NCBI RefSeq assembly: GCF_024298765.1
Contig: NZ_CP101210.1
Length of the DNA: 64,000 bases
Origin: Escherichia coli
GTDB taxonomy: Bacteria > Pseudomonadota > Gammaproteobacteria > Enterobacterales > Enterobacteriaceae
Reading direction: 5' to 3' (one strand)
Shown: piece after piece, positions 1-64,000 of the stretch
How positions within the stretch are numbered: position 1 is the first letter of the stretch
Layout: each line of letters begins with the position of its first letter
Translations under genes and position numbers: made by a program
The notes under the pieces: generated by a model
Told to the model about the DNA's origin: nothing
Databases searched by the model: none
The model's input: the letters and a program-made list of their open reading frames with translations, nothing else

Positions 1-928
1 TTGGCGGACGCACATAGTAACTGACGTCGGCAATTGCGACCCATAAACGCCAGCCGCCGCCGCGTTTTTTCTCACAGTAAACTGCATCGTCAAAGTCACG
101 GGCGTCTTCGCCATCAATGGTGACCAGCGGTAAATCGCGCAGATCGACACGGCCCGCTTTTGCTTCTTCCGGCACTTCTTCTTTCAGCCCGGCAACCTGT
201 TGCTCAACAGCCTGCGGCCAGATGTACGGAATTTCATGGGTACGCAGAGCAATATCAACCGCCATGCCGGTGCCCATATTATCGCCCAGCACTTCGACGA
301 TTTTACCCACCGCTTTGGTACGGCGAGTCGGGCGTTGAGTCAGTTCAACCACCACCACAAAGCCCATCCGCGCGCCCATGATCTGATCGGGAGGGATTAA
401 GATATCGAAGCTCAGACGGCTATCGTCAGGAACCACAAAGCCGACGCCCGCTTCGGTGAAGTAGCGACCAACAATCTGGCTGGTTTTTGGCACCAGTACG
501 CGGACAATACGCGCTTCACGACGACCTTTACGGTCAGCGCCCAGCGGCTGAGCCAGCACCTGATCGCCATGAATGCAGGTTTTCATCTGCTCGCTGGAGA
601 GATACAAATCATCTTTACGCCCTTCAACTCGCAGAAAGCCGTAGCCATCACGGTGGCCAATAACGGTACCTTTCACCAGGTCGAGGCGTTCCGGCAGCGC
701 ATAGCACTGACGGCGAGTGAAGACCAGTTGACCATCGCGCTCCATCGCGCGCAGGCGGCGACGCAGGCCTTCAAGCTGCTCTTCGCCTTCAATGTGCAGT
801 TCTACCGCCAGCTCATCACGGCTGGCCGGTTTTTCACGTTTGGTTAAATGTTCGAGGATAAATTCCCGACTAGGGATGGGATTCGCGTATTTTTCAGCTT
901 CGCGTTCCTGGAAAGGATCTTGTGACAT
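1..928 (-). CDS. rnr: RNase R (exoribonuclease R), N-terminal part; 3' end of gene lies beyond window start
   Basis: Minus-strand frame open from window edge; ATG at 928..926; translation begins [23 protein letters not shown], which I recognise as E. coli RNase R N-terminus. Confidence 0.9.
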
Positions 929-966
929 CTCGGTTCCTCCGTTGTCATCTCTGATGAAGATTTTCG

Positions 967-1392
967 TCACTCCACCAGCAATAATTTATAAAGCGGTTGA
1001 TTCTCTTCAACCAAATCGGCAAGCGTGTAGTTATCCAGTTCCGTAAGAAAACTTTGCACGGCCTTAGAAAGCGCCTGTTTCAACCGACAGGCAGGTGTAA
1101 TGTGGCAAAACTCACTGCTGCAATTCACCAGCGATAAGGGCTCCAGCTCGCGCACCACATCACCAATACGTATTGCACTCGCCGGTTTACCCAAGCGAAT
1201 GCCGCCATTTTTTCCACGAACAGCAGTCACGTAGCCGGCACGACTAAGTTGATTGATTATTTTGACCATATGATTACGGGAGACGCCATAGACGTCAGTT
1301 ACTTCAGAAATACTGGTCATCCGCCCTTCTGGCAATGACGCCATGTAGATCAGCGCACGTAATCCGTAATCAGTGAAACTCGTTAACTGCAC
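967..1392 (-). CDS. nsrR: NO-sensing Rrf2-family transcriptional repressor NsrR
   Basis: ORF track 141 aa; HTH N-terminus and Cys-rich C-terminus typical of Rrf2/NsrR; conserved position between rnr and purA. Confidence 0.9.
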
Positions 1393-1596
1393 ATCAACCT
1401 CAAAAGGGAAATCGGGGAAAAATACATTTATATTGATGATAAACCAGCCACAAGCTGTGTCGCTAATTTATTTCAGTTCGGGGAAGGAAAAAAGCGAGGA
1501 TTTAACACTGTGTCGGATAGCGTAATGGCTTAACCGACACAGCAATGTATCACACTGTTAGCCCGGCAGGCAAAATATCTGCCAGGCGTACCAGAA

Positions 1597-2898
<1,302 letters not shown>

Positions 2899-2998
2899 TC
2901 AAAATCACCGTTTGCTTAAAAATGGATTCTACCATCGCTTTTTCAGAGTTACAGCACTTTTTGCACTCAAAAATGACCTCGATCAGTCTGTTTTTTGT

Positions 2999-3196
2999 TC
3001 AGCCAATCGTTTTCCTCAACATGTAGTAGACCACAACGCCCGCAACCACAAGTCCACCGCCAAAACGACGTAAAATATTATCGGGCAAATTGGTCATCGC
3101 AGAGATCATCTTCTTCCATGCCTTCGGGTAAAGCATCGGCCCTAAACCTTCCAGTACCAAAACCAGGGCAAGCGCCAGCCAGATTGTCGAATTCAT
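2999..3196 (-). CDS. yjeT: Small inner-membrane protein YjeT (DUF2065)
   Basis: 65-aa hydrophobic ORF in conserved position between purA and hflC. Confidence 0.75.
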   Translation of the reverse strand: MNSTIWLALALVLVLEGLGPMLYPKAWKKMISAMTNLPDNILRRFGGGLVVAGVVVYYMLRKTIG

Positions 3197-3277
3197 TCAT
3201 TATCCTTATAGAAAAAGAAAACCACCGACATCCCTGAGGATGCGGTGGCTTTATTGACCTGTACCGCAGTCGTTATA

Positions 3278-4282
3278 TTAACGCGTTGCGGAAGTCGGCG
3301 TCTTCATGTAGCGGAAGAAATCGCTATCCGGGCTCATGACCATCACGTCCTGATTGCCAGAGAAGCTGTTCTCATAAGCACGCAGGCTACGGATAAATGC
3401 GTAGAAGTCCGGATCTTTACTGAATGCATCAGCAAACAGTTTGGCTGCTTCTGCATCGCCTTCACCACGCATGATGCGGCCCTGACGCTCAGCTTCAGCC
3501 AGCGTTCTGGTCACTTCATAGTCGGCAGTCGCGCGCAGTTTTTCCGCTTCTTCCTGACCTTGTGAACGGTGACGACGCGCTACCGCTTCACGCTCGGCGC
3601 GCATACGGTTGTAGATCGCTTCAGACACTTCGGTCGGCAGGTTGATCTGCTTAATACGCACATCGACAACTTCAATACCCAGCGCCGCCATACTGTTCGG
3701 GTTGATGACCGGAACTTTGCCCATCGTCTCAGCCGTTACGCGCTCTGCCGCTTCGGCAATGGCGTTATCTGCTGCCGGGGTAGTAACTTCATCTTCTGTA
3801 CCCGCAGAACCGGAGTTCAGCGCGTCACGTACTTCGAGGGTCAGACGACCACGGGAATCGGTGACGATGTCTTTCACGTCCAGGCGACCAATTTCAGAAC
3901 GCAGACGGTCAGAGAACTTACGTTTCAACAGCACTTCCGCTTGCGAAATGTCGCCACCGCCCGTTGCCAGGTAGTAACGGCTGAAATCGCTGATGCGCCA
4001 TTTGATGTAAGAGTCGACGATCAGGTCTTTCTTCTCTTTGGTCACAAAGCGGTCGGCCTGGTTGTCCATGGTCTGAATACGTGCGTCGAGCATTTTCACC
4101 GTTTCAATGAACGGTATCTTGAAATGCAGACCCGGCTCATAAACCAGAGGTTTGTTGTCATCGTCACGCAGTACCTTACCAAAACGCAGCGTAATACCGC
4201 GCTCACCTTCTTTGACGACAAAGACAGACATGTAAAGCACTACCAGCACGATGATGATAATCGCGATAACTGACTTACGCAT
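3278..4282 (-). CDS. hflC: FtsH protease modulator HflC (SPFH/band-7)
   Basis: ORF track 334 aa; single N-terminal TM plus SPFH domain; overlaps hflK stop by 2 nt as in the hflKC operon. Confidence 0.95.
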   Translation of the reverse strand: MRKSVIAIIIIVLVVLYMSVFVVKEGERGITLRFGKVLRDDDNKPLVYEPGLHFKIPFIETVKMLDARIQTMDNQADRFVTKEKKDLIVDSYIKWRISDFSRYYLATGGGDISQAEVLLKRKFSDRLRSEIGRLDVKDIVTDSRGRLTLEVRDALNSGSAGTEDEVTTPAADNAIAEAAERVTAETMGKVPVINPNSMAALGIEVVDVRIKQINLPTEVSEAIYNRMRAEREAVARRHRSQGQEEAEKLRATADYEVTRTLAEAERQGRIMRGEGDAEAAKLFADAFSKDPDFYAFIRSLRAYENSFSGNQDVMVMSPDSDFFRYMKTPTSATR

Positions 4283-4284
4283 CG

Positions 4285-5544
4285 TTATTCCCCCTGACGC
4301 TGGTAGTCGTTACGCTGCGCGTTGGCGCGGCGTTGGTCCATAATATCGCCCTGACTGGTGGACGACGTGTTGCTTGCTCCACTGGTTGTGGAGGAAGAGG
4401 CTGGCGGCAGACGCAGCAGATTGCTGGCACCGTTATCGCTCTTCGCCGCAGGGGCGTTACCACCTTTCAGCATCTGGTCTAACGGCAGAACCATCAAGTT
4501 GCCACCTTTATCGTTAACCAGCACTTTGCGGGTGTTGCCCAACACTTTTTCCATCGTCTCGATATACAGACGCTCGCGAGTAATTTCCGGCGCGGCTTTA
4601 TATTCCGGCAGAAGTTTAGCAAAGCGCGCCACTTCACCCTGAGCTTCCAGGATGGTCTGGGCCTTGTACGCACGCGCCTCTTCGAGGATACGTTGCGCCT
4701 GACCGTTCGCACGCGGCTGAACTTCGTTGGTATACGCTTCTGCTTCACGAATGTATTGCTGTTCGTTTTCACGCGCGGCAATCGCATCGTCAAACGCCGC
4801 TTTTACTTCTTCCGGCGGACGAGCTGCCTGGAAGTTGACGTCCAGCAGCGTGATACCCATGTCATACGGACGAATCGTCTCTTCCAGTTCGCGCTGAGTA
4901 TCGCTACGAATCACGGTACGACCTTCCGTCAGAATGCGGTCCATGGTGTATTTACCGATAACCCCACGCAGGGCGCTGTCGGTAGCCTGACGCAGGCTGT
5001 CATCCGGGCTGGTCACGCTATACAGATATTTTTCCGGATCGGTGACGCGGTACTGCACGTTCATCTCAACGCGCACTACGTTCTCGTCCGACGTCAGCAT
5101 CACACCAGAAGCGGCCAGTTCACGCACGGCTTCCACGTTCACCGGTTTGACTTCGTCGATAAACGTCGGTTTCCAGTTCAGACCCGGCTCAACCAGATGG
5201 CTGAATTTACCAAAGCGTGTTACCACGCCACGTTCGGCTTCTTTAATGGTATAGAAACCACTGGCCGCCCAGATAATGACAATCGCTGCCGCTGCGATGG
5301 TAACGACACGACCGCCAAGCTGCGGGCGCGGGCCTTGCGATGAACTGCCACCGCCAGATCCGGTGCCTTTACCGCCGCCCAGACCACCGAGCTTTTTGCT
5401 CAGTTTGCGGAAGATATCATCTAAATCAGGTGGCCCTTGATCGCGACCGCCTTTGTTTCCATTTCCCTCAGAGTTGCCGCCAGGTTTGCTGCTTCCCCAC
5501 GGGTCGCGGTCTTGTCCGTTATTACCGGGCTGATTCCACGCCAT
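4285..5544 (-). CDS. hflK: FtsH protease modulator HflK (SPFH/band-7)
   Basis: ORF track 419 aa; Gly-rich N-terminus, TM, SPFH domain. Confidence 0.95.
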   Translation of the reverse strand: MAWNQPGNNGQDRDPWGSSKPGGNSEGNGNKGGRDQGPPDLDDIFRKLSKKLGGLGGGKGTGSGGGSSSQGPRPQLGGRVVTIAAAAIVIIWAASGFYTIKEAERGVVTRFGKFSHLVEPGLNWKPTFIDEVKPVNVEAVRELAASGVMLTSDENVVRVEMNVQYRVTDPEKYLYSVTSPDDSLRQATDSALRGVIGKYTMDRILTEGRTVIRSDTQRELEETIRPYDMGITLLDVNFQAARPPEEVKAAFDDAIAARENEQQYIREAEAYTNEVQPRANGQAQRILEEARAYKAQTILEAQGEVARFAKLLPEYKAAPEITRERLYIETMEKVLGNTRKVLVNDKGGNLMVLPLDQMLKGGNAPAAKSDNGASNLLRLPPASSSTTSGASNTSSTSQGDIMDQRRANAQRNDYQRQGE

Positions 5545-5629
5545 GTTTGTGCTCCATATTTGTTATGCGGTGATCCCTGTTGTCTTTCGACGCCAGAGGA
5601 TATGACTCCACGCTTCAGACGCTACGCCG

Positions 5630-6910
5630 TTAGATCAGGTAATCGATCAACGCCGGTTCTTGTTTACAGAGGCGACGCCAGTCAACGATCGGCATACGAA
5701 CTTGCAGACTTACGCTGCCGTCCTCCTCCATCCACTCTTTTTCTATTGCCTGAAGCTGATAAAAACGACTTCTCAGACGCCCTTCCTGCGGTGGCAGACG
5801 CAATGTATGCTGCGCCACCTCGCCGGAAAGCCGCTCCGTCAAAGCCTGAAAAAGCTGTGGTATCCCCGCTCCGGTCTGTGCGGAAAGCCAGACACGGATC
5901 GGTTTGTTCTCTTCGTCCCGATCAATACGCGGTTCGAAATCTTCCAGCATATCGATCTTGTTCATCACCAGCAGGGTTGGGATCTCGTGAGCGTCGATCT
6001 CTTCAAGAACCGTATTCACCGCTTCGATGTTTTCTTGTACACGCACATCCGCCGCATCAATGACGTGCAGCAGCAATGTGGCTTGCCGCGTCTCTTGTAA
6101 CGTGGCTTTAAATGCCGCCACCAGATCGTGCGGCAGGTGGCGAATAAACCCTACGGTATCTGCCAACACGGTTTCACCGACATCTGCGACGTCAATACGC
6201 CGCAACGTCGGGTCGAGGGTGGCAAACAACTGGTCTGCCGCGTAGACCCGCGCTTCGGTGATGCGATTGAAAAGGGTAGATTTACCGGCGTTGGTATATC
6301 CCACCAGCGAAACAGTAGGAACGTCGGCTTTGATACGCGATTGCCGCCCCTGCTCACGCTGCTTTTCAACTCTTTCCAGGCGCGACTGTATCTGCACGAT
6401 GCGATTACGCAACAAACGACGGTCGGTTTCGAGCTGGGTTTCACCCGGACCACGCAAACCAATCCCGCCTTTCTGTCTTTCAAGGTGGGTCCAGCCACGC
6501 ACCAGGCGCGTAGCCAGATGGCGCAGCTGCGCCAGCTCAACCTGCAACTTACCCTCATGGGTACGCGCACGTTGGGCGAAAATATCTAAAATAAGGCCGG
6601 TGCGGTCGATGACACGACACTCGCACAAACGCTCCAGGTTACGCTCTTGCGCCGGGCTCAGGGCATGGTCAAAAAGAACGACCGAAGCACCCGTCGCTTT
6701 GACAGCTTCCGCAATTTCAACTGCTTTACCTTCACCTACAAAATACTTTGGGTGCGGCGCTTTACGGCTACCGGTAATCACCTGCAATGCTTCGACACCG
6801 GCGGAAGAGACCAGAGATTCAAACTCCTGGAGATCTTCCATATCTTTGTCTTGCGTAAAATAGATGTGTACCAGTACCGCCTGCTCACCAGCATCATAAC
6901 GGTCAAACAA
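5630..6910 (-). CDS. hflX: Ribosome-associated GTPase HflX
   Basis: ORF track 426 aa; G-domain motifs GYTNAGKST and DTVGF. Confidence 0.95.
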
Positions 6911-6986
6911 GCGTATAACCCTCTAAATAGATCAGCGGGGAACGCAGGATCGCTGGCTCCCCGTGTAAAAAAAACAGCCCGAAACC

Positions 6987-7307
<321 letters not shown>

Positions 7308-7380
7308 TTATATGCTTATTTGTACTTTGAACCTTTCGATTCTGAAAAAATTGCGCACGATACGTCTCAATTGTACACAT

Positions 7381-8331
7381 TCAGCCTGCGATAGCACCAA
7401 CAACCTGTAATACTTCGTCACGCGCTTGTTCTGGTTTTTCACTGTCAAGCCAGTGAACCCCTTCCCAACCACGCAGCCAGGTTATCTGCCGCTTCGCCAA
7501 CTGTCTCGTGGCGCAAACACCTCGATAAACCATTTCATCGTATGAGATTTCGCCTTCAAGGTAAGACCACATCTGGCGATAACCCACGCAACGAATGGAA
7601 GGCAAGTCCGTATGCAAATCTCCTCGGGCAAAAAGCGCCCGGACTTCTGCTTCAAAACCTGAAGCCAACATCTGATGAAAACGCTGCTCAATTCGTTGAT
7701 GGAGCAGTTCACGGCTCGCCGGGGCGATGGCGAACTGATGCACCTGATACGGTAGAGCGTCTCCTGACGTTTGCGTCAGTTCCGTTAAAGTTTTACCCGA
7801 AATGAAAAAAACTTCCAGTGCCCGGGAAAGCCTTTGTGGATCATTTGGATGAATCCTTGCTGCCGCAACCGGATCGATCTCCTGAAGTTGACGATGCAAT
7901 GACTCCCAACCTTGCTCTGCCGCCTGTTGCTCAATTCTGGCCCGCACTTCCGGGTCCGCCGACGGTAGCGGCGACAACCCTTCCAGCAATGCCTTGAAAT
8001 ACAACATCGTACCGCCCACTAACAGTGGGATCCGCCCCGCCGCGGTGATATCGGCCATTTCCGCCAGCGCATCGCGGCGAAAATCAGCAGCCGAGTAAGC
8101 CTGCGACGGATCGCGAATATCCAGCAATCGGTGCGGCGCGGCGAGTAACTCTTCAGCGTTCGGCTTCGCCGTCCCGATATCCATCCCTTTGTAAATAAGG
8201 GCAGAATCAACGCTTATCAACTCTACTGGTAAAATTTTACGCAGCTCAATGGCTAACGCCGTTTTACCGGAGGCCGTCGGCCCCATCAAAAAAATCGCCT
8301 TAGGCAGGCTCGCCTTACTGATATCACTCAT
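7381..8331 (-). CDS. miaA: tRNA dimethylallyltransferase MiaA
   Basis: ORF track 316 aa; P-loop GPTASGKT; overlaps mutL 3' end by 8 nt. Confidence 0.95.
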
Positions 8332-10171
8332 CTTTCAGGGCTTTTATCGCCGGATGTAAATCAACAGATTGTAACAGACCACCCGGCGGCGTTTTCACAA
8401 GTTGCGGACATAACCGTTCCACGTCCGCCAGCAGGGTTATGGCCTGCGCCATTGACCACTGCGCATGTTCGCTCATCAGATTTCGTGCAATCCACTGCGC
8501 AATATTGCCAGGTTCGAATACGGACTGCTTCGCCAGGTAGCCTATCAGTTCAGGAATCAAGATTTGTAAATTTTGTTGGCGTAAGGGTAAAGGCACGGCC
8601 CTGATGGTCACATGCTGCGCATCGGACTGGAAATCAATACCCAATTCCGCCAGGGCAGACTGCGCTTTTTCTAATGCCGATTTTTCTTCACCAGAAACTT
8701 TTAGCCGCAGCGGAATCAGCAACGGCTGGGCGCAAACTGGCGCTTCACCCGGCGTCAGTTGCGCCTGACGCAGCCAACGTTCTGCCACTGGCAAGGCTAA
8801 AAGTGAAATGTTGCCGTCGCGCTCCAGCAACGCACAGTCGGAATGGACGATAGTCAGTACCCGACCAAAACTCTGACTGTTCGCCGCAAGTGCAGGTTCC
8901 TGCGGTTCTGGCGCTTTTGGTTTTTGCATCGGCGCGGGCGTTTGCAAAAGCTGGCGATACACTTCACCTTGCTGTTTCTGGTAACCTGGCTGCGCATTCG
9001 GCCAAGGGGCAGCCGGACGACTGCCTGAGGCGGGCGCAGGAGTGTAACGCGGAGCTACTGGCTCACGAACTGCCGGTTCAGCAAAATGATTGCGCCCCGC
9101 CGCCACGCGGTTTTCCGGGATGGCGCGCGGTGCAGGTTGTGGTTCATCGTCCAGCGGTAGCGGCGTTTCCAGTTGCTGTTGTAGCACGCTCAGCACGCCC
9201 TGATAGATAAAATCATGCACCAGACGCGACTGATGGAAACGCACTTCGTGTTTGGCAGGGTGCACGTTGACGTCCACCTGATGTGGGTCGATCTCCAGAT
9301 ACAGCACAAATGCCGGTTGCTGATCGGCCCCCAGTTTGTCTTCACAGGCCTGGCGGATCGCGTGATTGATCAGGCGATCGCGCATCATGCGACCATTCAC
9401 ATAGCAATACTGAATTTCCGCCAGTGCGGGCGTGGTGTGATTCGGATCTGCCACCCAGCCGCGCAGCGTAAGATCGCCGTGTTGCCATTCAATCGCCAGC
9501 GCTTGTTCGAGAAAAGCGGTGCCGCAAATCGCGCCTAAGCGCCGTTCTTTTTGCCCGCCTTCCGGCACTGCGCGGTACTGACGCACAATTTTACCGTTAT
9601 GCGACAGGTTGATCGTGACGTCGAAACGCGCCAGCGCAATGCGGCGAATAATTTCATCGATATGGTTAAATTCGGTTTTCTCGGTGCGCAGGAATTTGCG
9701 CCGCGCCGGGGTGTTGTAGAACAGATCCAGCACCTCCAGCGTCGTTCCCACCGGATGCGCCGCCGGTTTAACCGTTACGTCCATATCGCGCCCTTCGGCA
9801 TAGGCCTGCCAGGCTTCCTGCTGTTCTGCGATGCGTGAAGTGAGCGTCAGGCGCGAAACCGAACTGATACTCGCCAGCGCCTCACCGCGAAAGCCAAGGC
9901 TGATAATGGCTTCGAGATCGTCCAGAGAGGCGATTTTACTGGTGGCATGACGAGCCAGCGCCAGCGCCAGCTCATCTTTTTTGATACCGCAGCCGTTATC
10001 ACGAATGCGGATAAGTTTCGCCCCACCGCGTTCGATATCAATATCGATACGCGTCGCACCTGCATCGAGGCTGTTTTCCACCAGTTCTTTGACTACCGAC
10101 GCAGGTCGCTCGACCACCTCACCTGCGGCAATCTGGTTCGCCAGTTGTGGCGGTAAGACCTGAATTGGCAT
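8324..10171 (-). CDS. mutL: DNA mismatch repair protein MutL
   Basis: ORF track 616 aa; GHKL ATPase N-terminus ([23 protein letters not shown]); start taken at second Met. Confidence 0.93.
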
Positions 10172-10180
10172 CAATCGTCC

Positions 10181-11518
10181 TTAGTTTGGCAGCGTGCGAT
10201 CTGGCGTCGTCACCGTACTGGCAGTTTGTGCCGTTGCACCCTGCGGCGCAGATTGCATCGGATGCGCAAGGAAATAATTACGCAGGCCTTTGTAAATGGC
10301 TTCTGCCAGCTGTTGTTGGTAATCGTCGCTCGCCAGCAAACGTTCTTCGCTGTTGTTGCTGATAAAACCGGTTTCGACCAGTACTGATGGGATATCCGGC
10401 GAACGCAGAACGCCAAGGCTGGCGTGTTCTGGTCGACGTTTATGTATTTCGCCAATGCGTTGCAACTGACTGATCATACTGGTCGCTACATCATACCCTA
10501 CACGCTGGGAATGACCGAACTGTAAATCCAGCACCGCCTGGCTTAAATAGGGGTCAGACTGGCTGTTCGCCAGCACATCGCCCGCTCCGCCCAATAGCTC
10601 CGACTGTTTCTCATGCTGTTCCAGCCAGCTTGCCATCTCGCTGTTTGCACGACGGTTAGAGAGCACCCATACGGAAGCGCCAGTCGCACTGCGGTTTGGT
10701 GCGGCATCAGCGTGAATCGACACGAGGAAATTGGCGTTTTGCTTACGTGCCACATCGCTGCGCCCCATCACCGAGATAAAGTAATCCCCGTCACGGGTTA
10801 AAACGCCTTTAAACATTGGATCGTCATTGAGTAAAGTACGCAATTTACGCGCGATGGCGATGGTGACATTTTTCTCCCGCGTGCCACCAGGGCCGATAGC
10901 GCCAGGATCCTGACCGCCGTGTCCGGCATCAATAGCGATGATAATTTTATCGCCAGTGTTAGCCGTCGCGCGCGCTGCCGGACGCGTTACCGTATTACTG
11001 CTGATAACACCTGTAGTGCGGTTACTTTCCGTTTTAAACGGATTGCGCGCCGGTTCGCTGACGCGCGGTGCGACAACCGCAGGCGTTTCAACGCGTTTAG
11101 CAACCACAGGCGGCGAAGGAGGCGGTGGCGGCACATCGGCGTTAATCGTAAAGACGACAGTGTAATTGCTGCCATTCTGCCGCTTCACCGCTTCGGTTTT
11201 ACCGTTTTCGGTTAGATCGACCACCAGCCGTAGCGTTTGTGCATCTTTAGGCGTTCCGGAGCGAATCGCCTTCACCAGATTATTGCCGCTAAACAACAAC
11301 GGCAGTCCCTGAATCACGCCCGTTTGTTTGATATCGAGCGCCACGGTGCGTTTGCTTTGATGGCTAAACGCATAATCAGGATCGCCAATAAAACTCAACG
11401 TTATCCGCGCCTGCTGATTGCCGTTAGAAACCTGAATATCAGAGAGCGTCGCGGCACCCACCGGCGCGCACAGCAGCAGCAACGTCGCTACCAACCAATT
11501 TCTGATGCGATACATCAT
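10181..11518 (-). CDS. amiB: N-acetylmuramoyl-L-alanine amidase AmiB
   Basis: ORF track 450 aa; start moved to internal MMYRIRNW Met to give signal-peptide N-terminus; Amidase_3 domain. Confidence 0.88.
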
Positions 11519-11536
11519 CCCGCCACCTTTCAAAGG

Positions 11537-13515
<1,979 letters not shown>

Positions 13516-13517
<2 letters not shown>

Positions 13518-14655
13518 GTCAGAGCCCCTCGATCTCAATCAGTTAGCGCAAAATATTAAACAGTGGGGGCTGGAACTGGGCTTTCAGCAGGTAGGTATTA
13601 TCGATACCGATCTCAGCGAGTCCGAGCCCAAACTGCAAGCATGGCTGGACAAACAATACCACGGCGAAATGGACTGGATGGCGCGTCACGGTATGCTGCG
13701 CGCTCGCCCCCATGAGTTATTGCCCGGTACGCTGCGCGTGATCAGCGTGCGGATGAATTACCTTCCTGCTAACGCCGCATTTGCCAGCACGCTGAAAAAC
13801 CCTAAGCTCGGCTATGTGAGCCGTTATGCGCTGGGCCGTGACTACCACAAACTTCTGCGCAACCGACTCAAAAAGCTGGGCGAGATGATTCAGCAACATT
13901 GTGTTTCGCTGAATTTTAGACCGTTTGTCGATTCTGCGCCTATTCTCGAGCGCCCGTTAGCTGAAAAAGCAGGACTTGGCTGGACAGGTAAGCACTCACT
14001 TATCCTCAATCGCGAGGCCGGTTCGTTCTTCTTTTTAGGCGAATTGCTGGTCGATATTCCTCTGCCCGTGGATCAACCAGTCGAGGAAGGATGCGGTAAA
14101 TGCGTGGCCTGTATGACGATTTGCCCGACCGGAGCCATCGTCGAGCCATATACCGTCGATGCTCGCCGCTGTATCTCTTATCTCACCATCGAACTGGAGG
14201 GGGCGATCCCGGAAGAGTTGCGACCGTTAATGGGAAATCGTATTTATGGTTGCGATGACTGCCAGCTTATCTGCCCGTGGAATCGCTATTCGCAACTCAC
14301 TACAGAAGACGATTTCAGCCCGCGTAAGCCGCTACACGCACCGGAACTCATTGAGTTATTCGCCTGGAGTGAAGAGAAGTTTTTAAAAGTCACGGAAGGT
14401 TCGGCGATTCGCCGTATAGGTCACCTGCGTTGGCTGCGTAATATTGCCGTAGCCTTAGGCAATGCGCCCTGGGATGAAACGATTCTGGCGGCGCTGGAGA
14501 GTCGTAAAGGTGAGCACCCACTTCTCGATGAGCACATAGCGTGGGCGATTGCGCAGCAAATCGAGAGGCGAAATGCGTGCATAGTCGAAGTGCAATTACC
14601 GAAAAAACAGCGTCTGGTTCGGGTGATTGAAAAAGGGTTACCGCGTGACGCCTGA
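13516..14655 (+). CDS. queG: Epoxyqueuosine reductase QueG (4Fe-4S, cobalamin)
   Basis: ORF track 415 aa trimmed to ATG at 13516 (MSEPLDLNQ); ferredoxin-like CxxCxxC motifs (CGKCVACMTICP, CDDCQLICP). Confidence 0.88.
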
Positions 14656-14924
14656 TTCATCCACAGCTTGTGAATAAAAATAAAAACGCATTGCAATTCA
14701 AGACGAATAAAATCGTCAAGTGATCGACTCGACAAAACGAAATCTTAATTTTTAACTTATCTATCAATAGGTTAAAAAAATACTATTCACCGTGCGAAGT
14801 TTCTTTGAAATTAAGATTACGGCCTGAGGCTGTGGATAACTCTGTTTACAAGAGTTTGTCAGAGACAATAAAAACCAGCAATAACGCATCGCGTCGCTGT
14901 GGATATTTTATTGAGAGAAGAATT

Positions 14925-15000
<76 letters not shown>

Positions 15001-15035
15001 TTGGGTGGTCTGTGCTTTACAGCACTTTCAAATTT

Positions 15036-15111
<76 letters not shown>

Positions 15112-15268
15112 TTAATCTTCGTCTTTCGAACCGCTACTGCCTTGGCTGCCTTCACTCACCTTAGTCACTTACTTTTGTAAGCTCCCAAGGATTCGTTCAG
15201 TTGCCGCCTTGTCGCAATTCGAAATACTGCGATTGGGTGGTCTGTGCTTTGCAGCACTTTTCAAATTT

Positions 15269-15344
<76 letters not shown>

Positions 15345-15402
15345 GTACTACTTAATTTTGCTTTCGTAATTTTCGCATTTCTGCGTCGTTACGGGAGGCG
15401 CA

Positions 15403-15455
15403 TTATACGAGAAATCTTTCCCTCTGCAACCCCCCTAAAAAATTTTTTTTGAGTT
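15403..15455 (-). promoter_or_regulatory. Candidate sigma70 promoter of the tRNA-Gly operon with upstream A/T-rich UP-like tract and GC-rich discriminator
   Basis: On minus strand: TTGCAG (15430..15425), 16-bp spacer, TATAAT (15408..15403), followed by GCGCCTCCC; A/T tract upstream. Confidence 0.55.
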
Positions 15456-15554
15456 TTTATCTCAAGTGCTGAAATTATCAGCAAGACGTTCAATTTAGCG
15501 TCAAAATCACGCCGCCGCAAGTGGATTCCGGCGCTTACGTGACCAGGAAAAATT

Positions 15555-16100
15555 TTACAGCTTGATAAAATGCTCGCGGTAGTAAGCCAGTTCTGCCACC
15601 GACTCACGGATATCATCCATCGCCTGATGCGTCCCCTGCTTGGTAAAACCATCAAGAATTTCCGGCTTCCAGCGGCGCGCCAGCTCTTTCAGGGTGCTGA
15701 CATCGAGATAACGGTAGTGGAAGTAGGCTTCCAGCTCCGGCATATATTTAAACAGGAAGCGACGATCCTGGCCGATGCTGTTACCGCAAATCGGCGATTT
15801 TCCCGCAGGCACCCACTGTTTTAAGAATTCGAGCGTTGCCAGTTCAGCTTCACGATCGCCCATCGTGCTCGCTTTCACGCGCTCCACCAGCCCGCTGGCG
15901 GTATGGGTGCGCACGTTCCAGTCATCCATCAGCGCCAGCTGTTCATCAGACTGGTGTACTGCAATGGTCGGCCCTTCTGCCAGAATATTCAGGTTGGCAT
16001 CGGTCACCAGCGTGGCAATCTCAATAATGCGATCGCGCTCGGGATCCAGACCGGTCATCTCAAGATCGATCCAAATCAGGTTGTTTTCATTGGCACTCAT
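15555..16100 (-). CDS. orn: Oligoribonuclease
   Basis: ORF track 229 aa trimmed to [23 protein letters not shown] (181 aa), DEDDh exonuclease motifs. Confidence 0.9.
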
Positions 16101-16194
16101 GCTATTTTCCACCCATTCACAGTGACTATATTGATCCACAATTGCGTGTATCATAGATGTTTTGCCCATCAGGGGCGACCAGGAGTCTGTACGA

Positions 16195-17247
16195 TTGAGT
16201 AAAAATAAACTCTCCAAAGGCCAGCAGCGCCGCGTGAACGCCAATCACCAGCGTCGTCTTAAAACGTCTAAGGAGAAGCCCGACTACGACGACAATCTGT
16301 TTGGCGAGCCTGATGAAGGTATCGTCATCAGCCGCTTTGGTATGCACGCTGATGTGGAATCCGCCGATGGCGACGTTCACCGCTGCAATATTCGCCGTAC
16401 CATCCGTTCGTTGGTGACCGGCGACCGCGTAGTCTGGCGTCCGGGTAAACCAGCGGCGGAAGGCGTAAATGTCAAAGGGATCGTGGAAGCGGTGCATGAG
16501 CGCACCTCAGTGTTGACGCGCCCGGATTTTTACGACGGTGTGAAACCTATTGCTGCCAACATCGACCAGATTGTCATTGTCTCCGCCATTTTGCCGGAGC
16601 TGTCGCTCAATATTATCGACCGTTACCTGGTGGCCTGCGAAACCTTGCAGATTGAGCCGATTATTGTGCTCAACAAGATAGACCTGCTGGACGACGAAGG
16701 CATGGAGTTCGTCAACGAGCAGATGGATATCTACCGCAATATCGGTTATCGCGTATTGATGGTTTCCAGTCATACTCAGGATGGGCTGAAACCGCTGGAA
16801 GAGGCGTTGACCGGGCGCATCAGCATTTTTGCCGGGCAGTCTGGCGTTGGCAAATCCAGCCTGCTGAACGCATTGCTGGGTCTGCAAAAAGAGATCCTGA
16901 CCAACGATGTCTCTGACAACTCGGGTCTCGGTCAGCACACCACGACCGCCGCTCGGCTGTATCACTTCCCGCACGGCGGTGATGTGATTGACTCCCCAGG
17001 AGTGCGTGAGTTCGGCCTCTGGCACCTGGAGCCGGAACAAATCACTCAGGGCTTTGTCGAATTCCATGACTACTTAGGTCTGTGTAAATATCGCGATTGC
17101 AAACACGATACCGATCCGGGCTGCGCTATCCGGGAAGCGGTTGAGGAAGGAAAAATCGCGGAAACCCGTTTCGAAAACTATCACCGTATTCTGGAAAGCA
17201 TGGCGCAGGTAAAAACGCGTAAAAACTTTTCTGATACGGATGACTGA
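16195..17247 (+). CDS. rsgA: Ribosome small-subunit biogenesis GTPase RsgA
   Basis: ORF track 361 aa; probable TTG start at 16195 preceded by AGGAG; circularly permuted GTPase motifs ([15 protein letters not shown]); C-terminal Cys cluster. Confidence 0.85.
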
Positions 17248-17343
17248 CAATTAAGCTAACCGTCGTTAGAATCGTCCCCTTTTTTTCAGGATCCGGCATG
17301 TAGGCCGGATCAGGAACGACAAAACAATGGCCTGGAGGCTACC

Positions 17344-18312
17344 TTGTTAAATTCATTTAAACTTTCGCTACAGTACATTCTGCCGAAACTATGGCTTACT
17401 CGCCTGGCGGGTTGGGGCGCAAGCAAGCGGGCAGGATGGCTGACAAAACTGGTTATCGATCTGTTCGTTAAATACTACAAGGTCGATATGAAAGAGGCGC
17501 AAAAGCCGGACACCGCCAGCTACCGCACCTTTAACGAATTCTTTGTCCGTCCGCTGCGTGACGAAGTACGCCCAATCGATACCGATCCGAATGTACTGGT
17601 TATGCCTGCCGATGGCGTTATCAGCCAGTTGGGTAAAATCGAAGAAGATAAAATCCTGCAAGCCAAAGGCCACAACTACAGCCTCGACGCCCTGCTGGCA
17701 GGCAACTATCTGATGGCGGACCTGTTCCGCAACGGTACGTTTGTGACCACTTACCTCTCCCCGCGTGACTACCACCGCGTACACATGCCGTGCAACGGTA
17801 TTCTGCGTGAGATGATCTACGTGCCGGGCGATCTCTTTTCCGTTAACCATCTCACCGCTCAGAACGTGCCGAATCTGTTTGCCCGTAACGAACGCGTGAT
17901 CTGCCTGTTCGATACCGAATTTGGCCCAATGGCGCAGATTCTGGTCGGGGCGACGATTGTAGGCAGCATTGAGACGGTCTGGGCGGGCACCATTACGCCG
18001 CCGCGCGAAGGTATCATCAAGCGCTGGACCTGGCCTGCCGGGGAAAACGACGGTTCTGTGGCACTGCTGAAAGGCCAGGAAATGGGTCGCTTTAAACTCG
18101 GTTCCACCGTTATCAACCTGTTTGCACCGGGTAAAGTGAATCTGGTTGAGCAACTGGAAAGCCTGTCTGTTACGAAAATTGGCCAGCCGCTGGCAGTATC
18201 TACCGAAATCTTTGTTACGCCAGACGCTGAACCCTCCCCGCTTCCTGCTGAAGAGATCGAAGCAGAACACGACGCCAGCCCATTGGTTGACGACAAAAAA
18301 GACCAGGTCTAA
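17344..18312 (+). CDS. psd: Phosphatidylserine decarboxylase proenzyme
   Basis: ORF track 322 aa; LGST self-cleavage motif ([10 protein letters not shown]). Confidence 0.95.
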
Positions 18313-18333
18313 TCCATCAAAGGAAACGCTGAC

Positions 18334-21300
18334 GTGCGCCTGATTATCACTTTTCTGATGGCCTGGTGCCTCAGTTGGGGGGCGTACGCCGCGACGGCCC
18401 CCGATAGCAAACAAATCTCACAAGAACTGGAGCAGGCAAAAGCGGCGAAACCCGCGCAACCGGAAGTCGTAGAGGCGCTCCAGTCTGCCTTAAATGCGCT
18501 TGAGGAACGGAAAGGTTCCCTTGAGCGCATCAAGCAATATCAAGAAGTCATTGATAATTATCCGAAACTCTCCGCTACTCTGCGCGCGCAATTAAACAAC
18601 ATGCGTGACGAGCCGCGCAGCGTGTCACCGGGAATGTCTACCGACGCGCTGAATCAGGAAATTCTCCAGGTCAGTAGCCAGTTGCTGGATAAAAGCCGTC
18701 AGGCCCAGCAAGAGCAGGAACGCGCCCGCGAGATTGCCGATTCGCTGAATCAACTGCCGCAACAGCAAACCGATGCCCGCCGTCAGTTAAATGAAATCGA
18801 GCGCCGCCTGGGGACGCTTACCGGCAATTCCCCGCTCAATCAGGCACAAAATTTCGCGTTGCAGTCTGACTCCGCACGCCTGAAAGCGCTCGTCGATGAA
18901 CTGGAACTCGCGCAGCTGTCCGCCAATAACCGCCAGGAATTAGCGCGCTTACGCTCAGAGCTGGCGGAAAAAGAGAGCCAGCAACTGGATGCGTATTTGC
19001 AGGCCTTACGTAATCAGTTGAACAGCCAACGTCAGCTTGAGGCGGAGCGGGCGCTGGAAAGTACCGAATTACTGGCAGAAAACAGTGCCGATTTGCCGAA
19101 AGATATCGTCGCGCAATTCAAAATTAACCGCGAACTATCGGCAGCGCTGAATCAACAGGCGCAGCGGATGGATCTCGTTGCCTCGCAACAGCGTCAGGCT
19201 GCCAGCCAGACGTTACAGGTCCGGCAGGCGTTGAATACGCTGCGTGAACAGTCGCAATGGCTGGGATCGTCCAACCTGCTCGGTGAAGCGTTGCGGGCGC
19301 AGGTGGCACGGCTACCGGAAATGCCAAAACCACAACAGCTTGATACCGAAATGGCGCAGTTGCGTGTGCAACGGTTACGTTATGAGGATCTGCTAAATAA
19401 ACAGCCGCTGCTACGGCAAATCCATCAGGCCGACGGTCAGCCGCTGACCGCCGAGCAAAACCGTATTCTGGAAGCACAGCTACGCACTCAGCGTGAGTTG
19501 CTGAACTCATTGTTGCAGGGTGGAGACACGCTACTACTGGAACTGACCAAGCTGAAAGTCTCCAACGGGCAACTGGAGGATGCGCTGAAAGAGGTGAATG
19601 AAGCGACGCACCGCTATCTGTTCTGGACCTCTGACGTGCGCCCGATGACCATCGCCTGGCCGCTGGAAATCGCCCAGGATCTGCGTCGTCTCATTTCGCT
19701 GGACACCTTCAGTCAGTTGGGCAAAGCCAGTGTAATGATGCTGACCAGTAAAGAGACGATTTTGCCGCTGTTTGGCGCGTTGATTCTGGTCGGTTGCAGT
19801 ATTTACTCGCGCCGCTATTTCACCCGTTTTCTTGAACGTTCGGCGGCGAAAGTCGGCAAAGTGACTCAGGATCACTTCTGGCTGACGTTACGCACTCTTT
19901 TCTGGTCGATTCTCGTCGCGTCACCGCTGCCTGTGCTGTGGATGACGCTGGGTTACGGCTTGCGCGAGGCGTGGCCTTATCCGCTGGCGGTCGCGATTGG
20001 TGATGGCGTAACAGCCACCGTGCCGCTGCTGTGGGTAGTGATGATTTGCGCCACCTTTGCCCGCCCGAACGGCTTGTTTATCGCTCATTTTGGCTGGCCG
20101 CGCGAACGGGTTTCCCGTGGGATGCGCTACTACCTGATGAGCATCGGGCTTATTGTGCCGCTGATTATGGCGCTGATGATGTTCGATAACCTCGACGACC
20201 GTGAATTCTCCGGTTCGCTGGGACGGCTTTGCTTTATCCTCATTTGCGGTGCGCTGGCGGTGGTCACTCTCAGTCTGAAAAAGGCCGGGATCCCGCTGTA
20301 TCTCAACAAAGAAGGCAGCGGCGACAACATTACCAACCATATGCTGTGGAACATGATGATTGGCGCACCGCTGGTTGCCATTCTGGCGTCGGCGGTGGGT
20401 TATCTGGCAACGGCGCAGGCGCTGTTAGCGAGGCTTGAAACCTCGGTTGCCATCTGGTTCTTGCTACTGGTGGTTTATCACGTTATCCGCCGCTGGATGC
20501 TGATCCAGCGCCGCAGGCTGGCGTTTGACCGGGCGAAGCATCGCCGGGCAGAGATGTTAGCGCAGCGTGCGCGTGGCGAAGAGGAAGCGCATCATCACAG
20601 TAGCCCGGAAGGAGCAATTGAAGTCGATGAAAGCGAAGTCGATCTCGATGCCATCAGTGCGCAATCCTTGCGGCTGGTGCGCTCAATTTTGATGTTGATC
20701 GCCCTGCTTTCGGTCATTGTGCTGTGGTCAGAAATCCATTCCGCTTTCGGCTTCCTCGAAAATATTTCGCTGTGGGATGTCACTTCCACGGTACAGGGCG
20801 TAGAAAGCCTGGAGCCGATTACCCTCGGTGCGGTGCTGATTGCCATTCTGGTGTTTATCATCACCACGCAGCTGGTGCGCAACCTGCCCGCGCTGCTGGA
20901 ACTGGCGATTCTGCAGCACCTGGATTTAACGCCGGGTACGGGCTACGCCATCACCACCATCACCAAATATCTGCTGATGCTGATTGGCGGGCTGGTCGGC
21001 TTCTCGATGATTGGTATTGAGTGGTCGAAATTGCAGTGGCTGGTCGCCGCGCTCGGTGTTGGTCTCGGTTTTGGTTTGCAGGAAATTTTCGCCAACTTTA
21101 TCTCTGGCCTGATTATCCTGTTCGAAAAACCGATTCGCATTGGCGATACGGTAACGATCCGCGATCTTACCGGTAGTGTGACGAAAATTAACACCCGCGC
21201 CACCACCATCAGCGACTGGGACCGCAAAGAAATTATCGTGCCGAACAAGGCGTTTATTACCGAGCAGTTTATCAACTGGTCGCTCTCTGACTCGGTCACG

Positions 21301-21657
21301 CGCGTGGTGTTGACGATTCCGGCCCCTGCCGATGCCAACAGTGAAGAAGTGACGGAAATCCTGCTCACCGCAGCGCGTCGCTGCTCGCTGGTGATCGACA
21401 ACCCGGCGCCGGAAGTCTTCCTGGTGGATCTGCAACAGGGGATTCAAATTTTCGAGCTGCGTATTTACGCCGCTGAGATGGGTCACCGTATGCCACTACG
21501 CCATGAGATTCACCAGCTAATTCTGGCAGGATTCCATGCCCACGGTATCGATATGCCATTCCCGCCCTTCCAGATGCGTCTGGAAAGCCTGAATGGTAAA
21601 CAAACGGGGAGAACATTAACTTCTGCGGGCAAAGGTCGTCAGGCGGGAAGTTTGTAA
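18334..21657 (+). CDS. mscM: Miniconductance mechanosensitive channel MscM (MscS family)
   Basis: ORF track 1107 aa; signal peptide, long coiled-coil periplasmic region, multi-TM region and C-terminal MscS domain. Confidence 0.9.
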   Translation: MRLIITFLMAWCLSWGAYAATAPDSKQISQELEQAKAAKPAQPEVVEALQSALNALEERKGSLERIKQYQEVIDNYPKLSATLRAQLNNMRDEPRSVSPGMSTDALNQEILQVSSQLLDKSRQAQQEQERAREIADSLNQLPQQQTDARRQLNEIERRLGTLTGNSPLNQAQNFALQSDSARLKALVDELELAQLSANNRQELARLRSELAEKESQQLDAYLQALRNQLNSQRQLEAERALESTELLAENSADLPKDIVAQFKINRELSAALNQQAQRMDLVASQQRQAASQTLQVRQALNTLREQSQWLGSSNLLGEALRAQVARLPEMPKPQQLDTEMAQLRVQRLRYEDLLNKQPLLRQIHQADGQPLTAEQNRILEAQLRTQRELLNSLLQGGDTLLLELTKLKVSNGQLEDALKEVNEATHRYLFWTSDVRPMTIAWPLEIAQDLRRLISLDTFSQLGKASVMMLTSKETILPLFGALILVGCSIYSRRYFTRFLERSAAKVGKVTQDHFWLTLRTLFWSILVASPLPVLWMTLGYGLREAWPYPLAVAIGDGVTATVPLLWVVMICATFARPNGLFIAHFGWPRERVSRGMRYYLMSIGLIVPLIMALMMFDNLDDREFSGSLGRLCFILICGALAVVTLSLKKAGIPLYLNKEGSGDNITNHMLWNMMIGAPLVAILASAVGYLATAQALLARLETSVAIWFLLLVVYHVIRRWMLIQRRRLAFDRAKHRRAEMLAQRARGEEEAHHHSSPEGAIEVDESEVDLDAISAQSLRLVRSILMLIALLSVIVLWSEIHSAFGFLENISLWDVTSTVQGVESLEPITLGAVLIAILVFIITTQLVRNLPALLELAILQHLDLTPGTGYAITTITKYLLMLIGGLVGFSMIGIEWSKLQWLVAALGVGLGFGLQEIFANFISGLIILFEKPIRIGDTVTIRDLTGSVTKINTRATTISDWDRKEIIVPNKAFITEQFINWSLSDSVTRVVLTIPAPADANSEEVTEILLTAARRCSLVIDNPAPEVFLVDLQQGIQIFELRIYAAEMGHRMPLRHEIHQLILAGFHAHGIDMPFPPFQMRLESLNGKQTGRTLTSAGKGRQAGSL

Positions 21658-21687
21658 GGTCTTTGTGGCCGGATGAACCCATCCGGC

Positions 21688-22002
21688 TTATAAGCAAAAC
21701 TGATAGCGCAGAAAAAACTGCCACAGCCAATAGCCGAAAATAGCCAGCGCGGTGGCGTACATAAACCAGCCGCGTTTTTTTCGCCACAAAGCGAACCAGA
21801 GAAAAGGGAAAAAGAGCGGTAACGTCATTATCACACCGACATCACGGGTATCGTCATCTTCGAGATACATCAGCACATCGCAGACGTTATTAATCCCGCG
21901 TCCATCAATCATCCACTCTTTGTCCAGCGCGGAAGTGATGGTTATCCAGAGGAACGCCACAATAAACCAGATGCAGCACAAGATAAACATGCGCGCACTC
22001 AT
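21688..22002 (-). CDS. yjeO: Inner membrane protein YjeO
   Basis: ORF track 104 aa, hydrophobic; conserved position. Confidence 0.75.
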   Translation of the reverse strand: MSARMFILCCIWFIVAFLWITITSALDKEWMIDGRGINNVCDVLMYLEDDDTRDVGVIMTLPLFFPFLWFALWRKKRGWFMYATALAIFGYWLWQFFLRYQFCL

Positions 22003-22313
22003 GAGATAATCGGTCGCTTAATTTCGCTATAGCGCATACGAAACAAATCGCCGTATCCCACTAATTCTCCGCGAAAAACCAGACATCTAATAAGATAAGC
22101 GCAATAGATATCCGGCAGGTTTCCCCACCGCGGACCATCGCGCTCTTTGAGGGTATTAATAGTGTTACCCACCACCATCGCTACTTTGCGGGTGTGGCGG
22201 GTATCGACAAAAGAGAGGACCGTTTGCTCTATTTCCGCCACATCCCCGGCAGAAAATTGCAGCTCCCTGATTTCATCTTCGGTTATCACTGGATCCCGAC
22301 TAGCGTCGTCCAT
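21999..22313 (-). CDS. yjeN: Uncharacterised protein YjeN
   Basis: ORF track 111 aa; start choice uncertain; conserved position. Confidence 0.65.
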   Translation of the reverse strand: MDDASRDPVITEDEIRELQFSAGDVAEIEQTVLSFVDTRHTRKVAMVVGNTINTLKERDGPRWGNLPDIYCAYLIRCLVFRGELVGYGDLFRMRYSEIKRPIIS

Positions 22314-22375
22314 AACGTCTTCCTTTCCAGACAACTCATCGCCGGAGAGACGATGAGTTGCAGGATTTCATATGA

Positions 22376-23878
22376 TCAGTCGAGAGCTAACTCAGGTTTG
22401 TTCGCCATGCGACTGCAATAGTTCTGGTAAATCGCCATCGCTAACAGCGAGAAGAAGACAGGGCCGCCAATCATCCACAATGTGCTGTCCCAGTCTCCAG
22501 CTTCAACCACAGGTTGAATGATGGTGAAGACGTTCGCAAATGTCACCACCAGTACGACAACCACTGTTGCAATCATTGCCGACATATGCGTTTTGAAAAT
22601 CACAAACGGTCTGTCGAGATCCTGACGTGCTTTAAAGAATGGGAAAGCCAGCGCGAGGAACAGGTAAGGAAGCGTCATAGACACGTTCGCCATCAGCGTC
22701 AGCTTGTTAAAGAACGCCGATGCGGTACCGCCACCAAACGAAACCAGCAGGATGAAGACAGTAACCAACCCGCACTGCATCCACATGGCGATAGACGGCA
22801 TCCCCATCGCATTCAGGCGCGTCATCGGTTCCGGCCACAACGCTTTCGGCGTCCCCTGGATGATGGCTTTCAGCGGTGAATAGCAAAGCGTAAAGAACGC
22901 ACCGGTATAAGCGAGGAACATCGAAAGTCCGGTAATACGCGCAAACCATACGCCCAGCGACAATGACGCTTCAGGTGACAAATGCAGTGCGTTACCCAGC
23001 GTCACCCCGAGGCTCTTCATCAGCACATAGGTAATATTGCCGAGGTTAACGGAACCATTACTTAATACCTGCTGCCAGTTTGTGCTGACGCCCCATAAAA
23101 ATATTGCCAGCGAATAACCGATTGAAATAACAATAGCGGCAAAAACAATACCTTTGGCAAAGTTCTTTTCTGGATTTTCCGTTTTATCGACCAGACCACC
23201 AACCGCTTCAATTCCACCATAGGCAAAAATAGCAAATACCACAAACGATAGCATTGCCAGACCGGACTGATAACCTGGGTTCGGTGATGCAAGGAAATTA
23301 ATATCCTGCGCGAAATGCCCACCATTTAATAACAAAATAGTAATGCTTACTAACAGCAATACTAAATTCAGACACATTACTGCAATACCGCCCACCGCAG
23401 TAATGCGGGCAATTTTATTAATCCCTTTTGAAGCAACGACGGTGACCAGAATCATCCATGCCACTGCCAGCAGACCAACCACCTGCGTAGGCTCCAGTCC
23501 GGCAATACGCCAGTGCTGGGTCATGTCGCTACCATAGAGGAATGTTGAGAACGGTACCCAAACTTTCGCGGAGGTACTCACCATCCAGATGATATAAGAG
23601 GAAAACCACATAAACGTACCAATGAAGGCAAAACGTGGTCCGACACTATTATTCATCCAGGAATAGATACCGCCTTCTTCTTTGCGATAAGCAGCTCCCA
23701 TTTCAGCCATCATTAAGGCGAATGGAATAAAGAATAACAATGCAGAAAATATATAAAAGGGAATCGCACTATAACCCATTAAGTAATAAGCCGATGGGCT
23801 ATTGGCAAATCCAAATACGGAAGTAAAGATCATCAATATGAGTCCTATCAGACTCATCTTTTTTATCGAGTGAGGCAT
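22376..23878 (-). CDS. yjeM: APC-superfamily amino-acid transporter YjeM
   Basis: ORF track 514 aa, multi-TM; start trimmed to MPHSIKKMSL. Confidence 0.85.
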   Translation of the reverse strand: MPHSIKKMSLIGLILMIFTSVFGFANSPSAYYLMGYSAIPFYIFSALLFFIPFALMMAEMGAAYRKEEGGIYSWMNNSVGPRFAFIGTFMWFSSYIIWMVSTSAKVWVPFSTFLYGSDMTQHWRIAGLEPTQVVGLLAVAWMILVTVVASKGINKIARITAVGGIAVMCLNLVLLLVSITILLLNGGHFAQDINFLASPNPGYQSGLAMLSFVVFAIFAYGGIEAVGGLVDKTENPEKNFAKGIVFAAIVISIGYSLAIFLWGVSTNWQQVLSNGSVNLGNITYVLMKSLGVTLGNALHLSPEASLSLGVWFARITGLSMFLAYTGAFFTLCYSPLKAIIQGTPKALWPEPMTRLNAMGMPSIAMWMQCGLVTVFILLVSFGGGTASAFFNKLTLMANVSMTLPYLFLALAFPFFKARQDLDRPFVIFKTHMSAMIATVVVVLVVTFANVFTIIQPVVEAGDWDSTLWMIGGPVFFSLLAMAIYQNYCSRMANKPELALD

Positions 23879-24096
23879 GAAACCATCCTTCATTTCAGCG
23901 CGTGTATAAAACGCGCCCACTGAACTGCACTGCCCAACATTGAGCGGGCAGCGTAAAAACCAATACAGAATTGATACCTGGATGATATCAAATATCCAGT
24001 CTTAAATTGTGGCCTTTAGCGGAAAAATGAAAACATATGCTACAGAATGGCGCTTATCACGCCATTCTTCGCGGTTAATTCAGTAATTTTTCAGAA

Positions 24097-25074
24097 TTAT
24101 GCCCGGTCAACGCTAAAGGCGATGACTTCAGCCAGTGTCTCCGCGCCCAGCGCCAACATCACCAGACGATCAACGCCTAATGCCACGCCGGAACAGTCAG
24201 GCATACCGACTTTCAAGGCTTCAATCAGATTCTGGTCAATGGGGTGCTGCGGCAAACCGCGCGCCGCGCGCTTACGGTTATCTTGTTCAAAGCGTTGTTG
24301 CTGCTCACGGGCATCCGTCAATTCATGGAAACCATTCGCCAGCTCAATACCTTTATAATAAACCTCAAAGCGTTCAGCGACCCGATGATCTTCGGTACTG
24401 ATTTGCGCCAGTGATGCCTGGCTGGCTGGAAAGTGGTACACAAAGGTCGGTTTTTCTTTGCCAATATTTGGCTCTACGCCAAAGGTAAACAGCAATTGTA
24501 GAAGCGTGTCGCGGTCTTCTTCAGTATCGGCAACGTTGCTCAAATCCAGTTTCGCTGCCACTTCCCGCAGTTGCGTTTTGTCGGCAGAGAGTGGGTCAAT
24601 TTCCAGATAACGCAAGAAAGCTTGTTGATAAGAAAGGCTTTCTGCTGCCGGACAGTCCAGCACCTGTTGCAAGAGATCGTCCACCTCGTTCATCAACCGG
24701 TACATATCATAGTGCGGTCGATACCACTCAAGCATAGTGAACTCAGGGTTGTGATAACGCCCCATCTCTTCATTACGGAAGCTGCGGCACAGCTGGAATA
24801 CCGGCCCACAACCAGCAACCAGCAGGCGTTTCATATGGTATTCCGGGCTGGTCATTAACCAGAGATTCATCCCCTGCGAATGCCCGGGGCCTACGAAACG
24901 TGTCTCAAACGGGACCAAATGAATATCGGTTACCGTCGCCTGGCTCATACAAGGCGTCTCCACCTCCAGCACTCCACGATCGGCAAAGAAACGACGGATC
25001 TCCGCCATAATCGCCGCGCGTTTTAATAAGTTAGGAATGGATGCGCTCGGCTGCCAGGATGCCGTTTCGCTCAT
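24097..25074 (-). CDS. epmA: EF-P lysyl-lysine ligase EpmA (PoxA), class II aaRS paralogue
   Basis: ORF track 340 aa trimmed to [10 protein letters not shown]; LysRS-like catalytic core. Confidence 0.9.
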
Positions 25075-25245
25075 AGTTAAATCTCCAGTTTTTGACAAGG
25101 GCACGAAGTCTACTCGCAACGCGACGGCGAGACAAATTTTACGCAGGAATCAAACAAGGGTGGGCAGTGACTAAAAAAAGCACGATCTGATGGTTTAGTA
25201 ATTAAATTAATCATCTTCAGTGATAATTTAGCCCTCTTGCGCACT

Positions 25246-25293
25246 AAAAAAATCGATCTCGTCAAATTTCAGACTTATCCATCAGACTATACT
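25246..25293 (+). promoter_or_regulatory. frdABCD promoter with FNR-type site
   Basis: AAAAAATCGATCTCGTCAAATTT (TCGAT-N4-GTCAA-like half sites) centred about 30 bp upstream of TATACT at 25288..25293; matches my recollection of the class II FNR-activated frd promoter. Confidence 0.55.
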
Positions 25294-25398
25294 GTTGTAC
25301 CTATAAAGGAGCAGTGGAATAGCGTTCGCAGACCGTAACTTTCAGGCACTTACCCTGAAGTACGGGGCTGTGGGATAAAAACAATCTGGAGGAATGTC

Positions 25399-27199
25399 GT
25401 GCAAACCTTTCAAGCCGATCTTGCCATTGTAGGCGCCGGTGGCGCGGGATTACGTGCTGCAATTGCTGCCGCGCAGGCAAATCCAAATGCAAAAATCGCA
25501 CTAATCTCAAAAGTATACCCGATGCGTAGCCATACCGTTGCTGCAGAAGGGGGCTCCGCCGCTGTCGCGCAGGATCATGACAGCTTCGAATATCACTTTC
25601 ACGATACAGTAGCGGGTGGCGACTGGTTGTGTGAGCAGGATGTCGTGGATTATTTCGTCCACCACTGCCCAACCGAAATGACCCAACTGGAACTGTGGGG
25701 GTGCCCATGGAGCCGTCGCCCGGATGGTAGCGTCAACGTACGTCGCTTCGGCGGCATGAAAATCGAGCGCACCTGGTTCGCCGCCGATAAGACCGGCTTC
25801 CATATGCTGCACACGCTGTTCCAGACCTCTCTGCAATTCCCGCAGATCCAGCGTTTTGACGAACATTTCGTGCTGGATATTCTGGTTGATGATGGTCATG
25901 TTCGCGGCCTGGTAGCAATGAACATGATGGAAGGCACGCTGGTGCAGATCCGTGCTAACGCGGTCGTTATGGCTACCGGCGGTGCGGGTCGCGTTTATCG
26001 TTACAACACCAACGGCGGCATCGTTACCGGTGACGGTATGGGTATGGCGCTAAGCCACGGCGTTCCGCTGCGTGACATGGAATTCGTTCAGTATCACCCA
26101 ACCGGTCTGCCCGGTTCCGGTATCCTGATGACAGAAGGCTGCCGCGGTGAAGGTGGTATTCTGGTCAACAAAAATGGCTACCGTTATCTGCAAGATTACG
26201 GCATGGGCCCGGAAACTCCGCTGGGCGAGCCGAAAAACAAATATATGGAACTGGGTCCACGCGACAAAGTTTCTCAGGCCTTCTGGCACGAATGGCGTAA
26301 AGGCAACACCATCTCCACGCCACGTGGCGATGTGGTTTATCTCGACCTGCGTCACCTCGGCGAGAAAAAACTGCATGAACGTCTGCCGTTCATCTGCGAA
26401 CTGGCGAAAGCGTACGTTGGCGTCGATCCGGTTAAAGAACCGATTCCGGTACGTCCGACCGCACACTACACCATGGGCGGTATCGAAACCGATCAGAACT
26501 GTGAAACCCGCATTAAAGGTCTGTTCGCCGTGGGTGAATGTTCCTCTGTTGGTCTGCACGGTGCGAACCGTCTGGGCTCCAACTCGCTGGCGGAACTGGT
26601 GGTCTTCGGTCGTCTGGCCGGTGAGCAAGCTATGGAACGCGCATCTACTGCCGGTAATGGCAACGATGCAGCAATCAATGCTCAGGTTGCTGGCGTTGAA
26701 CAGCGCCTGAAAGATCTGGTTAACCAGGATGGCGGCGAAAACTGGGCTAAGATCCGCGACGAAATGGGCATGGCCATGGAAGAAGGCTGCGGTATCTACC
26801 GTACGCCGGAACTGATGCAGAAAACCATCGACAAGCTGGCAGAGCTGCAGGAACGCTTCAAGCGCGTGCGCATCACCGACACTTCCAGCGTGTTCAACAC
26901 CGACCTGCTCTACACCATTGAGCTGGGCCACGGTCTGAACGTTGCTGAATGTATGGCGCACTCCGCAATGGCACGTAAAGAGTCCCGCGGCGCGCACCAG
27001 CGTCTGGACGAAGGTTGCACCGAGCGTGACGACGTCAACTTCCTCAAACACACCCTCGCCTTCCGCGATGCTGATGGCACAACTCGCCTGGAGTACAGCG
27101 ACGTGAAGATTACTACGCTGCCGCCAGCTAAACGTGTTTACGGTGGCGAAGCGGATGCAGCCGATAAGGCGGAAGCAGCCAATAAGAAGGAGAAGGCGA

Positions 27200-27207
<8 letters not shown>
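25399..27207 (+). CDS. frdA: Fumarate reductase flavoprotein subunit
   Basis: ORF track 602 aa; GTG start after GGAGGA; FAD-binding GAGGAG motif. Confidence 0.95.
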
Positions 27208-28340
<1,133 letters not shown>

Positions 28341-28350
28341 GGAGCCTGAG

Positions 28351-29906
<1,556 letters not shown>

Positions 29907-29994
29907 AATTTCATCGGGTCCGAATTTTTGGACCTTTTCTCCGCTTTTCCTTGCTGTCATCTACACTTAGAAAAAAACCAGTAAGGAAACATTT

Positions 29995-30528
29995 ATGCGC
30001 CTGCTCCCTCTCGTTGCCGCAGCGACAGCTGCATTTCTGGTCGTTGCCTGCAGTTCCCCTACGCCGCCGCGTGGCGTGACCGTAGTGAATAATTTCGACG
30101 CTAAACGTTATCTCGGTACCTGGTATGAGATTGCCCGTTTTGATCACCGCTTTGAACGTGGACTGGAAAAAGTCACCGCAACATACAGCCTGCGTGATGA
30201 CGGCGGCCTGAATGTCATTAATAAAGGCTATAACCCTGACAGAGAAATGTGGCAGCAGAGTGAAGGGAAAGCGTACTTTACCGGAGCACCAACTCGCGCT
30301 GCGCTGAAAGTGTCATTCTTTGGTCCTTTCTATGGCGGTTATAACGTTATTGCACTCGATCGGGAATACCGCCATGCGCTGGTTTGCGGCCCGGACCGCG
30401 ACTACCTGTGGATACTCTCCCGCACGCCAACCATTTCTGACGAAGTGAAACAGGAGATGCTGGCAGTCGCGACCCGGGAAGGGTTTGATGTCAGTAAGTT
30501 TATTTGGGTACAGCAGCCCGGTAGTTAG
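29995..30528 (+). CDS. blc: Outer-membrane lipocalin Blc
   Basis: ORF track 177 aa; lipobox LVVACSS; lipocalin fold motifs. Confidence 0.9.
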
Positions 30529-30842
30529 TGAGTGCTGAGTTTCAGACCAATAATCCCCAATACGATTAACGCCAGACTCGCCAGGCGCATCGGATTAGCG
30601 GACTCACCGAGCAGCACAATACCGGTGATGGCCGCGCCGACTGCGCCAATACCCGTCCACACGGCATAAGCCGTCCCTACTGGTAACGATTTCATCGCCC
30701 AGGCAAGTAGCGCCATACTGACAATCATCGCCGTCACAGTAATAACACTTGGCGTCAAACGACTAAAACCGTGGGTATATTTCAGGCCAACGGCCCATAC
30801 CACTTCCAGCAGGCCAGCAATAACTAAGATAATCCAGGACAT
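30525..30842 (-). CDS. gdx: SMR-family guanidinium exporter Gdx (SugE)
   Basis: ORF trimmed to [22 protein letters not shown] (105 aa), 4-TM SMR; convergent 4-nt overlap with blc. Confidence 0.88.
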
Positions 30843-31045
30843 ATCAGGCTCCGGAGAATTGGGGCCGTCCCCGGTGAAAAGAGGCGTTTGCAGGTCGTCC
30901 TGCAAAGCTGATGGTTGAACGGGTATTTTGCCAGGTGGCAGGGGAATTTCAACTATTACCTTAGTGACTATCGCAAAAAAACAAACGGCACGACACAGCT
31001 GTCGTACCGTTATTGCTTATTGCTGTGCTTTTGTTGCTGCACCAG

Positions 31046-31192
31046 AAATCGCGTTACCGCCATCAGAGATATCTTCACCAACGCCACGCGTGGTGTTGCA
31101 GGCAGTTAATACTGTTGAAAGCACCAGAACAGAAAAGATCGCTGCAATTGTCTTCTTCACCATAACGTCTTCCTTTTAGGTAATGTTATTTA
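31046..31192 (-). CDS. ecnB: Entericidin B lipoprotein
   Basis: Manually translated 48-aa lipoprotein [48 protein letters not shown]; not in ORF track (below length cutoff). Confidence 0.85.
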
Positions 31193-31273
31193 TGTTTGCC
31201 TATAGCAAATTAATAATAGACAACATCGCCAAAAATGACGGAAATCTGATGATTTTTCGGAAGAGAAGAAAAA

Positions 31274-31399
31274 TTAGCTGGCAGCGCGGGAAATGGAGTT
31301 GCCGAGATGTTTGATGTCTTCGCCGAAACCGCGAGCGGTGTTACAGCCCGTGAGCAGCGTGCTGGCAAGCAAAACAAGAACGATAAGGCGTTTCATCAT
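31274..31399 (-). CDS. ecnA: Entericidin A lipoprotein
   Basis: Manually translated 41-aa lipoprotein [41 protein letters not shown]. Confidence 0.85.
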
Positions 31400-31450
31400 C
31401 TCTGACCAGAATAAGTGATGGTGCAGCCTGCAGGCCGCACCACAACCGTA

Positions 31451-32017
31451 TTACTTCACGCGAGAGACATATTCACCAGAGCGGGTATCCACTTTGATGA
31501 CTTCGCCGATCTGCACGAACAGCGGAACTTTAACCACAGCGCCAGTAGACAGGGTAGCCGGTTTGCCGCCAGTACCTGCGGTATCACCTTTCAGGCCCGG
31601 ATCGGTATCAACGATTTCCAGTTCAACGAAGTTCGGCGGAGTAACGGAGATCGGCTGACCATTCCACAGAGTTACGATACACTCTGCCTGATCCAGCAAC
31701 CATTTAGCGTTGTCGCCAATTGCTTTTGCATCAGCAGACAGTTGCTCGAAAGTTTCGTTGTTCATGAAGTGCCAGAACTCACCGTCGTTGTACAGGTAAG
31801 TCAGGTTCATATCGACAACATCAGCGCCTTCAGCGGAATCAGTAGATTTGAAGGTTTTTTCTACGCGAGTACCGGTCAGCAGACGACGCAGTTTAACGCG
31901 AGCAAATGCCTGACCTTTACCCGGTTTTACGAATTCACTCGCTTCAACCGCGTAAGGTTCGCCGTCTAACATGATTTTAAGACCAGCACGAAAATCGTTG
32001 CTATAGTACGTTGCCAT
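31451..32017 (-). CDS. efp: Elongation factor P
   Basis: ORF track 188 aa; KPGKG loop carrying modified Lys34. Confidence 0.95.
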
Positions 32018-32058
32018 AAGGCCCTCTGAAATTTGTTAATTGGTAGCTAAGCCACAAA

Positions 32059-33087
32059 ATGGCGCATATTGTAACCCTAAATACCCCATCCAGAGAAGAT
32101 TGGTTAACGCAACTTGCCGATGTTGTGACCGATCCTGATGAACTTCTGCGTCTTTTGAATATAGACGCGGACGAAAAACTGTTGGCCGGACGCAGTGCTA
32201 AAAAGCTGTTTGCCCTGCGTGTGCCTCGATCATTTATTGAACGCATGGAGAAAGGTAATCCTGATGACCCTCTTTTGCGTCAGGTGCTTACATCGCAAGA
32301 GGAGTATATTGTAGCGCCGGGATTCTCCACCGATCCGCTGGAAGAACAGCACAGCGTGGTGCCTGGTTTGTTGCATAAATACCACAACCGAGCGCTATTG
32401 CTGGTAAAAGGCGGCTGTGCGGTAAATTGCCGCTATTGCTTCCGCCGCCACTTCCCGTATGCCGAAAATCAGGGCAATAAACGTAACTGGCAGACGGCAC
32501 TTGAGTATGTTGCTGCGCATCCGGAACTGGACGAGATGATTTTCTCCGGCGGCGATCCGCTGATGGCGAAAGATCACGAGCTGGACTGGTTGCTCACACA
32601 ACTGGAAGCCATCCCGCATATCAAACGTCTGCGGATTCACAGCCGTCTGCCGATTGTGATTCCGGCACGCATCACAGATGCGCTGGTTGAACGTTTTGCT
32701 CATTCTACGCTGCAAATCTTGCTGGTGAATCACATCAACCATGCCAATGAGGTAGATGAAACATTCCGCCAGGCGATGGCTAAATTGCGCCGTGTCGGCG
32801 TCACCCAGCTTAACCAGAGCGTTCTGTTACGTGGCGTGAACGATAACGCGCAAACGCTGGCAAATTTGAGTAATGCACTGTTTGACGCCGGTGTGATGCC
32901 CTATTACCTGCACGTGCTCGATAAAGTGCAGGGCGCGGCGCATTTCGTGGTGAGCGATGATGAAGCACGGCAGATTATGCGTGAGTTGTTGACGTTAGTA
33001 TCGGGATATCTGGTGCCAAAACTGGCGCGCGAAATTGGTGGCGAACCCAGCAAGACTCCGCTGGATCTCCAGCTACGCCAGCAGTAA
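32059..33087 (+). CDS. epmB: EF-P beta-lysylation lysine 2,3-aminomutase EpmB (radical SAM)
   Basis: ORF track 342 aa; CxxxCxxC radical-SAM motif (CAVNCRYCFRRH). Confidence 0.92.
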   Translation: MAHIVTLNTPSREDWLTQLADVVTDPDELLRLLNIDADEKLLAGRSAKKLFALRVPRSFIERMEKGNPDDPLLRQVLTSQEEYIVAPGFSTDPLEEQHSVVPGLLHKYHNRALLLVKGGCAVNCRYCFRRHFPYAENQGNKRNWQTALEYVAAHPELDEMIFSGGDPLMAKDHELDWLLTQLEAIPHIKRLRIHSRLPIVIPARITDALVERFAHSTLQILLVNHINHANEVDETFRQAMAKLRRVGVTQLNQSVLLRGVNDNAQTLANLSNALFDAGVMPYYLHVLDKVQGAAHFVVSDDEARQIMRELLTLVSGYLVPKLAREIGGEPSKTPLDLQLRQQ

Positions 33088-33119
33088 CTGATTAAACAGG
33101 GAAGTTAAACATTAAAAAT

Positions 33120-33219
33120 GCCTGATGCGCTACGCTTATCCGGCCTACATCGTGCTTTGAAATTGAATGAATTTTCTATGAACTGTAGGCCAGATAAGGC
33201 GTTTACGCCGCATCCGGCA
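33120..33219. repeat. REP/BIME element (inverted pair of REP sequences)
   Basis: GCCTGATGCGCTACGCTTATCCGGCCTACA ... TGTAGGCCAGATAAGGCGTTTACGCCGCATCCGGCA inverted pair downstream of epmB. Confidence 0.8.
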
Positions 33220-33478
33220 AGAGCAACGAACACGAGTACAGCAACCTGCATTAAACTGGAAAGTTTAATCTTTGCCCGTTGCATTAGCCTTAAATATTCG
33301 TTTGATATGTTTTTTATTACTTACATAATTAACATCAATAATTATCCATTCTTTTCTGTTTATCTAGAGTGAGCCCCCTAAATTGTGTTATTTTAACAAC
33401 TATTACTACCAAGCCCATTTATCTGGCTTATAAATTAAAATTAATTATTTAATTGAGAAATGGTTAGGGAGAACCTAC

Positions 33479-34348
33479 ATGGCCATAAGCATCAAGGGTG
33501 TTAATACTGGTGTTATTCGCAAGAGTAATAATTTCATTGCGCTGGCGCTGAAAATAAAAGAGCCTCGCAATAAAGAATCGTTGTTCTTCATGTCTGCGAT
33601 GGAACTGCGCGACCTTTTGATAGCACTGGAAAGCCGTCTGTATCACAAGCATAAACTCGACGCTGAGGCTCGTCTTCAGTATGAGCAGGCGCGCGATAAA
33701 GCCATGAAAAAGATGGCAGAAAACATTCCAGAAATACAGATTGAAGAGCTTAAAAATGCCGATATTAATCGCCGAGTTAATATGCTGGAACTTACCGATA
33801 ATCAGGGCGAAAATCTTAGCTTCGTATTAACGTTACATGACGGTAGCAAATGTGAGTTAGTCGTCAATGAGTTGCAGATTGAAATGCTGGCGCGAGCAAT
33901 CATTCATGCAATTAATAATGCGGAAATGCGTGAACTGGCATTACGTATTACCTCACTGTTAGATTTCCTGCCGTTATACGACGTTGACTGCCAGGACAAT
34001 GGCAATCTGGAATATGACACCTATTCCCAACCGGAATGGAAACATAACTTGTTCAACCATTATCTGGCGGTGCTTTACCGCTTTAAAGATGAAAGTGGCA
34101 AAGAACAATTTAGCGGCGCAGTGGTGAAAACACGTGAAGCAACGCCGGGTAAAGAAGTGGAGGCGATCACTCGCCGAATGCTTGATTTCAGCCCACGACT
34201 GAAAAAACTTGCGGGTGTACCATGTCAGGTCTATGTTCGCACCGTAGCGGCAAATAACGCCCAACCGCTAACCCAGGATCAATGCTTACGCGCGCTGCAT
34301 CACTTACGTGTTCAATCCACCAGCAAAACTGCACCACAGGCGAAATAA
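33479..34348 (+). CDS. yjeJ: Uncharacterised protein YjeJ
   Basis: ORF track 289 aa preceded by very AT-rich upstream region; conserved position. Confidence 0.8.
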   Translation: MAISIKGVNTGVIRKSNNFIALALKIKEPRNKESLFFMSAMELRDLLIALESRLYHKHKLDAEARLQYEQARDKAMKKMAENIPEIQIEELKNADINRRVNMLELTDNQGENLSFVLTLHDGSKCELVVNELQIEMLARAIIHAINNAEMRELALRITSLLDFLPLYDVDCQDNGNLEYDTYSQPEWKHNLFNHYLAVLYRFKDESGKEQFSGAVVKTREATPGKEVEAITRRMLDFSPRLKKLAGVPCQVYVRTVAANNAQPLTQDQCLRALHHLRVQSTSKTAPQAK

Positions 34349-34397
34349 TCCCATCTGTTTTACTACGAGGCTGGAAGTATCCAGCCTCTGGATCACA

Positions 34398-34751
34398 TCA
34401 GTTCGGGCACTTATATACCTGGCCGATAATCTGGCTATCCGTCGGGACAAAACTGGACAACATTCCCTGCGACGGGCTGCTGATGCCATAAATCACGTTA
34501 CCGCCCATTGCAGCCGCCTGGTTGCGCAGATCATTTGCTGCGCCGCGCATAGAACCGCCCTCTTCACCGTGTTGCCCGGAAAGCCAGTTGCTTTGCTTAC
34601 CTGTCGCAGTACCAATCAGCTGGCACTCTGCGCCTGGCTGCTCGTCCACAATGCGTACACTCTGACCGGCAGCACTCAATTCGTTGCTGGAGCTACAACC
34701 CGCCATCAGTAGCGCGGCACCGACAATCCCTGCTAAGTATTTTACGTGCAT
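34398..34751 (-). CDS. yjeI: Lipoprotein YjeI (DUF4156)
   Basis: ORF trimmed to MHVKYLAGIVGAALLMAGCSS lipobox N-terminus (117 aa). Confidence 0.82.
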   Translation of the reverse strand: MHVKYLAGIVGAALLMAGCSSSNELSAAGQSVRIVDEQPGAECQLIGTATGKQSNWLSGQHGEEGGSMRGAANDLRNQAAAMGGNVIYGISSPSQGMLSSFVPTDSQIIGQVYKCPN

Positions 34752-34833
34752 GTTATTCCCCATAATCAATGAGCTGGACGCCACTCGCGTCGTCCGTGTC
34801 TGAATCTTATACTAGAAAGATGACCAAAAGAAA

Positions 34834-34866
34834 AACCCCCAGACATTTCTGCCCGGGGGTTTGTTT
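34834..34866 (-). terminator. Rho-independent terminator downstream of groL
   Basis: CCCCCAG-N-CTGCCCGGGGG stem-loop flanked by A-run/T-run, immediately 3' of groL stop. Confidence 0.7.
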
Positions 34867-34888
34867 ATTTCTGCGAGGTGCAGGGCAA

Positions 34889-36547
<1,659 letters not shown>

Positions 36548-36578
36548 TTAAATTCGTATGTTCAGTGTCGTGCGCGGA

Positions 36579-36923
<345 letters not shown>

Positions 36924-36952
36924 TTACGTGGTTTCCCGGCTGGTGACCAGAG

Positions 36953-36982
36953 AAATGGGGATGAGGCTTCGCCCCTTCAAGG
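36953..36982 (-). promoter_or_regulatory. groSL sigma32 (RpoH) heat-shock promoter
   Basis: Minus strand reads CCCCCTTGAAGGGGCGAAGCCTCATCCCCATTTCTC: -35 CTTGAA, 15-bp spacer, -10 CCCCATTT, matching sigma32 consensus. Confidence 0.85.
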
Positions 36983-37147
36983 GGGAAAAAGAAAAAAAAT
37001 TCTGATCAGCACAAAATCGGGTGAAAACCCTGATTCACCTCACATTTCATCGCTATTTCTTCATCACCGTCATAAGCGAATCTGATTGTGCTACCATCGA
37101 AAATCTACGCAGTTGCCCAAAATTTGGGCGCAATCGGACATCAACCC

Positions 37148-38404
37148 ATGAGTGGACTCAAACAAGAACTGGGGCTGGCCCAGGGCATCGGCCTGCTATC
37201 GACGTCATTATTAGGCACCGGCGTGTTTGCCGTTCCTGCGTTAGCTGCACTGGTAGCAGGCAATAACAGCCTGTGGGCGTGGCCCGTTTTGATTATCTTA
37301 GTGTTCCCGATTGCGATTGTGTTTGCGATTCTGGGTCGCCACTATCCCAGCGCAGGCGGTGTCGCGCACTTCGTCGGTATGGCGTTTGGTTCACGGCTTG
37401 AGCGAGTCACCGGCTGGCTGTTTTTATCGGTCATTCCCGTGGGTTTGCCTGCCGCACTACAAATTGCAGCCGGATTCGGCCAGGCAATGTTTGGCTGGAA
37501 TAGCTGGCAACTGTTGTTGGCAGAACTCGGTACGCTGGCGTTGGTGTGGTATATCGGTACTCGCGGTGCCAGTTCCAGTGCTAATCTACAAACCGTTATT
37601 GCCGGACTTATCGTCGCGCTGATTGTCGCTATCTGGTGGGCGGGCGATATCAAACCTGCGAATATCCCCTTCCCTGCGCCAGGAAATATCGAACTTACCG
37701 GGTTATTTGCTGCGTTATCAGTGATGTTCTGGTGTTTTGTCGGTCTGGAAGCATTTGCCCATCTTGCCTCGGAATTTAAAAATCCAGAGCGTGATTTTCC
37801 TCGTGCTTTGATGATTGGTCTGCTGCTGGCAGGATTAGTCTACTGGGGCTGTACGGTAGTCGTCTTACACTTCGACGCCTATGGTGAACAAATGGCCGCG
37901 GCAGCATCGCTTCCAAAAATTGTAGTGCTGTTGTTCGGTGTAGGAGCGTTATGGATTGCCTGCGTGATTGGCTATCTGGCCTGCTTTGCCAGTCTCAACA
38001 TTTATATACAGAGCTTCGCCCGCCTGGTCTGGTCGCAGGCGCAACATAATCCTGACCACTACCTGGCACGCCTCTCTTCTCGCCATATCCCGAATAATGC
38101 CCTCAATGCGGTGCTCGGCTGCTGCGTGGTGAGCACGTTGGTGATTCATGCTTTAGGGATCAATCTGGACGCACTTATCATCTATGCCAATGGCATCTTT
38201 ATTATGATTTATCTGTTATGCATGCTGGCAGGCTGTAAATTATTGCAAGGACGTTATCGACTACTGGCGGTGGTTGGCGGGCTGTTATGCGTTCTGTTAC
38301 TGGCAATGGTCGGCTGGAAAAGTCTCTATGCGCTAATCATGCTGGCGGGGTTATGGCTGTTTCTGCCAAAACGAAAAACGCCGGAAAATGGCATAACCAC
38401 ATAA
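37148..38404 (+). CDS. yjeH: APC-family amino-acid exporter YjeH
   Basis: ORF track 438 aa trimmed to MSGLKQELGLAQGIGLL; multi-TM. Confidence 0.85.
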   Translation: MSGLKQELGLAQGIGLLSTSLLGTGVFAVPALAALVAGNNSLWAWPVLIILVFPIAIVFAILGRHYPSAGGVAHFVGMAFGSRLERVTGWLFLSVIPVGLPAALQIAAGFGQAMFGWNSWQLLLAELGTLALVWYIGTRGASSSANLQTVIAGLIVALIVAIWWAGDIKPANIPFPAPGNIELTGLFAALSVMFWCFVGLEAFAHLASEFKNPERDFPRALMIGLLLAGLVYWGCTVVVLHFDAYGEQMAAAASLPKIVVLLFGVGALWIACVIGYLACFASLNIYIQSFARLVWSQAQHNPDHYLARLSSRHIPNNALNAVLGCCVVSTLVIHALGINLDALIIYANGIFIMIYLLCMLAGCKLLQGRYRLLAVVGGLLCVLLLAMVGWKSLYALIMLAGLWLFLPKRKTPENGITT

Positions 38405-38419
38405 TCCGGCGTTTCGGCA

Positions 38420-38896
38420 TTAATCCTGGCGATCGTCTTTATGATCAAGGCGGTCGTGGTCATCATCCTTTCGCTGGTACTCACCATCAAAAGTATTACC
38501 GCCACCGGTCCCGGCGCTAAAACCGCCGCCTGGCATGCGAGAAAAGCGCAAATGCGGCATCAACTTCACTGTCAGATGCTTTTGCACCGGCGGCAATAAA
38601 AGCAGAAGACCGAGGAAGTCGGTGAAAAAGCCCGGTAATAAAAGCAGCAAACCGGCAATGATCAGCGAAACACTTTTAATCATCTCCGCCGCTGGGTTTT
38701 CACCCGCCGCCATTTTTTGCTGCATCAGCACGAAATTCTTAAAGCCCTGGTTGCGTACCAGTGACATACCGATAACTGACGTGAATATAACCAGCACGAG
38801 GGTCAGCAATACCCCCAATACATGGGCAACCTGAATAAAGATTGAAATCTCAATATAGACATAAAGGAAAATGGCAATAAAAGGTAACCAGCGCAA
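38420..38896 (-). CDS. fxsA: Inner membrane protein FxsA
   Basis: ORF track 158 aa; hydrophobic N-terminus, acidic/basic C-terminal tail. Confidence 0.88.
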   Translation of the reverse strand: MRWLPFIAIFLYVYIEISIFIQVAHVLGVLLTLVLVIFTSVIGMSLVRNQGFKNFVLMQQKMAAGENPAAEMIKSVSLIIAGLLLLLPGFFTDFLGLLLLLPPVQKHLTVKLMPHLRFSRMPGGGFSAGTGGGNTFDGEYQRKDDDHDRLDHKDDRQD

Positions 38897-39232
38897 AGGT
38901 TTCTCCTGTAATAGCAGCCGGTTAACCCCGGCTACCTGAATGGGTTGCGAATCGCGTTCAGCTTATATTGTGGTCATTAGCAAAATTTCAAGATGTTTGC
39001 GCAACTATTTTTGGTAGTAATCCCAAAGCGGTGATCTATTTCACAAATTAATAATTAAGGGGTAAAAACCGGCACTTAAAGTGATCCAGATTACGGTAGA
39101 AATCCTCAAGCAGCATATGATCTCGGGTATTCGGTCGATGCAGGGGATAATCGTCGGTCGAAAAACATTCGAAACCACATATATTCTGTGTGTTTAAAGC
39201 AAATCATTGGCAGCTTGAAAAAGAAGGTTCAC

Positions 39233-40669
39233 ATGTCAAACAACATTCGTATCGAAGAAGATCTGTTGGGTACCAGGGAAGTTCCAGCTGATGCCTACTA
39301 TGGTGTTCACACTCTGAGAGCGATTGAAAACTTCTATATCAGCAACAACAAAATCAGTGATATTCCTGAATTTGTTCGCGGTATGGTAATGGTTAAAAAA
39401 GCCGCAGCTATGGCAAACAAAGAGCTGCAAACCATTCCTAAAAGTGTAGCGAATGCCATCATTGCCGCATGTGATGAAGTCCTGAACAACGGAAAATGCA
39501 TGGATCAGTTCCCGGTAGACGTCTACCAGGGCGGCGCAGGTACTTCCGTAAACATGAACACCAACGAAGTGCTGGCCAATATCGGTCTGGAACTGATGGG
39601 TCACCAGAAAGGTGAATATCAGTACCTGAACCCGAACGACCATGTTAACAAATGTCAGTCCACTAACGACGCCTACCCGACCGGTTTCCGTATCGCAGTT
39701 TACTCTTCCCTGATTAAGCTGGTAGATGCGATTAACCAACTGCGTGAAGGCTTTGAACGTAAAGCTGTCGAATTCCAGGACATCCTGAAAATGGGTCGTA
39801 CCCAGCTGCAGGACGCAGTACCGATGACCCTCGGTCAGGAATTCCGCGCTTTCAGCATCCTGCTGAAAGAAGAAGTGAAAAACATCCAACGTACCGCTGA
39901 ACTGCTGCTGGAAGTTAACCTTGGCGCAACAGCAATCGGTACTGGTCTGAACACGCCGAAAGAGTACTCTCCGCTGGCAGTGAAAAAACTGGCTGAAGTC
40001 ACTGGCTTCCCATGCGTACCGGCTGAAGACCTGATCGAAGCGACCTCTGACTGCGGCGCTTATGTTATGGTTCACGGCGCGCTGAAACGCCTGGCTGTGA
40101 AGATGTCCAAAATCTGTAACGACCTGCGCTTGCTCTCTTCTGGTCCACGTGCCGGCCTGAACGAGATCAACCTGCCGGAACTGCAGGCGGGCTCTTCCAT
40201 CATGCCAGCTAAAGTAAACCCGGTTGTCCCGGAAGTGGTTAACCAGGTATGCTTCAAAGTCATCGGTAACGACACCACTGTTACCATGGCAGCAGAAGCA
40301 GGTCAGCTGCAGTTGAACGTTATGGAGCCGGTCATTGGCCAGGCCATGTTCGAATCCGTTCACATTCTGACCAACGCTTGCTACAACCTGCTGGAAAAAT
40401 GCATTAACGGCATCACTGCTAACAAAGAAGTGTGCGAAGGTTACGTTTACAACTCTATCGGTATCGTTACTTACCTGAACCCGTTCATCGGTCACCACAA
40501 CGGTGACATCGTGGGTAAAATCTGTGCCGAAACCGGTAAGAGTGTACGTGAAGTCGTTCTGGAACGCGGCCTGTTGACTGAAGCGGAACTTGACGATATT
40601 TTCTCCGTACAGAATCTGATGCACCCGGCTTACAAAGCAAAACGCTATACTGATGAAAGCGAACAGTAA
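39233..40669 (+). CDS. aspA: Aspartate ammonia-lyase
   Basis: ORF trimmed to [24 protein letters not shown] (478 aa); fumarase/aspartase signature [10 protein letters not shown]. Confidence 0.95.
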
Positions 40670-40692
40670 TCGTACAGGGTAGTACAAATAAA

Positions 40693-40722
40693 GAAGGCAC
40701 GTCAGATGACGTGCCTTTTTTC
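40693..40722 (+). terminator. Rho-independent terminator after aspA
   Basis: GGCACGTC-AGAT-GACGTGCC stem-loop followed by TTTTTTC. Confidence 0.78.
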
Positions 40723-40786
40723 TTGTGAGCAGTAACTTAAAAATAACAATCTAATATCAACTTGTTAAAAAACAAGGAAGGCTAAT

Positions 40787-42088
40787 ATGCTAGTTGTAGA
40801 ACTCATCATAGTTTTGCTGGCGATCTTCTTGGGCGCCAGATTGGGGGGAATAGGTATTGGTTTTGCAGGCGGATTGGGGGTGCTGGTTCTTGCCGCTATT
40901 GGCGTTAAACCCGGTAACATCCCGTTCGATGTCATTTCCATTATCATGGCGGTTATCGCCGCTATTTCTGCCATGCAGGTTGCTGGCGGTCTGGACTATC
41001 TGGTTCATCAGACAGAAAAGCTGCTGCGCCGTAACCCGAAATACATCACGATCCTCGCACCGATCGTGACCTATTTCCTGACTATCTTTGCTGGTACTGG
41101 CAACATCTCTCTGGCGACACTGCCAGTTATCGCTGAAGTTGCGAAGGAACAAGGCGTTAAACCTTGCCGTCCGCTGTCTACTGCAGTGGTATCCGCGCAG
41201 ATTGCGATCACCGCATCGCCAATCTCAGCAGCAGTGGTTTACATGTCTTCCGTGATGGAAGGTCATGGCATCAGCTACCTCCATCTGCTCTCCGTGGTCA
41301 TCCCGTCCACCCTGCTGGCGGTTCTGGTGATGTCCTTCCTGGTCACTATGCTGTTCAACTCCAAACTCTCTGACGATCCGATTTATCGCAAGCGTCTGGA
41401 AGAGGGCCTGGTTGAACTGCGCGGTGAAAAGCAGATTGAAATCAAATCCGGTGCAAAAACGTCCGTCTGGCTATTCCTGCTGGGCGTAGTTGGCGTGGTT
41501 ATCTATGCAATCATCAACAGCCCAAGCATGGGTCTGGTTGAAAAACCGCTGATGAACACCACCAACGCAATCCTGATCATCATGCTCAGCGTTGCAACTC
41601 TGACCACCGTTATCTGTAAAGTCGATACCGACAACATCCTCAACTCCAGCACCTTCAAAGCAGGTATGAGCGCCTGTATTTGTATCCTGGGTGTTGCGTG
41701 GCTGGGCGATACTTTCGTTTCCAACAACATCGACTGGATCAAAGATACCGCTGGTGAAGTGATTCAGGGTCATCCGTGGCTGCTGGCCGTCATCTTCTTC
41801 TTTGCTTCTGCTCTGCTGTACTCTCAGGCTGCAACCGCAAAAGCACTGATGCCGATGGCTCTGGCACTGAACGTTTCTCCTCTGACCGCTGTTGCTTCTT
41901 TCGCTGCGGTGTCTGGTCTGTTCATTCTGCCGACCTACCCGACGCTGGTTGCTGCGGTACAGATGGATGACACGGGTACTACCCGTATCGGTAAATTCGT
42001 CTTCAACCATCCGTTCTTCATCCCGGGTACTCTGGGTGTTGCCCTGGCCGTTTGCTTCGGCTTCGTGCTGGGTAGCTTCATGCTGTAA
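40787..42088 (+). CDS. dcuA: Anaerobic C4-dicarboxylate transporter DcuA
   Basis: ORF track 433 aa multi-TM; conserved position after aspA. Confidence 0.93.
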   Translation: MLVVELIIVLLAIFLGARLGGIGIGFAGGLGVLVLAAIGVKPGNIPFDVISIIMAVIAAISAMQVAGGLDYLVHQTEKLLRRNPKYITILAPIVTYFLTIFAGTGNISLATLPVIAEVAKEQGVKPCRPLSTAVVSAQIAITASPISAAVVYMSSVMEGHGISYLHLLSVVIPSTLLAVLVMSFLVTMLFNSKLSDDPIYRKRLEEGLVELRGEKQIEIKSGAKTSVWLFLLGVVGVVIYAIINSPSMGLVEKPLMNTTNAILIIMLSVATLTTVICKVDTDNILNSSTFKAGMSACICILGVAWLGDTFVSNNIDWIKDTAGEVIQGHPWLLAVIFFFASALLYSQAATAKALMPMALALNVSPLTAVASFAAVSGLFILPTYPTLVAAVQMDDTGTTRIGKFVFNHPFFIPGTLGVALAVCFGFVLGSFML

Positions 42089-42202
42089 TGACCAATCGCG
42101 GGGCTTCAGGCCCCGCTTTCTTTCCCGCCGACTAACATCCTTCCCCCGTCCGTTGTATAGTGACCTCTCTCTTGCGGTTCCATCTGTTCTTGCGAGGTGT
42201 TT

Positions 42203-42541
42203 ATGCTTGATGAAAAAAGTTCGAATACCGCGTCTGTCGTGGTGCTATGTACGGCACCGGATGAAGCGACAGCCCAGGATTTAGCCGCCAAAGTGCTGGC
42301 GGAAAAACTGGCGGCCTGCGCGACCTTGATCCCCGGCGCTACCTCTCTCTATTACTGGGAAGGTAAGCTGGAGCAAGAATACGAAGTGCAGATGATTTTA
42401 AAAACTACCGTATCTCTCCAGCAGGCACTGCTGGAATGCCTGAAGTCTCATCATCCATATCAAACCCCGGAACTTCTGGTTTTACCTGTTACACACGGAG
42501 ACACAGATTACCTCTCATGGCTCAACGCATCTTTACGCTGA
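42203..42541 (+). CDS. cutA: Divalent-cation tolerance protein CutA
   Basis: ORF trimmed to [21 protein letters not shown] (112 aa). Confidence 0.9.
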
Positions 42542-44214
42542 TCCTGCTACTTTGCAGCACTTCCGTTTTTGCCGGATTATTCGACGCGCCGGGACGTTCA
42601 CAATTTGTCCCCGCGGATCAAGCCTTTGCTTTTGATTTTCAGCAAAATCAACATGATCTGAATCTGACCTGGCAGATCAAAGACGGTTACTACCTCTACC
42701 GTAAACAGATCCGCATTACGCCGGAACACGCGAAAATTGCTGACGTGCAGCTGCCGCAAGGCGTCTGGCATGAAGATGAGTTTTACGGCAAAAGCGAGAT
42801 TTACCGCGATCGGCTGACGCTTCCCGTAACCATCAACCAGGCGAGTGCGGGAGCAACGTTAACTGTCACCTACCAGGGCTGTGCTGATGCCGGTTTCTGT
42901 TATCCGCCAGAAACCAAAACCGTTCCGTTAAGCGAAGTGGTCGCCAACAACGAAGCGTCACAGCCTGTGTCTGTTCCGCAGCAAGAGCAGCCCACCGCGC
43001 AATTGCCCTTTTCCGCGCTCTGGGCGTTGTTGATCGGTATTGGTATCGCCTTTACGCCATGCGTGCTGCCAATGTACCCACTGATTTCTGGCATCGTGCT
43101 GGGCGGTAAACAGCGGCTTTCCACTGCCAGAGCATTGTTGCTGACCTTTATTTATGTGCAGGGGATGGCGCTGACTTACACGGCGCTGGGTCTGGTGGTT
43201 GCCGCCGCAGGGTTACAGTTCCAGGCGGCGCTACAGCACCCATACGTGCTCATTGGCCTCGCCATCGTCTTTACCTTGCTGGCGATGTCAATGTTTGGCT
43301 TGTTTACTCTGCAACTCCCCTCTTCGCTGCAAACACGTCTCACGCTGATGAGCAATCGCCAACAGGGCGGCTCACCTGGCGGTGTGTTTATTATGGGGGC
43401 GATTGCCGGACTGATCTGTTCACCATGCACCACTGCACCGCTTAGCGCGATTCTGTTGTATATCGCCCAAAGCGGGAACATGTGGCTGGGGGGCGGCACG
43501 CTTTATCTCTATGCGTTGGGCATGGGCCTGCCGCTGATGCTAATAACCGTCTTTGGTAACCGCCTGCTGCCGAAAAGCGGCCCGTGGATGGAACAAGTCA
43601 AAACCGCGTTTGGTTTTGTGATCCTCGCACTGCCGGTCTTCCTGCTGGAGCGAGTGATTGGCGATATATGGGGATTACGCTTGTGGTCGGCGCTTGGTGT
43701 CGCATTCTTTGGCTGGGCCTTTATCACCAGCCTACAGGCCAAACGCGGCTGGATGCGCGTAGTGCAAATAATCCTGCTGGCAGCGGCATTGGTTAGCGTG
43801 CGCCCACTTCAGGATTGGGCATTTGGTGCGACGCATACCGCGCAAACTCAGACGCATCTCAACTTTACACAAATCAAAACGGTAGATGAGTTAAATCAGG
43901 CGCTCGTTGAAGCCAAAGGCAAACCAGTGATGTTAGATCTCTATGCCGACTGGTGCGTCGCCTGTAAAGAGTTTGAGAAATACACCTTCAGCGACCCGCA
44001 GGTGCAAAAAGCGTTAGCAGACACGGTCTTACTTCAGGCCAACGTCACTGTCAACGACGCACAAGATGTGGCGCTGTTAAAGCATCTTAATGTCCTTGGC
44101 CTACCGACAATTCTCTTTTTTGACGGACAAGGCCAGGAGCATCCACAAGCACGCGTCACGGGCTTTATGGATGCTGAAACCTTCAGCGCACATTTGCGCG
44201 ATCGCCAACCGTGA
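42517..44214 (+). CDS. dsbD: Thiol:disulfide interchange protein DsbD
   Basis: ORF trimmed to [19 protein letters not shown] (565 aa); redox Cys pairs incl. C-terminal thioredoxin-like CVACK; overlaps cutA. Confidence 0.93.
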
Positions 44215-44250
44215 ACGACACTTGCAGTGGGAAAGACGGAGGAAAATAGC

Positions 44251-44826
44251 GTGCAACGTGAAGATGTACTGGGAGAAGCCCTGAAATTATTAGAATTACA
44301 AGGGATTGCCAACACCACGCTGGAGATGGTTGCTGAACGTGTGGATTATCCACTGGACGAGCTACGCCGCTTCTGGCCAGACAAAGAGGCAATCCTCTAC
44401 GATGCGCTGCGTTATCTTAGCCAACAGATAGATGTCTGGCGTCGTCAGCTGATGCTGGACGAAACGCAAACCGCCGAACAAAAGTTGCTGGCACGTTATC
44501 AGGCGTTATCGGAGTGCGTTAAAAACAACCGCTATCCGGGCTGTCTGTTTATCGCTGCCTGTACGTTTTATCCCGATCCTGGCCACCCTATTCATCAACT
44601 GGCCGATCAGCAAAAAAGCGCGGCCTACGATTTCACCCACGAACTGTTAACCACGCTGGAAGTTGACGATCCGGCGATGGTAGCAAAGCAGATGGAACTG
44701 GTGCTGGAAGGCTGTTTAAGCCGAATGCTGGTGAATCGTAGCCACGCGGATGTCGACACCGCACATCGGCTGGCAGAAGATATCCTGCGCTTCGCTCGCT
44801 GCCGCCAGGGTGGCGCACTGACCTGA
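44251..44826 (+). CDS. yjdC: TetR-family transcriptional regulator YjdC
   Basis: ORF trimmed to GTG start ([14 protein letters not shown]) after GACGGAGG RBS; TetR HTH. Confidence 0.85.
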
Positions 44827-44893
44827 CAGAAACACAGAAAAGAAGCGATTTGCCGCAATCTTAAGCAGTTGAATCGCTTTTACTGAAATTAGG

Positions 44894-44923
44894 TTGACGA
44901 GATGTGCAGATTACGGTTTAATG
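44894..44923 (+). promoter_or_regulatory. Candidate promoter of tRNA-Phe
   Basis: TTGACG followed about 17 bp later by TTTAAT, about 10 bp upstream of tRNA 5' end. Confidence 0.45.
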
Positions 44924-44932
44924 CGCCCCGTT

Positions 44933-45008
44933 GCCCGGATAGCTCAGTCGGTAGAGCAGGGGATTGAAAATCCCCGTGTCCTTGGTTCGATTCCGAGTCC
45001 GGGCACCA
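44933..45008 (+). tRNA. pheU: tRNA-Phe (anticodon GAA)
   Basis: 76 nt GCCCGGATAGCTCAGTCGGTAGAGCAGGGGATTGAAAATCCCCGTGTCCTTGGTTCGATTCCGAGTCCGGGCACCA; pheU assigned from flanking yjdC. Confidence 0.95.
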
Positions 45009-45020
45009 AATTCATATAAA

Positions 45021-45049
45021 CGGACCTCCACGGAGGTCCGTTTTTCGTT
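45021..45049 (+). terminator. Rho-independent terminator after tRNA-Phe
   Basis: CGGACCTCC-ACGG-AGGTCCG hairpin followed by TTTTTCGTTTT. Confidence 0.75.
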
Positions 45050-45205
45050 TTAGGACGCCACGATTTAAGCGTCCTGCCGCCAAATCAATTCTACCGAACT
45101 CAACCAGACTCCCCCCACATCAACCCCATTGTGTGGGTATAATTGCGGGTATACCCCAGTTCGACAGAATTTGTACCCTCTTTAACGCATTCAGAAGGCT
45201 GAACT

Positions 45206-54291: not shown

Positions 54292-56271
54292 TCAGGTGCC
54301 GATTATGCCGCCGTCGGCTTTTACGATAACGACAGTTGAGGAGCGCGGACGACCAGCCTTATCGCCGTCAGGCCAGCTTGATACTGCCGTCGGATGCTGC
54401 GGATCGCTAAGCCCTTCGCTTGGCTCGCCAGGGTGCTGGATGTTAATAAACAGCGTCCGGTTATCCGGAGTGAACGCGATGCCGGTGATTTCGCAGCCGC
54501 GCGGGCCGGTCAGGAAGCGGCGGAACTCATTGGTACCGGGGATCGTCGCCACCATCTGGTTGTTGCCCATGCCTTTGTAATCTTTACTATTGATGGTTGA
54601 TGACGACACGTCGGTCTGGATCCATAGCACGCCGCGGTGATCGAAGCTCAGGCCATCGGCGCTGCCGAATTCCGCCCCCTTCATGCTGCCTTTGGTTTCC
54701 GGTTTGTCCGTATCGGTGCGACCGCCCATCACAAGAATATCCCAGGCAAACTGCAGCGCGGTCGGGTCACCGTTATGCTCCAACCAGTGAATGATGTGGC
54801 CGTAAACGTTTTTGGCGCGCGGGTTGGCCGCATCCACTGGCGCTTTTCCTTCCTTACCGCGATCGCTGTTGTTGGTGAGCGTGCAGTAAACGCTGCCGGC
54901 GTGATATGGATCGACCGCAATCCACTCCGGGCGGTCCATTTTAGTGGCCCCCACGGCGTCTGCCGCCAGACGGGTTTTAATCAACAGGTCGCCCTGGTTT
55001 TCAAACCCTTTACTGGCGTCGAGCCCATTTTGTCCGAACACCAGCGGTAGCCACTCGCCTTTGCCGTCGTCGTTAAATTTCGCCACGTACAGAGTGCCTT
55101 TTTCCAGCAGGTGCATGTTGGCTTTGCGATCCTGCGGGTTGAATTTTCCTTCCGAGACAAATTTATATATGTATTCGAATTTCTGGTCATCGCCCATATA
55201 GACCACAACGCGGTTATCCGGGGCAATTGTCACCGCTGCGCCTTCGTGTTTGATGCGACCAAGCGCGGTGTGCTTGCGCGGCACTGAATGCGGATCGTAT
55301 GGATCGATTTCCACCACCCAGCCGAAGCGGTTCGGCTCGTTCGGCGTGGCGTCGACGCTGAACCTTTTATCCACTTCGTTCCAGCGGTAAGAGTCGTCGC
55401 TCCCGCTGATACCGTAACGTTTTTCCAGCGGGTTCATCTCTGCTTTTTTTACGAAAATATCGGACCAGTTCTCTTCACACGTCAGATAGGTGCCCCACGG
55501 CGTAAATCCGTTGGCACAGTTCTGCATGGTGCCGAGAATGATTTCGCCTTTCGGATCGTCAACTGTTTGCATCAGTGGGTTATGCAGCGCCGGACCGGTG
55601 ATTTTCATCGGCGTGTTAACGGTGATGCGGCGTGCGAAAGATGACGGGCGCACCACTTCCCAGCCCAGGGGCACTTTTTTTACTTCAATGACCGACACGC
55701 CCATCGCGTTCTGGCCTTTAAGAGCTTTATCGGCGCTCCAGTTGGCATCGCCATCTTTAAACAGTAGACCGTTATCGATGTATTCATGGTTTATGGCAAG
55801 CAGGCCGTGATCGGAGCTGTTCCCGCCCTGCGGCAGGCTAAACCACGCCATGCCGTCGTGGTGCATCCCGGCCTGCGCCGCCTGTTCTTCCGTGGTGTTG
55901 CTACCGTCGGTTTTAAAAACCGGCAGATTTCCGGCAATCCCGGTGGCGTCGCCCCATTTGTAGAAGGGCTTCGCGATGTATCCTTCCGGCACGATAACGG
56001 TATCTTCCGTGGAAACCGGCAGGCTGGTGAAACCGAGCGTCGTCGCTTTGCCGAGGTTACCGCTTGCTTTGGAGACCACTTTCGCCAGCGCGTTTTCCTG
56101 TTTCAGCAGAAATGGGAACGCTGCCGCGGCACCGGCGACCGTGCCTGCCTGTAACAGACGGCGGCGTGACAAATAGACTTCCGCCACCTGCGAAAACGCG
56201 CGGTTATCGCTCGGGTTACTGATTTCTTCACTATGCTCACGTTTGAATAAAGTTTTTAACGGTCTGCCCAT
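54292..56271 (-). CDS. PhoX-family (DUF839) alkaline phosphatase-like protein with twin-arginine signal
   Basis: ORF track 659 aa; SRRRLLQAG Tat motif; conserved blocks LAINHEY, GRIKHEGA, MDRPEWIAV, NIQHPGE which I associate with PhoX-type phosphatases. Confidence 0.6.
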   Translation of the reverse strand: MGRPLKTLFKREHSEEISNPSDNRAFSQVAEVYLSRRRLLQAGTVAGAAAAFPFLLKQENALAKVVSKASGNLGKATTLGFTSLPVSTEDTVIVPEGYIAKPFYKWGDATGIAGNLPVFKTDGSNTTEEQAAQAGMHHDGMAWFSLPQGGNSSDHGLLAINHEYIDNGLLFKDGDANWSADKALKGQNAMGVSVIEVKKVPLGWEVVRPSSFARRITVNTPMKITGPALHNPLMQTVDDPKGEIILGTMQNCANGFTPWGTYLTCEENWSDIFVKKAEMNPLEKRYGISGSDDSYRWNEVDKRFSVDATPNEPNRFGWVVEIDPYDPHSVPRKHTALGRIKHEGAAVTIAPDNRVVVYMGDDQKFEYIYKFVSEGKFNPQDRKANMHLLEKGTLYVAKFNDDGKGEWLPLVFGQNGLDASKGFENQGDLLIKTRLAADAVGATKMDRPEWIAVDPYHAGSVYCTLTNNSDRGKEGKAPVDAANPRAKNVYGHIIHWLEHNGDPTALQFAWDILVMGGRTDTDKPETKGSMKGAEFGSADGLSFDHRGVLWIQTDVSSSTINSKDYKGMGNNQMVATIPGTNEFRRFLTGPRGCEITGIAFTPDNRTLFINIQHPGEPSEGLSDPQHPTAVSSWPDGDKAGRPRSSTVVIVKADGGIIGT

Positions 56272-56876
56272 TGCGGTTTCCTTTCAAAAAATCGATTTCA
56301 AGGGGAATCATTTTTATGCACGTGAGTCTACGGAAAGATTGTTACGGAAATATAACAATTGTCATAAAAAACCGGCGATAAAATCATCTATGGTCGGGAC
56401 GCGGTTTCAGGTATGATGTGAGGCTAGAATTCTGAACGCTCTCTTTTGTTGAGCATATATGGACGTCCCAGATGAGGCAAGTACTGGTTCGATGCGGTTT
56501 GCGACCATATATCCGGCGTCGTTAGTAGGTTCAATGACCTGCGCCATGATGTTATCCGGGCCCTATTTCCTAATCACTACACCGGTATTTGATTACCCAG
56601 GTCAACTTCAGACTGTTACAGGGGCGGTAGCCGTTATCTCATCAGTGAATGTAAACTCAGTTAAAAATATTTTCTATAACTTACTGTTTTTCTTTAATTC
56701 ATCACAACGGCCTTCTGCATATTAAAATCAATACTATCGCTCAAAACACGCCAGATGATTCTTGTCAGCTTATTCGCCAGCGCACCAGTGGTTTTCAGGA
56801 ACCCTCGACGGGCTTCCATCCTTTGCAGACAAATACTCAGACTGTCAGTGAGCTTTTTCACACAGCGCATTACAGA

Positions 56877-57288
56877 CTGAAATGGCACACTGAATTTGGT
56901 CACCTGAACAGAGGTGATATGCTCACCTCAGAACAAGACTGGTGCCCTAATGAAAAAAAGAAATTTTAGCGCAGAGTTTAAACGCTAATCCGCCCAACTG
57001 GTTGTTGACCAGAACTATACGGTGGCAGATGCCGCCAAAGCTATGGATATCGGCCTTTCCACAATGACAAGATGGGTCAAACAACTGCGTGATGAGCGTC
57101 AGGGCAAAACACTAAAAGCCTCTCCGATGACACCAGAACAAATCGAAATACGTGAGCTGAGGAAAAAGCTACAACGCATTGAAATGGAGAATGAAATATT
57201 AAAAAGGCTACTGCACTCTTGATGTCAGCCTCCCTGAACAGTTCTCTATAATAGGGAAACTCAGGACACGTTATCCTTTGGTCACTCT
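56877..57288 (+). mobile_element. IS911-like (IS3 family) remnant: left end plus orfA carrying a nonsense codon; orfB absent
   Basis: Left end TGAAATGGCACACTGAATTTGG..; orfA reads MKKRNFSAEFKR* then ..[39 protein letters not shown]; element ends abruptly near 57288. Confidence 0.7.
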
Positions 57289-58160
57289 CTGTGTAGTGGA
57301 TCGGTAATTCAGGACACCTCATTTTCACTGTTAATGTTAAAAAGTGAAAATGAGGTGATGCATGATCAAAACTCGTCGGACTAAACGTACCTTTTCCCCG
57401 GAGTTCAAGCTTGAAGCTATCGAACAGGTGGTTAAATACCAGCGTGATGTCAGAGAAGTCGCGCTGGCACTCGAGCTCAACCCTGACCATTTGCGTAAAT
57501 AGATACGGTTGTATAAGCAGGAACTTCAGGGTATTGAGCCCGCTGGTAATGCTATTACTCCTGAACAACGCTAAATTAAGCAGCTTAAAGCGCAGATAAA
57601 GCGCCCTGAGATGGAAAAAGAAATACTAAAGCAGGCTGCCGTGCTGATGAGCGAAATCCCCGGGGAAACTGTCGCGCTAATCACACAGCTGAAAGCAAAG
57701 TGGCCAGTGCGGGTTCTTTGTCATTTATTCGGTATTCACCGTAGCATTTATTACGCGCAGGTGAAGCGTCCTGTTAATGTGCAAAGAATTGAATTACGAA
57801 GTCGGGTGAGGGCTGTCCATGCTCTCAGTCGTGGCGCAGTCGGTAGCCGGGCAATCAGTCAGATGTTGCGCCATAGTGGCGTTGATGCAGGCCGGTGGCT
57901 GGCACGACGACTGATGCGGGAATGCGGGCTGACAAGTCGACAGCCAGTTAAACATCACTACCGGGTAAACGAAGACAAAAGTCCGCCATTGCCAAATTTA
58001 CTGAACCGGCAATTTCACCCCGCCGCACCAAACCGCGTCTGGTGCGGCAACATCAGTTTTATTCGCCTGCAGGACAAATGGTGTTATCTCGCACTCGTTG
58101 TTGATTTATATTCACGGCGGATTATCGGTTCAGCCCTCTCATTAACCGCTGATGCTGAGT
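57289..58160 (+). mobile_element. Degenerate IS3-family element: orfA with two in-frame stops, orfB truncated by IS66 insertion
   Basis: orfA from ATG 57362 MIKTRRTKRTFSPEFKLEAIEQV.. with TAG and TAA stops; orfB fragment (ORF 57611..58165) ..RVWCGNISFIRLQDKWCYLALVVDLYSRRIIG.. ends where IS66 end begins. Confidence 0.6.
57316..57357 (+). promoter_or_regulatory. Perfect 15-bp stem hairpin overlapping the ribosome-binding site of the IS3-family orfA
   Basis: CACCTCATTTTCACT-(12 nt)-AGTGAAAATGAGGTG; the 3' arm contains GAGGTG 5 nt upstream of ATG at 57362. Confidence 0.5.
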
Positions 58161-58198
58161 TGTAAGCGTACAGCGAGGGCCGTATTGACGGGGATGTG

Positions 58199-59736
58199 TT
58201 ATTCAGCTGGCAGTGCTATGCGCCACGGAAGCAGTTCGCTGACCCGGTTGACCGGCCAGTCTGCTATGACGCCAAGCACATGGCGAAGGTAACTTTCTGG
58301 ATCCACGTCATTCAGTTTGCACGTCCCTATCAGGCTGTACAGTAGCGCTCCCCGCTCACCACCATGGCCAGAGCCGAAGAACAGGAAGTTTTTACGACCC
58401 AGACTTACCGCCCGCAGGGCATTTTCAGCGATGTTGTTGTCGATTTCCACCCAGCCATCGTTCGCATAGTACGTCAGTGCCGGCCACTGGTTAAGTGCGT
58501 ACGCGAACGCCTTCGCCAACTCTGAGTGTCGCGACAGGGTCTTCATCTTTTCACGCAACCAGCTTTCCAGGGATTTCAACAGCGGTTTCGTTTTTCGCTG
58601 ACGTTCAGCAAGCCGCTGCTCTGCCGGCATTCCCCTTATATCCGCCTCTATGGCGTACAACTGACCGATCTGCTCCAGGGCTTCTTCCGTCAGTGCTGAC
58701 GGGATGCGGACGTGCACATCGTGGATCTTTCGGCGGGCATGAGCCCAGCAGGCAGCTTCCGTTATCCCACCATTGCGATACAGCTCGTTGAACCCGGCGT
58801 ACGCATCCGCTTGCAGCACACCGCTGAAGCAAGCAAGATGAGTCTGCGGATGGATGCCTTTTCTGTCCGGGCTGTAAGCGAACCACACTGCAGGTGCCAA
58901 CGCTGACCCGGCATTGCGGTCATCACGAACATACGCCCACAACCGCCCGGTCTTCGTCTTCTTATTACCCGGCATCAGTACCTGGACCGGGGTATCATCG
59001 GCATGGAGTTTGCCGTCAGTCATGACATAGCCATGAAGCGCCTCTTCCAGCGGAGACAGCAGCCGGCAGCATGCATCCACCCAGCCCGACAGCAGTGAAC
59101 GGCTCAGCTCCACACCTTGCCGGCCGTATATTTCTGACTGGCGATACAGCGGGGTGTGCTCTGCATACTTCGAGGTCAGCACGCGGGCCAGCAGCCCCGG
59201 TCCGGCGATACCCCGCTCGATGGGCCGCGAAGGTGCAGGTGCCTGCACGATGGCATCGCACTGAGTACAGGCATGTTTTTCCCGTACCGTCCGGATAACC
59301 CGGAAGGCGCTACGCATCAACTCCAGCTGTTCGGCGGTATCCTCGCCCAGATAGCTCAGTGAACCGCCGCAGTTCGGGCAGCACGGCGCCGCAGGCAACA
59401 GTCGCTTTTCGTCACGGGGTAGTGATTCAGGGAACGGCTTACGGATGCGGGTCTGACGCAACGGACGCTGTACTGCGGGTCATACACCCTACCAGTCAGC
59501 GTATCGCTCTCTTTCTGAAGCCGGTTCAGATCGGCTTCCATTTGTGCGATACGGCGGGAGACTTTTTCGGAACGACTGCCGAAGTTCATCCGGCGGAGTT
59601 TATCCAGCTGCGCCTGCAGATGGTCTATTTCGCGCTCCCGGTTGCTCAGCTTTTCCTGCAGGGCGTGGATCAGCGCTTCCTGTTCGGCCAGGCGCTGTTT
59701 CAGCAGGAAGATGTCGTCAGAAGAGATGTCGTTCAT
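58199..59736 (-). pseudogene. IS66-family TnpC transposase, split by a frameshift
   Basis: N-terminal 126-aa ORF (59356..59736) and 420-aa ORF (58199..59461) overlap in different frames; together about 530 aa. Confidence 0.7.
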
Positions 59737-59785
59737 AAGCCCGTATTTTACCGGGCTTATTCTGTGACAACCAGGATAAAGAGAT

Positions 59786-60133
59786 TTACAGCATGGTCAG
59801 GGAGGTCAGCAGCCGCTTAGGCTGTCGCCAGTCGATACCTTCCAGCAGCATCGCCAGCTGCGCCTGTGTAAGGAACACTTTGCCATCACGGGCTGACGGC
59901 CAGGCGAAGCGCCCACGCTCCAGCCGTTTGGTCAGGAGGCACAGTCCGTCACCGGTGGACCACAGCAGTTTAACCTGACTGCCGCTGCGGCCCCGGAAAA
60001 TGAAAACATGGCCGGACATGGGATCGTCTTTCAGCGCCGTCTGTACTTTCGCAGCCAGGCCGTTGAAGCCATTTCTCATATCGGTGATACCGGCAACCAG
60101 CCAAATTTTGGTCCCGGAAGGTAACGGGATCAT
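59786..60133 (-). CDS. IS66-family TnpB (orfB)
   Basis: ORF track 115 aa MIPLPSGTKIWLVAGITDMRNGFNGLAAKVQ.., characteristic IS66 orfB. Confidence 0.8.
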   Translation of the reverse strand: MIPLPSGTKIWLVAGITDMRNGFNGLAAKVQTALKDDPMSGHVFIFRGRSGSQVKLLWSTGDGLCLLTKRLERGRFAWPSARDGKVFLTQAQLAMLLEGIDWRQPKRLLTSLTML

Positions 60134-60531
60134 CGCTTCAGTTCCTGTATCAGCAGAGTCAGGAGCTTTTCGCTGACATTGCCATTGAAGCGGAGCGTCC
60201 CGTGCCGGAACGTTACCTCACAGCTGATACTGAGGGTTTCCGGGTCCTCTGCGAGCGATTCTGGCTGTTCGGCAGCTGCATCGAGAGTCACAGGAAGTAG
60301 CTGGGGGCTCTCTGAAGAAGGTAATATCAGCTTTCCCTCGCGCCATTGTTGTCGCCATTTGAACAACAGATTGGCGTTAATGCCATTTTCAAGAGCAAGT
60401 TTTGAGATGTATATCCCGGGTTCACAGGAGGCAGCAACGAGCTGCTGTTTAAATTCGGGAGGATAATTAGGGCAGCCTTTTCGCCTGCCGGGAGTCACAT
60501 TTTTCTGCATATCTGACACTTTGGTTCCCAC
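60130..60531 (-). CDS. IS66-family TnpA (orfA)
   Basis: ORF track 133 aa, HTH-type N-terminus; first gene of IS66 operon. Confidence 0.7.
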   Translation of the reverse strand: MGTKVSDMQKNVTPGRRKGCPNYPPEFKQQLVAASCEPGIYISKLALENGINANLLFKWRQQWREGKLILPSSESPQLLPVTLDAAAEQPESLAEDPETLSISCEVTFRHGTLRFNGNVSEKLLTLLIQELKR

Positions 60532-60587
60532 TACTTATTTGAAGTGCGCCCCAATAGTTAGACACCAGATCTGTAACTGAGGAGCGT

Positions 60588-60943
60588 ATGAGCAAATTTT
60601 CATTAGAATTCAAAAGGGAAGTATCAGAAAAATACCTGGAAGGTGAGCTGAGTTTGAAGTCTGTTGGAAAAATGTACAATATTGACCCCAGCACGGTAAG
60701 GAAATGGGCTTATGTTTACCGTAAGCACGGATTAAAAACACTGACTGGGCAAAAAAGACGTTATGACGATAACTTCAGATTGAATGTGGTCAGAGATGTT
60801 ATTGATAATTCTCTTTCTATAAGGGAAGCTGCAGTGAAGTATGGGATCCCTGCTTTTAACACCATATCCAAATGGATTAAAAAATACAGTGAGGTTGATT
60901 TTTCGATGAAGGGACAAAAGGAAGATTTGAGGCCGAAAACTCC
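60588..60943 (+). pseudogene. IS3-family (IS150-like) orfA-type double-HTH transposase gene, interrupted by IS1
   Basis: ORF track 125 aa MSKFSLEFKREVSEKYLEGELSLKSVGKMYNIDPSTVRKW..; last codons derive from the IS1 left end at 60944. Confidence 0.55.
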
Positions 60944-60998
60944 GGTGATGCTGCCAACTTACTGATTTAGTGTATGATGGTGTTTTTGAGGTGCTCCA

Positions 60999-61274
60999 GT
61001 GGCTTCTGTTTCTATCAGCTGTCCCTCCTGTTCAGCTACTGACGGGGTGGTGCGTAACGGCAAAAGCACCGCCGGACATCAGCGCTATCTCTGCTCTCAC
61101 TGCCGTAAAACATGGCAACTGCAGTTCACTTACACCGCTTCTCAACCCGGTACGCACCAGAAAATCATTGATATGGCCATGAATGGCGTTGGATGCCGGG
61201 CAACAGCCCGCATTATGGGCGTTGGCCTCAACACGATTTTACGTCACTTAAAAAACTCAGGCCGCAGTCGGTAA
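60999..61274 (+). CDS. insA: IS1 InsA
   Basis: ORF track 91 aa [40 protein letters not shown].. Confidence 0.9.
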
Positions 61275-61696
61275 CCTCGCGCATACAGCCGGGCAGTGAT
61301 GTGATTGTCTGCGCTGAAATGGACGAACAGTGGGGCTACGTCGGTGCTAAATCACGTCAGCGATGGCTGTTTTACGCGTATGACAGGATACGGAGGACGG
61401 TTGTGGCGCACGTCTTCGGTGAACGCACTCTGGCCACACTGGAGCGTCTTCTGAGCCTGCTGTCGGCCTTTGAGGTCGTGGTATAGATGACGGATGGCTG
61501 GCCGCTGTATGAATCACGCCTGAAGGGAAAGCTGCACGTTATCAGCAAGCGTTACACTCAGCGCATTGAGCGACATAATCTGAATCTGAGACAACATCTG
61601 GCAAGGCTGGGACGGAAGTTACTGTCGTTCTCAAAATCGGTGGAGTTGCATGACAAGGTCATCGGGCATTATCTGAACATAAAACACTATCAGTAA
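61193..61696 (+). pseudogene. insB: IS1 InsB interrupted by in-frame TAG
   Basis: Track splits InsB into 61193..61486 (..LSAFEVVV*) and 61487..61696 ([12 protein letters not shown]..); sequence GTGGTATAGATGACGG where canonical IS1 has a Trp codon as I recall. Confidence 0.7.
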
Positions 61697-61837
61697 GTTG
61701 GAGTCATTACCTCCTCCCGAACTCAAAGCTATCATACAGATAATTACTGGTTAACCCTATATAGGGCATTTTAAAGTGTTGTGATCTTACCCAGCAATAG
61801 TGGACACGCGGCTAAGTGAGTAAACTCTCAGTCAGAG

Positions 61838-62143
61838 GTGACTCACAAGACAAAACAGTTTCAACCAGTAAAAAAACGTAAACAGCATTCGCCTGAATTT
61901 CTCAGTGAAGCCCTGAAACTTGCTGAACGCATCGGTGTTGCTGCCGCAGCCCGTGAACTCAGCCTGTATGAATCACAGCTCTATGCGTGGCGCAGCAAAC
62001 TGCAGCAACAAATGAGTTCGTCAGAGCGTGAAAGTGAACTGGCCGCTGAAAATGCCCGCCTGAAGCGGCAACTGGCGGAGCAGGCAGAGGAACTGGCTAT
62101 CCTCCAAAAGGCCGCGACATACTTTGCGAATCGTCTGAAATGA
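61838..62143 (+). CDS. IS3 OrfA (HTH protein); canonical ATG appears replaced, GTG start only
   Basis: ORF track 101 aa ..[57 protein letters not shown]. Confidence 0.65.
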
Positions 62144-63006
62144 AGTATGTCTTTATTGAAAAACATCAGGCTGAGTTCAGCATCAAAGCAATGTGCCGCG
62201 TGCTCCGGGTGGCCCGCAGCGGCTGGTATACGTGGTGTCAGCGGCGGACAAGGATAAGCACGCGTCAGCAGTTCCGCCAACACTGCGACAGCGTTGTCCT
62301 CGCGGCTTTTACCCGGTCAAAACAGCGTTACGGTGCCCCACGCCTGACGGATGAACTGCGTGCTCAGGGTTACCCCTTTAACGTAAAAACCGTGGCGGCA
62401 AGCCTGCGCCGTCAGGGACTGAGGGCAAAGGCCTCCCGGAAGTTCAGCCCGGTCAGCTACCGCGCACACGGCCTGCCTGTGTCAGAAAATCTGTTGGAGC
62501 AGGATTTTTACGCCAGTGGCCCGAACCAGAAGTGGGCAGGAGACATCACGTACTTACGTACAGATGAAGGCTGGCTGTATCTGGCAGTGGTCATTGACCT
62601 GTGGTCACGTGCCGTTATTGGCTGGTCAATGTCGCCACGCATGACGGCGCAACTGGCCTGCGATGCCCTGCAGATGGCGCTGTGGCGGCGTAAGAGGCCC
62701 CGGAACGTTATCGTTCACACGGACCGTGGAGGCCAGTACTGTTCAGCAGATTATCAGGCGCAACTGAAGCGGCATAATCTGCGTGGAAGTATGAGCGCAA
62801 AAGGTTGCTGCTACGATAATGCCTGCGTGGAAAGCTTCTTTCATTCGCTGAAAGTGGAATGTATCCATGGAGAACACTTTATCAGCCGGGAAATAATGCG
62901 GGCAACGGTGTTTAATTATATCGAATGTGATTACAATCGGTGGCGGCGGCACAGTTGGTGTGGCGGCCTCAGTCCGGAACAATTTGAAAACCAGAACCTC
63001 GCTTAG
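62140..63006 (+). CDS. IS3 OrfB (DDE transposase catalytic part)
   Basis: ORF track 288 aa with rve-domain motifs (..[39 protein letters not shown]..). Confidence 0.85.
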
Positions 63007-63019
63007 GCCTGTGTCCATA

Positions 63020-63685
63020 TTACGTGGGTAGGATCACTAAGCCAGGAATTAAGTCATTTAAAGATATTTCAAATTCACTGGCAATCGTATCTAATCCTTC
63101 CTTATCAATAGATTCAAGCCATAAATTATAATCAATAGGAAGAAGCAACGGATGAGTAAAGTTCAATCTATTTACTAAAGATGATTTAGTATACTCATCA
63201 TTACTTAGCTCTCCAATAAATTCATTATTTATAGAAACAGCATAGTTCTTTATATATGCTGCTCTGTGCAATTGTGACCATGCGATTTTAAACTCTACAT
63301 AAACCTTTTCAGTTTCATCTGCAATGTCTTTCATTTTTATAAAATGAATATCGAAAATATCACCAAGTTCTTCTAAATATGTTTTATATTCTACACCTAT
63401 TGTTTGTTCAGGATCGAAACCGATACCAATAGTAATTACATTATTCAGATCCCCATTATGGACTAGAGATCTAAATCCATCTATGCGCCTGTTCCCCATA
63501 GCTTCTAAATATATAGGATCACACTGCTCACGGTCTAATATTTGTTGAAGATAAAATAATGCAATTAAAATAGTAGTCTTGCCCGCGCTGTTTGGCCCCA
63601 ATAGTAATGTTACAGGTGCAAAATCAATTTCCTGCCGCTCTCTAACAGATCTGAAATTTTCAAGTACAAGTTTAGTTAATTTCAT
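63020..63685 (-). CDS. ABC-type (AAA_15/AAA_21-like) ATPase, N-terminal 221 aa; reading frame terminated inside IS3 right end (likely truncated)
   Basis: MKLTKLVLENFRSVRERQEIDFAPVTLLLGPNSAGKTT Walker A; stop codon lies within the IS3 terminal sequence; AT-rich. Confidence 0.6.
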   Translation of the reverse strand: MKLTKLVLENFRSVRERQEIDFAPVTLLLGPNSAGKTTILIALFYLQQILDREQCDPIYLEAMGNRRIDGFRSLVHNGDLNNVITIGIGFDPEQTIGVEYKTYLEELGDIFDIHFIKMKDIADETEKVYVEFKIAWSQLHRAAYIKNYAVSINNEFIGELSNDEYTKSSLVNRLNFTHPLLLPIDYNLWLESIDKEGLDTIASEFEISLNDLIPGLVILPT

Positions 63686-63693
63686 AATGAACC

Positions 63694-64000: not shown

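Follow-up and report, generated by a model that had tools for sequence, protein, structure and literature searches.

The stretch of Escherichia coli DNA analysed here (64,000 nucleotides, referred to as the window) shares 99.9% identity with strain 104 and about 97% with K-12, and is found in 5425 of 5426 complete E. coli genomes. It carries queG, the gene for tRNA epoxyqueuosine(34) reductase (13516..14655, + strand, 379 aa, ATG 13516-13518), head-to-head with nnr, which encodes the bifunctional NAD(P)HX epimerase/dehydratase (11970..13517, - strand, 515 aa when read from its most upstream Met, M1, at ATG 13517-13515). Read directly, both start codons are drawn from a single palindromic CATG (C13515 A13516 T13517 G13518) that sits inside ...tccgtCATGtcagag... 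and, in wider context, ...ggtccgtCATGtcagagcccc..., with a coding overlap of 2 nt at 13516-13517. That this tetranucleotide supplies an ATG to queG on one strand and to nnr on the other was the core of the original prediction and is borne out by sequence and RefSeq annotation alike; the gene names, strands, coordinates and second in-frame ATG of nnr it gave (Met6, opening MKKN, at 13502-13500 on the - strand by sequence reading) also proved correct when compared with the sequence, the open reading frames and NCBIfam equivalogs. RefSeq/PGAP has the same 2-nt overlap in strain 104, NEB5-alpha, O157:H7, strain 536 and K-12 MG1655, where queG (b4166, yjeS) is placed at 4392928-4394067 (-) and nnr (b4167, yjeF) at 4394066-4395613 (+) of NC_000913.3. 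K-12 has an identical junction and departs from the window only by scattered substitutions elsewhere (e.g. queG Asn13 in the window versus Lys13). Among the 5425 complete E. coli genomes, 4829 share an identical 81-bp junction, and in two variant genomes that we inspected the differences were confined to queG codons 7-9.

Both products belong to their assigned families. Nnr scores 1025.8 bits against the equivalog NF007856 (cut-off 703), with profile positions 1-509 of 510 aligning to residues 1-509, and it has both domains of the family, the N-terminal YjeF_N epimerase (TIGR00197, residues 17-220) and the C-terminal carbohydrate-kinase-like dehydratase (TIGR00196, residues 231-499). Its closest solved homologue is T. 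maritima TM0922, and the PDB has no structure of the E. coli protein. QueG reaches 507.6 bits against TIGR00276 (cut-off 200, residues 14-348), and its homologues carry PF08331 plus PF13484. For queG, ATG 13516 is the sole workable start, since the next in-frame Met is codon 52 and a GTG at 13471, which we rejected, lies upstream of the mapped 5' end of the transcript (see below). On the nnr side, the mechanical open reading frame extends up to a TTG at 13538; this candidate was likewise dismissed, as it has no ribosome-binding site, sits just upstream of the nnr Shine-Dalgarno sequence (13530-13525) and is lost or closed off by a stop in several species.

Whether the coding sequences truly overlap depends on which Met starts Nnr, and the divergent overlap holds if M1 is used, a choice favoured by Shine-Dalgarno sequence, conservation and annotation. 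M1 is preceded, 7 nt before its ATG, by GAGGGG (13530-13525, - strand), which lies within queG codons 4-5 and overlies their Pro-Leu (CCC CTC on the + strand). The predicted duplex of this site with the 16S 3' end (-8.1 kcal/mol) is in the top 8% of 1961 ATGs of the window, while that of Met6 (-3.2 kcal/mol) is about the median of window ATGs and comes without a Shine-Dalgarno sequence. Both PGAP and the K-12 annotation support M1, as does the alignment of NF007856 from residue 1 onward. In the local 200-nt fold of the nnr leader, the Shine-Dalgarno stretch GGGGCU (13523-13528) pairs with AGCCCC (13571-13566) and has an unpaired probability of 0.29, a predicted pairing that could dampen nnr translation; AGCCCC is the complement of the queG Trp17-Gly18 codons.

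Comparison with the same locus from 80 other Enterobacteriaceae species sharpens the choice. In 75 of these, M1 is present as an ATG in frame, and in S. enterica subsp. arizonae, where M1 has become ATT, codon 2 is ATG instead. Codon 6 reads ATG, GTG or TTG in 55 species; a further 21, among them Cedecea, Buttiauxella, Dryocola, Citrobacter sedlakii and Atlantibacter, have a non-start codon there (CTG, GAG, CTA, ATA, CTT or similar). For eight of these 21, no start candidate other than M1 exists between the upstream stop and a conserved Ser-Ile-Pro-His block, and positions -25 to +12 relative to M1 hardly differ in the species where it is the sole possible start. Since a near-identical ribosome-binding site must serve species that have no other start, the one at M1 should function in E. 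coli too. Further afield, Met6 is missing and the CATG overlap is retained in Serratia marcescens (gene calls: - strand, 363-1502; + strand, from 1501) and in GCA_030370565.1 (64% identity in the N-terminal region of Nnr).

Four genomes point the other way. In Kosakonia arachidis, K. cowanii, K. oryziphila and one metagenome-assembled genome (L053, L055, L060 and L062), one extra base after codon 4, about 12 nt past the M1 ATG, puts M1 out of frame, such that it opens a 20-21 codon upstream reading frame overlapping the MKKN start, and an intact 503-aa Nnr can be started only at the MKKN ATG; three other Kosakonia species retain the E. coli frame. As the sole Nnr start in these four genomes, the MKKN site must be able to initiate without a good Shine-Dalgarno sequence, and it may act as a minor second start in E. 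coli. They thus lend some weight to a scenario in which Nnr is made from the MKKN Met (13502) only in E. coli as well, M1 is a by-product of the queG start and leader, and the two genes lie 13 bp apart. In line with this, ACGGACCAT downstream of M1 is conserved even where it is out of frame, the Kosakonia-type genomes included, so no Nnr coding is needed for its retention; folding predicts a more open region around Met6 than around M1 (unpaired 0.71 vs 0.52); and Nnr residues 1-16 lie outside the family-wide YjeF_N domain. Moreover, the ATG of queG determines two of the three bases of M1, leaving only the G (C13515 on the + strand) as an independent base, so that M1 conservation, like that of ACGGACCAT, is in part unrelated to Nnr. 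Yet Met6 has no Shine-Dalgarno sequence in front of it, and codon 6 varies as freely as an ordinary internal codon (ATG/GTG/TTG/CTG/GAG/CTA/ATA/CTT), being a non-start codon in the 21 species above, in Serratia and in the distant contig L086 (which, like L085, stems from an error-prone assembly with split genes and was used for junction sequence only), and the species where codon 6 cannot start must rely on an identical M1 ribosome-binding site. To our minds, exclusive use of the MKKN Met in E. coli is therefore improbable.

Use of both Mets, which would yield a longer and a shorter Nnr five residues (MTDHT) apart, appears doubtful, too. The two ATGs are in frame in E. coli, each is the only option in some relatives, and paired starts within a few codons of one another are reportedly frequent in E. 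coli start-site profiling (PMC4909307). Met6, though, has no Shine-Dalgarno sequence and lies 15 nt into the stretch that ribosomes occupy as they load at M1, and a functional difference between the two forms is questionable with the additional residues being outside the conserved fold. Indeed, because about the first 16 residues lie beyond the family-wide domain, the extra five are probably immaterial to the enzyme. We found no N-terminal or start-site-profiling entry for Nnr in the tetracycline ribosome-profiling supplements of PMC4909307, the Salmonella/E. coli start-site paper PMC5576327 or the text of a retapamulin profiling preprint, a weak absence given that the supplements were partial. 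Taken together, we consider it likely that nnr starts, at least mainly, at M1 (ATG 13517) in E. coli, based on comparison of sequences. Hence, the alternative start at MKKN raised in the original prediction does exist as an in-frame ATG, but Shine-Dalgarno sequence, conservation and annotation favour the upstream Met. For annotation, this means that the 515-aa Nnr model is supported for E. coli, while a few relatives (Kosakonia) need a shorter one.

The junction itself is a near-invariant block, gagatcgaggggctgtgacATGACGGACCAT, in which CATG is kept in 79 of the 80 other Enterobacteriaceae species as well as in Serratia marcescens and GCA_030370565.1. In a far more distant GC-rich gammaproteobacterium (L087, GCA_942492695.1; 49% identity) the two genes are divergent with about 195 nt between them, which places the collapse to an overlap within the Enterobacterales. 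This spacer contains CTGACAA/CTGAAAA heptamer repeats just upstream of nnr (L087 2430-2490). In Pectobacterium carotovorum (L089, BRCP01000019.1), a 1.3-kb insertion (211-1500) has parted queG from nnr; it carries a 293-aa open reading frame without a Pfam match, next to queG, nine codons of the former nnr start (ATGAGGAACCGTAAAAATGCACTGTATTAA) persist, and Nnr there begins with MHNASEPYRL.

With the genes joined in this way, both promoters are expected to lie inside the neighbouring coding sequence, as had been predicted for the case that nnr uses its upstream Met, and published K-12 5' ends (PMC7373196) together with conserved -10 hexamers support this. The condition attached to it was too narrow, however: embedded promoters do follow from M1, but they persist with the MKKN start, which leaves 13 bp (13503-13515) between the start codons. 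As this is far too little for two promoters, the conclusion is independent of the choice of Met. For queG, we find an extended -10 element, TGGTATACT (13476..13484, + strand), written in the Ser-Ile-Pro codons 12-14 of nnr and ending 7-8 nt before the 5' end, so that its sequence has the form of a sigma-70 extended -10 (TGnTATAAT-like, about 7 nt before the 5' end). It is present in 77 of the 80 species and, in 74, lies 31 nt before the queG ATG. Its equivalent in Serratia is TGGTAAACT and in Pectobacterium TGGTAAAAT, the latter at the same distance from queG even though nnr has been displaced. Retention of this distance despite the displacement shows that it is for the queG promoter, and not for the Nnr protein, that the 'Ser-Ile-Pro' stretch of nnr is maintained.

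The -10 of the nnr operon, TAAAAT (13918-13913, - strand), is found in queG codons Asn133-Phe134-Arg135 and ends 7-8 nt before the 5' end at about 13905. It occurs at the equivalent place in all 80 Enterobacteriaceae loci and in K-12, and is absent from the corresponding position in Serratia. Given that Serratia keeps the queG motif and not TAAAAT, the position of the nnr promoter is specific to Enterobacteriaceae. Neither promoter has a recognisable match to a -35 element, which explains why a consensus promoter scan of 13100-13950, requiring both hexamers, returned no site. From position and conservation, we infer that the two -10 motifs are working promoters.

Published transcript ends fit this picture. 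These 5' ends, taken from PMC7373196 Table S1, go back to the RNA-seq step analysis of Conway et al. rather than to dRNA-seq; they are given in U00096.2 coordinates, which we converted by means of the NC_000913.3 annotation (offset 1977) and the read CAUGACGGACCAUACAAUGAAG at 4392087-4392109, and the nnr ATG corresponds to 4392089. The K-12 junction and nnr promoter stretch are identical to those of the window. Listed as 'Divergent', the overlapping Conway transcripts span 4391701-4392114 with an overlap of 413 nt, the + strand promoter being at 4391701 and the terminator at 4408049 (PMC7373196 Table S1). The K-12 5' ends hence face each other at a distance of 413 nt, and in the window the complementary zone of the two transcripts runs from 13492 to 13905 on both strands. 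Accordingly, nnr has a 5' untranslated leader of about 388 nt (13518..13905, - strand), wholly antisense to queG codons 1-130, and queG one of about 24 nt (13492..13515, + strand; 5' end at about 13491/13492) that is antisense to nnr codons 1-9. With leaders of these lengths, the idea of leaderless mRNAs was discarded. The queG leader has no canonical Shine-Dalgarno sequence (duplex -4.2 kcal/mol), and GGTCCGTC immediately before its ATG is invariant. No Rfam family was detected in the nnr leader (search of 13300-15600).

The same zone is known from the literature as a source of double-stranded RNA in vivo. It includes the Lybecker dsRNA MS-212 (4391717-4392100, 'Divergent'; PMC7373196 Table S1) and the p19-captured dsRNA cluster S-361 (4391754-4392109, '5' overlap' type; PMC7373196 Table 2 and Table S1), the latter being one of the protein-coding clusters that rank in the top 20 by abundance during stationary phase (PMC7373196). 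The dsRNA read pairs span the nnr Shine-Dalgarno sequence and both start codons, and small dsRNA from the locus is RNase III-dependent (PMC7373196). Antisense transcription start sites from Thomason or Dornenburg are not listed for the locus in PMC7373196 Table S1, and the E. coli/Klebsiella TSS tables of PMC3415461 and the Cappable-seq tables of PMC4782308 gave no entry for the nnr or queG 5' ends, a weak absence in view of partial supplements.

These data also bear on the suspicion that the overlap is a matter of chance or an annotation artefact without biological reality. In its favour are the shortness of the CATG palindrome and the preference of gene callers for the longest reading frame. 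Against this, 80 Enterobacteriaceae species share the arrangement, the Shine-Dalgarno sequence and the two embedded -10 elements; the CATG overlap, nnr Shine-Dalgarno sequence and queG -10 (not the nnr -10 TAAAAT) are kept in Serratia; the spacer measures only 13 bp even if Met6 were used; and the published transcripts overlap by 413 nt. An artefact is thus extremely improbable and, by conservation plus transcript data, effectively refuted.

Across 81 aligned sequences, mean codon-choice identity in queG is 0.68 and only 15% of its codons reach 0.95. Each -10 hexamer lies inside an island of synonymous-site conservation in its host gene. Codons 131-135 of queG are invariant in codon choice, including the rare AGA for Arg135, the complement of which supplies part of TCTAAAAT, and codons 2-12, which run over the nnr Shine-Dalgarno sequence and upstream leader, display near-total synonymous-site conservation. 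The embedded signals provide an explanation for these frozen sites in queG and nnr, the invariant rare AGA at Arg135 being an example. A third frozen island is seen at 13978-14002 (queG codons ~155-162, Gly-Trp-Thr-Gly-Lys-His-Ser), with GTGAGTGCTTACCTGTCCAGCC as its - strand sequence. All 80 species have it unchanged; it uses the non-preferred codons ACA, AAG and TCA, is located some 75-95 nt before the 5' end of the nnr operon and has no match to a promoter or CRP-type site.

Our reading is that nnr and queG form a true head-to-head overlapping pair, in which the start codons would share CATG and, there being no intergenic DNA, every expression signal would be written into the coding sequence of the partner. 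Two face-to-face promoters, 413 bp apart, would drive transcripts that cross the shared start region. On the nnr mRNA, ribosomes would load at GAGGGG/AUG 13517, and on the queG mRNA at AUG 13516 behind a short leader poor in Shine-Dalgarno character, whose invariant GGUCCGUC may pair with 16S bases adjoining the anti-Shine-Dalgarno. The complementary 5' regions, including both ribosome-binding regions, could form the duplexes that, according to the literature, are cut by RNase III.

Duplex formation or polymerase collision may influence expression levels, a putative regulatory consequence of the overlap. More specifically, the complementary 5' regions may be envisaged as a conserved two-way antisense and collision switch, in which each mRNA would mask the other at its ribosome-binding site and start codon, firing of the most upstream promoter in the nnr-tsaE-amiB-mutL-miaA-hfq operon would inversely set queG expression, RNase III would clear the duplex and the invariant nucleotides flanking CATG would be kept for this function in addition to coding. 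We put this forward as a tentative proposal that is rather unlikely to hold. If true, it would tie queuosine tRNA modification (queG) inversely to promoter firing of the nnr operon. The excludon of Listeria offers a conceptual parallel to such divergent transcripts with overlapping 5' regions.

Set against other systems, queG/nnr resembles the dsRNA-forming divergent genes described before (Lybecker 2014; Conway 2014; Huang et al. 2020, PMC7373196) in having face-to-face promoters and complementary 5' regions. In contrast to most dsRNA loci in PMC7373196, its overlap is wholly coding, which follows from the lack of intergenic DNA. As for gene overlap, 663 overlapping adjacent pairs were counted in E. 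coli, with 586 co-oriented, 75 convergent and only two divergent (PMC4161906). Divergent overlapping pairs, the coding 5' ends of which overlap on opposite strands, hence are a very rare class in bacteria, and queG/nnr would belong to it with M1 as the nnr start; since PMC4161906 leaves its two divergent pairs unnamed, the likeness is one of class only. The overlap of queG and nnr could not be any smaller, and it has been kept in at least two families of Enterobacterales.

The promoter inside queG has a further side to it. Known as yjeF, nnr heads an operon of 14 genes that has eight promoters and four terminators (Conway et al., PMC4161252). The promoter at about 13905 is the most upstream one of this yjeF...rlmB operon, also described as the amiB-mutL-miaA-hfq-hflXKC 'superoperon'; earlier work centred on internal promoters, whereas the first promoter, inside queG, figures only in genome-wide tables. 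It follows from the arrangement that the first promoter of the mutL/miaA/hfq operon is set face to face with that of queG. In sum, the nnr/queG overlap is real, rare and already annotated, its overlapping transcripts are already in published genome-wide tables and nothing in it alters current understanding; rather, it presents a compact and strongly conserved case of promoters and a ribosome-binding site inside the coding sequence of an opposite-strand neighbour.

Features next to the pair deserve brief mention. The Rfam search of 13300-15600 retrieved only three tRNA-Gly genes and a sub-threshold YrlA match (40 bits, cut-off 69) that spans two of the tRNAs and probably reflects tRNA likeness. 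At its 3' end, queG has an 18-nt tail-to-tail overlap with yjeV, a RefSeq-annotated small open reading frame of 17 aa (MRFYFYSQAVDESGVTR; 14638-14691, - strand). At its own 3' end, nnr overlaps tsaE by 29 nt (11970-11998) and finishes in GCT CCC TGA; yjeF is among the CCC-TGA genes that were reported to shift frame (+1) at the stop codon (PMC2790909). The three tRNA-Gly(GCC) genes are identical to each other and occupy 14925-15344 on the - strand; the gap between the second and the third measures 157 nt in the window and strain 104 versus 35-36 nt in K-12, which indicates that the lineage of the window carries an extra ~120 nt there.

Follow-up and report, generated by a model that had tools for sequence, protein, structure and literature searches.

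A predicted Tat-exported PhoX-family phosphatase carried on a pheU island of Escherichia coli, with an apparent Cronobacter-like origin

The DNA that we analysed is a 64,000-nucleotide stretch of the E. coli contig NZ_CP101210.1 (assembly GCF_024298765.1), hereafter the window. An earlier note on this stretch had placed at positions 54292-56271 a 659-residue protein containing the motif SRRRLLQAG, without giving a strand; the open reading frame listing of the window confirms a 659-aa frame at exactly these coordinates, on the minus strand, with the motif at residues 35-43. The gene is already catalogued and is ordinary in kind: in E. coli strain 135 the same 1,980-bp coding sequence has the PGAP product name 'PhoX family protein', and the RefSeq name for this exact protein is "PhoX family phosphatase". 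We call it phoX, the coding sequence (54292..56271, minus strand, 659 aa including the signal peptide) being defined jointly by the reading frame, the Pfam family PF05787, the structure 3ZWU and the RefSeq description 'PhoX family protein'. A Shine-Dalgarno sequence, AAGGA, can be read directly at 56279..56283 (minus strand), 8 nt before the start codon, and its AGGAA is invariant across orthologous loci. At the protein level the 34 N-terminal residues are conserved from Enterobacteriaceae to Neisseriaceae, and together these two features support the annotated start codon. In the literature library that was searched, nothing relevant to E. coli PhoX as island cargo was found.

The gene lies downstream of a tRNA-Phe gene and an integrase, on a genomic island. 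The attachment end of this island spans 44933..46468 on the plus strand and consists of the tRNA-Phe gene (pheU, 44933-45008, identified by ARAGORN) followed by an annotated tyrosine integrase (45206-46468); the core genes dsbD and dicD flank this region. In K-12 the same site is empty, pheU being followed by the yjdQ relic and cadC, which agrees with the description of phoX as island cargo. The far end of the pheU island lies beyond the window. The earlier note had also described phoX as flanked by transposase remnants, and this holds on one side. Upstream, at 56.4-60 kb, we observed insertion sequence debris (56694..60133) comprising a putative IS110-like relic, IS3-family fragments, a frameshifted ISEc8 (IS66 family) and tnpB, as judged from how PGAP annotates strain 135 (99.5% identical) and from Pfam matches to HTH_Tnp_1, HTH_21 and rve. 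Downstream there is instead an unrelated pseudogene fragment of an iron ABC transporter permease (PGAP; 53738..54196, minus strand), an incidental neighbour outside the phoX unit, and beyond it an outer membrane protein gene and then a PEtN transferase gene. We considered an ancestral linkage between an iron transporter and an iron enzyme and rejected it, as tblastx found no homolog of the permease beside 80 native phoX loci and the permease is absent at the Cronobacter locus. In Enterobacter the native phoX stands beside a TonB receptor gene and permease genes, in Franconibacter beside GH15 and in Cronobacter beside inositol genes and metNIQ; because these neighbours vary by genus, there is no conserved operon from which a substrate could be inferred.

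The resemblance to PhoX (DUF839) phosphatases that the earlier note had proposed is borne out over the full length of the protein. The match to Pfam PF05787 (PhoX; COG3211) scores 554 bits (gathering score 24; E=6e-166) and covers profile positions 2-515 of 515, and the match to P. fluorescens PhoX (3ZWU; E=9e-168 over residues 70-658) has 49% identity over 569 aligned positions. From the Pfam envelope and the 3ZWU alignment we place the catalytic beta-propeller domain at residues 80-615 (54427..56034, minus strand). In 81 other PhoX sequences 152 alignment columns are fixed, and the window protein deviates at none of them. Hence neither a missing PhoX profile match nor a loss of the phosphatase residues, the two outcomes that the note had named as speaking against its assignment, was encountered. 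By alignment, C252, E343 and D446/R447 are the equivalents of Cys179, Glu273 and Asp384/Arg385 in 3ZWU, and the invariant acidic residues E266/E267 and D361/D362 are also present. We take Cys179 to be the thiolate ligand, with Glu273 and Arg385 as further active-site residues of PhoX. The window protein shares its family, its fold and all 152 invariant columns with the P. fluorescens enzyme (PDB 3ZWU, 4A9V, 4A9X, 4ALF, 4AMF), although about half of the residues differ and it has four cysteines where the 3ZWU chain has seven. In the Pfam search only PF05787 and TAT_signal matched at E<=0.01, with no match to the alkaline phosphatase superfamily (PhoA) or to PhoD. By these comparisons the window protein groups with the structurally and biochemically characterised PhoX branch and not with a distant DUF839 paralog.

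The predicted Tat signal peptide occupies residues 1-63 (56083..56271, minus strand), as delimited by TIGR01409, the motif and hydropathy, with an inferred cleavage site. Within it, the motif S35-RRRLL40 (56152-56169, minus strand) follows a 34-aa n-region; the h-region (residues 39-56) is rich in Ala and Gly and only mildly hydrophobic (hydropathy peak 1.8), and K57 lies in the c-region. Cleavage is predicted in the sequence ALA61-63|K64, probably after Ala63. A chaperone-binding n-region under strong conservation was considered and given up, since conservation is 0.64 in the n-region and 0.62 in the h-region. A few positions in the n-region are conserved.

The transcription signals of phoX are less apparent. 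The earlier note had proposed a motif scan for a Pho box, and at consensus stringency this gave none: a strict scan with CTGTCATAWAWCTGTCAY, allowing at most three mismatches, returned 0 matches in the whole window. A scan for sigma-70 promoters was uninformative (five sites against 3.7 expected). A box becomes visible only against orthologous loci. For this we aligned 20 promoter sequences, namely those of 18 native Enterobacteriaceae loci, the window allele and a plasmid allele. The native loci contain a conserved upstream block, TGTTATAAAnnTGTAAC, followed by 10 bp and TAnACT, while the rest of the upstream sequence is unalignable. In the window this block corresponds to a Pho-box-like element, TTGTTAT-ATTT-CCGTAAC, in the -35 position (56341..56358, minus strand), and to a putative -10 hexamer, TAGACT, 10 bp downstream of it in the conserved TAnACT columns (56325..56330, minus strand); by comparison with the native loci the two together lie at -87 to -55. 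The element has five mismatches to the E. coli consensus, which is why the strict scan misses it. More distant phoX relatives have near-canonical Pho boxes in the same place. At the other end of the gene, 25 nt past the stop codon, lies an intrinsic terminator (54241..54266, minus strand), a hairpin CAGGC-GCGGTTA-GCCTG followed by TGTTTTTAT; the hairpin was found by scan at 54250-54266 and is kept in Cronobacter and in the plasmid allele.

Half-site 2 of the Pho-box-like element reads CTGTAAC in Cronobacter and CCGTAAC in the window, the difference being a derived T>C change in the half-site core at position 56346. The position is polymorphic among E. coli carriers, strains 26561 and E06 retaining the T. 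The change may weaken control of phoX by PhoB.

The earlier note had placed PhoX outside the E. coli K-12 core gene set, and its distribution agrees: among 5,426 complete genomes of E. coli, 98 (roughly 2%) have a full-length phoX, and the pheU site of K-12 is empty. In 94 genomes the frame is intact at an identity of at least 99%, with no frameshifts or stops. Of the E. coli carriers listed, around half or more come from poultry, a proportion uncorrected for clonality. Relics of phoX, 112 bp in length, are found in hundreds of E. coli replicons, and we conclude from these that the gene has often been lost in this species.

The closest counterparts of the gene are chromosomal. Five Cronobacter species (malonaticus, sakazakii, turicensis, universalis and dublinensis) fall in the same 90% protein cluster as the window PhoX, with 95.9% amino acid and 92.3% nucleotide identity and the same promoter block, ribosome binding site and terminator. 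In a blastn comparison of the window with Cronobacter malonaticus, the sole stretch homologous to the C. malonaticus chromosome is 54243..56371 (minus strand; 92% nucleotide identity), which contains promoter, gene and terminator. The Cronobacter gene is chromosomal and lies between inositol-catabolism/MFS genes and a metNIQ-like ABC system, with an intact Pho box (CTGTAAC) and a GC3 of 0.78; the E. coli copy, in contrast, is a 2.1-kb insert amid insertion sequence debris, with CCGTAAC and a GC3 of 0.67. The limits of the homology thus indicate that phoX reached E. coli as a cassette of ~2.1 kb from a Cronobacter-like chromosome. Plasmids of E. coli and E. albertii (e.g. pEA8_2, IncI-gamma/K1) carry a further phoX with 94% nucleotide identity to the window copy. 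The plasmid and the window copy share the cassette and, downstream of it, some 50 bp that are missing in Cronobacter, which suggests that the plasmid and island genes descend from one mobilised ancestor. The plasmid copy sits between IS21 and astA/EAST1, and its upstream junction cuts half-site 1 of the Pho box and leaves half-site 2 intact.

E. coli already has a functional analogue in PhoA, a periplasmic, Pho-regulated phosphomonoesterase that is exported by Sec, belongs to the core genome and is unrelated to PhoX in fold and family. PhoA works with Zn2/Mg as cofactor and through a phosphoserine intermediate (PMC4223295). Enzymes of the PhoX family are described as Tat-exported Fe3+/Ca2+ phosphomonoesterases (PMC4223295, PMC3197622, PMC5454538). 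By analogy with these, the PhoX precursor would fold and take up an Fe3+/Ca2+ cofactor in the cytoplasm; the folded protein would leave via TatABC through its S-R-R-R-L-L signal peptide, probably cut after Ala63, and in the periplasm would free phosphate from phosphomonoesters of many kinds. Transcription is most likely driven by the gene's own promoter, in which the Pho-box-like element would take the place of a -35 hexamer, and PhoB would turn phoX on in phosphate starvation. Now found on plasmids and on the pheU island, phoX would represent a second, zinc-independent alkaline phosphatase beside the core PhoA. As an overall explanation, an alkaline phosphomonoesterase of the PhoX family, exported by Tat, with a promoter of its own and a Cronobacter-like origin, appears to us very probable.

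Three other readings deserve consideration. It is unlikely, in our view, that E. coli carries phoX as a passenger that is silent or in decay, intact by recent descent and not usefully expressed because of a damaged Pho box and surroundings of pseudogenes and insertion sequence debris, although several observations lean that way: the derived T>C change affects the core of half-site 2, a 70-bp promoter window is identical in 65 of the 94 carriers, the plasmid allele has lost half-site 1 at its junction, the surrounding genes are pseudogenes and relics of phoX are widespread. In addition, when dN/dS is divided roughly, by hand, among three taxa, the branches associated with E. coli receive the higher values (about 0.1-0.24, compared with about 0.02 for that of Cronobacter). 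The pairwise dN/dS is nevertheless 0.058 in the comparison with Cronobacter and 0.127 in that with the plasmid allele, from which we conclude that phoX is under purifying selection; with dS up to 0.34, the copies are too diverged for an unconstrained gene to have stayed intact. Against mere passage there are also the 94 genomes without a frameshift or stop, the retention of every invariant residue, and the fact that -10 hexamer, ribosome binding site and terminator have all been kept.

We see very little prospect that the protein is a PF05787/DUF839 paralog with another main activity, for example of the diesterase, nucleotidase or sulfatase type. PF05787 and K07093 have been reported to catch probable paralogs beyond true PhoX, and one PhoX of Alteromonas showed weak monoesterase activity together with others (PMC12594817); the window protein, however, aligns with P. 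fluorescens PhoX from one end to the other at the identity given above, is 60-65% identical to the products of Pasteurellaceae PhoX loci and keeps all invariant columns, while the Pho boxes in orthologous promoters are as expected of a phosphate-scavenging enzyme. Export by Sec instead of Tat, or an uncleaved signal that leaves PhoX anchored in the membrane, seems equally improbable. The n-region is unusually long, and the Pfam TAT_signal score (16.7) is below its gathering threshold (22.7), but NCBIfam TIGR01409 scores above its cutoff (17.8 vs 16.7), and the consensus S-R-R-x-L-L, the Ala/Gly-rich h-region of low hydrophobicity and the basic residue in the c-region are hallmarks of Tat signals. 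With the ALA|K site, these features uphold the twin-arginine signal read from the sequence originally, and members of the PhoX family have been found by experiment to depend on Tat (PMC3197622, PMC4223295).

If PhoX is indeed exported and active, some 2% of the complete genomes of E. coli would encode, besides the Zn-dependent PhoA, a second alkaline phosphatase that by homology is Fe/Ca-dependent and Tat-exported. This would be of practical relevance in phoA-null E. coli backgrounds and for alkaline phosphatase reporters in wild isolates. The cassette is also a tidy case of a candidate Pho-regulon gene that moved with its own Pho-box-like element. The importance of these findings is limited, and the understanding of PhoX enzymes and of genomic islands is unchanged by them.

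PhoX of Campylobacter jejuni, translocated by Tat and induced through a two-component system that senses phosphate, has a modest role in chicken colonisation (PMC3197622). It is a distant family member, controlled by PhosS/PhosR and not PhoB/PhoR, and is the sole alkaline phosphatase of that organism, whereas E. coli also has PhoA. For E. coli, we speculate, with little confidence, that the T>C change at 56346 is a functional regulatory polymorphism that loosens or retunes PhoB control, with PhoX benefiting poultry-associated strains; were this so, the enzyme could give poultry E. coli an advantage where the host withholds zinc and organic phosphate is nevertheless available. The natural T and C variants of the Pho box constitute a ready-made pair bearing on the effect of a single core change on control by PhoB.

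On all the sequence criteria that we tested, the protein encoded on the minus strand at 54292–56271 belongs to the PhoX family. The open reading frame of 659 residues lies where an earlier note, made from the DNA alone, had placed it, and the twin-arginine motif read there, SRRRLLQAG, occupies residues 35–43. The PhoX/DUF839 affiliation proposed in the same note was borne out by a full-length match to PF05787 (Alkaline phosphatase PhoX; E=6e-166, 554 bits, gathering score 24, profile positions 2–515 of 515), and the Pfam search returned no match to the profiles of PhoA (alkaline-phosphatase superfamily) or PhoD. Among solved structures, PhoX of Pseudomonas fluorescens (3ZWU and its related entries) matches best (E=9e-168, query residues 70–658). 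Because PF05787 also gathers probable paralogs (PMC12594817), we tested closeness to the characterised PhoX branch directly, with an alignment of the E. coli protein, the 3ZWU chain and 80 PhoX translations from the genomes of other species. Among these 81 other sequences we observed 152 invariant columns, at none of which the E. coli protein deviates; its identity to the crystallised P. fluorescens enzyme is 49% (280 of 569 positions), and its closest relative is the PhoX of Cronobacter. C252, E343 and R447 are among the invariant residues and align with 3ZWU chain positions 179, 273 and 385; in 2014 Yong et al. reportedly described these as a thiolate ligand of iron, a glutamate that bridges metals and an arginine that binds phosphate, respectively. 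PhoA of E. coli is a functional parallel of PhoX, but its fold is unrelated and its metal requirement and export route are different. We found no literature on this PhoX in E. coli, and we infer its activity, Tat dependence and regulation there from sequence.

Two observations lend the start codon credibility: AAGGA, a Shine-Dalgarno sequence, is found 8 nt 5' of it, and the 34 residues N-terminal to the twin arginines show protein-level conservation in homologs ranging from Enterobacteriaceae to Neisseriaceae. PGAP calls the same 1,980-bp CDS in strain 135, an E. coli genome 99.5% identical over window positions 34292–60371. The product begins MGRPLKTLFKREHSEE…, and the predicted anatomy of its signal is typical of Tat substrates: the motif S35-R-R-R-L-L40, an h-region that is rich in Ala and Gly and modestly hydrophobic (Kyte-Doolittle peak of 1.82 over 13 residues), a c-region with a lysine (K57), and ALA at 61–63, which predicts cleavage before K64. 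The NCBIfam Tat signal model TIGR01409 scores 17.8 (cutoff 16.7), and the Pfam TAT_signal model scores 16.7, under its threshold of 22.7. PhoX enzymes are Tat-exported phosphomonoesterases with two Fe3+, three Ca2+ and a bridging oxo group, and the proposed benefit of Tat export for them is iron insertion in the cytoplasm (PMC4223295; PMC3197622; PMC5454538). We also observed that the n-region is unusually long (residues 1–34, window 56170–56271) and that conservation across Enterobacteriaceae to Neisseriaceae is strong at M1, P4, L5, H13, I17-S18-N19, S21, N23 and F26-S27; the mean conservation of the n-region, 0.64, is not above that of the h-region, and that it might be recognised by a chaperone or during cofactor loading is speculative.

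That phoX is accessory and carried on an island, as had been supposed, agrees with its surroundings. In K-12 MG1655, pheU is followed only by a yjdQ relic and then cadC; here, an island starts at this tRNA-Phe gene (44933–45008), which adjoins dsbD and dicD. The island carries, in order, an integrase and, adjoining it, a 1,171-aa helicase and PLD-nuclease protein (46920–50435, plus strand), an EptA-like phosphoethanolamine transferase of 499 aa (Sulfatase and EptA_B_N domains) and a small outer-membrane beta-barrel protein of 246 aa (OMP_b-brl), which together span 50544–52965 on the minus strand and both appear intact, an iron-ABC permease pseudogene fragment, phoX, and IS3/IS66 debris and more. 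The suggestion that phoX is flanked by transposase remnants thus applies to its upstream side, where the IS3/IS66 debris lies, but not to its downstream side, where the permease fragment lies. Just upstream of the phoX cassette, a 69-aa ORF (56694–56903, minus strand) looks by eye like the C-terminus of an IS110-type transposase, has no Pfam match and is probably more IS debris. The 1,171-aa protein matches, over its full length, MkoC, the protein of the single-gene anti-phage system Mokosh type II (PADLOC PDLC03924, 1694 bits, profile positions 1–1135 of 1136), with which its Pfam domains AAA_11, AAA_12 and PLDc_2 agree, and the 246-aa protein is an eight-stranded-type outer-membrane beta-barrel.

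Full-length phoX is present in 98 of 5,426 complete E. coli genomes (94 at at least 99% identity), always annotated as 'PhoX family protein' or 'PhoX family phosphatase'. The exact protein, found on 591 contigs, is entered as 'MULTISPECIES: PhoX family phosphatase [Escherichia]', and the RefSeq name is already correct. The earlier note was right about an ordinary accessory gene that is already catalogued; what we add to it is small: the lineage of the donor, the minimal boundaries of the cassette and the polymorphism in the Pho box. Poultry isolates make up about half or more of the listed carriers of the full-length gene region, window 54193–56420 (roughly 15 of 25, 8 of 12 and 14 of 28 in three listings), and about 30% of the listed genomes with only a relic of the gene; this skew, in raw counts that may include clonal relatives, is only suggestive.

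Native chromosomal phoX genes are common in other Enterobacteriaceae, with identities of 80–81% in Franconibacter, 77–79% in Siccibacter, Enterobacter and Leclercia, and 76% in Klebsiella. PhoX proteins of five Cronobacter species fall into the same 90% cluster as the E. coli protein (representative 96% identical), and phoX of the window and of the C. malonaticus chromosome share 92.3% nucleotide and 95.9% amino acid identity. Homology to the latter is limited to 56371–54243, that is, 100 bp of promoter, the gene and a terminator hairpin. An allele 94% identical lies between IS elements on nine PLSDB plasmids (seven from E. coli, two from E. albertii). Since about 50 bp past the terminator are common to the island and plasmid alleles and absent in Cronobacter, both alleles probably descend from one mobilised copy. 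GC3 declines from 0.78 in Cronobacter to 0.71 on the plasmid and 0.67 on the island, which would fit amelioration towards the composition of E. coli or an unsampled donor of lower GC. No native phoX has a counterpart of the permease fragment next to it, which makes the adjacency of the two on the island incidental.

Pairwise dN/dS (Nei-Gojobori) is 0.058 for island versus Cronobacter, 0.062 for plasmid versus Cronobacter and 0.127 for island versus plasmid, with dS up to 0.34 among the three, which indicates purifying selection on phoX. A rough three-taxon partition of these values by hand suggests that constraint is weaker on the E. coli-associated branches (about 0.1–0.24) than on the Cronobacter branch (about 0.02). 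A 112-bp relic encoding PhoX residues 288–325 (equivalent to window 55298–55409; 87% amino acid and 90–95% nucleotide identity) occurs in roughly 360 other E. coli replicons that lack the full gene, among them many IncF plasmids and the chromosomes of BL21(DE3) and E. coli B. phoX has therefore also been lost in E. coli, which counts against long-term retention. On one such plasmid the relic, at 4001–4112, has a RelE/ParE module on one side and an autotransporter on the other; its RefSeq label is 'alkaline phosphatase'.

The Pho-box scan that had been proposed found no match to CTGTCATAWAWCTGTCAY within 3 mismatches in the whole window. When the 300 bp preceding phoX were scanned in those loci of other species that extend far enough upstream, the best match in native Enterobacteriaceae loci almost always lay 66–84 bp (mostly 69–84) before the start codon, on the gene strand, in the form nTGTTATAAAnnTGTAAC; more distant relatives have near-canonical boxes, e.g. 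CTGTCATAAAACTGTCAT, at similar or somewhat larger distances. When 20 Enterobacteriaceae upstream regions were aligned, the only alignable block, the RBS aside, was a Pho-box element, 10 bp and TAnACT, which is the arrangement of the phoA promoter of E. coli, where a Pho box takes the place of the -35 hexamer. In the window, the corresponding minus-strand elements are TTGTTAT-ATTT-CCGTAAC (56358–56341) and the predicted -10 hexamer TAGACT (56330–56325). Because the second half-site in Cronobacter is CTGTAAC, the C at 56346 (minus strand) is derived. This position, in the core of half-site 2, is a single-base polymorphism among E. coli carriers: the window, strain 135 and APEC E12049 have CCGTAAC, and strains 26561 and E06, Cronobacter and the plasmid allele have the ancestral CTGTAAC. 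The plasmid allele has kept half-site 2 and lost half-site 1 at its junction. Given the conserved element, PhoB control is predicted to be likely for the ancestral promoter form, and, given the derived and polymorphic base, uncertain for the allele in the window. An exact match to the window across a 70-bp promoter stretch was seen in 65 of 94 carriers, and the base at 56346 is linked to a second difference, G/A, some 12 bp upstream of it.

Follow-up and report, generated by a model that had tools for sequence, protein, structure and literature searches.

A nested stack of insertion sequences, probably re-joined by recombination between IS copies, inside a pheU genomic island of Escherichia coli

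The DNA analysed here (hereafter the window) is a stretch of 64,000 nucleotides from Escherichia coli that includes a genomic island at the pheU tRNA gene. Within this island, positions 56878-63036 hold a pile of about 6.2 kb made of six pieces of insertion sequences (IS), which from left to right are an IS911-like element, an unnamed IS3-family element, ISEc8, an IS150-group element, IS1 and, after a scrap of an omptin gene, an isoform of IS3 (Table 1). A first-pass annotation of this DNA had already described six IS-derived segments and a series of lesions in the IS911-like orfA, the IS3-family orfA and orfB, the ISEc8 tnpC, the IS150-group orfA and the IS1 insB'. All of them were found in the sequence with essentially unchanged coordinates, except that the cluster starts at 56878 and not at 56877. 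The claim that most transposase genes are inactivated also stands for five of the six elements, which are demonstrably defective, and the sixth (IS3) lacks the canonical start codon of orfA. Set against canonical ISEc8, IS3, IS1A/IS1F and IS911, the pieces show the expected order of genes and the expected terminal repeats. On the other hand, the description of each element as truncated by or abutting the next does not extend to IS1 and IS3, which are full length and have the omptin fragment trapped between them. As for the island, it begins at tRNA-Phe (pheU, 44933-45008), followed by an integrase gene (tRNA and integrase together at 44.9-46.3 kb), and has the features of a tRNA-associated island of the pheU/pheV type, seen in the window from its tRNA end only. 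The cluster begins about 11.9 kb into it.

Table 1. Features of the IS cluster and of its right edge (window coordinates).
Feature	Position	Strand	Identity or supporting match
IS911-like element, left 414 bp only	56878..57291	+	93.3% identity to annotated intact IS911
Unnamed IS3-family element, left 870 bp of about 1257	57292..58161	+	~95% identity to UTI89 and B1.H1.18 copies
ISEc8 (IS66 family), positions 62-2442 of 2442	58162..60541	-	99.3% identity to three intact copies
IS150-group element, first ~404 of 1415 bp	60540..60943	+	100% identity to intact D10 and pGF4-A copies
IS1, complete, 768 bp	60944..61711	+	both 23-bp inverted repeats, intact insA
Omptin (ompT-like) protease gene fragment, internal, 70 bp	61712..61781	-	95.8% identity to interior of plasmid omptin genes
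IS3 isoform, complete, 1255 bp	61782..63036	+	~95.6% identity to K-12 IS3; both inverted repeats
ABC-type (AAA_15/AAA_21) ATPase gene, 5' 40%, codons 1-216 of 540	63037..63685	-	Pfam and PADLOC matches

At the left end of the cluster lies the IS911-like piece, truncated by the element that follows; orfA and the left inverted repeat (TGAAATGGCACAC...) are retained, and orfB, the right inverted repeat and a target duplication are absent. Translation of orfA reveals a nonsense change at codon 13 (GAA to TAA, 56986-56988), and the piece is matched by NCBIfam (IS3 family) and by Pfam (HTH_Tnp_1). Isoforms of an IS are conventionally recognised at nucleotide identities of at least 95%, so that a piece with 93% identity to canonical IS911, and with only one third of the element present, would be a close relative of IS911 and not one of its isoforms. 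The second element, which is 77% identical to ISKpn37, keeps a left inverted repeat (TGTAGTGGATCGG...) that matches the right inverted repeat of its full-length relatives. These copies, in UTI89 and B1.H1.18, are complete yet also pseudogenised, and carry orfB in the -1 frame. The window copy shows two stops in orfA (TGG to TAG at 57500-02 and GAA to TAA at 57572-74, where the relatives have TGG and GAA), followed by an extra G at 57662-65 that fuses the orfA and orfB frames, and its orfB is finally cut at ISEc8, inside the integrase-core (rve) domain. An NCBIfam IS3 match of 151 bits and Pfam matches to HTH_21 and to a partial rve were obtained. The inverted repeats, the -1 frame of orfB and the DDE integrase core place the element at 57292-58161 in the IS3 family.

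The ISEc8 copy of the window has its genes in the expected order tnpA-tnpB-tnpC, with the first two open and tnpC frameshifted by a 1-bp deletion near 59477; the alignment with the reference contains a single gap, at reference position 1127. Its right-end repeat (GTAAGCG...) is present, but 61 bp are missing from the left (IRL) end, and with them the left inverted repeat, a loss that the first-pass annotation did not mention. Each of the three intact reference copies is flanked by an 8-bp target duplication, and no matching 8 bp were found around the window copy (GCTGAGTT versus AAGTGCGC). Judged by its sequence, the copy is a defective ISEc8, 99.3% identical to the canonical element but deprived of the left inverted repeat and frameshifted in tnpC. 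Next to it, the IS150-group piece retains a left inverted repeat (TGAAGTGCGCCCC...) and codons 1-118 of the 165 of orfA, which then reads into IS1, and shows the HTH_28 and HTH_Tnp_1 domains of Pfam. Intact copies of this element encode a 165-aa orfA, an A AAA AAG motif at nucleotide 492 and an orfB in another frame. Although its identity to IS150 itself is only ~64%, the length of 1415 bp, the HTH domains, the A AAA AAG motif and a 3-4 bp duplication are those of the IS150 group of the IS3 family. Its insertion point is 61-64 bp in from the left end of ISEc8, and IS1 in turn interrupts the IS150-group piece. In pGF4-A the same insertion in ISEc8 shows a TATT duplication, and the 61 bp that the window lacks are found on its other side.

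Moving to the right, IS1 contains the A6C frameshift motif and, by translation, an amber codon in insB' (TGG to TAG at 61484-86). A column-by-column comparison with the copies of XB2, CH4804 and ACN002 and the IS1F of JCM 20135 revealed a chimera, of IS1A type at 60944-61288 and of IS1F type at 61300-61711. All 35 informative sites to the left of 61289 are of IS1A type, and from 61300 on the sequence equals the JCM 20135 IS1F at all but one site, amber codon and 70-bp right flank included. Compared with canonical IS1A and IS1F, the window copy is thus a mosaic of both isoforms with an amber codon in insB'. This codon is common to ACN002 and the JCM 20135 IS1F copy, and in both genomes PGAP marks insB' with an 'internal stop'. 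No 9-bp target duplication occurs at the window IS1 (flanks GAAAACTCC versus TCCTCCCGA), which would be consistent with a recombinant origin. In XB2 the IS1A/IS1F crossover lies elsewhere (boundary 61565-61572), so that a second gene conversion or independent events are needed, and the sequence that first bordered IS1 on its right in the IS150-group element is preserved in none of the genomes examined.

The IS1F-70 bp-IS3 junction is also present beside fecI in JCM 20135, within a KpLE2-type region, and the patch at 61300-61876 matches the junction next to fecI in other strains. The window and JCM 20135 share the right part of IS1F with its internal stop, an identical 70-bp fragment and the identical first ~95 bp of IS3. 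They differ in that the left part of the window IS1 is of IS1A type, in that its IS3 is a complete XDL-type element and not a remnant, and in the flanking genes. IS3 is also a chimera, with the first ~95 bp of the JCM 20135 remnant type, the remainder of the XDL type and the switch at 61877-61884. In those first ~95 bp (alignment columns 13-112) there are 0 mismatches to JCM 20135 and 6-7 to the XDL and K-12 types; over the following 150 columns there are 0 to XDL and 41 to JCM 20135, and after the switch only 2 of ~1160 positions differ from XDL. Overall identity is 99.3% to the XDL copy and 95.5-95.8% to K-12 IS3 over 1255 bp, and the NCBIfam IS3 match reaches 339 bits. Both frames are open (orfA from a GTG at 61838 to 62143; orfB at 62140-63006), but relative to canonical IS3 the orfA ATG is lost, being AAG, with a compensated frameshift. 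PGAP calls the element intact in XB2 and 'frameshifted' in ACN002 and CH4804. No 3-bp target duplication was seen at the window IS3 (TTG versus CTA). Its right end cuts, at codon 216, a defence-type ATPase gene that lies downstream of hsdS. Residues 1-216 are 100% identical to an intact 540-aa protein (P0004), and contig L020 is an exact match to 63037-63777 and extends farther; the window has neither the remainder of the gene nor the partner gene of 298 aa.

Altogether, these data point with good confidence to a nested IS stack at an internal module junction of the pheU/pheV island, which was later re-joined by homologous recombination between IS copies. The history would have started with the insertion of the IS911-like element downstream of a phoX-like gene, followed by that of the unnamed IS3-family element at nucleotide 414 of the former and of ISEc8 in the orfB of the latter. 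The IS150-group element would then have entered the left end of ISEc8, and an IS1A-type IS1 the orfA of the IS150-group element at nucleotide ~404. Finally, recombination within IS1 (61289-61299) and IS3 (61877-61884) would have brought in a patch of 577 bp, composed of the right part of IS1F, the omptin scrap and the left end of IS3, of the fecI-side type of K-12-type genomes. This step would have joined the stack to an IS3 resident in the ATPase gene beside the type I restriction-modification genes, with the loss of the right halves of elements 1-4. The immobilised copies would have accumulated point mutations (three nonsense codons, one frameshift and one insertion). The boundaries, the lesions, the chimerism, the lack of target duplications and the variation between strains are seen directly in the sequences, but one window is insufficient to prove the order of these steps, and the last one may have been a single double crossover; the donor of the patch is deduced from the sequence of another strain and not from this genome.

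The nested part of this history agrees with the successive insertions put forward in the first-pass annotation. From the IS911-like to the IS150-group element, each piece keeps its left inverted repeat and ends exactly where the next one starts, the first five elements show boundaries of the insertion type, and the junction of ISEc8 with the IS150-group element has a proper duplication in pGF4-A, where ISEc8 carries the intact IS150-group element at the identical site. Moreover, Ch1 keeps an earlier state, in which ISEc8 is complete, 61-bp left end included, and the right portion of the IS3-family element (positions 987-1257 of the reference) comes after it. Within the IS3-family element, the flanks of ISEc8 in Ch1 nevertheless lie 112 bp from each other and show no 8-bp duplication, so even this 'ancestral' state involved a deletion or a second event. 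A history of insertions and truncations only, without any homologous recombination between IS copies, is however improbable, because all the right-hand halves of the four nested elements before IS1 are missing, the flanks of IS1, IS3 and ISEc8 in the window show no target duplications, and the switch points of the IS1 and IS3 mosaics coincide with a change of flanking context. For the two junctions of IS1 and IS3, an insertion-only model is largely refuted by the mosaic sequences and the absent duplications, and there homologous recombination takes its place.

The cluster was also regarded as the decaying distal end of the island, a view encouraged by the frequent gathering of IS debris at island borders and by the window stopping 1 kb past the cluster, with nothing visible beyond. 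This is very unlikely, since the cluster occupies kb 12-18 of the island, counted from the tRNA and integrase. In the closest relatives the island runs for more than 50 kb farther, with hsdS/M/R, cdiBAI, microcin H47 genes and a CP4-like module. Specifically, the right flank of XB2, ACN002 and CH4804 is more than 99.7% identical over 59721/60024-64000 and goes on into the hsdSMR, cdi, microcin and CP4-like genes. As the island continues beyond the cluster, the latter is an internal junction between modules. XB2 has the same island at pheV, whereas ACN002 and the window have it at pheU.

Even less probable is a still-functional mobile unit, such as a composite of IS1 and IS3 that mobilises the adjacent defence genes. 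Both elements keep both inverted repeats, the frames of IS3 are open and that of XB2 is called intact, but IS1 has the amber codon in insB', IS3 has lost its orfA ATG, the two belong to different families and enclose only 70 bp, and target duplications are absent around every combination of them. The cluster is unlikely to transpose by itself; IS1 and IS3 could still move in trans, as each keeps both ends, and their effect on the neighbours is to supply homology for further recombination. Lastly, repeat-induced misjoins and homopolymer errors of the assembly, suggested by the repeat-rich region, by one lesion in a G-run (57662-65) and by the single-base deletion of tnpC, are scarcely credible, since XB2 aligns over 50000-64000 with no gap and 34 substitutions, of which 32 fall within the conversion tract of IS1, CH4804, Ch1 and FORC_082 share the left part without gaps, ACN002 shares the right part, and XB2, CH4804, Ch1 and FORC_082 show 0 differences at the stop and frameshift sites of the IS911-like, IS3-family and ISEc8 elements; lesions that recur base for base in independent complete genomes, with pseudogenes annotated by PGAP in each of them, are not sequencing errors.

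The idea of a rearrangement hotspot is supported, as relatives differ exactly at the IS boundaries and IS3 has already disrupted the ATPase gene. The DNA that follows ISEc8 on the right is different in each of Ch1, FORC_082 and the window, and in CH4804 two copies of the ISEc8'-IS150'-IS1 block are separated by an insert of ~13 kb. Among 5,426 complete E. coli genomes, a single one (XB2) has the full 8-kb arrangement, and about 90-150 have parts of it. In the pathogenicity islands and virulence plasmids of E. coli and Shigella, nests of IS from multiple families, mostly pseudogenised and with strain-variable breakpoints, are well known. The cluster shares these traits, including the variation between strains, and nothing sets it apart in kind, its one unusual trait being the particular combination. 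It is an ordinary genomic scar of a known kind, whose pseudogenes were already flagged independently by PGAP in public annotation, and its significance is small and mainly a matter of bookkeeping. The cluster documents, for avian and extraintestinal lineages of E. coli, a recombination-prone junction in a pheU/pheV island, which accounts for the differing gene content to the right of ISEc8 among otherwise near-identical strains and has already destroyed a defence-type ATPase module beside a type I restriction system. As a warning for annotation, the IS1 and IS3 called 'intact' here are mosaic copies and the ISEc8 copy is immobile.

An only mildly new lead concerns the IS150-group element, which is likewise unnamed. 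Four apparently independent insertions of it were found. Their hosts are ISEc8, ISCro1 and two more left ends of IS66-like type, both orientations occur, and in every case the element occupies the spacer of a short palindrome, with 3-4 bp duplicated. It is conceivable, if somewhat short of probable, that the element strongly prefers a short palindrome located 61-70 bp in from the tnpA-proximal end of IS66-family elements. If true, this would be an undescribed target preference, that of an 'IS that hunts another IS', and the insertion would disable the host element by cutting the IS66 genes off from their left inverted repeat. A precedent exists in IS1397 and ISKpn1, also of the IS150 group of the IS3 family, whose insertion sites are the loops of palindromic units (PMC1525189). 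The spacer of a short palindrome, the 3-4 bp duplication and the use of both orientations are shared with them, but the target here is the palindrome inside the IS66-family left end instead of REP/BIME units.

The boundaries of the elements crowded into window 56878-63036 were set by comparison with intact copies from other genomes (see table), and every element of the cluster belongs to a described family. The first-pass annotation had listed a series of inactivating defects, and both the elements and these lesions are present in the sequence. The IS911-like piece, 93.3% identical to an annotated IS911, carries TAA at codon 13 of orfA where IS911 has GAA. In the unnamed IS3-family element, orfA shows TAG and TAA at sites occupied by TGG and GAA in relatives, an additional G at 57662-65 brings orfB into frame with orfA, and orfB ends within its integrase core, where ISEc8 begins. 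The absence of a single G at reference position 1127 of ISEc8 (window ~59477) shifts the frame of the IS66-type tnpC at about codon 87, the IS150-like orfA is split by IS1 and keeps codons 1-118 of 165, and the insB' of IS1 contains an amber codon (TAG at 61484-86). Sequencing errors as the source of these lesions fail as an explanation, since the lesions recur in independent genomes and are flagged by PGAP there: ungapped alignments with strains XB2, CH4804, Ch1 and FORC_082 show zero differences at the stop and frameshift sites of the first three elements, the same pseudogenes are marked in these strains, and the IS1 amber codon is common to ACN002 and to the IS1F copy of JCM 20135, both flagged 'internal stop'.

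Features of the cluster and its surroundings (window coordinates unless an L-number, denoting a DNA record from elsewhere, is given)
Feature	Position	Strand	State
three tRNA-Gly genes	near 15 kb		
tRNA-Phe (pheU)	44933-45008		
PhoX-family phosphatase gene	54292-56271		
IS911-like	56878-57291	+	left 414 bp, left inverted repeat kept
unnamed IS3-family element	57292-58161	+	left 870 bp of ~1257
ISEc8	58162-60541	-	positions 62-2442 of 2442
IS150-group element	60540-60943	+	first ~404 bp of 1415
IS1	60944-61711	+	complete, 768 bp
omptin gene fragment	61712-61781	-	70 bp, internal
IS3 isoform	61782-63036	+	complete, 1255 bp
ATPase gene stump	63037-63685	-	216 codons of 540
IS150-group insertion sites	window 60520-60560; L007 2430-2520, 3917-3990; L012 3970-4041, 5455-5525; L021; L024		

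The view of the cluster as a product of successive insertions holds for its first four elements, from IS911-like to IS150-group, which form a nested insertion series as judged from their sequences: each keeps its left end and stops where the next one starts, and none of the corresponding right halves is found in the window. Earlier states of the series are preserved elsewhere, in Ch1 as a complete ISEc8 and, after it, the right part of the unnamed IS3-family element, and in plasmid pGF4-A as an ISEc8 with an intact IS150-group insert. Three independent intact copies of ISEc8 measure 2442 bp, begin with GTAAGCGTACAGCC... and are flanked by 8-bp duplications; the copy in the window is 99.3% identical to them but starts at position 62. 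That this copy is complete, with its end at 60541, is ruled out by the 61 further bases common to the three independent copies. In pGF4-A an intact IS150-group element lies in an intact ISEc8 at exactly the position and orientation seen in the window, within a TATT duplication, and the 61 bp missing from the window are found on the far side of the insert, which indicates that ISEc8 was interrupted and not eroded. As for the unnamed IS3-family element, the left inverted repeat (TGTAGTGG...) has its match in the right one of full-length relatives, and the element is ~95% identical to the copies in UTI89 and B1.H1.18 and 77% identical to ISKpn37. These two copies are PGAP pseudogenes too (L013, L014), so that 3 out of 3 copies examined, that at window 57292-58161 included, are pseudogenes with differing stops or frameshifts. 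With no intact copy among the three, the lineage may have died out in E. coli.

The two complete elements, IS1 and IS3, depart from the insertion series, as they are recombinants without target duplications; such duplications were looked for in the window around ISEc8, IS1 and IS3, and none was found. The IS1 retains both inverted repeats, insA and the A6C motif, and up to 61288 it agrees with IS1A-type copies at 35 of 35 informative sites, while from 61300 to its end it equals the IS1F of JCM 20135 save for one private change. This identity runs on into the 70-bp flank, an omptin gene fragment sharing 95.8% identity with the interior of plasmid omptin genes, and further into IS3, the first ~95 bp of which equal an IS3 remnant located behind the same 70 bp in JCM 20135 and show 6-7 differences relative to the XDL and K-12 types. 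The rest of the IS3, from 61885 on, matches the XDL type, with 2 differences in ~1160 bp, versus 41 of 150 differing columns in the comparison with JCM 20135. The simplest account would be a double crossover or conversion that brought in, from a fec-adjacent IS1F-omptin'-IS3 locus, a 577-bp patch (61300-61876) between the IS1A of the stack and an IS3 sitting in the ATPase gene. The IS3, which has both inverted repeats and ~95.6% identity to the K-12 IS3, is structurally complete yet probably impaired. Its imported left end bears an ATG to AAG change in orfA plus a compensated deletion of 1 bp and 2 bp, and the sole remaining start codon of orfA is a GTG overlapping the Shine-Dalgarno sequence; PGAP calls this IS3 copy intact in XB2 and frameshifted in ACN002 and CH4804. 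Conversion among IS1 copies seems to be ongoing, because the IS1A/IS1F boundary of XB2 is a different one (61565-61572) and its insB' is open, lacking the amber codon. Along 14 kb, XB2 and the window differ by 34 substitutions, 32 of them within the 265-bp IS1 tract 61300-61564, an apparent gene-conversion patch by which insB' is open again in XB2.

Directly after hsdS lies a gene for an ABC-type ATPase (AAA_15/AAA_21), and the right end of IS3 meets it at codon 216. The truncated form of the ATPase counts 80 member sequences. An initial homologue search retrieved truncated or partial proteins only, and an exhaustive search of representative proteins recovered an intact 540-aa ATPase with 100% identity over residues 1-216. 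The intact gene, paired with a 298-aa gene that overlaps its end downstream, was found on a single short public contig (Logan contig L020, 93-2611), and the match between the window and this contig runs only as far as the IS3 junction. The 298-aa partner has no Pfam match and only marginal PADLOC matches, and the PADLOC systems nearest to the ATPase are PDC-M55A, NsnB, HEC-03B and AriA. The cut at codon 216 and the end of the L020 match at IS3 thus point to a candidate two-gene defence module destroyed at this site. Downstream of the intact pair, L020 2853-3012 is 78% similar to window 46292-46452, just past the island integrase; elsewhere the module may adjoin the integrase-proximal end of an island.

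Nests of IS elements are a familiar feature where modules of pathogenicity islands meet, and the present arrangement already exists in RefSeq genomes with pseudogene flags; the cluster is real, yet ordinary. The whole 8-kb arrangement occurs in only 1 of 5,426 complete genomes. The proposal that the cluster marks an island end does not stand, as beyond it hsdS/M/R and cdi genes go on in XB2, ACN002 and CH4804, and in XB2 microcin H47 genes and a CP4-like module follow as well, over >50 kb. On the other hand, the suggested rearrangement hotspot is borne out by the DNA to the right of ISEc8, which differs between Ch1, FORC_082 and the window. In CH4804 (L017 12236-26546) two ISEc8'-IS150'-IS1 blocks flank ~13 kb that hold an autotransporter gene, pieces of IS91, IS3 and IS66, and two copies of ISEc45. 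The structure represents a duplication at this junction or, alternatively, an insertion bounded by IS1.

One lead of some novelty is the siting of the 1415-bp IS150-group element: in all IS66 contexts examined (n=4: ISEc8, ISCro1 and two further IS66-like ends), it is found 61-70 bp in from the GTAAGCG (tnpA-proximal) terminus of the IS66-family element. The insertions occur in both orientations, with 3-4 bp duplications, and each time between the two arms of a short palindrome, e.g., CCCAC-N10-GTGG, a pattern suggestive of a possible IS-in-IS target specificity for IS66-family ends. Another copy (L022) has an unclassified flank. A search of one genome per species gave no exact match to the left inverted repeat of the IS150-group element. 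The use of palindrome spacers is reminiscent of IS1397, which targets palindromic units (PMC1525189). A literature search for ISEc8 together with pheU found nothing relevant.

The window belongs to the E. coli chromosome, and its stretch 38392-46981 aligns with the aspA-dcuA-cutA-dsbD-dicD-pheU region of ACN002. A P4-type integrase right after the tRNA places the beginning of the genomic island at pheU; besides the integrase gene, its first 12 kb carry genes for a 1171-aa AAA protein, a phosphoethanolamine transferase, an outer membrane protein and the PhoX-family phosphatase, together with an ABC-permease pseudogene, and the cluster starts ~600 bp past phoX. The island occupies pheU in the window and ACN002 and pheV in XB2, with integrase WP_001218753.1 in all (window 44933-46300), and the two tRNA-Phe genes are alternative attachment sites for it. 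Upstream of phoX, 53799-54242 holds an internal, frameshifted piece of the gene for an iron ABC-transporter permease. The piece is a PGAP pseudogene in relatives and constitutes more evidence of decay in the first module of the island. No RNA family emerged when both strands of 56000-64000 were scanned with Rfam. A seventh IS piece, the C-terminus of an IS110-family transposase (~56736-56852, minus strand), was discarded, resting on one weak HMM match (E = 2.8e-4, 20 bits against a cut-off of 140) with no IS match at the DNA level; part of this stretch instead resembles a fragment of a LysR-type gene. Between phoX and the IS911-like piece (spacer 56456-56876), positions 56456-56784 share ~88% identity with a gene for a LysR-type regulator, and a 157-bp piece (56454-56610) recurs, unannotated, in many F-type plasmids with 85% identity.

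Follow-up and report, generated by a model that had tools for sequence, protein, structure and literature searches.

The locus and its truncated IS3-family element

The sequence analysed here is a 64-kb stretch of an Escherichia coli chromosome (the window, by which we mean the whole of this stretch), and sequence identical to it is present in many complete genomes. The part of interest is a succession of insertion sequences:

56878 to 57291, plus strand: IS911-like remnant, a left end and a broken orfA, into which the IS3-family element is inserted in the same orientation
57292 to 58162, plus strand: truncated IS3-family element related to ISKpn37, the left ~870 bp of an element of ~1257 bp, its right part gone
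57292 to 57332, plus strand: left terminal inverted repeat (IRL), first bases TGTAGTGG, 41 nt long against ~40 nt in intact copies
57362 to 57502, plus strand: orfA fragment of 46 codons, ending at a premature TAG (TGG>TAG at 57501)
58162 to 60531, minus strand: ISEc8 (IS66 family) insertion, cutting the IS3-family element at ~58162, with its near end GTAAGCG at 58162

Full-length copies of the IS3-family element measure ~1257 bp and have terminal repeats of ~40 nt. In the full-length NU14 copy the IRL reads TGTAGTGGATCGG... and the right terminal repeat (IRR) ends ...CCACTACA, both 40 nt long, 75% complementary and with TG...CA ends. The IRL of the window copy is one nucleotide longer because of an inserted A. 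Only the left end, at 57292 (TGTAGTGG...), is kept in the window copy, and its position is fixed by 12 copies with unrelated flanks that diverge exactly upstream of it. The hairpin described below had been proposed to mark the true left end of the element; that role is ruled out by the same 12 copies, which place the end 23 bp upstream of the hairpin.

OrfA matches PF01527 relatives, and the NCBIfam IS3 transposase model matches the truncated OrfB part with E = 5e-44 and 151 bits (cut-off 160 bits). Both orfA and orfB are broken in the window copy. The TAG at 57500 is followed in orfA by a second in-frame stop, TAA at 57572-57574 (GAA>TAA at 57572), and because of these two stops and the removal of the right part by ISEc8 the window copy is without transposase. 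The window copy also carries an extra G at 57662, in CCCCGGG(G)AAAC, compared with other copies; it brings the end of orfA and orfB into one frame (184-aa ORF, 57611-58165), and its position may be that of the programmed frameshift region or close to it.

The PGAP label of the element is just "IS3 family", no ISfinder name is assigned, and ISKpn37 is the nearest named relative; one source labels a relative "IS602", and literature mentions of ISKpn37 come from genome surveys. The upstream remnant (56878-57291) shares 93% identity with a copy that carries the annotation IS911 family. The E. coli copies that were fetched (L002-L013) are all annotated as pseudogenes, with frameshifts, internal stops or truncations. 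A Yersinia similis copy (L015) is apparently intact, with a 105-aa orfA, a 308-codon orfB ORF in the -1 frame and both ends present. The element thus seems to be extinct in E. coli, with apparently intact relatives persisting in Y. similis. Downstream, between 58162 and 61300, insertion sequences have piled up: ISEc8, whose transposase is frameshifted and whose far end could not be recognised, an IS150-like orfA fragment from 60588, and IS1 insA at 60999.

A perfect hairpin over the ribosome-binding site

A perfect stem-loop of 15 pairs with a 13-nt loop spans the inner end of the IRL and the start signals of orfA:

57315 to 57329, plus strand: hairpin 5' arm CACCTCATTTTCACT, inside the left terminal inverted repeat, with CACCTC complementary to the ribosome-binding site
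57330 to 57342, plus strand: hairpin loop GTTAATGTTAAAA, 13 nt
57343 to 57357, plus strand: hairpin 3' arm AGTGAAAATGAGGTG, including the Shine-Dalgarno sequence GAGGTG at 57352-57357

This is the hairpin of the original prediction, which had it begin at 57316, one base too far right. Its account of the stem as lying over the Shine-Dalgarno sequence of an IS3-family orfA was correct, GAGGTG being in the 3' arm 4 nt upstream of the ATG (57362). So was its mention of terminal-sequence pairing, as the 5' arm corresponds to IS nt 24-38, within the ~40-nt left terminal repeat.

No other perfect hairpin in the 64-kb window is as long, the runner-up having 13 pairs. Among 100 simulated windows (first-order Markov), the top stem was 14 pairs, seen once, and 15 pairs was reached in none. 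The 50-nt hairpin RNA folds at -22.6 kcal/mol, compared with -6.3 +/- 2.2 for shuffled sequences (z = -7.3; 0 of 200 shuffles as good). Folding with upstream sequence, in a 241-nt read-through context, bore out its stability, the hairpin being retained in both the minimum free energy and the centroid folds. An Rfam 15 search of 56700-57700 gave no match at gathering score, only chance hits to a plant microRNA model (19.8 vs 84 bits).

The second-longest perfect hairpin of the window, at 46470-46500 (13 pairs, AAGCAGTCCGGGC-TGATT-GCCCGGACTGCTT, then TTTAACTGATTATTTTT), begins directly after the stop codon of a 420-aa ORF (45206-46468) and is probably the terminator of that gene.

The imperfect hairpin is conserved among copies and relatives

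In other copies the hairpin is imperfect. The E. coli comparison set comprised 12 other aligned copies, 11 of the same IS and one ISKpn37-like copy (L005), and all 12 have the form CACCTCGAAATC-CTGTTAATGTTAAAACAGTGAAAATGAGGTG (CTG...AAAACAGTG) or single-base variants of it. The outgroup copy of Y. similis (L017) is likewise of the ancestral CACCTCGAAATC-CTGTTAATGTTAAAACAGTGAAAATGAGGTG type or a single-base variant, and relatives in other genera also carry an imperfect hairpin. [quoted passage not shown] As RNA, the ancestral leader reaches -15.4 kcal/mol (z = -4.4), with CACCUCG/UGAGGUG forming the outer helix and the inner one centred on CUGUU/AACAG, and an equivalent pairing, weaker than that of the window, is found in every other copy and in the relatives from other genera.

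The energy needed to open the Shine-Dalgarno sequence, computed on leaders from IS nt 1 to codon 7, was 9.5 kcal/mol for NU14 and 12.4 kcal/mol for the window, compared with ~3.4 when the 5' part was shuffled (at most 1 of 200 shuffles as high) and ~4 without the 5' arm. Most close relatives showed comparable masking, namely Serratia oryzae, Pectobacterium and two Xenorhabdus elements; the leader of Y. similis L015 is near-identical to the Serratia leader (L014) on which the opening energy was computed. Masking did not exceed that of shuffles in GPEC349 and Y. similis L017, both with mutated left arms. In Serratia, Yersinia and Pluralibacter the stem is extended by AAT/ATT.

Among distant relatives, found through OrfA alignment, Halomonas-type elements have the same layout in another sequence (CACCUGAUUUU/AAAGUCAGGUG), Legionella, Olavius-symbiont and related elements a CCCAGUUAAG/CUUAACUGGG stem, and a Pseudomonas element the arms ACACCUC/GAGGUGU. 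The opening energies of the Legionella, Olavius-symbiont and related leaders were 6-9.5 kcal/mol, a level reached by 0-6 of 200 shuffles. The IS911-like subgroup showed no more masking of the site than its shuffled controls. Across 16 close leaders, 80% of cells were paired, compared with 32-40% in most slid controls (64% at slide +3), and covariation in the same 16 leaders was not significant, 363 of 500 shuffles scoring as high. The right terminal repeat lacks a hairpin partner of this kind.

The conserved imperfect hairpin fits the kind of pairing between terminal repeat and ribosome-binding site by which insertion sequences silence read-through transcripts, the translational effect being a prediction here. 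The CACCTC box, innermost in the left terminal repeat, pairs with the orfA ribosome-binding site GAGGTG, with the short CTGTT/AACAG helix inside; read-through from flanking DNA would yield transcripts with both arms and a masked ribosome-binding site. The suggestion that such pairing blocks translation of read-through transcripts is in this way favored for the imperfect form, present in all copies and relatives, and fails for the perfect stem as a regulator at this locus, where the copy is dead. Transcripts from the circle-junction promoter typical of the IS3 family would also carry the 5' arm, and strong masking would then damp the transposase burst.

A candidate promoter between the arms

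For silencing to be selective, native transcripts would have to escape it, and the loop holds a candidate promoter from which they could start:

57308 to 57313, plus strand: weak candidate -35, TTCAGG
57329 to 57337, plus strand: candidate extended -10, TGtTAATGT (IS nt 37-45), proposed from motif conservation and the analogy with IS2 PIRL

The loop motif is CTGnTAATnT, and 16 leaders all agree in its C, TG, TAAT and final T. In IS2, another IS3-family member, a weak promoter of the extended -10 type lies immediately inside the IRL (PMC3299598); by analogy, TGnTAATnT is probably the extended -10 of a weak promoter belonging to the element itself. Since consensus promoter scans of the window and NU14 copies found nothing, the case for this promoter is built on the conservation of the motif and the IS2 analogy. 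A native mRNA would have its 5' end within or beyond the 3' arm, would not include the 5' arm and could be translated; RNA from the predicted start site is unstructured (z = +1.1).

By eye and unscored, -10-like hexamers also lie between the arms of relatives (TAATGT, GATAAT, TATGAT, and TATAAT in Shewanella L042), which suggests that a -10 in the loop is a clade-wide layout. Possibly, an anti-Shine-Dalgarno box in the IRL, a -10 in the loop and a ribosome-binding site in the 3' arm form a general, undescribed design of a large IS3/IS911-related clade.

The strongest competitor of RNA-level masking holds that the conserved quasi-palindrome is mainly a protein site on DNA, a transposase-binding inner repeat combined with an OrfA operator over the promoter, and that the RNA pairing is incidental. 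It can draw on the position of the 5' arm inside the IRL, on CAGGACACC and CCTGTT being common to the IRR, on the CTGTT...AACAG palindrome that flanks the candidate -10, on the binding of IS2 OrfA just upstream of PIRL at the inner IRL end (PMC3299598), and on the lack of significant covariation. In addition, CACC, which is used by four of the outer pairs and is also found in the right repeat, could make that part of the complementarity a by-product of a transposase-binding sequence meeting a GGTG-type ribosome-binding site. However, the outer pairing includes the ribosome-binding site itself and is extended in a lineage-dependent manner (AAT/ATT in Serratia, Yersinia and Pluralibacter), and distant relatives keep a stem over the ribosome-binding site with unrelated sequences. 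Moreover, the IRR is without such a palindrome, and Xenorhabdus lost the inner palindrome while keeping the outer pairing. We therefore judge it unlikely that the conserved form is mainly a DNA site, although a DNA-level role for the inner palindrome (as a transposase/OrfA operator, as in IS2) is a live rival.

The perfect stem is confined to one locus

The perfect 15-bp stem had been presented as a property of the insertion sequence, and it was found at one chromosomal locus only. The 81-nt left end was recovered in 648 records among 5,426 complete E. coli genomes: 41 at 99% identity or more, none at 95-99%, and 607 at 80-95%. All 607 other left-end records have the imperfect form, and none has the perfect stem. 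The junction of the IS911-like remnant with the IS3-family element occurs in exactly 41 E. coli genomes, all 41 with the perfect allele, and no further record matches across it. A metagenome scan of 241 million records returned the perfect left arm in three contigs, all of the same locus and allele. The perfect stem is thus restricted to 41 of 5,426 E. coli genomes and three metagenome contigs. Neither an 18-bp intermediate nor the perfect allele at another site was found in these genomes or in the metagenome scan, and the ancestral hairpin state was not found at this locus in the 41 junction genomes. The expectation that other copies share the inverted repeat accordingly holds for the imperfect form; the perfect one is absent from them (0 of 12 copies, 0 of 607 records).

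That the perfect form might be the ancestral one is ruled out by the outgroups (the ISKpn37-like copy L005 and Y. similis L017) together with parsimony. On this comparison of genomes, the perfect stem is a private, derived allele and no part of the element's design.

A template switch as the probable origin of the perfect stem

The window copy differs from its nearest copies (NU14) at 38 positions in 874 nt (~4.3% divergence). In the left arm, the edits relative to NU14 are 57321 G>A, three A>T at 57322-57324 and an inserted A at 57327. The derived features of the hairpin are the following:

57321 to 57327, plus strand: derived 7-nt patch ATTTTCA in place of ancestral GAAATC, the exact reverse complement of TGAAAAT at 57345-57351
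57342 to 57343, plus strand: 1-nt deletion (C) at a site where all other copies read AAAACAGTG

Had the C at 57342/57343 been retained, the stem would comprise 18 perfect pairs. Over these 18 nt, reverse-complementing the ancestral right arm AACAGTGAAAATGAGGTG gives exactly the left arm now present, CACCTCATTTTCACTGTT. As a DNA hairpin, the 18-bp palindrome would fold at -19.5 kcal/mol, compared with -7.9 for the ancestor.

Quasi-palindromes are mutation hotspots in E. coli, where template switching makes repeats perfect or more perfect (PMC7202029), and it has been argued that template switching also creates and maintains RNA hairpins (Monttinen & Loytynoja; PMC8794818). From its sequence, we read the 7-nt patch in the left arm as the signature of such a quasi-palindrome template switch, probably a single event. 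The nascent strand would have folded back on the imperfect repeat and copied its own other arm, replacing 7 nt on the left by the reverse complement of the right-hand sequence and giving an 18-bp perfect palindrome; a separate, later 1-nt deletion would have left the 15 perfect pairs seen today. The simplest version would be an intramolecular switch on the nascent leading strand, because it is the left arm that is rewritten and the fork moves from right to left. Regarding fork direction, NZ_CP027118.1 starts at dnaA (plus strand) and carries the locus, oriented as in the window, at 4.17 of 4.72 Mb; the plus strand of the window has a negative GC skew. The 1-nt deletion needs an explanation separate from the templated event.

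Alternatively, the changes could have accumulated as several separate point mutations, whether selected or not, or have been brought in by recombination from a different IS variant. A divergence of ~4.3% from the nearest relatives leaves time for changes, and the extra deletion is at least one independent change inside the hairpin. However, five edits fall within 7 nt where ~0.3 would be expected, each yielding the exact complementary base; the chance that four substitutions are all complementary is ~1/81, before clustering and the matching inserted base are considered. In addition, neither intermediates nor a ATTTTCAC donor variant occurred in the 5,426 E. coli genomes or the metagenome scan. 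We consider an origin by point mutation or recombination quite improbable.

The reading that we prefer is therefore a joint one: the imperfect hairpin is a conserved leader feature with a native promoter, and its perfect version arose by a template switch in a dead copy. To this combination we assign a probability of roughly 0.6. A wider and more tentative proposal is that template switching is the usual route by which these IS leaders gain, lengthen and keep hairpins masking the ribosome-binding site. Co-evolution of the arms would then proceed through one-step conversion and not through paired point mutations, the AAT/ATT extensions and the unrelated Halomonas- and Legionella-type stems would be earlier functional instances, and the window would record such an event in a dead copy. 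It is conceivable that this route is the usual one, although we would sooner expect that it is not.

The perfect hairpin as a silencer or a terminator

The perfect hairpin might also be under selection as a functioning silencer of transposase translation in this element. It is very stable (-22.6 kcal/mol), covers the ribosome-binding site, persists in read-through from the upstream IS911-like remnant and raises the opening energy to 12.4 kcal/mol. Against this, the allele is private to one locus, and all other copies, including the apparently intact relative, use the imperfect form. Two orfA stops and the missing right part leave nothing to regulate: the window copy makes no transposase, and the perfected hairpin is therefore without a current regulatory role. 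Selection for silencing at this locus is in our view highly improbable. As a stable stem-loop between two co-oriented IS remnants, the hairpin could in principle be an intrinsic terminator or insulator, but there is no T-run on either strand (ATGCATGATC downstream), a terminator scan of the window and NU14 copies was empty and the centre of the stem is A/T-rich, which leaves this reading hardly any probability.

Relation to known systems and significance

As in IS10 and IS50, an inverted repeat near the left end places its 3' arm over the translation start signals of the transposase gene. For the window element, the prediction is that native transcription begins downstream of the 5' arm, so that the stem would form in foreign transcripts only. 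IS10 and IS50 differ in belonging to the IS4 family, whereas the element of the window belongs to the IS3 family and has a 5' arm that falls within the terminal inverted repeat itself and is anti-Shine-Dalgarno-like. A further difference is that IS3-family junction-promoter transcripts would contain the 5' arm. The details of the IS10 and IS50 read-through transcripts are reportedly to be found in the work of Davis, Simons and Kleckner from 1985 and of Schulz and Reznikoff from 1991. Masking of translation signals in both elements is cited in a preprint (bioRxiv 10.1101/2025.01.24.634351).

Direct masking of translation signals is documented for IS200 (PMC4513863). There too, a leader hairpin in the tnpA 5'UTR directly masks the Shine-Dalgarno sequence, and it was shown to block 30S binding (PMC4513863). 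The IS200 stem, however, lies inside the native transcript and is constitutive, acting alongside an antisense RNA and Hfq; no antisense element was found at the window element. With IS2 PIRL and IS911 pIRL and pjunc, the element shares IS3-family membership and, for its predicted promoter, the position of a weak indigenous promoter at the inner edge of a ~40-bp left repeat (PMC3299598). It differs from the IS911-like relatives sampled, in which the ribosome-binding site was masked no more than in shuffles.

On the mutational side, the thyA hotspot and the lacZ QP reporters of E. coli (PMC7202029) have in common with the window a prior imperfect repeat, a clustered change that includes an indel and, as product, a more perfect palindrome templated by the other arm. 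The window differs in being a natural, fixed case in an IS leader, seen by genome comparison and with an extra 1-nt deletion. In the hairpins described by Monttinen & Loytynoja (PMC8794818), a one-step mutation likewise makes many stem positions complementary in transcribed sequence, whereas here the hairpin is in a non-functional copy, an instance of the mutational process without adaptive use.

The regulatory principle and the mutational mechanism are both already known, and the locus is a tidy example of them with no new mechanism. Its direct importance is little, the element being dead and both processes known. It is nevertheless a clean natural example of a bacterial multi-base mutation cluster that would really be one templated event, which is relevant when selection or divergence is inferred from mutation clusters, or function from perfect palindromes. 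Beyond this, there is a hint that a sizeable IS3/IS911-related clade sets an anti-Shine-Dalgarno-like box in the IRL opposite the orfA ribosome-binding site, with a promoter -10 between them; this clade-wide layout, if true, would be a candidate general guard against activation by outside transcription.

Several observations were made on other leaders. In the distant relatives L042 (Shewanella surugensis), L055 (Pseudomonas akapageensis), L048-L056 and L062, a near-consensus -10 hexamer sits in a nested hairpin loop between the IRL box and the ribosome-binding site, reading TATAAT in L042, TATGAT in L055 and GATAAT in the Legionella/Olavius-symbiont group. The leader of the IS911-like remnant (56900-56952; also L020, L024-L032, L044 and L047) contains four mutually complementary boxes, in the order CACCU, GAGGUGA, UCACCUC and (C)AGGUG, the last at the ribosome-binding site. 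Leaders of this type have a -10-like hexamer, TATGCT or TATCAT, in the loop of the middle hairpin, and alternative pairings are possible. The Gamma 3 endosymbiont of Olavius algarvensis (L051, L057-L093) carries dozens of near-identical copies of a related IS3-family element (40% OrfA identity) on three scaffolds, a massive IS expansion.

Follow-up and report, generated by a model that had tools for sequence, protein, structure and literature searches.

A truncated ISEc8 element with the tnpA-tnpB-tnpC layout

The window is a 64,000-nt stretch of the Escherichia coli contig NZ_CP101210.1 (RefSeq assembly GCF_024298765.1), and it contains an insertion sequence of the IS66 family on the minus strand. 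The element, its right end and its two accessory genes lie as follows.

58162..60541, minus strand: truncated ISEc8 (IS66 family), matching IS nt 62-2442 of 2442 bp by blastn
58162..58187, minus strand: right terminal inverted repeat of ISEc8, reading …CCCTCGCTGTACGCTTAC on the coding strand; extent approximate
60130..60510, minus strand: tnpA, 126 aa, ATG at 60510; Pfam HTH_Tnp_1, E 1.6e-11
59786..60133, minus strand: tnpB, 115 aa, IS66 accessory protein; Pfam TnpB_IS66, E 1.2e-38; PGAP WP_000612591.1

The identity of the element was established by comparison with complete genomes. When aligned by blastn to an intact 2442-bp ISEc8 (L005), the window gave one match with 99.3% identity and 1 gap, and over the 2381 aligned positions (IS nt 62-2442) the nucleotide identity to the intact copies L004 and L005 was 99.3-99.7%. 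A megablast search of complete E. coli genomes with 58150-60650 gave hits to 6645 records, which belong to 4214 of 5426 genomes; in 3633 records the best place was at least 99% identical. Matching features are annotated by PGAP as 'IS66-like element ISEc8 family transposase'. Furthermore, Pfam searches recovered the three-gene layout of the IS66 family, tnpA (HTH)-tnpB-tnpC, and in the sequence the tnpB ATG overlaps the tnpA stop as ATGA at 60130-60133. The mechanically called tnpA ORF reaches a GTG at 60531 (133 aa); for the matching 381-nt CDS, PGAP gives either transposase or IS66-like accessory protein TnpA.

Like ISEc8, the window copy has the three genes, an ATGA overlap between tnpA and tnpB, and the right terminal repeat, but it differs from ISEc8 by a deleted G in tnpC, by the missing left 61 bp and by having no target-site duplication. 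The right IS end is common to the window and the intact copies, and divergence starts directly past the end of ISEc8. At the other end, blastn and a left-end alignment showed that the window lacks IS nt 1-61, and with them the left inverted repeat (GTAAGCGTACAGCC…); of the two inverted repeats of ISEc8 (GTAAGCGTACAGC…), only the right one, from 58162, is present. Instead, at 60541/60542 the element abuts unrelated sequence that starts, on the plus strand, TGAAGTGCGCCCC… (also given as TGAAGTGCGCCCCAATAGTTAGACACC), and the sequence from 60542 may be the end of an IS3-family element. Intact ISEc8 measures 2442 bp and is flanked by a perfect 8-bp target duplication, GTCTTAGG for L004 and GTTCAACG for L005; tnpC is 1539 nt long in the copies from plasmids p1201b and pERL06-2503. 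No such duplication was found at the window copy, whose left end is absent. The truncated left junction is common to a few strains (XB2, CH4804 and GPEC60-33-648), while other strains, such as FORC_082, retain the full ISEc8 left end at this locus. The full-length copies L002 and L003 at the same chromosomal site have unrelated flanks. The window copy is a truncated derivative and not a complete ISEc8. A second ISEc8 copy, which might complement it in trans, was sought in the window by blastn and was not found.

A single missing G splits tnpC within a conserved domain

The third gene of the element, tnpC, is distributed over two reading frames.

58199..59736, minus strand: tnpC pseudogene, 1538 nt against 1539 nt in intact copies; single gap relative to L004, L005 and L006
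59356..59736, minus strand: tnpC 5' ORF, 126 aa, ATG start, TGA stop at 59356-59358
58199..59461, minus strand: tnpC 420-aa ORF, TTG start assigned mechanically in the ORF list
58199..59479, minus strand: tnpC 3' reading frame, -1 relative to the start; encodes the rest of the leucine zipper (LZ), the zinc finger, the DDE domain and the C-terminal element
59476..59477, minus strand: 1-nt deletion site, tnpC nt 261, about IS nt 1127, from alignment to intact copies

An initial annotation of this DNA had described tnpC as split between a 126-aa and a 420-aa part in different frames with an overlap of about 100 nt. The ORF list bears this description out, with an overlap of 106 nt at 59356-59461. 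The 126-aa ORF matches Pfam LZ_Tnp_IS66 over profile positions 1-47 of 71 only, and the 420-aa ORF contains zf-IS66, DDE_Tnp_IS66 (E 7e-107) and DDE_Tnp_IS66_C. Because the Pfam domains divide between them, the two ORFs are the halves of one IS66-type tnpC and not a chance pair. The 3' frame opens at 59479, right behind a TGA at 59482-59480, and both frames are open together over 124 nt (59356-59479).

The alignment to intact tnpC sequences that the initial annotation had proposed placed the indel at 59476/59477 and reduced it to a single missing base. Relative to three intact 1539-nt copies, one G of a GG pair is absent from the window tnpC (intact, GACCCGGCAG; window, GACCCGCAG), so that intact GAC CCG GCA GTA CAG (D P A V Q) becomes GAC CCG CAG TAC AGC. 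The interval given earlier for the split, 59356-59461, is correct as the overlap of the ORFs but does not hold the lesion itself, which sits 15 nt upstream on the coding strand. Apart from this one gap, the window tnpC differs from the close intact copies L004 and L005 by 4-11 substitutions. When the G was put back, the gene encoded a 512-aa protein with 2 residues different from WP_096965644.1, the intact RefSeq ISEc8 transposase of L004; as it stands, the gene is 1538 nt long, one G short, and the continuous 512-aa frame of ISEc8 is interrupted. Translation from the tnpC ATG yields 86 native residues and 40 out-of-frame residues before the stop. In the repaired protein LZ_Tnp_IS66 covers residues 39-110, and since the break comes after residue 86, it cuts a conserved domain and not a linker.

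The deletion allele is rare, occurs in several contexts and decays further

The allele is already known from public annotation, as RefSeq/PGAP flags the matching locus as a frameshifted pseudogene. Specifically, PGAP labels the 1538-nt tnpC CDS at the same locus as 'frameshifted' in XB2, FORC_082 and TUM1886, and the ISEc8 pseudogenes AB3W07_RS04210 (XB2) and FORC82_RS04135 (FORC_082) have the same allele at the same locus as the window. Between the ISEc8 regions of XB2 and the window a single base differs, at 60327 within tnpA; the two tnpC sequences are the same. The right junction, at which the ISEc8 end meets a truncated IS3-family orfB, is common to 41 complete E. coli genomes. Most of these have the deletion, but at that site tnpC is intact (1539 nt) in PK8275, B771 and EcE.ESBL.COL. 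The copy of EcE.ESBL.COL has locus-specific SNPs in common with the FORC_082 copy, from which only the G and two SNPs no further than about 110 nt from it set it apart, a hint of gene conversion among ISEc8 copies; its intact tnpC could be either the ancestral state or the product of repair by gene conversion.

To count alleles, we used a 66-nt segment centred on the deletion site and searched E. coli records. The segment is present in 4474 records (9640 places), and the deletion allele is matched exactly in 42 of them, about 30 chromosomes and about 12 plasmids; in 4431 records the best match is gapped or mismatched. A two-frame organisation is therefore not conserved among relatives of the window copy, with one-frame copies occurring even at the same chromosomal site. 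The deletion allele was found in at least three contexts: the chromosomal island, an IS1414/RelE locus on plasmids of roughly 130-175 kb (L008, L011 and L012 are plasmid copies), and, in strain 26561, another chromosomal site. A full-length copy of the allele lies, for example, on plasmid pTB-nb2. Target-site duplications were sought at the copies in these other contexts and none was present among the copies examined, and autonomous transposition of the deletion allele was judged improbable on this ground.

Several deletion-bearing copies have acquired additional lesions. An extra 33-nt deletion is found in APEC 102026 (L010), a second 1-nt deletion in TUM11352 (L017) and an extra 153-nt deletion in strain 26561 (L009), as would be expected of a genuine pseudogene in decay. 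In addition, another ISEc8 copy, on plasmid pLD67-1-165kb (L007), has lost an A at tnpC nt 1382, an independent 1-nt deletion that also shifts the frame, indicating that frameshifted ISEc8 tnpC pseudogenes arise repeatedly.

Sequencing error or functional split

We considered whether the true sequence is GG and tnpC is intact. Single-base indels are the commonest type of assembly error, and strains with the intact allele at the same locus do exist. However, the deletion site is a GG dinucleotide and no long homopolymer, and the exact allele recurs in complete-genome records from varied laboratories, hosts and countries, on chromosomes as well as plasmids. Because 42 independent complete-genome records match it exactly, the deletion is unlikely to be an error confined to this one assembly, and reads with a single continuous frame, which the initial annotation had named as its refuting condition, are not to be expected either. 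The independent extra lesions that accompany the allele also argue against an artefact. Taken together, these observations make an artefact highly improbable.

A second possibility is that the split is functional, with the 126-aa partial leucine zipper acting in trans as an inhibitor or regulator of intact ISEc8, or with the DDE part being made from an internal start. For IS1 and IS911, N-terminal fragments are established regulators of transposition. Since tnpA, tnpB and the start of tnpC are all intact in the sequence, the fragment could be expressed, and an ATG at 59317 behind a GGAG at short spacing is a candidate internal start. N-terminal regulators like those of IS1 and IS911 are not known for IS66. 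However, the fragment itself holds just the first 47 of the 71 LZ profile positions followed by 40 nonsense residues. A product from the ATG at 59317 would be without the first half of the zinc finger. The rarity and further decay of the allele also speak against a functional split, and no evidence of selection was found; we consider such a function very unlikely. We give equally little credence to the related idea that the deletion allele might be a persisting non-autonomous ISEc8 lineage, whose 126-aa fragment would dampen intact copies or whose full-length copies would be mobilised in trans.

No signals for programmed frameshifting in tnpC

The initial annotation had also raised a programmed frameshift, as the less likely reading. 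A programmed -1 ribosomal frameshift within 59356-59479 would fuse the 126-aa ORF to the DDE frame, and the frequency of slipping would set the transposase level. The -1 relationship of the frames and the 124 nt open in both would allow such an event, and the presence of the deletion allele in more than one genomic context could be read in its favour. Programmed -1 frameshifting relies on the motif A AAA AAC in IS1 and on A AAA AAG with a downstream structure in the IS3 family. The motif scan covered tnpC nt 248-381 and found no X XXY YYZ heptamer in any frame of 59356-59479 and no A AAG-type motif in the zero frame, which settles the check for slippery heptamers in the ORF overlap that had been suggested at the outset. 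The sole A-run, ACG AAA AGC, is no -1 slippery context and would not allow cognate re-pairing after a -1 shift. Folding of the RNA from 59340-59485 was no more stable than that of shuffled controls (MFE -42.8 kcal/mol; shuffle mean -47.7; z = +1.26). Furthermore, the shift falls inside LZ_Tnp_IS66 and not between domains, and a slip anywhere other than at the deletion site would replace conserved residues. About 99% of the records with the segment differ from the deletion allele, intact copies have one continuous frame, and further lesions pile up in the deletion-bearing copies.

The comparison with known frameshifting elements points the same way. The window tnpC resembles IS1/IS3-type frameshifters in having overlapping 0 and -1 ORFs with the catalytic domain in the second, but it is without the slippery motif, the structure and the conserved split, and its break lies within a domain. 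By contrast, the IS1 copy 1.8 kb away in the same window has the classical slippery motif TTAAAAAACTC at 61248-61258, and another neighbouring position in the window matches an IS3-family element of XB2 that PGAP annotates with 'programmed frameshift'. One paper assigns programmed frameshifting to IS1, IS3 and IS5/IS427 only, and our literature search found no report of it for IS66 tnpC, in agreement with the initial annotation, according to which none is known. The literature found on ISEc8 and IS679 consisted of genome surveys, with none on tnpC expression; the search did not cover the primary IS679/IS66 characterisation paper. By the heptamer scan, RNA folding, domain mapping and allele counts combined, programmed frameshifting in tnpC was rejected, and the probability we leave to it is practically negligible.

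A decayed, probably non-autonomous ISEc8 copy

The split tnpC is, very probably, the result of an ordinary inactivating 1-nt deletion in a truncated ISEc8 copy. An inactivating mutation was the preferred explanation from the beginning, and it is now supported by the alignment, the heptamer scan, the folding, the position of the domain break and the rarity of the allele. In the mechanism that we propose, the tnpA-tnpB-tnpC element of the window would be a decayed, non-autonomous copy of ISEc8. Loss of a G from the GG pair at tnpC nt 261 shifts the frame after codon 86, and the native part of the 126-aa product ends within the N-terminal leucine-zipper domain. The zinc-finger and DDE catalytic domains are left in the -1 frame with nothing to join them to the N-terminal part, and IS nt 1-61 have been lost at the junction with another IS fragment. 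With tnpC split and the left end lost, the element would have neither its own transposase nor two ends on which a transposase could act in trans. We infer that the split tnpC gives no functional transposase, although low-level frameshift suppression or re-initiation may occur. With the left inverted repeat gone, the window copy is predicted to be unable to move even if transposase is supplied in trans.

The presence of the allele in at least three contexts might be unexpected if it is entirely inert. We infer that it presumably reached the other contexts when IS copies underwent homologous recombination or gene conversion, or when larger segments that carried it moved, and not by its own transposition. 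Recombination between IS copies and the absence of target duplications account adequately for the several contexts.

These findings describe routine insertion-sequence decay in a genomic island with several IS copies and fragments, and by themselves they matter very little. Their practical use is in annotation, where a single tnpC pseudogene should replace the two ORFs and the element should be marked as truncated and immobile. A minor use of the allele and its junctions could be as lineage markers among the E. coli strains, largely poultry-associated, in which they occur. If the 126-aa fragment did act as a regulator of ISEc8, it would resemble the N-terminal regulators known from IS1 and IS911.

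Neighbouring IS copies and the surrounding island

Other IS remnants lie on both sides of the element. On the right, a truncated IS3-family orfB at 57611-58165 (HTH_21 and a partial rve domain) adjoins the right end of ISEc8, and small transposase fragments are found further out (57000-58161 region). On the left there is one further ORF.

60588..60965: HTH ORF beyond the truncated left end, 125 aa, HTH_28/HTH_Tnp_1

The 3' end of this ORF is cut by a 768-bp IS1 copy at 60944-61711. In the insB frame of this IS1, a TAG stop is present at 61484-61486 where XB2 has TGG, and the stop lies within a stretch (61300-61564) that differs from XB2 by 32 substitutions. The sequence suggests that the IS1 copy is a mosaic variant that is also inactivated.

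From 44885 to 64000 the window is collinear with an island of XB2 that adjoins tRNA-Phe, at 99.65% identity, and in XB2 this island includes an integrase along with several copies and fragments of IS elements. To the left of 44885, no alignment longer than 800 nt was obtained to the 25.9-kb XB2 stretch, in which yqgA and speC come after tRNA-Phe. The window may therefore hold the same type of island at a different tRNA-Phe gene, or a rearrangement of it. A tRNA-Phe gene at 44933-45008 marks the island boundary in the window.

Follow-up and report, generated by a model that had tools for sequence, protein, structure and literature searches.

The locus examined here raises a simple question: what is the status of an IS1 copy whose transposase reading frame is interrupted by a TAG codon? 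The copy lies in a 64,000-nucleotide stretch of an Escherichia coli contig (NZ_CP101210.1), the whole of which is hereafter called the window. The first-pass annotation, which was made from the letters alone, proposed that the codon marks either an inactive element or a sequencing error. We favour the first of these in a refined form, to which we assign a probability of roughly 0.9, namely that the stop is an old IS1F nonsense allele carried by an IS1A::IS1F recombinant, and that this recombinant is non-autonomous and should be mobilisable in trans.

The window element is a member of the IS1 family by its length, ends, gene layout and domains (Table 1), and a search for inverted repeats revealed no second IS1 within the window. 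The two 23-nt arms are 83% complementary to each other. Two traits of the family are absent, however, in that the element has neither an intact transposase nor a TSD. The 26-mer quoted in the first-pass annotation, GAGGTCGTGGTATAGATGACGGATGG, occurs once in the window (61472-61497, plus strand), and the accompanying claim that TAG stands in place of a Trp codon and splits the InsB frame was borne out, with the codon at 61484-61486 separating open reading frames of 97 and 69 amino acids. TAG corresponds to IS1 positions 541-543, and the variant base is the A at 542 (window 61485), a single G-to-A transition that constitutes the only lesion in this IS1. The same codon is TGG in IS1A, in IS1X2 and in the closely related active copy of ETEC1720.

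Table 1. Coordinates of the IS1 element, its parts and its immediate flanks in the window
Feature	Window coordinates	Strand	Basis
Complete IS1, IS1A::IS1F hybrid, 768 bp	60944..61711	+	Inverted repeats and flanks read
IRL, 23 nt, IS1A type, G at position 4 (IS1F: A); GGTGATGCTGCCAACTTACTGAT	60944..60966	+	Diagnostic-site table
IRR, 23 nt, IS1F type, G at position 750 (IS1A: A)	61689..61711	+	Diagnostic-site table
insA, intact, 91 aa, zinc-ribbon and HTH domains	60999..61274	+	ORF; Pfam Zn_ribbon_InsA, HTH_Tnp_IS1
A6C -1 ribosomal frameshift site TTAAAAAAC, intact, insA frame 0, joins insA to insB'	61248..61256	+	
insB' frame, upstream part, 97 aa, ends ...SAFEVVV*; InsAB' residues up to 162	61193..61486	+	
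Amber codon TAG for TGG (Trp163 of InsAB'); IS1F/insB7 allele	61484..61486	+	
insB' downstream remnant, 69 aa (MTDGWPLY...), from the ATG directly after TAG	61487..61696	+	
IS1A-type segment, IS1 positions 1-345	60944..61288	+	Diagnostic-site table
Crossover interval, IS1 positions 346-356, without informative sites	61289..61299	+	Diagnostic-site table
IS1F-type segment, IS1 positions 357-768 (right 412 bp)	61300..61711	+	Diagnostic-site table
Left flank: 5' part of an IS3-family element; HTH orfA (60588..) cut by IS1	60545..60943	+	
Right flank: 126-bp spacer and IS3-family element (orfA 61838-62143, orfB 62140-63006)	61712..63036	+	

The consequences for the protein are severe. The stop falls at residue 163 of InsAB', the conceptual -1 frameshift product of 232 amino acids. 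When the stop is read as Trp, Pfam recognises the zinc ribbon Zn_ribbon_InsA (PF03811) at residues 1-36, HTH_Tnp_IS1 (PF12759) at 43-86 and DDE_Tnp_IS1 (PF03400) at 102-232 (E = 1e-73), and the same product matches the NCBIfam model transpos_IS1 (E = 1e-73). The stop costs the DDE domain 70 of its 131 positions and leaves the zinc ribbon and the HTH domain in place. Resemblance to the motifs of other DDE transposases suggests that D166 (the second Asp, in MTDGW) and E191 (the Glu, in IERHN) are catalytic, and both would be in the part that is lost. Because no complete catalytic core is left, the window copy cannot supply its own transposase.

This allele is widespread in E. coli. An 81-mer centred on the TAG (61445-61525) has a 100% full-length match in 2,737 records of a complete-genome E. 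coli collection, a figure that approximates the count of exact matches because only 20 of the 9,116 matching records are without a near-full-length match; the TGG version of the same 81-mer is found in 2,264 records of this collection. Carriers of the TAG version include K-12 MG1655, C600, Nissle 1917 and ATCC 11775. A large collection of public assemblies contains the 69-amino acid frame that follows the stop in 13,030 of its blocks. Plasmids seldom carry the TAG form, which was seen in 28 of at least 5,000 matching plasmid records. In NC_000913.3, the K-12 reference, the IS1F copy beside fecI occupies 4518472-4519239 and comprises insA7 (b4294) and insB7 (b4576), the latter being recorded as a pseudogene, and PGAP labels this copy ‘programmed frameshift; internal stop’. 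E. coli ACN002 carries the same insertion as the window with the same flanks on both sides, differs at one of 768 bases (99.9% identical), has the same TAG and receives the same PGAP label. Since an identical transition is common to thousands of sequences, we consider the stop to have been inherited rather than produced by chance or by a read error. It is the long-known IS1F/insB7 nonsense allele and is quite ordinary.

Beyond E. coli, a degenerate scan with GTNGTNNTNTAGATGACNGAYGGNTGG, designed to detect the stop in this codon whatever the IS1 isoform and run over 100,044 species-representative genomes, returned a single match. The contig concerned, NZ_JPMI01000182.1 (‘Archangium violaceum Cb vi76’ contig00190, 547 bp, from a myxobacterial draft genome), holds the right-hand portion of IS1F, TAG included, which runs into GACCATGTTTAT, the K-12-specific flank on the yjhU side, and is almost certainly E. 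coli K-12 contamination of the myxobacterial assembly. The scan is therefore uninformative for other species, because its sole match is this contaminating junction between K-12 IS1F and yjhU.

Two further characteristics of the element, its hybrid nature and its missing TSD, went unnoticed in the first-pass annotation, as did the identity of the allele with that of IS1F. We compiled a diagnostic-site table of 77 variable sites among eight IS1 elements. Over positions 1-345, the window copy agrees with K-12 IS1A at every site and departs from K-12 IS1F at 31, and from 357 to 768 it equals K-12 IS1F save for one private, synonymous change, an A at 420 (window 61363; CGC to CGA, third position of an Arg codon). 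IS1F differs from IS1A at 73 sites along the whole element, and only in positions 357-768 is the window copy of the IS1F type. The crossover can be placed in the interval 346-356 (window 61289-61299) because identity with IS1A extends to 345 and identity with IS1F begins at 357.

The flanks tell a similar story. No 8-9 bp TSD is present, as seen by comparing the left flank GAAAACTCC with the right flank TCCTCCCGA. In the intact version of the left-hand IS3-family element, which we found in SCZE5, GAAAACTCC continues directly into TGCTGTTTATC, and this continuation is unrelated to the right flank in the window. Conversely, the first 12 bases of the right flank, TCCTCCCGAACT, are the same as those located 3' of the fec-associated IS1F in 503025, in Nissle and in two small fec-carrying replicons, and the match to the two replicons extends at 95.6% identity over 1,325 bp, the IS3-family element included. 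There is no fec sequence in the window and the copy does not lie beside fecI/ykiE; it is some 16 kb into an island whose start is a tRNA-Phe gene (44933-45008, plus strand).

The absence of a TSD, the unrelated flanks and the IS1F-type right neighbour together point to homologous recombination between two IS1 copies, which we infer as the simplest history. One parent would have been an IS1A-type copy residing within the IS3-family element of the tRNA-Phe-linked island, and the other would have been the fec-associated IS1F. A homologous crossover between them at positions 346-356 would have fused the two neighbourhoods, and such an event between these parents would account for the IS1A left end and insA, for the IS1F right half with its TAG and for the right-hand neighbour of IS1F. 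An adjacent deletion mediated by IS1 could be another route to the loss of a TSD. Besides the TAG itself, three sites, all on the IS1F-type side, separate IS1F from the IS1X2-like elements (677, 703 and 764), and 573 also separates the ETEC1720 copy. Because the separating sites are few, a fec-IS1F history rests on them and on the shared right flank, whose identity of 95.6% falls short of complete.

This reliance on few sites leaves room for a different origin of the stop, in which TAG arose independently in an IS1X2-like element, or entered such an element by way of a short gene-conversion tract, without any single crossover involving the fec-associated IS1F. We regard this origin as unlikely, although it has real observations in its favour. 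IS1X2 and the ETEC1720-type copies already possess the same mosaic layout and are only 7-10 sites from the window copy. Furthermore, the locus in the window itself gives clear signs of gene conversion between IS1 copies. Three other genomes (ACN002, CH4804 and XB2) have an IS1 at exactly the same site with the same flanks. The ACN002 copy is of the window type and has TAG. The CH4804 copy (NZ_CM166344.1) is also of the window type, except that it has the IS1A state at 531, 534, 538 and 542, which restores TGG through a tract of between 12 and 49 bp. The XB2 copy is of the IS1A type to position 621 and of the IS1F type from 630, has TGG and is annotated as encoding an intact IS1A-family transposase; its IS1A-type tract runs over 357-621, or about 265 bp or more. 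The patch in CH4804 might be either a true gene conversion or an artefact of short-read polishing. Conversion is also evident at the fec locus, where some copies are IS1F-IS1A-IS1F mosaics that have kept the TAG. Exchange between IS1 copies is ongoing at the insertion site in the window.

Three observations nevertheless argue against an independent or short-tract origin. First, the window copy sides with K-12 IS1F at every separating site from 357 on, both at 573, where the comparison is with the ETEC1720 copy, and at 677, 703 and 764, where it is with both IS1X2-like forms. Second, the element in the window has the right flank of the fec-associated IS1F. Third, a crossover in which flanking sequence was exchanged as well would be in keeping with the missing TSD and with flanks that are unrelated.

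The behaviour expected of the hybrid can be projected from its sequence. After the -1 frameshift, the ribosome would stop at codon 163 and yield a DNA-binding N-terminus without a full catalytic core. We expect the copy to be non-autonomous but mobilisable because nothing is damaged in its ends, its promoter-proximal region, insA or the frameshift site. InsAB' made by an active IS1 elsewhere in the cell would still recognise it, and the copy would also serve as a substrate for recombination and gene conversion between IS1 elements. It is probably movable in trans.

Experiments with K-12 strains provide the closest precedent. The IS1 insertions recovered from the wild type came only from IS1A and IS1E, and a strain without these two elements yielded none (PMC12428005). 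With InsAB' over-expressed in a strain without IS1A and IS1E, IS1F accounted for 44% of 48 sequenced insertions, and a miniIS1 also moves when InsAB' is supplied (PMC12903888). The earlier description of the window element as an inactive IS1 copy therefore stands with regard to its transposase, which is truncated and represents the same pseudogene allele as that of K-12 IS1F, and needs refinement to ‘non-autonomous’ given that K-12 IS1F is mobilised by InsAB' in trans. The 2025 studies attribute the immobility of K-12 IS1F to amino-acid substitutions and also discuss differences in the inverted repeats (PMC12428005, PMC12903888). Neither of these papers mentions the internal amber codon of insB7, a point that may merit a remark to those who work on IS1. 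A literature search on insB7, b4576 and the IS1F stop codon returned nothing relevant.

Natural genomes are in line with these experiments. In the assembly GCA_048157325.1, we found three full IS1F-type copies with TAG that have the private change C313A in common, which converts the A6C motif to A7. One of these is at fec, one is flanked by the 9-bp TSD GTCGCCATA and one by the 8-bp TSD GTTCTGCG. An IS1A-type copy with TGG, itself flanked by a 9-bp TSD, is present in this genome too. Movement of the TAG element in trans would account for the three TAG copies better than three full-length conversions. The change at IS1 position 313, seen as TTAAAAAAATC in the frameshift motif, defines a sub-lineage of TAG-bearing IS1F, and this A7 sub-lineage is where TSD-flanked TAG copies turned up. 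Another record, CP078557.1, has at least eight TAG-bearing IS1X2-like copies, three of them with a 9-bp TSD, to which we give little weight because there are runs of N at the IS1 ends and because the record is absent from the searched collections, including ecoli_genomes. For plasmid-borne TAG copies, no TSD was found in the three non-fec contexts examined, which neither proves nor disproves transposition.

A more provocative proposal concerns why the allele persists. InsA is a repressor or inhibitor of IS1. One might suppose that the TAG-bearing right half of IS1F, which is present in about half of complete E. coli genomes, has been retained as a useful, domesticated ‘IS1 immunity’ copy, such that InsA, together with an InsAB'(1-162) that binds DNA but has no catalytic activity, sits on the ends of IS1 elements and dampens transposition throughout the genome, with recombination spreading the allele to further IS1 copies, the one in the window among them. 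Intact insA occurs in 30 of 31 distinct TAG elements, a count that we do not take as a sign of selective preservation because the sample is small, was drawn by exact-protein look-ups and includes one truncated insA. We found no positive evidence in the present analysis for a role of the TAG allele in restraining IS1, and we consider this proposal improbable.

Signs of decay are also apparent among the carriers. Nissle 1917 and one plasmid-like contig have a second amber codon, a CAG-to-TAG change at IS1 position 322 (Q90* in the insB' frame). The change at 322 is synonymous in the overlapping insA frame. The TAG copies of two genomes have insA reduced to 41 codons, and other TAG copies have 3' deletions. 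Further damage of this kind is to be expected in TAG copies because the gene is a pseudogene.

Such damage bears on the prospect that the amber codon is bypassed and the copy is autonomous after all, be it through a suppressor tRNA, through readthrough or because translation restarts at the ATG next to the stop and a two-piece transposase results. In favour of bypass, an ATG (61487) follows the TAG directly with GAGG located 11 nt upstream, the remaining frame is open, and TSD-flanked TAG copies exist. The stop is also conserved in thousands of IS1 copies. However, K-12 strains having only non-consensus IS1 copies, IS1F included, give no IS1 insertions unless InsAB' is supplied (PMC12428005). 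In addition, the window encodes no suppressor tRNA, its tRNA genes being three for tRNA-Gly and one for tRNA-Phe, extra stops accumulate in other TAG copies, and in GCA_048157325.1, where TAG copies have TSDs, an intact IS1A-type copy is there to supply transposase. Autonomy by way of bypass is very improbable in the light of these observations.

Finally, the suggestion that the TAG is a sequencing or assembly error, with a true base of G and an intact copy, is scarcely credible despite the TGG of the orthologous CH4804 copy, as the same locus in ACN002 has TAG, the exact 81-mer recurs in 2,737 independent E. coli records that include K-12 reference genomes, the 69-amino acid frame after the stop recurs in those 13,030 blocks of public assemblies, and the TGG in CH4804 is accompanied by three further IS1A-type changes within 12 bp, which is why we attribute that TGG to a patch left by conversion or polishing and do not regard it as ancestral.

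The surroundings of the element comprise a patch of IS remnants within the island that begins at tRNA-Phe. On the left, IS66-family accessory genes on the minus strand (59786-60531; tnpB 59786-60133, tnpA 60130-60531) end abruptly at about 60541, beside the truncated IS3-family fragment. On the right, the IS3-family element (61838-63006, plus strand) is annotated as ‘frameshifted’ (pseudo) in ACN002 and CH4804 and as an intact programmed-frameshift transposase in XB2, and the same type of IS3-family element occurs 3' of IS1F in fec-carrying replicons at about 96% identity. Further downstream are genes for an AAA ATPase (63020-63685, minus strand) and a type I restriction S subunit.

Several practical points follow for those who annotate such loci. 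The TAG is not an error in need of ‘correction’, and the copy is best annotated as a hybrid IS1A::IS1F element that lacks a TSD and carries a transposase pseudogene. A hybrid of this sort marks a past recombination between IS1 copies that would have rearranged the tRNA-Phe-linked island. Moreover, such copies are not inert with regard to genome stability, because they should still be movable when an active IS1 is present. The importance for biology at large is small, in that the insB7 allele is already annotated in the K-12 reference and is flagged automatically by PGAP. Likewise, nothing observed here goes beyond established IS1 biology, which includes InsA/InsAB' frameshifting, mobilisation of defective copies in trans, and recombination and conversion between IS elements.

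Comparison with known systems places the window copy between several familiar forms of IS1. It shares with K-12 IS1F (the type IV IS1 of K-12; insA7 b4294 and insB7 b4576, beside fecI) the same TAG at the same codon and the same IRR, along with identity over 357-768 save for the one private synonymous base in the window copy, and its right-hand neighbour is the one that IS1F has at fec in non-K-12 strains. In contrast, its left 345 bp, which include IRL and insA, are of the IS1A type and differ from K-12 IS1F at the 31 sites noted above, and its left neighbour is a truncated IS3-family element in a tRNA-Phe-linked island, whereas that of K-12 IS1F is fecI/ykiE. Relative to IS1A and IS1E, the autonomously mobile ‘consensus’ elements of K-12, the window copy is identical over 1-345 and has the same length, the same insA/insB' organisation and the same A6C site, but from 357 on there are 42 differences from IS1A, among them the TGG-to-TAG change, and IS1A encodes a complete InsAB'.

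The IS1X2-like elements, for instance those of CP131_Sichuan and ETEC1720, which are multi-copy and TSD-flanked, have the same mosaic of an IS1A left side and an IS1F-like right side and are 98.7-99.1% identical to the window copy. They differ from it in having TGG and 8-9 bp TSDs, and at 677, 703 and 764 it is the window copy that is IS1F-like. Lastly, the window copy resembles elements that are mobilised in trans, such as miniIS1 and MITE-like elements, in combining intact ends with a defective transposase gene. The nature of the defect is distinct, however, since the window copy has its full length and a single point lesion, whereas miniIS1 is a deletion derivative.

Follow-up and report, generated by a model that had tools for sequence, protein, structure and literature searches.

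In a 64-kb stretch of Escherichia coli DNA (hereafter, the window), an IS3 copy with complete ends (61782–63036, + strand, 1255 bp) is bordered by 3-bp sequences that differ from each other, which raises the question of whether its present junctions arose by insertion or by later rearrangement. In direct reading, the left flank ends in TTTAAAGTGTTG and is joined to the IS3 terminus TGATCTTACCCAGC, and the right terminus, ending in CGTGGGTAGGATCA, is joined to CTAAGCCAGG (longer reading: CATTTTAAAGTGTTG joined to TGATCTTACCCAGCAATAG on the left, and ATTACGTGGGTAGGATCA joined to CTAAGCCAGGAATT on the right). A pattern scan of all loci compared gave the same placement of the ends in every copy. 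The terminal inverted repeats (IRL: 61782–61820, starting TGATCTTACCC; IRR: 62998–63036, ending GGGTAGGATCA) match at 28 of 39 positions, start with TGATC, and are the canonical ends. The boundary rule was validated with two controls, the canonical 1258-bp IS3 of strain A1.S1.65, which has GTA on both sides, and K-12 IS3B, which has ATC on both sides. The re-mapped flanks, TTG (GTTG) on the left and CTA (CTAA) on the right, agree with the TTG and CTA given in an earlier note on this DNA, and no identical 3-bp repeats came to light. Neither direct nor inverted repeats of 3 or 4 bp were found at the IS3 ends, boundary shifts included (the reverse complement of CTA is TAG). This mismatch is informative only because IS3 insertion normally yields a target-site duplication (TSD) of 3–5 bp (PMC10379815); two random 3-mers agree by chance in 1 of 64 cases. 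IS3 copies that have no TSD are not rare, as illustrated by K-12 IS3D (CAC/AAA). Among the three K-12 MG1655 copies that were checked (IS3A, IS3B, and IS3D), IS3A has an annotated length of 1255 bp, and the end-pattern scan did not pick up its left-end repeat.

Based on its ends, open reading frames (ORFs), and sequence identity, the window element belongs to IS3. Two overlapping ORFs are present, orfA (61838–62143, + strand; 101 aa, GTG start in the ORF list; Pfam HTH_Tnp_1) and, in the -1 frame, orfB (62140–63006, + strand; 288 aa in the ORF list; DDE integrase core; Pfam rve, rve_2, and HTH_21). The canonical E. coli IS3 (IS3 family, IS3 group; 1258 bp) shares the terminal inverted repeats, the orfA/orfB layout, and the HTH and DDE (rve) domains, whereas the window copy is 1255 bp long, has a divergent orfA with AAG in place of the canonical ATG and a three-base deletion close to the 5′ end, and has no target duplication at its site. 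PGAP annotates the orfA of the near-identical XB2 copy as part of an intact programmed-frameshift transposase and that of most records carrying the variant as frameshifted. Alignment of IS3 copies gave 57 differences between the window and canonical elements over 1258 aligned positions, mostly in orfA (95.5% nucleotide identity with blastn), and no canonical tract, i.e., no mosaicism, was found in the window IS3. Near its right end, the window copy differs from canonical IS3 at positions 1173, 1198, and 1214, where the copy in strain ECC-1470 agrees with the window; over the full 1255 bp, these two copies show 0 differences. Matches of 100% identity exist in many genomes. At an identity of at least 99%, the variant type is found in only ~326 records; canonical IS3, by contrast, occurs in thousands and is close to ubiquitous. 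The orfA region (61782–62140) shows ~76% identity to canonical IS3 and 94–96% identity to some plasmid IS3-like copies.

On the right, IS3 adjoins a truncated AAA_15/AAA_21 ATPase gene (63037–63685, − strand; codons 1–216 of 540; Pfam AAA_15), as the earlier note had recognized. The ORF at 63020–63685 (− strand) consists of these 216 native codons and five codons from the IS3 end, with the stop at 63020 inside IS3, so that the fragment encodes 221 aa compared to 540 aa for the intact protein. In A1.S1.65, the intact ATPase gene overlaps a gene for a 298-aa partner, lies directly beside hsdS-hsdM-hsdR, and is uninterrupted across the breakpoint (a stretch ending in CACTTTTATTACGTT followed immediately by CTAAGCCAGG). 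Using a 400-bp probe centred on the breakpoint, we found this region unbroken (ACGTT followed directly by CTAAGCC) in 257 of 272 complete E. coli genomes carrying the locus. The DNA missing next to the breakpoint amounts to 2247 bp in A1.S1.65. An integrase fragment, the 298-aa gene, and the distal 324 ATPase codons make up this segment, no part of which is present anywhere in the 64-kb window. Beyond the ATPase fragment, the window contains the 3′ part of hsdS, a type I restriction specificity gene that runs off the window (63694–64000, − strand; based on the annotation of the collinear strains ACN002, XB2, and FDAARGOS_1287), and in relatives, hsdS is followed by hsdM and hsdR. At the intact locus (positions 7636–10154 of locus L001), the ATPase matched the PADLOC profiles PDC-M55A (2e-40), NsnB (3.5e-37), and AriA (3.9e-22), and no Pfam or PADLOC match was obtained for the 298-aa partner. 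Together, the 540-aa ATPase and its partner beside hsdRMS resemble an uncharacterised two-gene defence candidate; in the window, this candidate pair is dead.

The left flank has a different origin. Exactly 70 bp (61712–61781) separate the end of IS1 (61711) from IS3, the distance given in the earlier note, and this segment is what remains of an omptin (outer-membrane protease) gene on the − strand. It shows 95.8% identity to plasmid omptin genes over 72 bases, and because those genes extend on both sides of the matched stretch, the 70 bp represent a gene relic trapped between IS1 and IS3 (annotated in RefSeq as a tiny hypothetical protein). Of 5426 complete E. coli genomes, 2064 carry the IS1F-relic-IS3 junction, and in all seven genomes examined it adjoins the fec operon (fecIRABCDE-ykiE-IS1F). 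The ancestral arrangement on the other side, with IS3 followed by TTG and the omptin continuation, is retained in no genome; the search yielded a single unrelated IS3 insertion in a plasmid omptin gene, ~200 bp away. The wide occurrence of the relic-IS3 junction, with no omptin continuation kept, shows that the left junction is old and widely inherited; it was imported with the fec-IS1F module. In K-12, the fec module is flanked by IS1F and has the identical fecI-ykiE-IS1F left junction that was seen in all sampled relic-carrying genomes, whereas the DNA to the right of IS1F is a different sequence with neither the relic nor IS3. Compared to K-12, the window has wholly lost fec, and all that it retains is the relic, IS3, and the right-hand portion of IS1F. 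Nothing specific was found in the literature on fec, IS1, and leuX.

Farther left, the region between 58 and 63 kb is a stack of IS scars, made up of ISEc8, an IS150-like element, a chimeric IS1, the omptin relic, IS3, and the ATPase stump. ISEc8 (IS66 family; 58162–60541, − strand; named from the annotation in relatives) has its left end, GTAAGCGTACAGC, at 58162 and lacks the last 62 bp of its right end: the ISEc8 of strain B771 runs 62 bp further to a terminus ending in GCTGTACGCTTAC, and the window diverges from it at 60541. Exactly where ISEc8 stops, an IS150-like element of the IS3 family begins (60540–60943, + strand), a 404-bp 5′ fragment with the left end and a truncated orfA (Pfam HTH_28 and HTH_Tnp_1) that is cut by the chimeric IS1. 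Its ORF (60588–60965) continues into IS1. In other records, the matched stretch runs from 60540 to 60943; the element is rare (73 genomes), and 71 of its 89 matches lie on plasmids. The IS1 copy (60944–61711, + strand, 768 bp) is recombinant: the left ~350–420 bp resemble IS1A, and the right ~350 bp are the same as in the fec-linked IS1F. It shows 30 differences from IS1F, every one of them within positions 4–420, positions 421–768 are identical, and the flanks (GAAAACTCC and TCCTCCCGA) show no 9-bp duplication. The IS1 of XB2 has the same junctions and another crossover point. The nine ATPase-junction genomes that still carry fec contain pure IS1F, which shows that the window lineage lost fec by recombination inside IS1, after the junction between IS3 and the ATPase gene had formed. 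The window IS1 also contains an internal stop. The earlier note had proposed that DNA between the IS150-like gene and the ATPase gene was lost; the loss itself is borne out by the absent 2247 bp, whereas a single deletion is not, because at least three separate joints are stacked here (truncated ISEc8 with the IS150-like fragment, the chimeric IS1, and IS3).

To the right of IS3, the relic-IS3 unit is combined with different neighbours. The arrangement seen in the window, relic-IS3 followed by CTA and the truncated ATPase gene, occurs in only 14 database genomes (ACN002, XB2, CH4804, 64.1, FDAARGOS_1287, N21, N54, five GPEC strains, and two OZ records); one of the five GPEC strains carries ISEc12 inside the IS3. 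In ECC-1470 and many others, relic-IS3 is followed by CAT upstream of a dGTPase-family gene. Four more genomes were sampled among the relic-junction matches, and the IS3 right end was absent from all of them (in three, just the left portion of IS3 is retained, and in the fourth, the left end is divergent and shortened). Strain cq9 pairs the CAT/dGTPase right flank with another left flank, ACT; its ATPase gene, ~16 kb farther left, is unbroken across the window breakpoint and is disrupted further along by ISKpn26. The cq9 IS3 upstream of the dGTPase-family gene (positions 28088–29344 of locus L012) is a mosaic, with canonical sequence at 67–98 and 1214 and variant sequence between, and it has no duplication either (ACT/CAT). 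In MINF_1D, the CAT/dGTPase flank occurs with no IS3 at all, and cdiB adjoins that gene.

Islands at three tRNA loci carry the ATPase junction: leuX (FDAARGOS_1287), pheU (ACN002 and the window), and pheV (XB2). A whole block, IS1-relic-IS3-ATPase fragment-hsdSMR-cdiI-cdiA, is present at all three (pheU in ACN002, pheV in XB2, and leuX in FDAARGOS_1287), which shows that modules were exchanged from island to island. At leuX, ECC-1470 and FDAARGOS_1287 carry islands that agree through the final base of IS3 and, further right, from a shared HTH-hyp-Gp2 backbone onward; their sole difference is a segment that starts exactly at the IS3 end. A nested deletion, in which the dGTPase junction would derive from the ATPase junction via a deletion through hsdRMS-cdi, was considered and rejected: the cdiB of FDAARGOS_1287 is not followed by the dGTPase-family gene, and the idea is also weakened by MINF_1D, in which cdiB lies next to this gene with no IS3 present. 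The order of the junction events cannot be derived from these islands because they are too mosaic.

Searches for the counterparts of the window junctions were negative. A complementary junction, with the distal ATPase sequence, CTA, and the IS3 left end (a stretch ending in ACGTTCTA joined to TGATCTTACC), would point to a precursor insertion that duplicated CTA or else represent the reciprocal outcome of recombination or inversion. Nothing covering at least 80% of this query was found among the 5426 complete genomes, and with a 3- or 4-bp duplication allowed for, it had no match in metagenome contigs, in which the window's own right junction, used as a positive control, was found twice. The second IS3 copy with complementary flanks that the earlier note had suggested looking for did not turn up in either set. 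Similarly, a precursor with relic-IS3 (GGGCATTTTAAAGTGTTG-IS3) directly upstream of the integrase fragment, hypothetical gene, and ATPase gene was not found at the one position tested; this search yielded only the singleton canonical insertion in A1.S1.65, which has a different left flank. A chromosomal inversion between the leuX and pheU islands was rejected, given that the reciprocal junction it predicts is absent from the 5426 genomes.

The two IS3 flanks are not the two halves of one target, because one is an omptin relic and the other continues into an intact ATPase gene elsewhere; simple insertion is thus excluded, and DNA was lost. The IS3 copy is securely a rearrangement joint with DNA loss, and its junctions differ in age and origin. 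The earlier view that IS-mediated deletion or recombination, not simple insertion, produced them is therefore upheld by flanks from unrelated loci, but not the implication of one event: the left junction is old and was imported with fec, and only the right one is specific to this island type. The right junction, between IS3 and ATPase codon 216, is the later one and is of the deletion type: through it, the ATPase gene lost its distal 60%, and the partner gene downstream was eliminated. The relic-IS3 left junction was inherited along with fec-IS1F, whereas the junction at codon 216 would have arisen when the IS3 right end itself was joined to a new target. We infer that this second step took place through an adjacent deletion by the IS3 transposase, or through one-ended replacement with resolution in backbone that the islands share, and probably not through a crossover inside IS3. 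The fec side was later swapped out in the window lineage by homologous recombination inside IS1.

We give a transposase-mediated route at the IS3 right end, whether adjacent deletion or one-ended replacement, about an even chance of being correct. One fixed left junction (in 2064 genomes) combined with several right flanks suggests such a route. As in adjacent deletions, the IS itself is undamaged, relatives share one of its junctions, and the other varies and lies inside neighbouring DNA. The scarcity of the variant IS3 leaves an independent variant insertion into the ATPase gene unsupported. The origin of the two flanks at unrelated loci, the loss of DNA, and the pair of leuX islands that part exactly at the IS3 end also speak for this route. 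The IS3 transposase makes adjacent deletions in plasmid assays (PMC8860574), and in the long-term evolution experiment (LTEE) populations analysed, all 14 IS150-associated deletions had no TSD and were explained as adjacent deletions (PMC11708052). For IS3 and IS150, both adjacent deletion and one-ended joining followed by recombination in shared backbone are on record (PMC8860574, PMC11708052). The window shares with these two systems an intact IS, one old and one new junction in a nearby gene, the missing TSD, and the loss of flanking DNA; it differs in that the window event would be historical and reconstructed, and another island or incoming DNA may be the source of the new flank. Several observations count against the transposase-mediated route. 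At the one position tested, no genome came up that has relic-IS3 and, downstream on the same molecule, an intact ATPase gene. Homologous recombination between IS copies is plainly active here (the chimeric IS1 and the mosaic cq9 IS3), and the CAT flank with its two left flanks is the mix-and-match pattern that is expected of crossovers between IS copies. In addition, the variant orfA sequence has no canonical ATG, and the transposase may have to be supplied in trans.

The main competitor, which we consider a serious contender although it falls short of an even chance, is homologous recombination between IS3 copies. Here, an IS3 would first have inserted simply into the ATPase gene, duplicating CTA, and a RecA-type crossover with the fec-linked relic-IS3 would then have left a hybrid element with the left flank of one copy and the right flank of the other, either by deletion between direct repeats or by exchange with island DNA arriving from elsewhere. 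The adjacent IS1 is proven to be recombinant, with a crossover point that varies between genomes, the cq9 IS3 combines canonical and variant segments, the CAT/dGTPase right flank occurs with both TTG and ACT on the left, and the presence of the ATPase junction at three tRNA loci points to frequent module exchange by recombination. Recombination between identical copies is also a recognised cause of missing TSDs (PMC11708052). Hybrid IS copies in E. coli islands share with the window flanks from different loci and junctions reshuffled among leuX, pheU, and pheV; such a hybrid can be demonstrated in the neighbouring IS1, whereas the window IS3 shows no sign of an internal crossover. Against such recombination, the lack of mosaicism would confine a crossover with canonical IS3 to the last 44 bp, to the right of position 1214, a partner of the variant type must itself have transposed even though this variant is scarce, and both the precursor and the reciprocal junction are missing from the 5426 genomes and from the metagenome contigs. 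Because a crossover between identical IS3 copies leaves no trace, the absent mosaicism does not amount to an exclusion. The non-mosaic IS3, the scarce variant, and the missing complementary junction nonetheless slightly favour a transposase-type event over recombination between IS3 copies.

The remaining two explanations have almost no probability left. Decay of a 3-bp duplication by point mutation after a simple insertion is a general possibility, TSD degeneration being listed as one cause of missing duplications (PMC11708052), but it is refuted by the continuity of the ATPase gene in 257 genomes, by the omptin relic next to IS1 as left flank in place of the other half of the site, and by the absence from the window of the distal DNA, including the intact-gene sequence to the left of the breakpoint (ending in CACTTTTATTACGTT). 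Similarly, a repeat-collapsed or mis-joined contig, for which IS copies are the classic sites, is next to impossible given that the same IS1-relic-IS3-ATPase fragment arrangement is shared by 14 complete genomes that were obtained independently, by different laboratories and from different hosts, and the right junction also occurs in two metagenome contigs.

The junction type is a known, textbook signature of IS-mediated rearrangement, with nothing outside the known kinds, and missing TSDs through adjacent deletion or IS recombination have been explicitly described (PMC11708052). Its importance beyond annotation is small. At this end, the island consists of piled-up IS scars and not of functional DNA, the annotated 221-aa 'AAA family ATPase' is a dead fragment of a 540-aa gene, and the fec iron-uptake module, once joined to this IS1/IS3 pair, is gone from the window lineage. 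The locus also serves as a worked example in which comparison of the flanks, beyond inspection of the TSD alone, dates the two junctions of one IS separately.

A broader reading, which we regard as improbable, is that the fec-IS1F-relic-IS3 unit acts as a reusable hinge, with the IS3 right end repeatedly capturing or swapping cargo between the leuX, pheU, and pheV islands. The cargo in question might be the type I restriction system with cdi and microcin modules on the one hand and dGTPase with H-NS modules on the other. If true, this would represent one-ended, IS3-driven exchange of island cassettes that here also inactivated a candidate two-gene defence module. The mildly interesting by-products of the analysis are this possible reuse of a single fec-linked IS3 between cargoes and the destruction of the candidate ATPase-partner defence pair beside a type I restriction system.

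Follow-up and report, generated by a model that had tools for sequence, protein, structure and literature searches.

The IS3-like element at positions 61782-63036 of the window (the whole 64,000-nt stretch of Escherichia coli DNA that was analysed) is probably, at a likelihood of roughly 0.8, a pseudogene copy of an IS3 isoform, recombinant and non-autonomous. It is considered recombinant because it matches a decayed IS3 relic at element positions 1-96 and an intact mosaic allele from position 97 onwards. The element and its immediate neighbours are the following.

60944-61711, plus strand: IS1 copy of 768 bp directly upstream of the spacer, with its terminal repeats located; called a pseudogene with an internal stop by PGAP in matching genomes
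61712-61781, no strand: 70-bp spacer from IS1 to the IS3 left end, part of a conserved junction
61782-63036, plus strand: IS3-like element of 1255 bp (canonical IS3 has 1258 bp), a 100% match to copies in many complete genomes, ABU 83972 among them
61782-61820, plus strand: left terminal inverted repeat (IRL), the same as in K-12 IS3, with no differences at element positions 1-65
62998-63036, plus strand: right terminal inverted repeat (IRR), ending in GGATCA, the same as in K-12; the last difference from K-12 lies at element position 1211
63020-63685, minus strand: AAA_15 ATPase gene of the right flank, truncated by the right end of IS3; the two overlap in the final bases of the ORF

The element starts with TGATCTTACCC at 61782, ends with GGGTAGGATCA at 63036 and is 95.6% (95.63%) identical to K-12 IS3 at the nucleotide level overall. 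Its ends (IRL, TGATCTTACCCAGC; reverse complement of IRR, TGATCCTACCCACG) are both those of K-12 IS3; we take each repeat to be about 39 bp long. They are imperfect terminal inverted repeats of the TG...CA kind that characterizes the IS3 family, and the family's two overlapping ORFs, orfA (HTH) and orfB (DDE/rve) in frames 0 and −1, are present, as is an A AAG-type −1 frameshift motif near the end of orfA. Lacking are a functional orfA start, that is, an ATG with its Shine-Dalgarno sequence, and a 3-bp target duplication, the flanking triplets being TTG (left) and CTA (right), as compared with ATC on both sides of a K-12 control copy. As a rule of thumb, ISfinder treats elements as isoforms at ≥95% nucleotide or ≥98% amino acid identity. 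With 287 of 288 residues identical in OrfB but only 77 of 101 in OrfA, the element sits at the edge of the IS3-isoform range by its nucleotide identity. PGAP names it 'IS3 family transposase', not 'IS3-like element IS3', and flags identical copies as a 'frameshifted' pseudogene; some older database records label the ORF that starts at GTG 'transposase'.

The IS3 copy lies in an IS-rich section of a tRNA-Phe genomic island (window 44933-60900), which also holds a sulfatase-family ORF and an outer-membrane beta-barrel ORF in addition to the features below. About 13 kb of it (46982-60023) is not collinear with strain ACN002, which has aac(3) and ISVsa5 there.

44933-45008: tRNA-Phe
45206-46468: integrase
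46920-50435: ORF with SF1-helicase and PLD-nuclease
54292-56271: PhoX
57611-58165: truncated IS3-family rve ORF
58199-59461: IS66 transposase

On the other side of the element, the truncated AAA_15 ATPase ORF is 221 aa long in the window; strain YZ22PE67 has a full-length 540-aa AAA-family ATPase, not aligned to the window fragment, at the corresponding position beside a type I restriction-modification operon. This flank continues to the end of the window at 64000. In matching genomes, the S, M and R genes of a type I restriction-modification system come after the truncated ATPase gene, so that an IS-mediated rearrangement apparently cut into a defence locus.

The orfA start lesion and the damaged patch

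The initial annotation had reported that orfA, compared with the IS3 reference, appeared to have lost its canonical ATG start while orfB was intact. The coding features of the element are listed below.

61838-62143, plus strand: orfA reading frame (HTH_Tnp_1, PF01527, 40.5 bits)
61847-61849, plus strand: AAG replacing the ancestral orfA ATG, from alignment to K-12 and relatives
61848-61876, plus strand: damaged patch, comprising T>A, a 1-base deletion in an A5 run, A>T (61860) and A6C4>A7C1
61902-62134, plus strand: divergent 'mosaic' orfA body
62104-62110, plus strand: programmed −1 frameshift site C CAA AAG, conserved with K-12
62140-63006, plus strand: orfB, intact, 288 aa, its ATG overlapping the orfA stop (ATGA)

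Alignment bore out the loss of the ATG. The window reads gaggtgactcacaagacaaaac at 61835-61856, and its start region, GAGGTGACTCACAAGACAAAAC (in wider context, cagtcagaggtgactcacaagacaaaacag), corresponds to GAGGTGACTCACATGACAAAAAC in K-12 IS3 (L005), in agreement with the reference sequence given in the initial annotation. In that MG1655 copy, the PGAP transposase CDS, with its programmed frameshift, begins at the ATG at element position 66 and not at the equivalent GTG. Because ATG and the same reading frame were found in all six relatives aligned (K-12 IS3, a 98% relative, a 93% plasmid relative and three ISEc16-like elements of about 88%), AAG is the derived state.

The implication that an IS3 copy had lost just its start held for the ATG itself, but the substitution belongs to a patch of six changes including two indels, and orfA as a whole is not canonical. 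The patch matches the relic of the BL21 type with 0 differences; against the YZ22PE67 allele there are 6, and against K-12 there are 7. When differences were compared with the YZ22PE67 allele (L002), the nearest ATG-bearing full-length relative used to assess clustering, 6 of 8 over 1257 alignment columns were packed in 32 bp, a clustering with a chance of about 1e-6 by simulation. The change in the A/C run is CCCC>AAC relative to this allele, a loss of one base, and a loss of two bases relative to K-12. Compared with K-12 or the intact mosaic, the indels are −1 and −2 and sum to −3; the ten codons between them are read in a shifted frame, giving a different stretch of ten residues, after which the frame is back, and this restoration yields the 101-codon ORF that opens at GTG 61838. 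The YZ22PE67 allele has kept the ATG but carries an orfA frameshift of its own (A6 run shortened to A5), and this second, independent inactivation underlines the ordinariness of such decay.

Downstream of the patch, 46 of the 46 sites that separate the mosaic orfA body from K-12 carry the mosaic base. This body is that of the YZ22PE67, L020 and L027 alleles and has about 85% nucleotide identity to K-12 IS3; K-12-like sequence resumes from about element position 354. The C CAA AAG motif is the frameshift site given for IS3 (PMC5009743). The claim that orfB is intact was confirmed: its product retains the HTH_21, rve (DDE core, 97.8 bits) and rve_2 domains and differs from K-12 OrfB by one substitution, K285Q.

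Recombination at a shared IS1-IS3 junction

With a 75-nt query able to seed only on the patch, we found the patch in 1,439 of 5,426 complete E. coli genomes, at a median of one and a maximum of three places per genome. The records fell into 117 at ≥99% identity and 1,330 at about 97%. The latter class is a decayed, internally deleted IS3 relic that BL21 and many other strains carry downstream of fecI-ykiE-IS1F and that occurs, beside IS1F and the 70-bp spacer, in about a quarter of E. coli genomes (approximately 1,400). Its annotations read 'hypothetical protein' or describe IS3 pseudogene fragments (PGAP 'IS3 family transposase'), and it stands next to fecI-ykiE-IS1 in the annotations of BL21 and ACN002. 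The initial annotation had spoken of an impairment of "this copy"; the lesion is indeed present there, but it is not private to it, being common to the relic at the same IS1-adjacent junction.

The relic has a large internal deletion and has lost the right terminal inverted repeat. Over positions 104-228 it is about 16% changed relative to K-12, with stops and a 3-base insertion, whereas positions 1-103 carry no extra changes relative to the full-length patch elements. In the BL21 (L011:2457-2790) and ACN002 (L018:34767-35103) relics there were 0 changes in the first 65 bp and 7 in the next 31 bp. That the first 65 bp should appear undamaged in a relic was unexpected.

The IS1-spacer-IS3 junction was present in 1,656 E. 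coli genomes and also in 25 plasmid records, some of them from Salmonella. The left flank CATTTTAAAGTGTTG is the same in the window and in L001, L009, L011, L016, L017, L020, L023 and L026, and the shared left junction, TTTTAAAGTGTTG followed by TGATC, carries at least five different bodies or right flanks:

Relic: L011 (BL21) and L018 (ACN002)
Patch and mosaic body with a dGTPase-family right flank: L001
Patch and mosaic body with a truncated AAA_15 ATPase / type I restriction-modification flank: the window, L009, L019, ACN002 and FDAARGOS_1287; 13 genomes
Patch and K-12-like body with an integrase-side flank: L017
Canonical 1258-bp IS3 with ATG: plasmid L016
Intact 1258-bp mosaic with ATG, A5, GTA and A6C4: L020, L023 and L026

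Some ATG-bearing alleles share the dGTPase flank with the L001-type arrangement. No 3-bp target duplication was seen in the three arrangements compared side by side, and the right flanks of L016, L017 and L020 (ATG, GCC) do not match the TTG on the left. In GPEC673 (L010:291-3000) and strain 181.1 (L013:486-2500), the left end of a patch-bearing IS3 is interrupted by an IS21-family insertion (ISEc12 or IS100); PGAP annotates the remainder in GPEC673 as an intact programmed-frameshift transposase.

Comparison of the window element with the relic gave 0 differences at positions 1-65, 0 at 66-96 and 58 at 97-270, whereas comparison with the YZ22PE67 mosaic gave 0, 6 and 0, respectively. After position 97, L020 differs from the window element by 1 nt. 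The switch falls within the following interval.

61877-61884, plus strand: recombination breakpoint interval, 8 bp CGTAAACA, from relic-like to mosaic type; the same interval in L017

Judging from these alignments, we regard two points as settled: the patch is common by descent to the relic and to the full-length elements at the junction, and the boundary at 61877-61884 divides relic-type from live-type sequence. A simple recombinant between the relic and the YZ22PE67 allele was considered and revised in view of L017, which combines the patch with a K-12-like body, and of L020, L023 and L026, which carry the intact mosaic at the same junction.

The IS1 copy of the window is a mosaic as well. 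Up to about 61345 it is another IS1 variant, with about 60 sites that differ from IS1F, and its right part is the IS1F of the fec locus; this switch marks a probable crossover inside IS1 that would have joined the IS1-spacer-IS3 module to the tRNA-Phe island. ACN002 matches the window at 99.8-99.9% over 60024-64000 and holds both arrangements, the relic at the fec locus and the IS1-spacer-patch element in the tRNA-Phe island. Taken together, the junction alleles point to a movement of flanks and segments by homologous recombination within IS3 and IS1 copies, and not to the patch-bearing element having transposed.

We propose that homologous recombination or gene conversion between junction alleles brought the lesion into a full-length element or kept it there. 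The favoured direction would be from the relic left end into an allele like L020, since the patch resembles the beginning, on the left, of the stretch of decay in the relic. If a tract came in through the long identical left flank, it should stop at the point at which the similarity between relic and live sequence collapses, and such an ending would account for the end-point shared by L017 and the window. Later crossovers inside IS3 and IS1 would then have changed the flanks, bringing the truncated AAA-ATPase to the right end and the tRNA-Phe island to IS1. An independent IS3 insertion into the AAA-ATPase gene was also considered as the source of the right flank, and no such genome was found at the expected rank among the 5,426. 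The only informative flank SNP, at position −600 (two relic genomes examined against all full-length alleles), lends no support to the import of a long tract from a relic donor.

The same SNP fits the reverse history, in which a full-length element at the IS1 junction acquired the patch by mutation and later gave rise, by decay and internal deletion, to the relic, with no transfer from relic to live element: both relics examined differ at it from every full-length allele. A single ancestor would also fit the finding that both types of full-length patch element depart from the relic sequence within one 8-bp interval. We nevertheless consider this history unlikely, and less parsimonious than transfer from relic to live element. 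Decay in situ should have affected both parts of the relic, yet the changes of positions 104-228 have no counterpart at 1-103, and six spontaneous changes in 32 bp of an otherwise pristine element would have a chance of about 1e-6.

Expected expression and mobility of the copy

Three signals surround the lost start codon.

61816-61846, plus strand: predicted 5′ hairpin (pairing GUGAGU...ACUCAC and CUCU...AGAG) that contains both GTG 61838 and the Shine-Dalgarno sequence and ends right before the start codon
61835-61840, plus strand: Shine-Dalgarno sequence GAGGTG, with a spacing of about 6 nt to 61847
61838-61840, plus strand: in-frame GTG that opens the 101-codon orfA ORF

The duplex of GAGGUG with the 3′ end of 16S rRNA was calculated at −7.1 kcal/mol and serves the AAG codon. 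The initial annotation had singled out GTG 61838 as the only in-frame start and as one without Shine-Dalgarno spacing, and both statements stood: it is the sole canonical in-frame start before codon 59, with an in-frame TGA stop upstream at 61817-61819, and its best upstream pairing, −2.2 kcal/mol and 16 nt away, provides no usable Shine-Dalgarno sequence. This GTG falls within the Shine-Dalgarno sequence itself and within the predicted hairpin, and the next in-frame ATG, codon 59, lies past most of the HTH. The hairpin, which K-12 IS3 also has, was predicted at −12.6 kcal/mol (z = −2.06 against shuffles, a modest support). Structures that sequester the ribosome-binding site have been described for other IS elements, and the IS3 leader hairpin could be of this kind. 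A scan of 61650-62200 for promoter and terminator consensus sequences found none.

According to the text of a 64-codon study in E. coli, which gives no individual value for AAG, codons other than AUG/GUG/UUG and AUA/AUC/AUU/CUG initiate at about 0.01-1% of the AUG level (bioRxiv 10.1101/063800). The literature searched contained nothing directly relevant on initiation of IS3 orfA or describing the fec-adjacent IS3 relic. Initiation of OrfA in the window copy would thus be expected to fall by orders of magnitude, to a small fraction of normal. OrfAB, made only by ribosomes that translate orfA and then slip at C CAA AAG, should be depleted with it. In the IS3 work of Sekine and Ohtsubo, OrfB translation reportedly depends on ATGA coupling, and translationally coupled OrfB would be depleted likewise. 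With OrfA, OrfAB and OrfB all depleted, the copy would be unable to move itself. It could still serve as a substrate for homologous recombination and, since it has kept intact its two terminal repeats, its frameshift site and orfB, possibly for transposase supplied in trans by another IS3. Translational impairment, which had been raised initially as a possibility, is in our judgement the best reading of the sequence, given a Shine-Dalgarno sequence aimed at AAG and the pseudogene call by PGAP, and we infer that transposition of the copy is impaired as well.

It is decidedly unlikely that the copy is functional, making an N-terminally altered but active OrfA and OrfAB from GTG 61838 (or weakly from AAG), with the indels kept for the sake of the frame. 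The 101-codon ORF is uninterrupted and encodes HTH_Tnp_1, the frameshift site and orfB are intact, and some records annotate the ORF as a transposase; a complete ORF whose indels sum to −3 could hint at retained coding function. Identical 1255-bp elements also occur with two different right flanks, for which mobilisation in trans followed by recombination could be an alternative origin. Against this, the GTG lacks a Shine-Dalgarno sequence and is buried in the one that serves AAG and in the hairpin, and the patch is also found in the relic, where the ORF is destroyed downstream, so that the frame is not selected there and would be restored by chance in 1 of 3 cases. The constant left flank, the missing target duplication, a copy number that is typically one and the PGAP pseudogene call argue in the same direction. 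Very improbable, in our estimation, is a role in trans, whereby a low level of altered, GTG-initiated OrfA would inhibit or regulate a resident IS3, or the element would be a trans-mobilisable non-autonomous derivative; if true, selection for such a role would explain the frame-restoring indels.

A recent, isolated ATG>AAG point mutation in an otherwise canonical IS3 of this strain, the reading implicit in the initial annotation, is hardly credible: T>A at 61848, taken alone, is a single substitution relative to K-12 IS3, but five more changes lie within 32 bp, the orfA body is only about 85% identical to K-12 and the same patch recurs at the same junction in 1,439 genomes, mostly in a decayed relic. 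The probability of a sequencing or assembly artefact in homopolymer runs is negligible, even though two of the changes alter the length of A and C runs, since the identical 1255-bp sequence, AAG included, is found in many independently sequenced complete genomes and the patch in 1,439.

The element represents nothing of a new kind, being a defective IS copy for which RefSeq already has a pseudogene annotation, and it has little import for biology at large, as defective IS copies are common. For annotators, it should not be counted as an active IS3, and the older records that call the GTG ORF a 'transposase' should not be trusted. The locus offers a worked example of how IS copies at one junction may swap segments by homologous recombination: a start-codon lesion is common to a dead relic and an otherwise intact element, and the flanks appear to have been re-assorted by crossovers in IS3 and IS1 without transposition. 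This is of relevance wherever IS positions are used as evidence of transposition history or strain relatedness.

Comparison with known systems

The window element has the terminal repeats, the 5′ leader (positions 1-65), the Shine-Dalgarno sequence, the C CAA AAG site and the ATGA overlap of K-12 IS3 (insE/insF; WP_085947771.1). Unlike K-12 IS3, it has AAG and two indels, a length of 1255 instead of 1258 bp and an orfA body of about 85% identity, and it is without a target duplication. From position 97 on it is the same, bar 1 nt, as the intact mosaic isoform (99-aa OrfA, KZI88430.1; L020, L023, L026 and L027), of which L020, L023 and L026 also share the IS1-spacer left junction; where that 1258-bp isoform has ATG, A5, GTA and A6C4, the window copy has the 32-bp patch instead. 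The intact isoform was found in several flanking contexts (L020, L021, L022-L024, L025 and L027) and as a stand-alone 1258-bp contig, suggesting that it is, or recently was, mobile and multi-copy.

With the BL21-type relic, the window shares the right part of IS1F, the spacer and IS3 positions 1-96 with their AAG and two indels, but beyond position 103 the relic consists of decayed K-12-like sequence, deleted inside and without the right terminal repeat. The allele of YZ22PE67 and EC17CM12 (L002:1501-2757, L003) carries the mosaic orfA body and the orfB of the window copy, from which it departs by 8 differences over 1257 bp, and lies between thymidylate synthase and a dGTPase-family gene in a tRNA-Phe island. 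Its right flank is that of most patch-bearing copies (e.g. L001), while its left flank differs from that of the window; it, too, is without a target duplication, its flanking triplets being ACT (left) and CAT (right).

In the scheme established for IS911, IS2 and IS3, OrfA is a regulator, OrfAB is produced by −1 frameshifting and transposition proceeds by copy-out-paste-in via a circle (PMC5009743). The window element has the HTH-bearing OrfA, the rve-bearing OrfB, the slippery site and the TG...CA ends that this scheme requires, whereas its orfA initiation appears to be disabled, such that only transposase supplied in trans would be able to run the mechanism.
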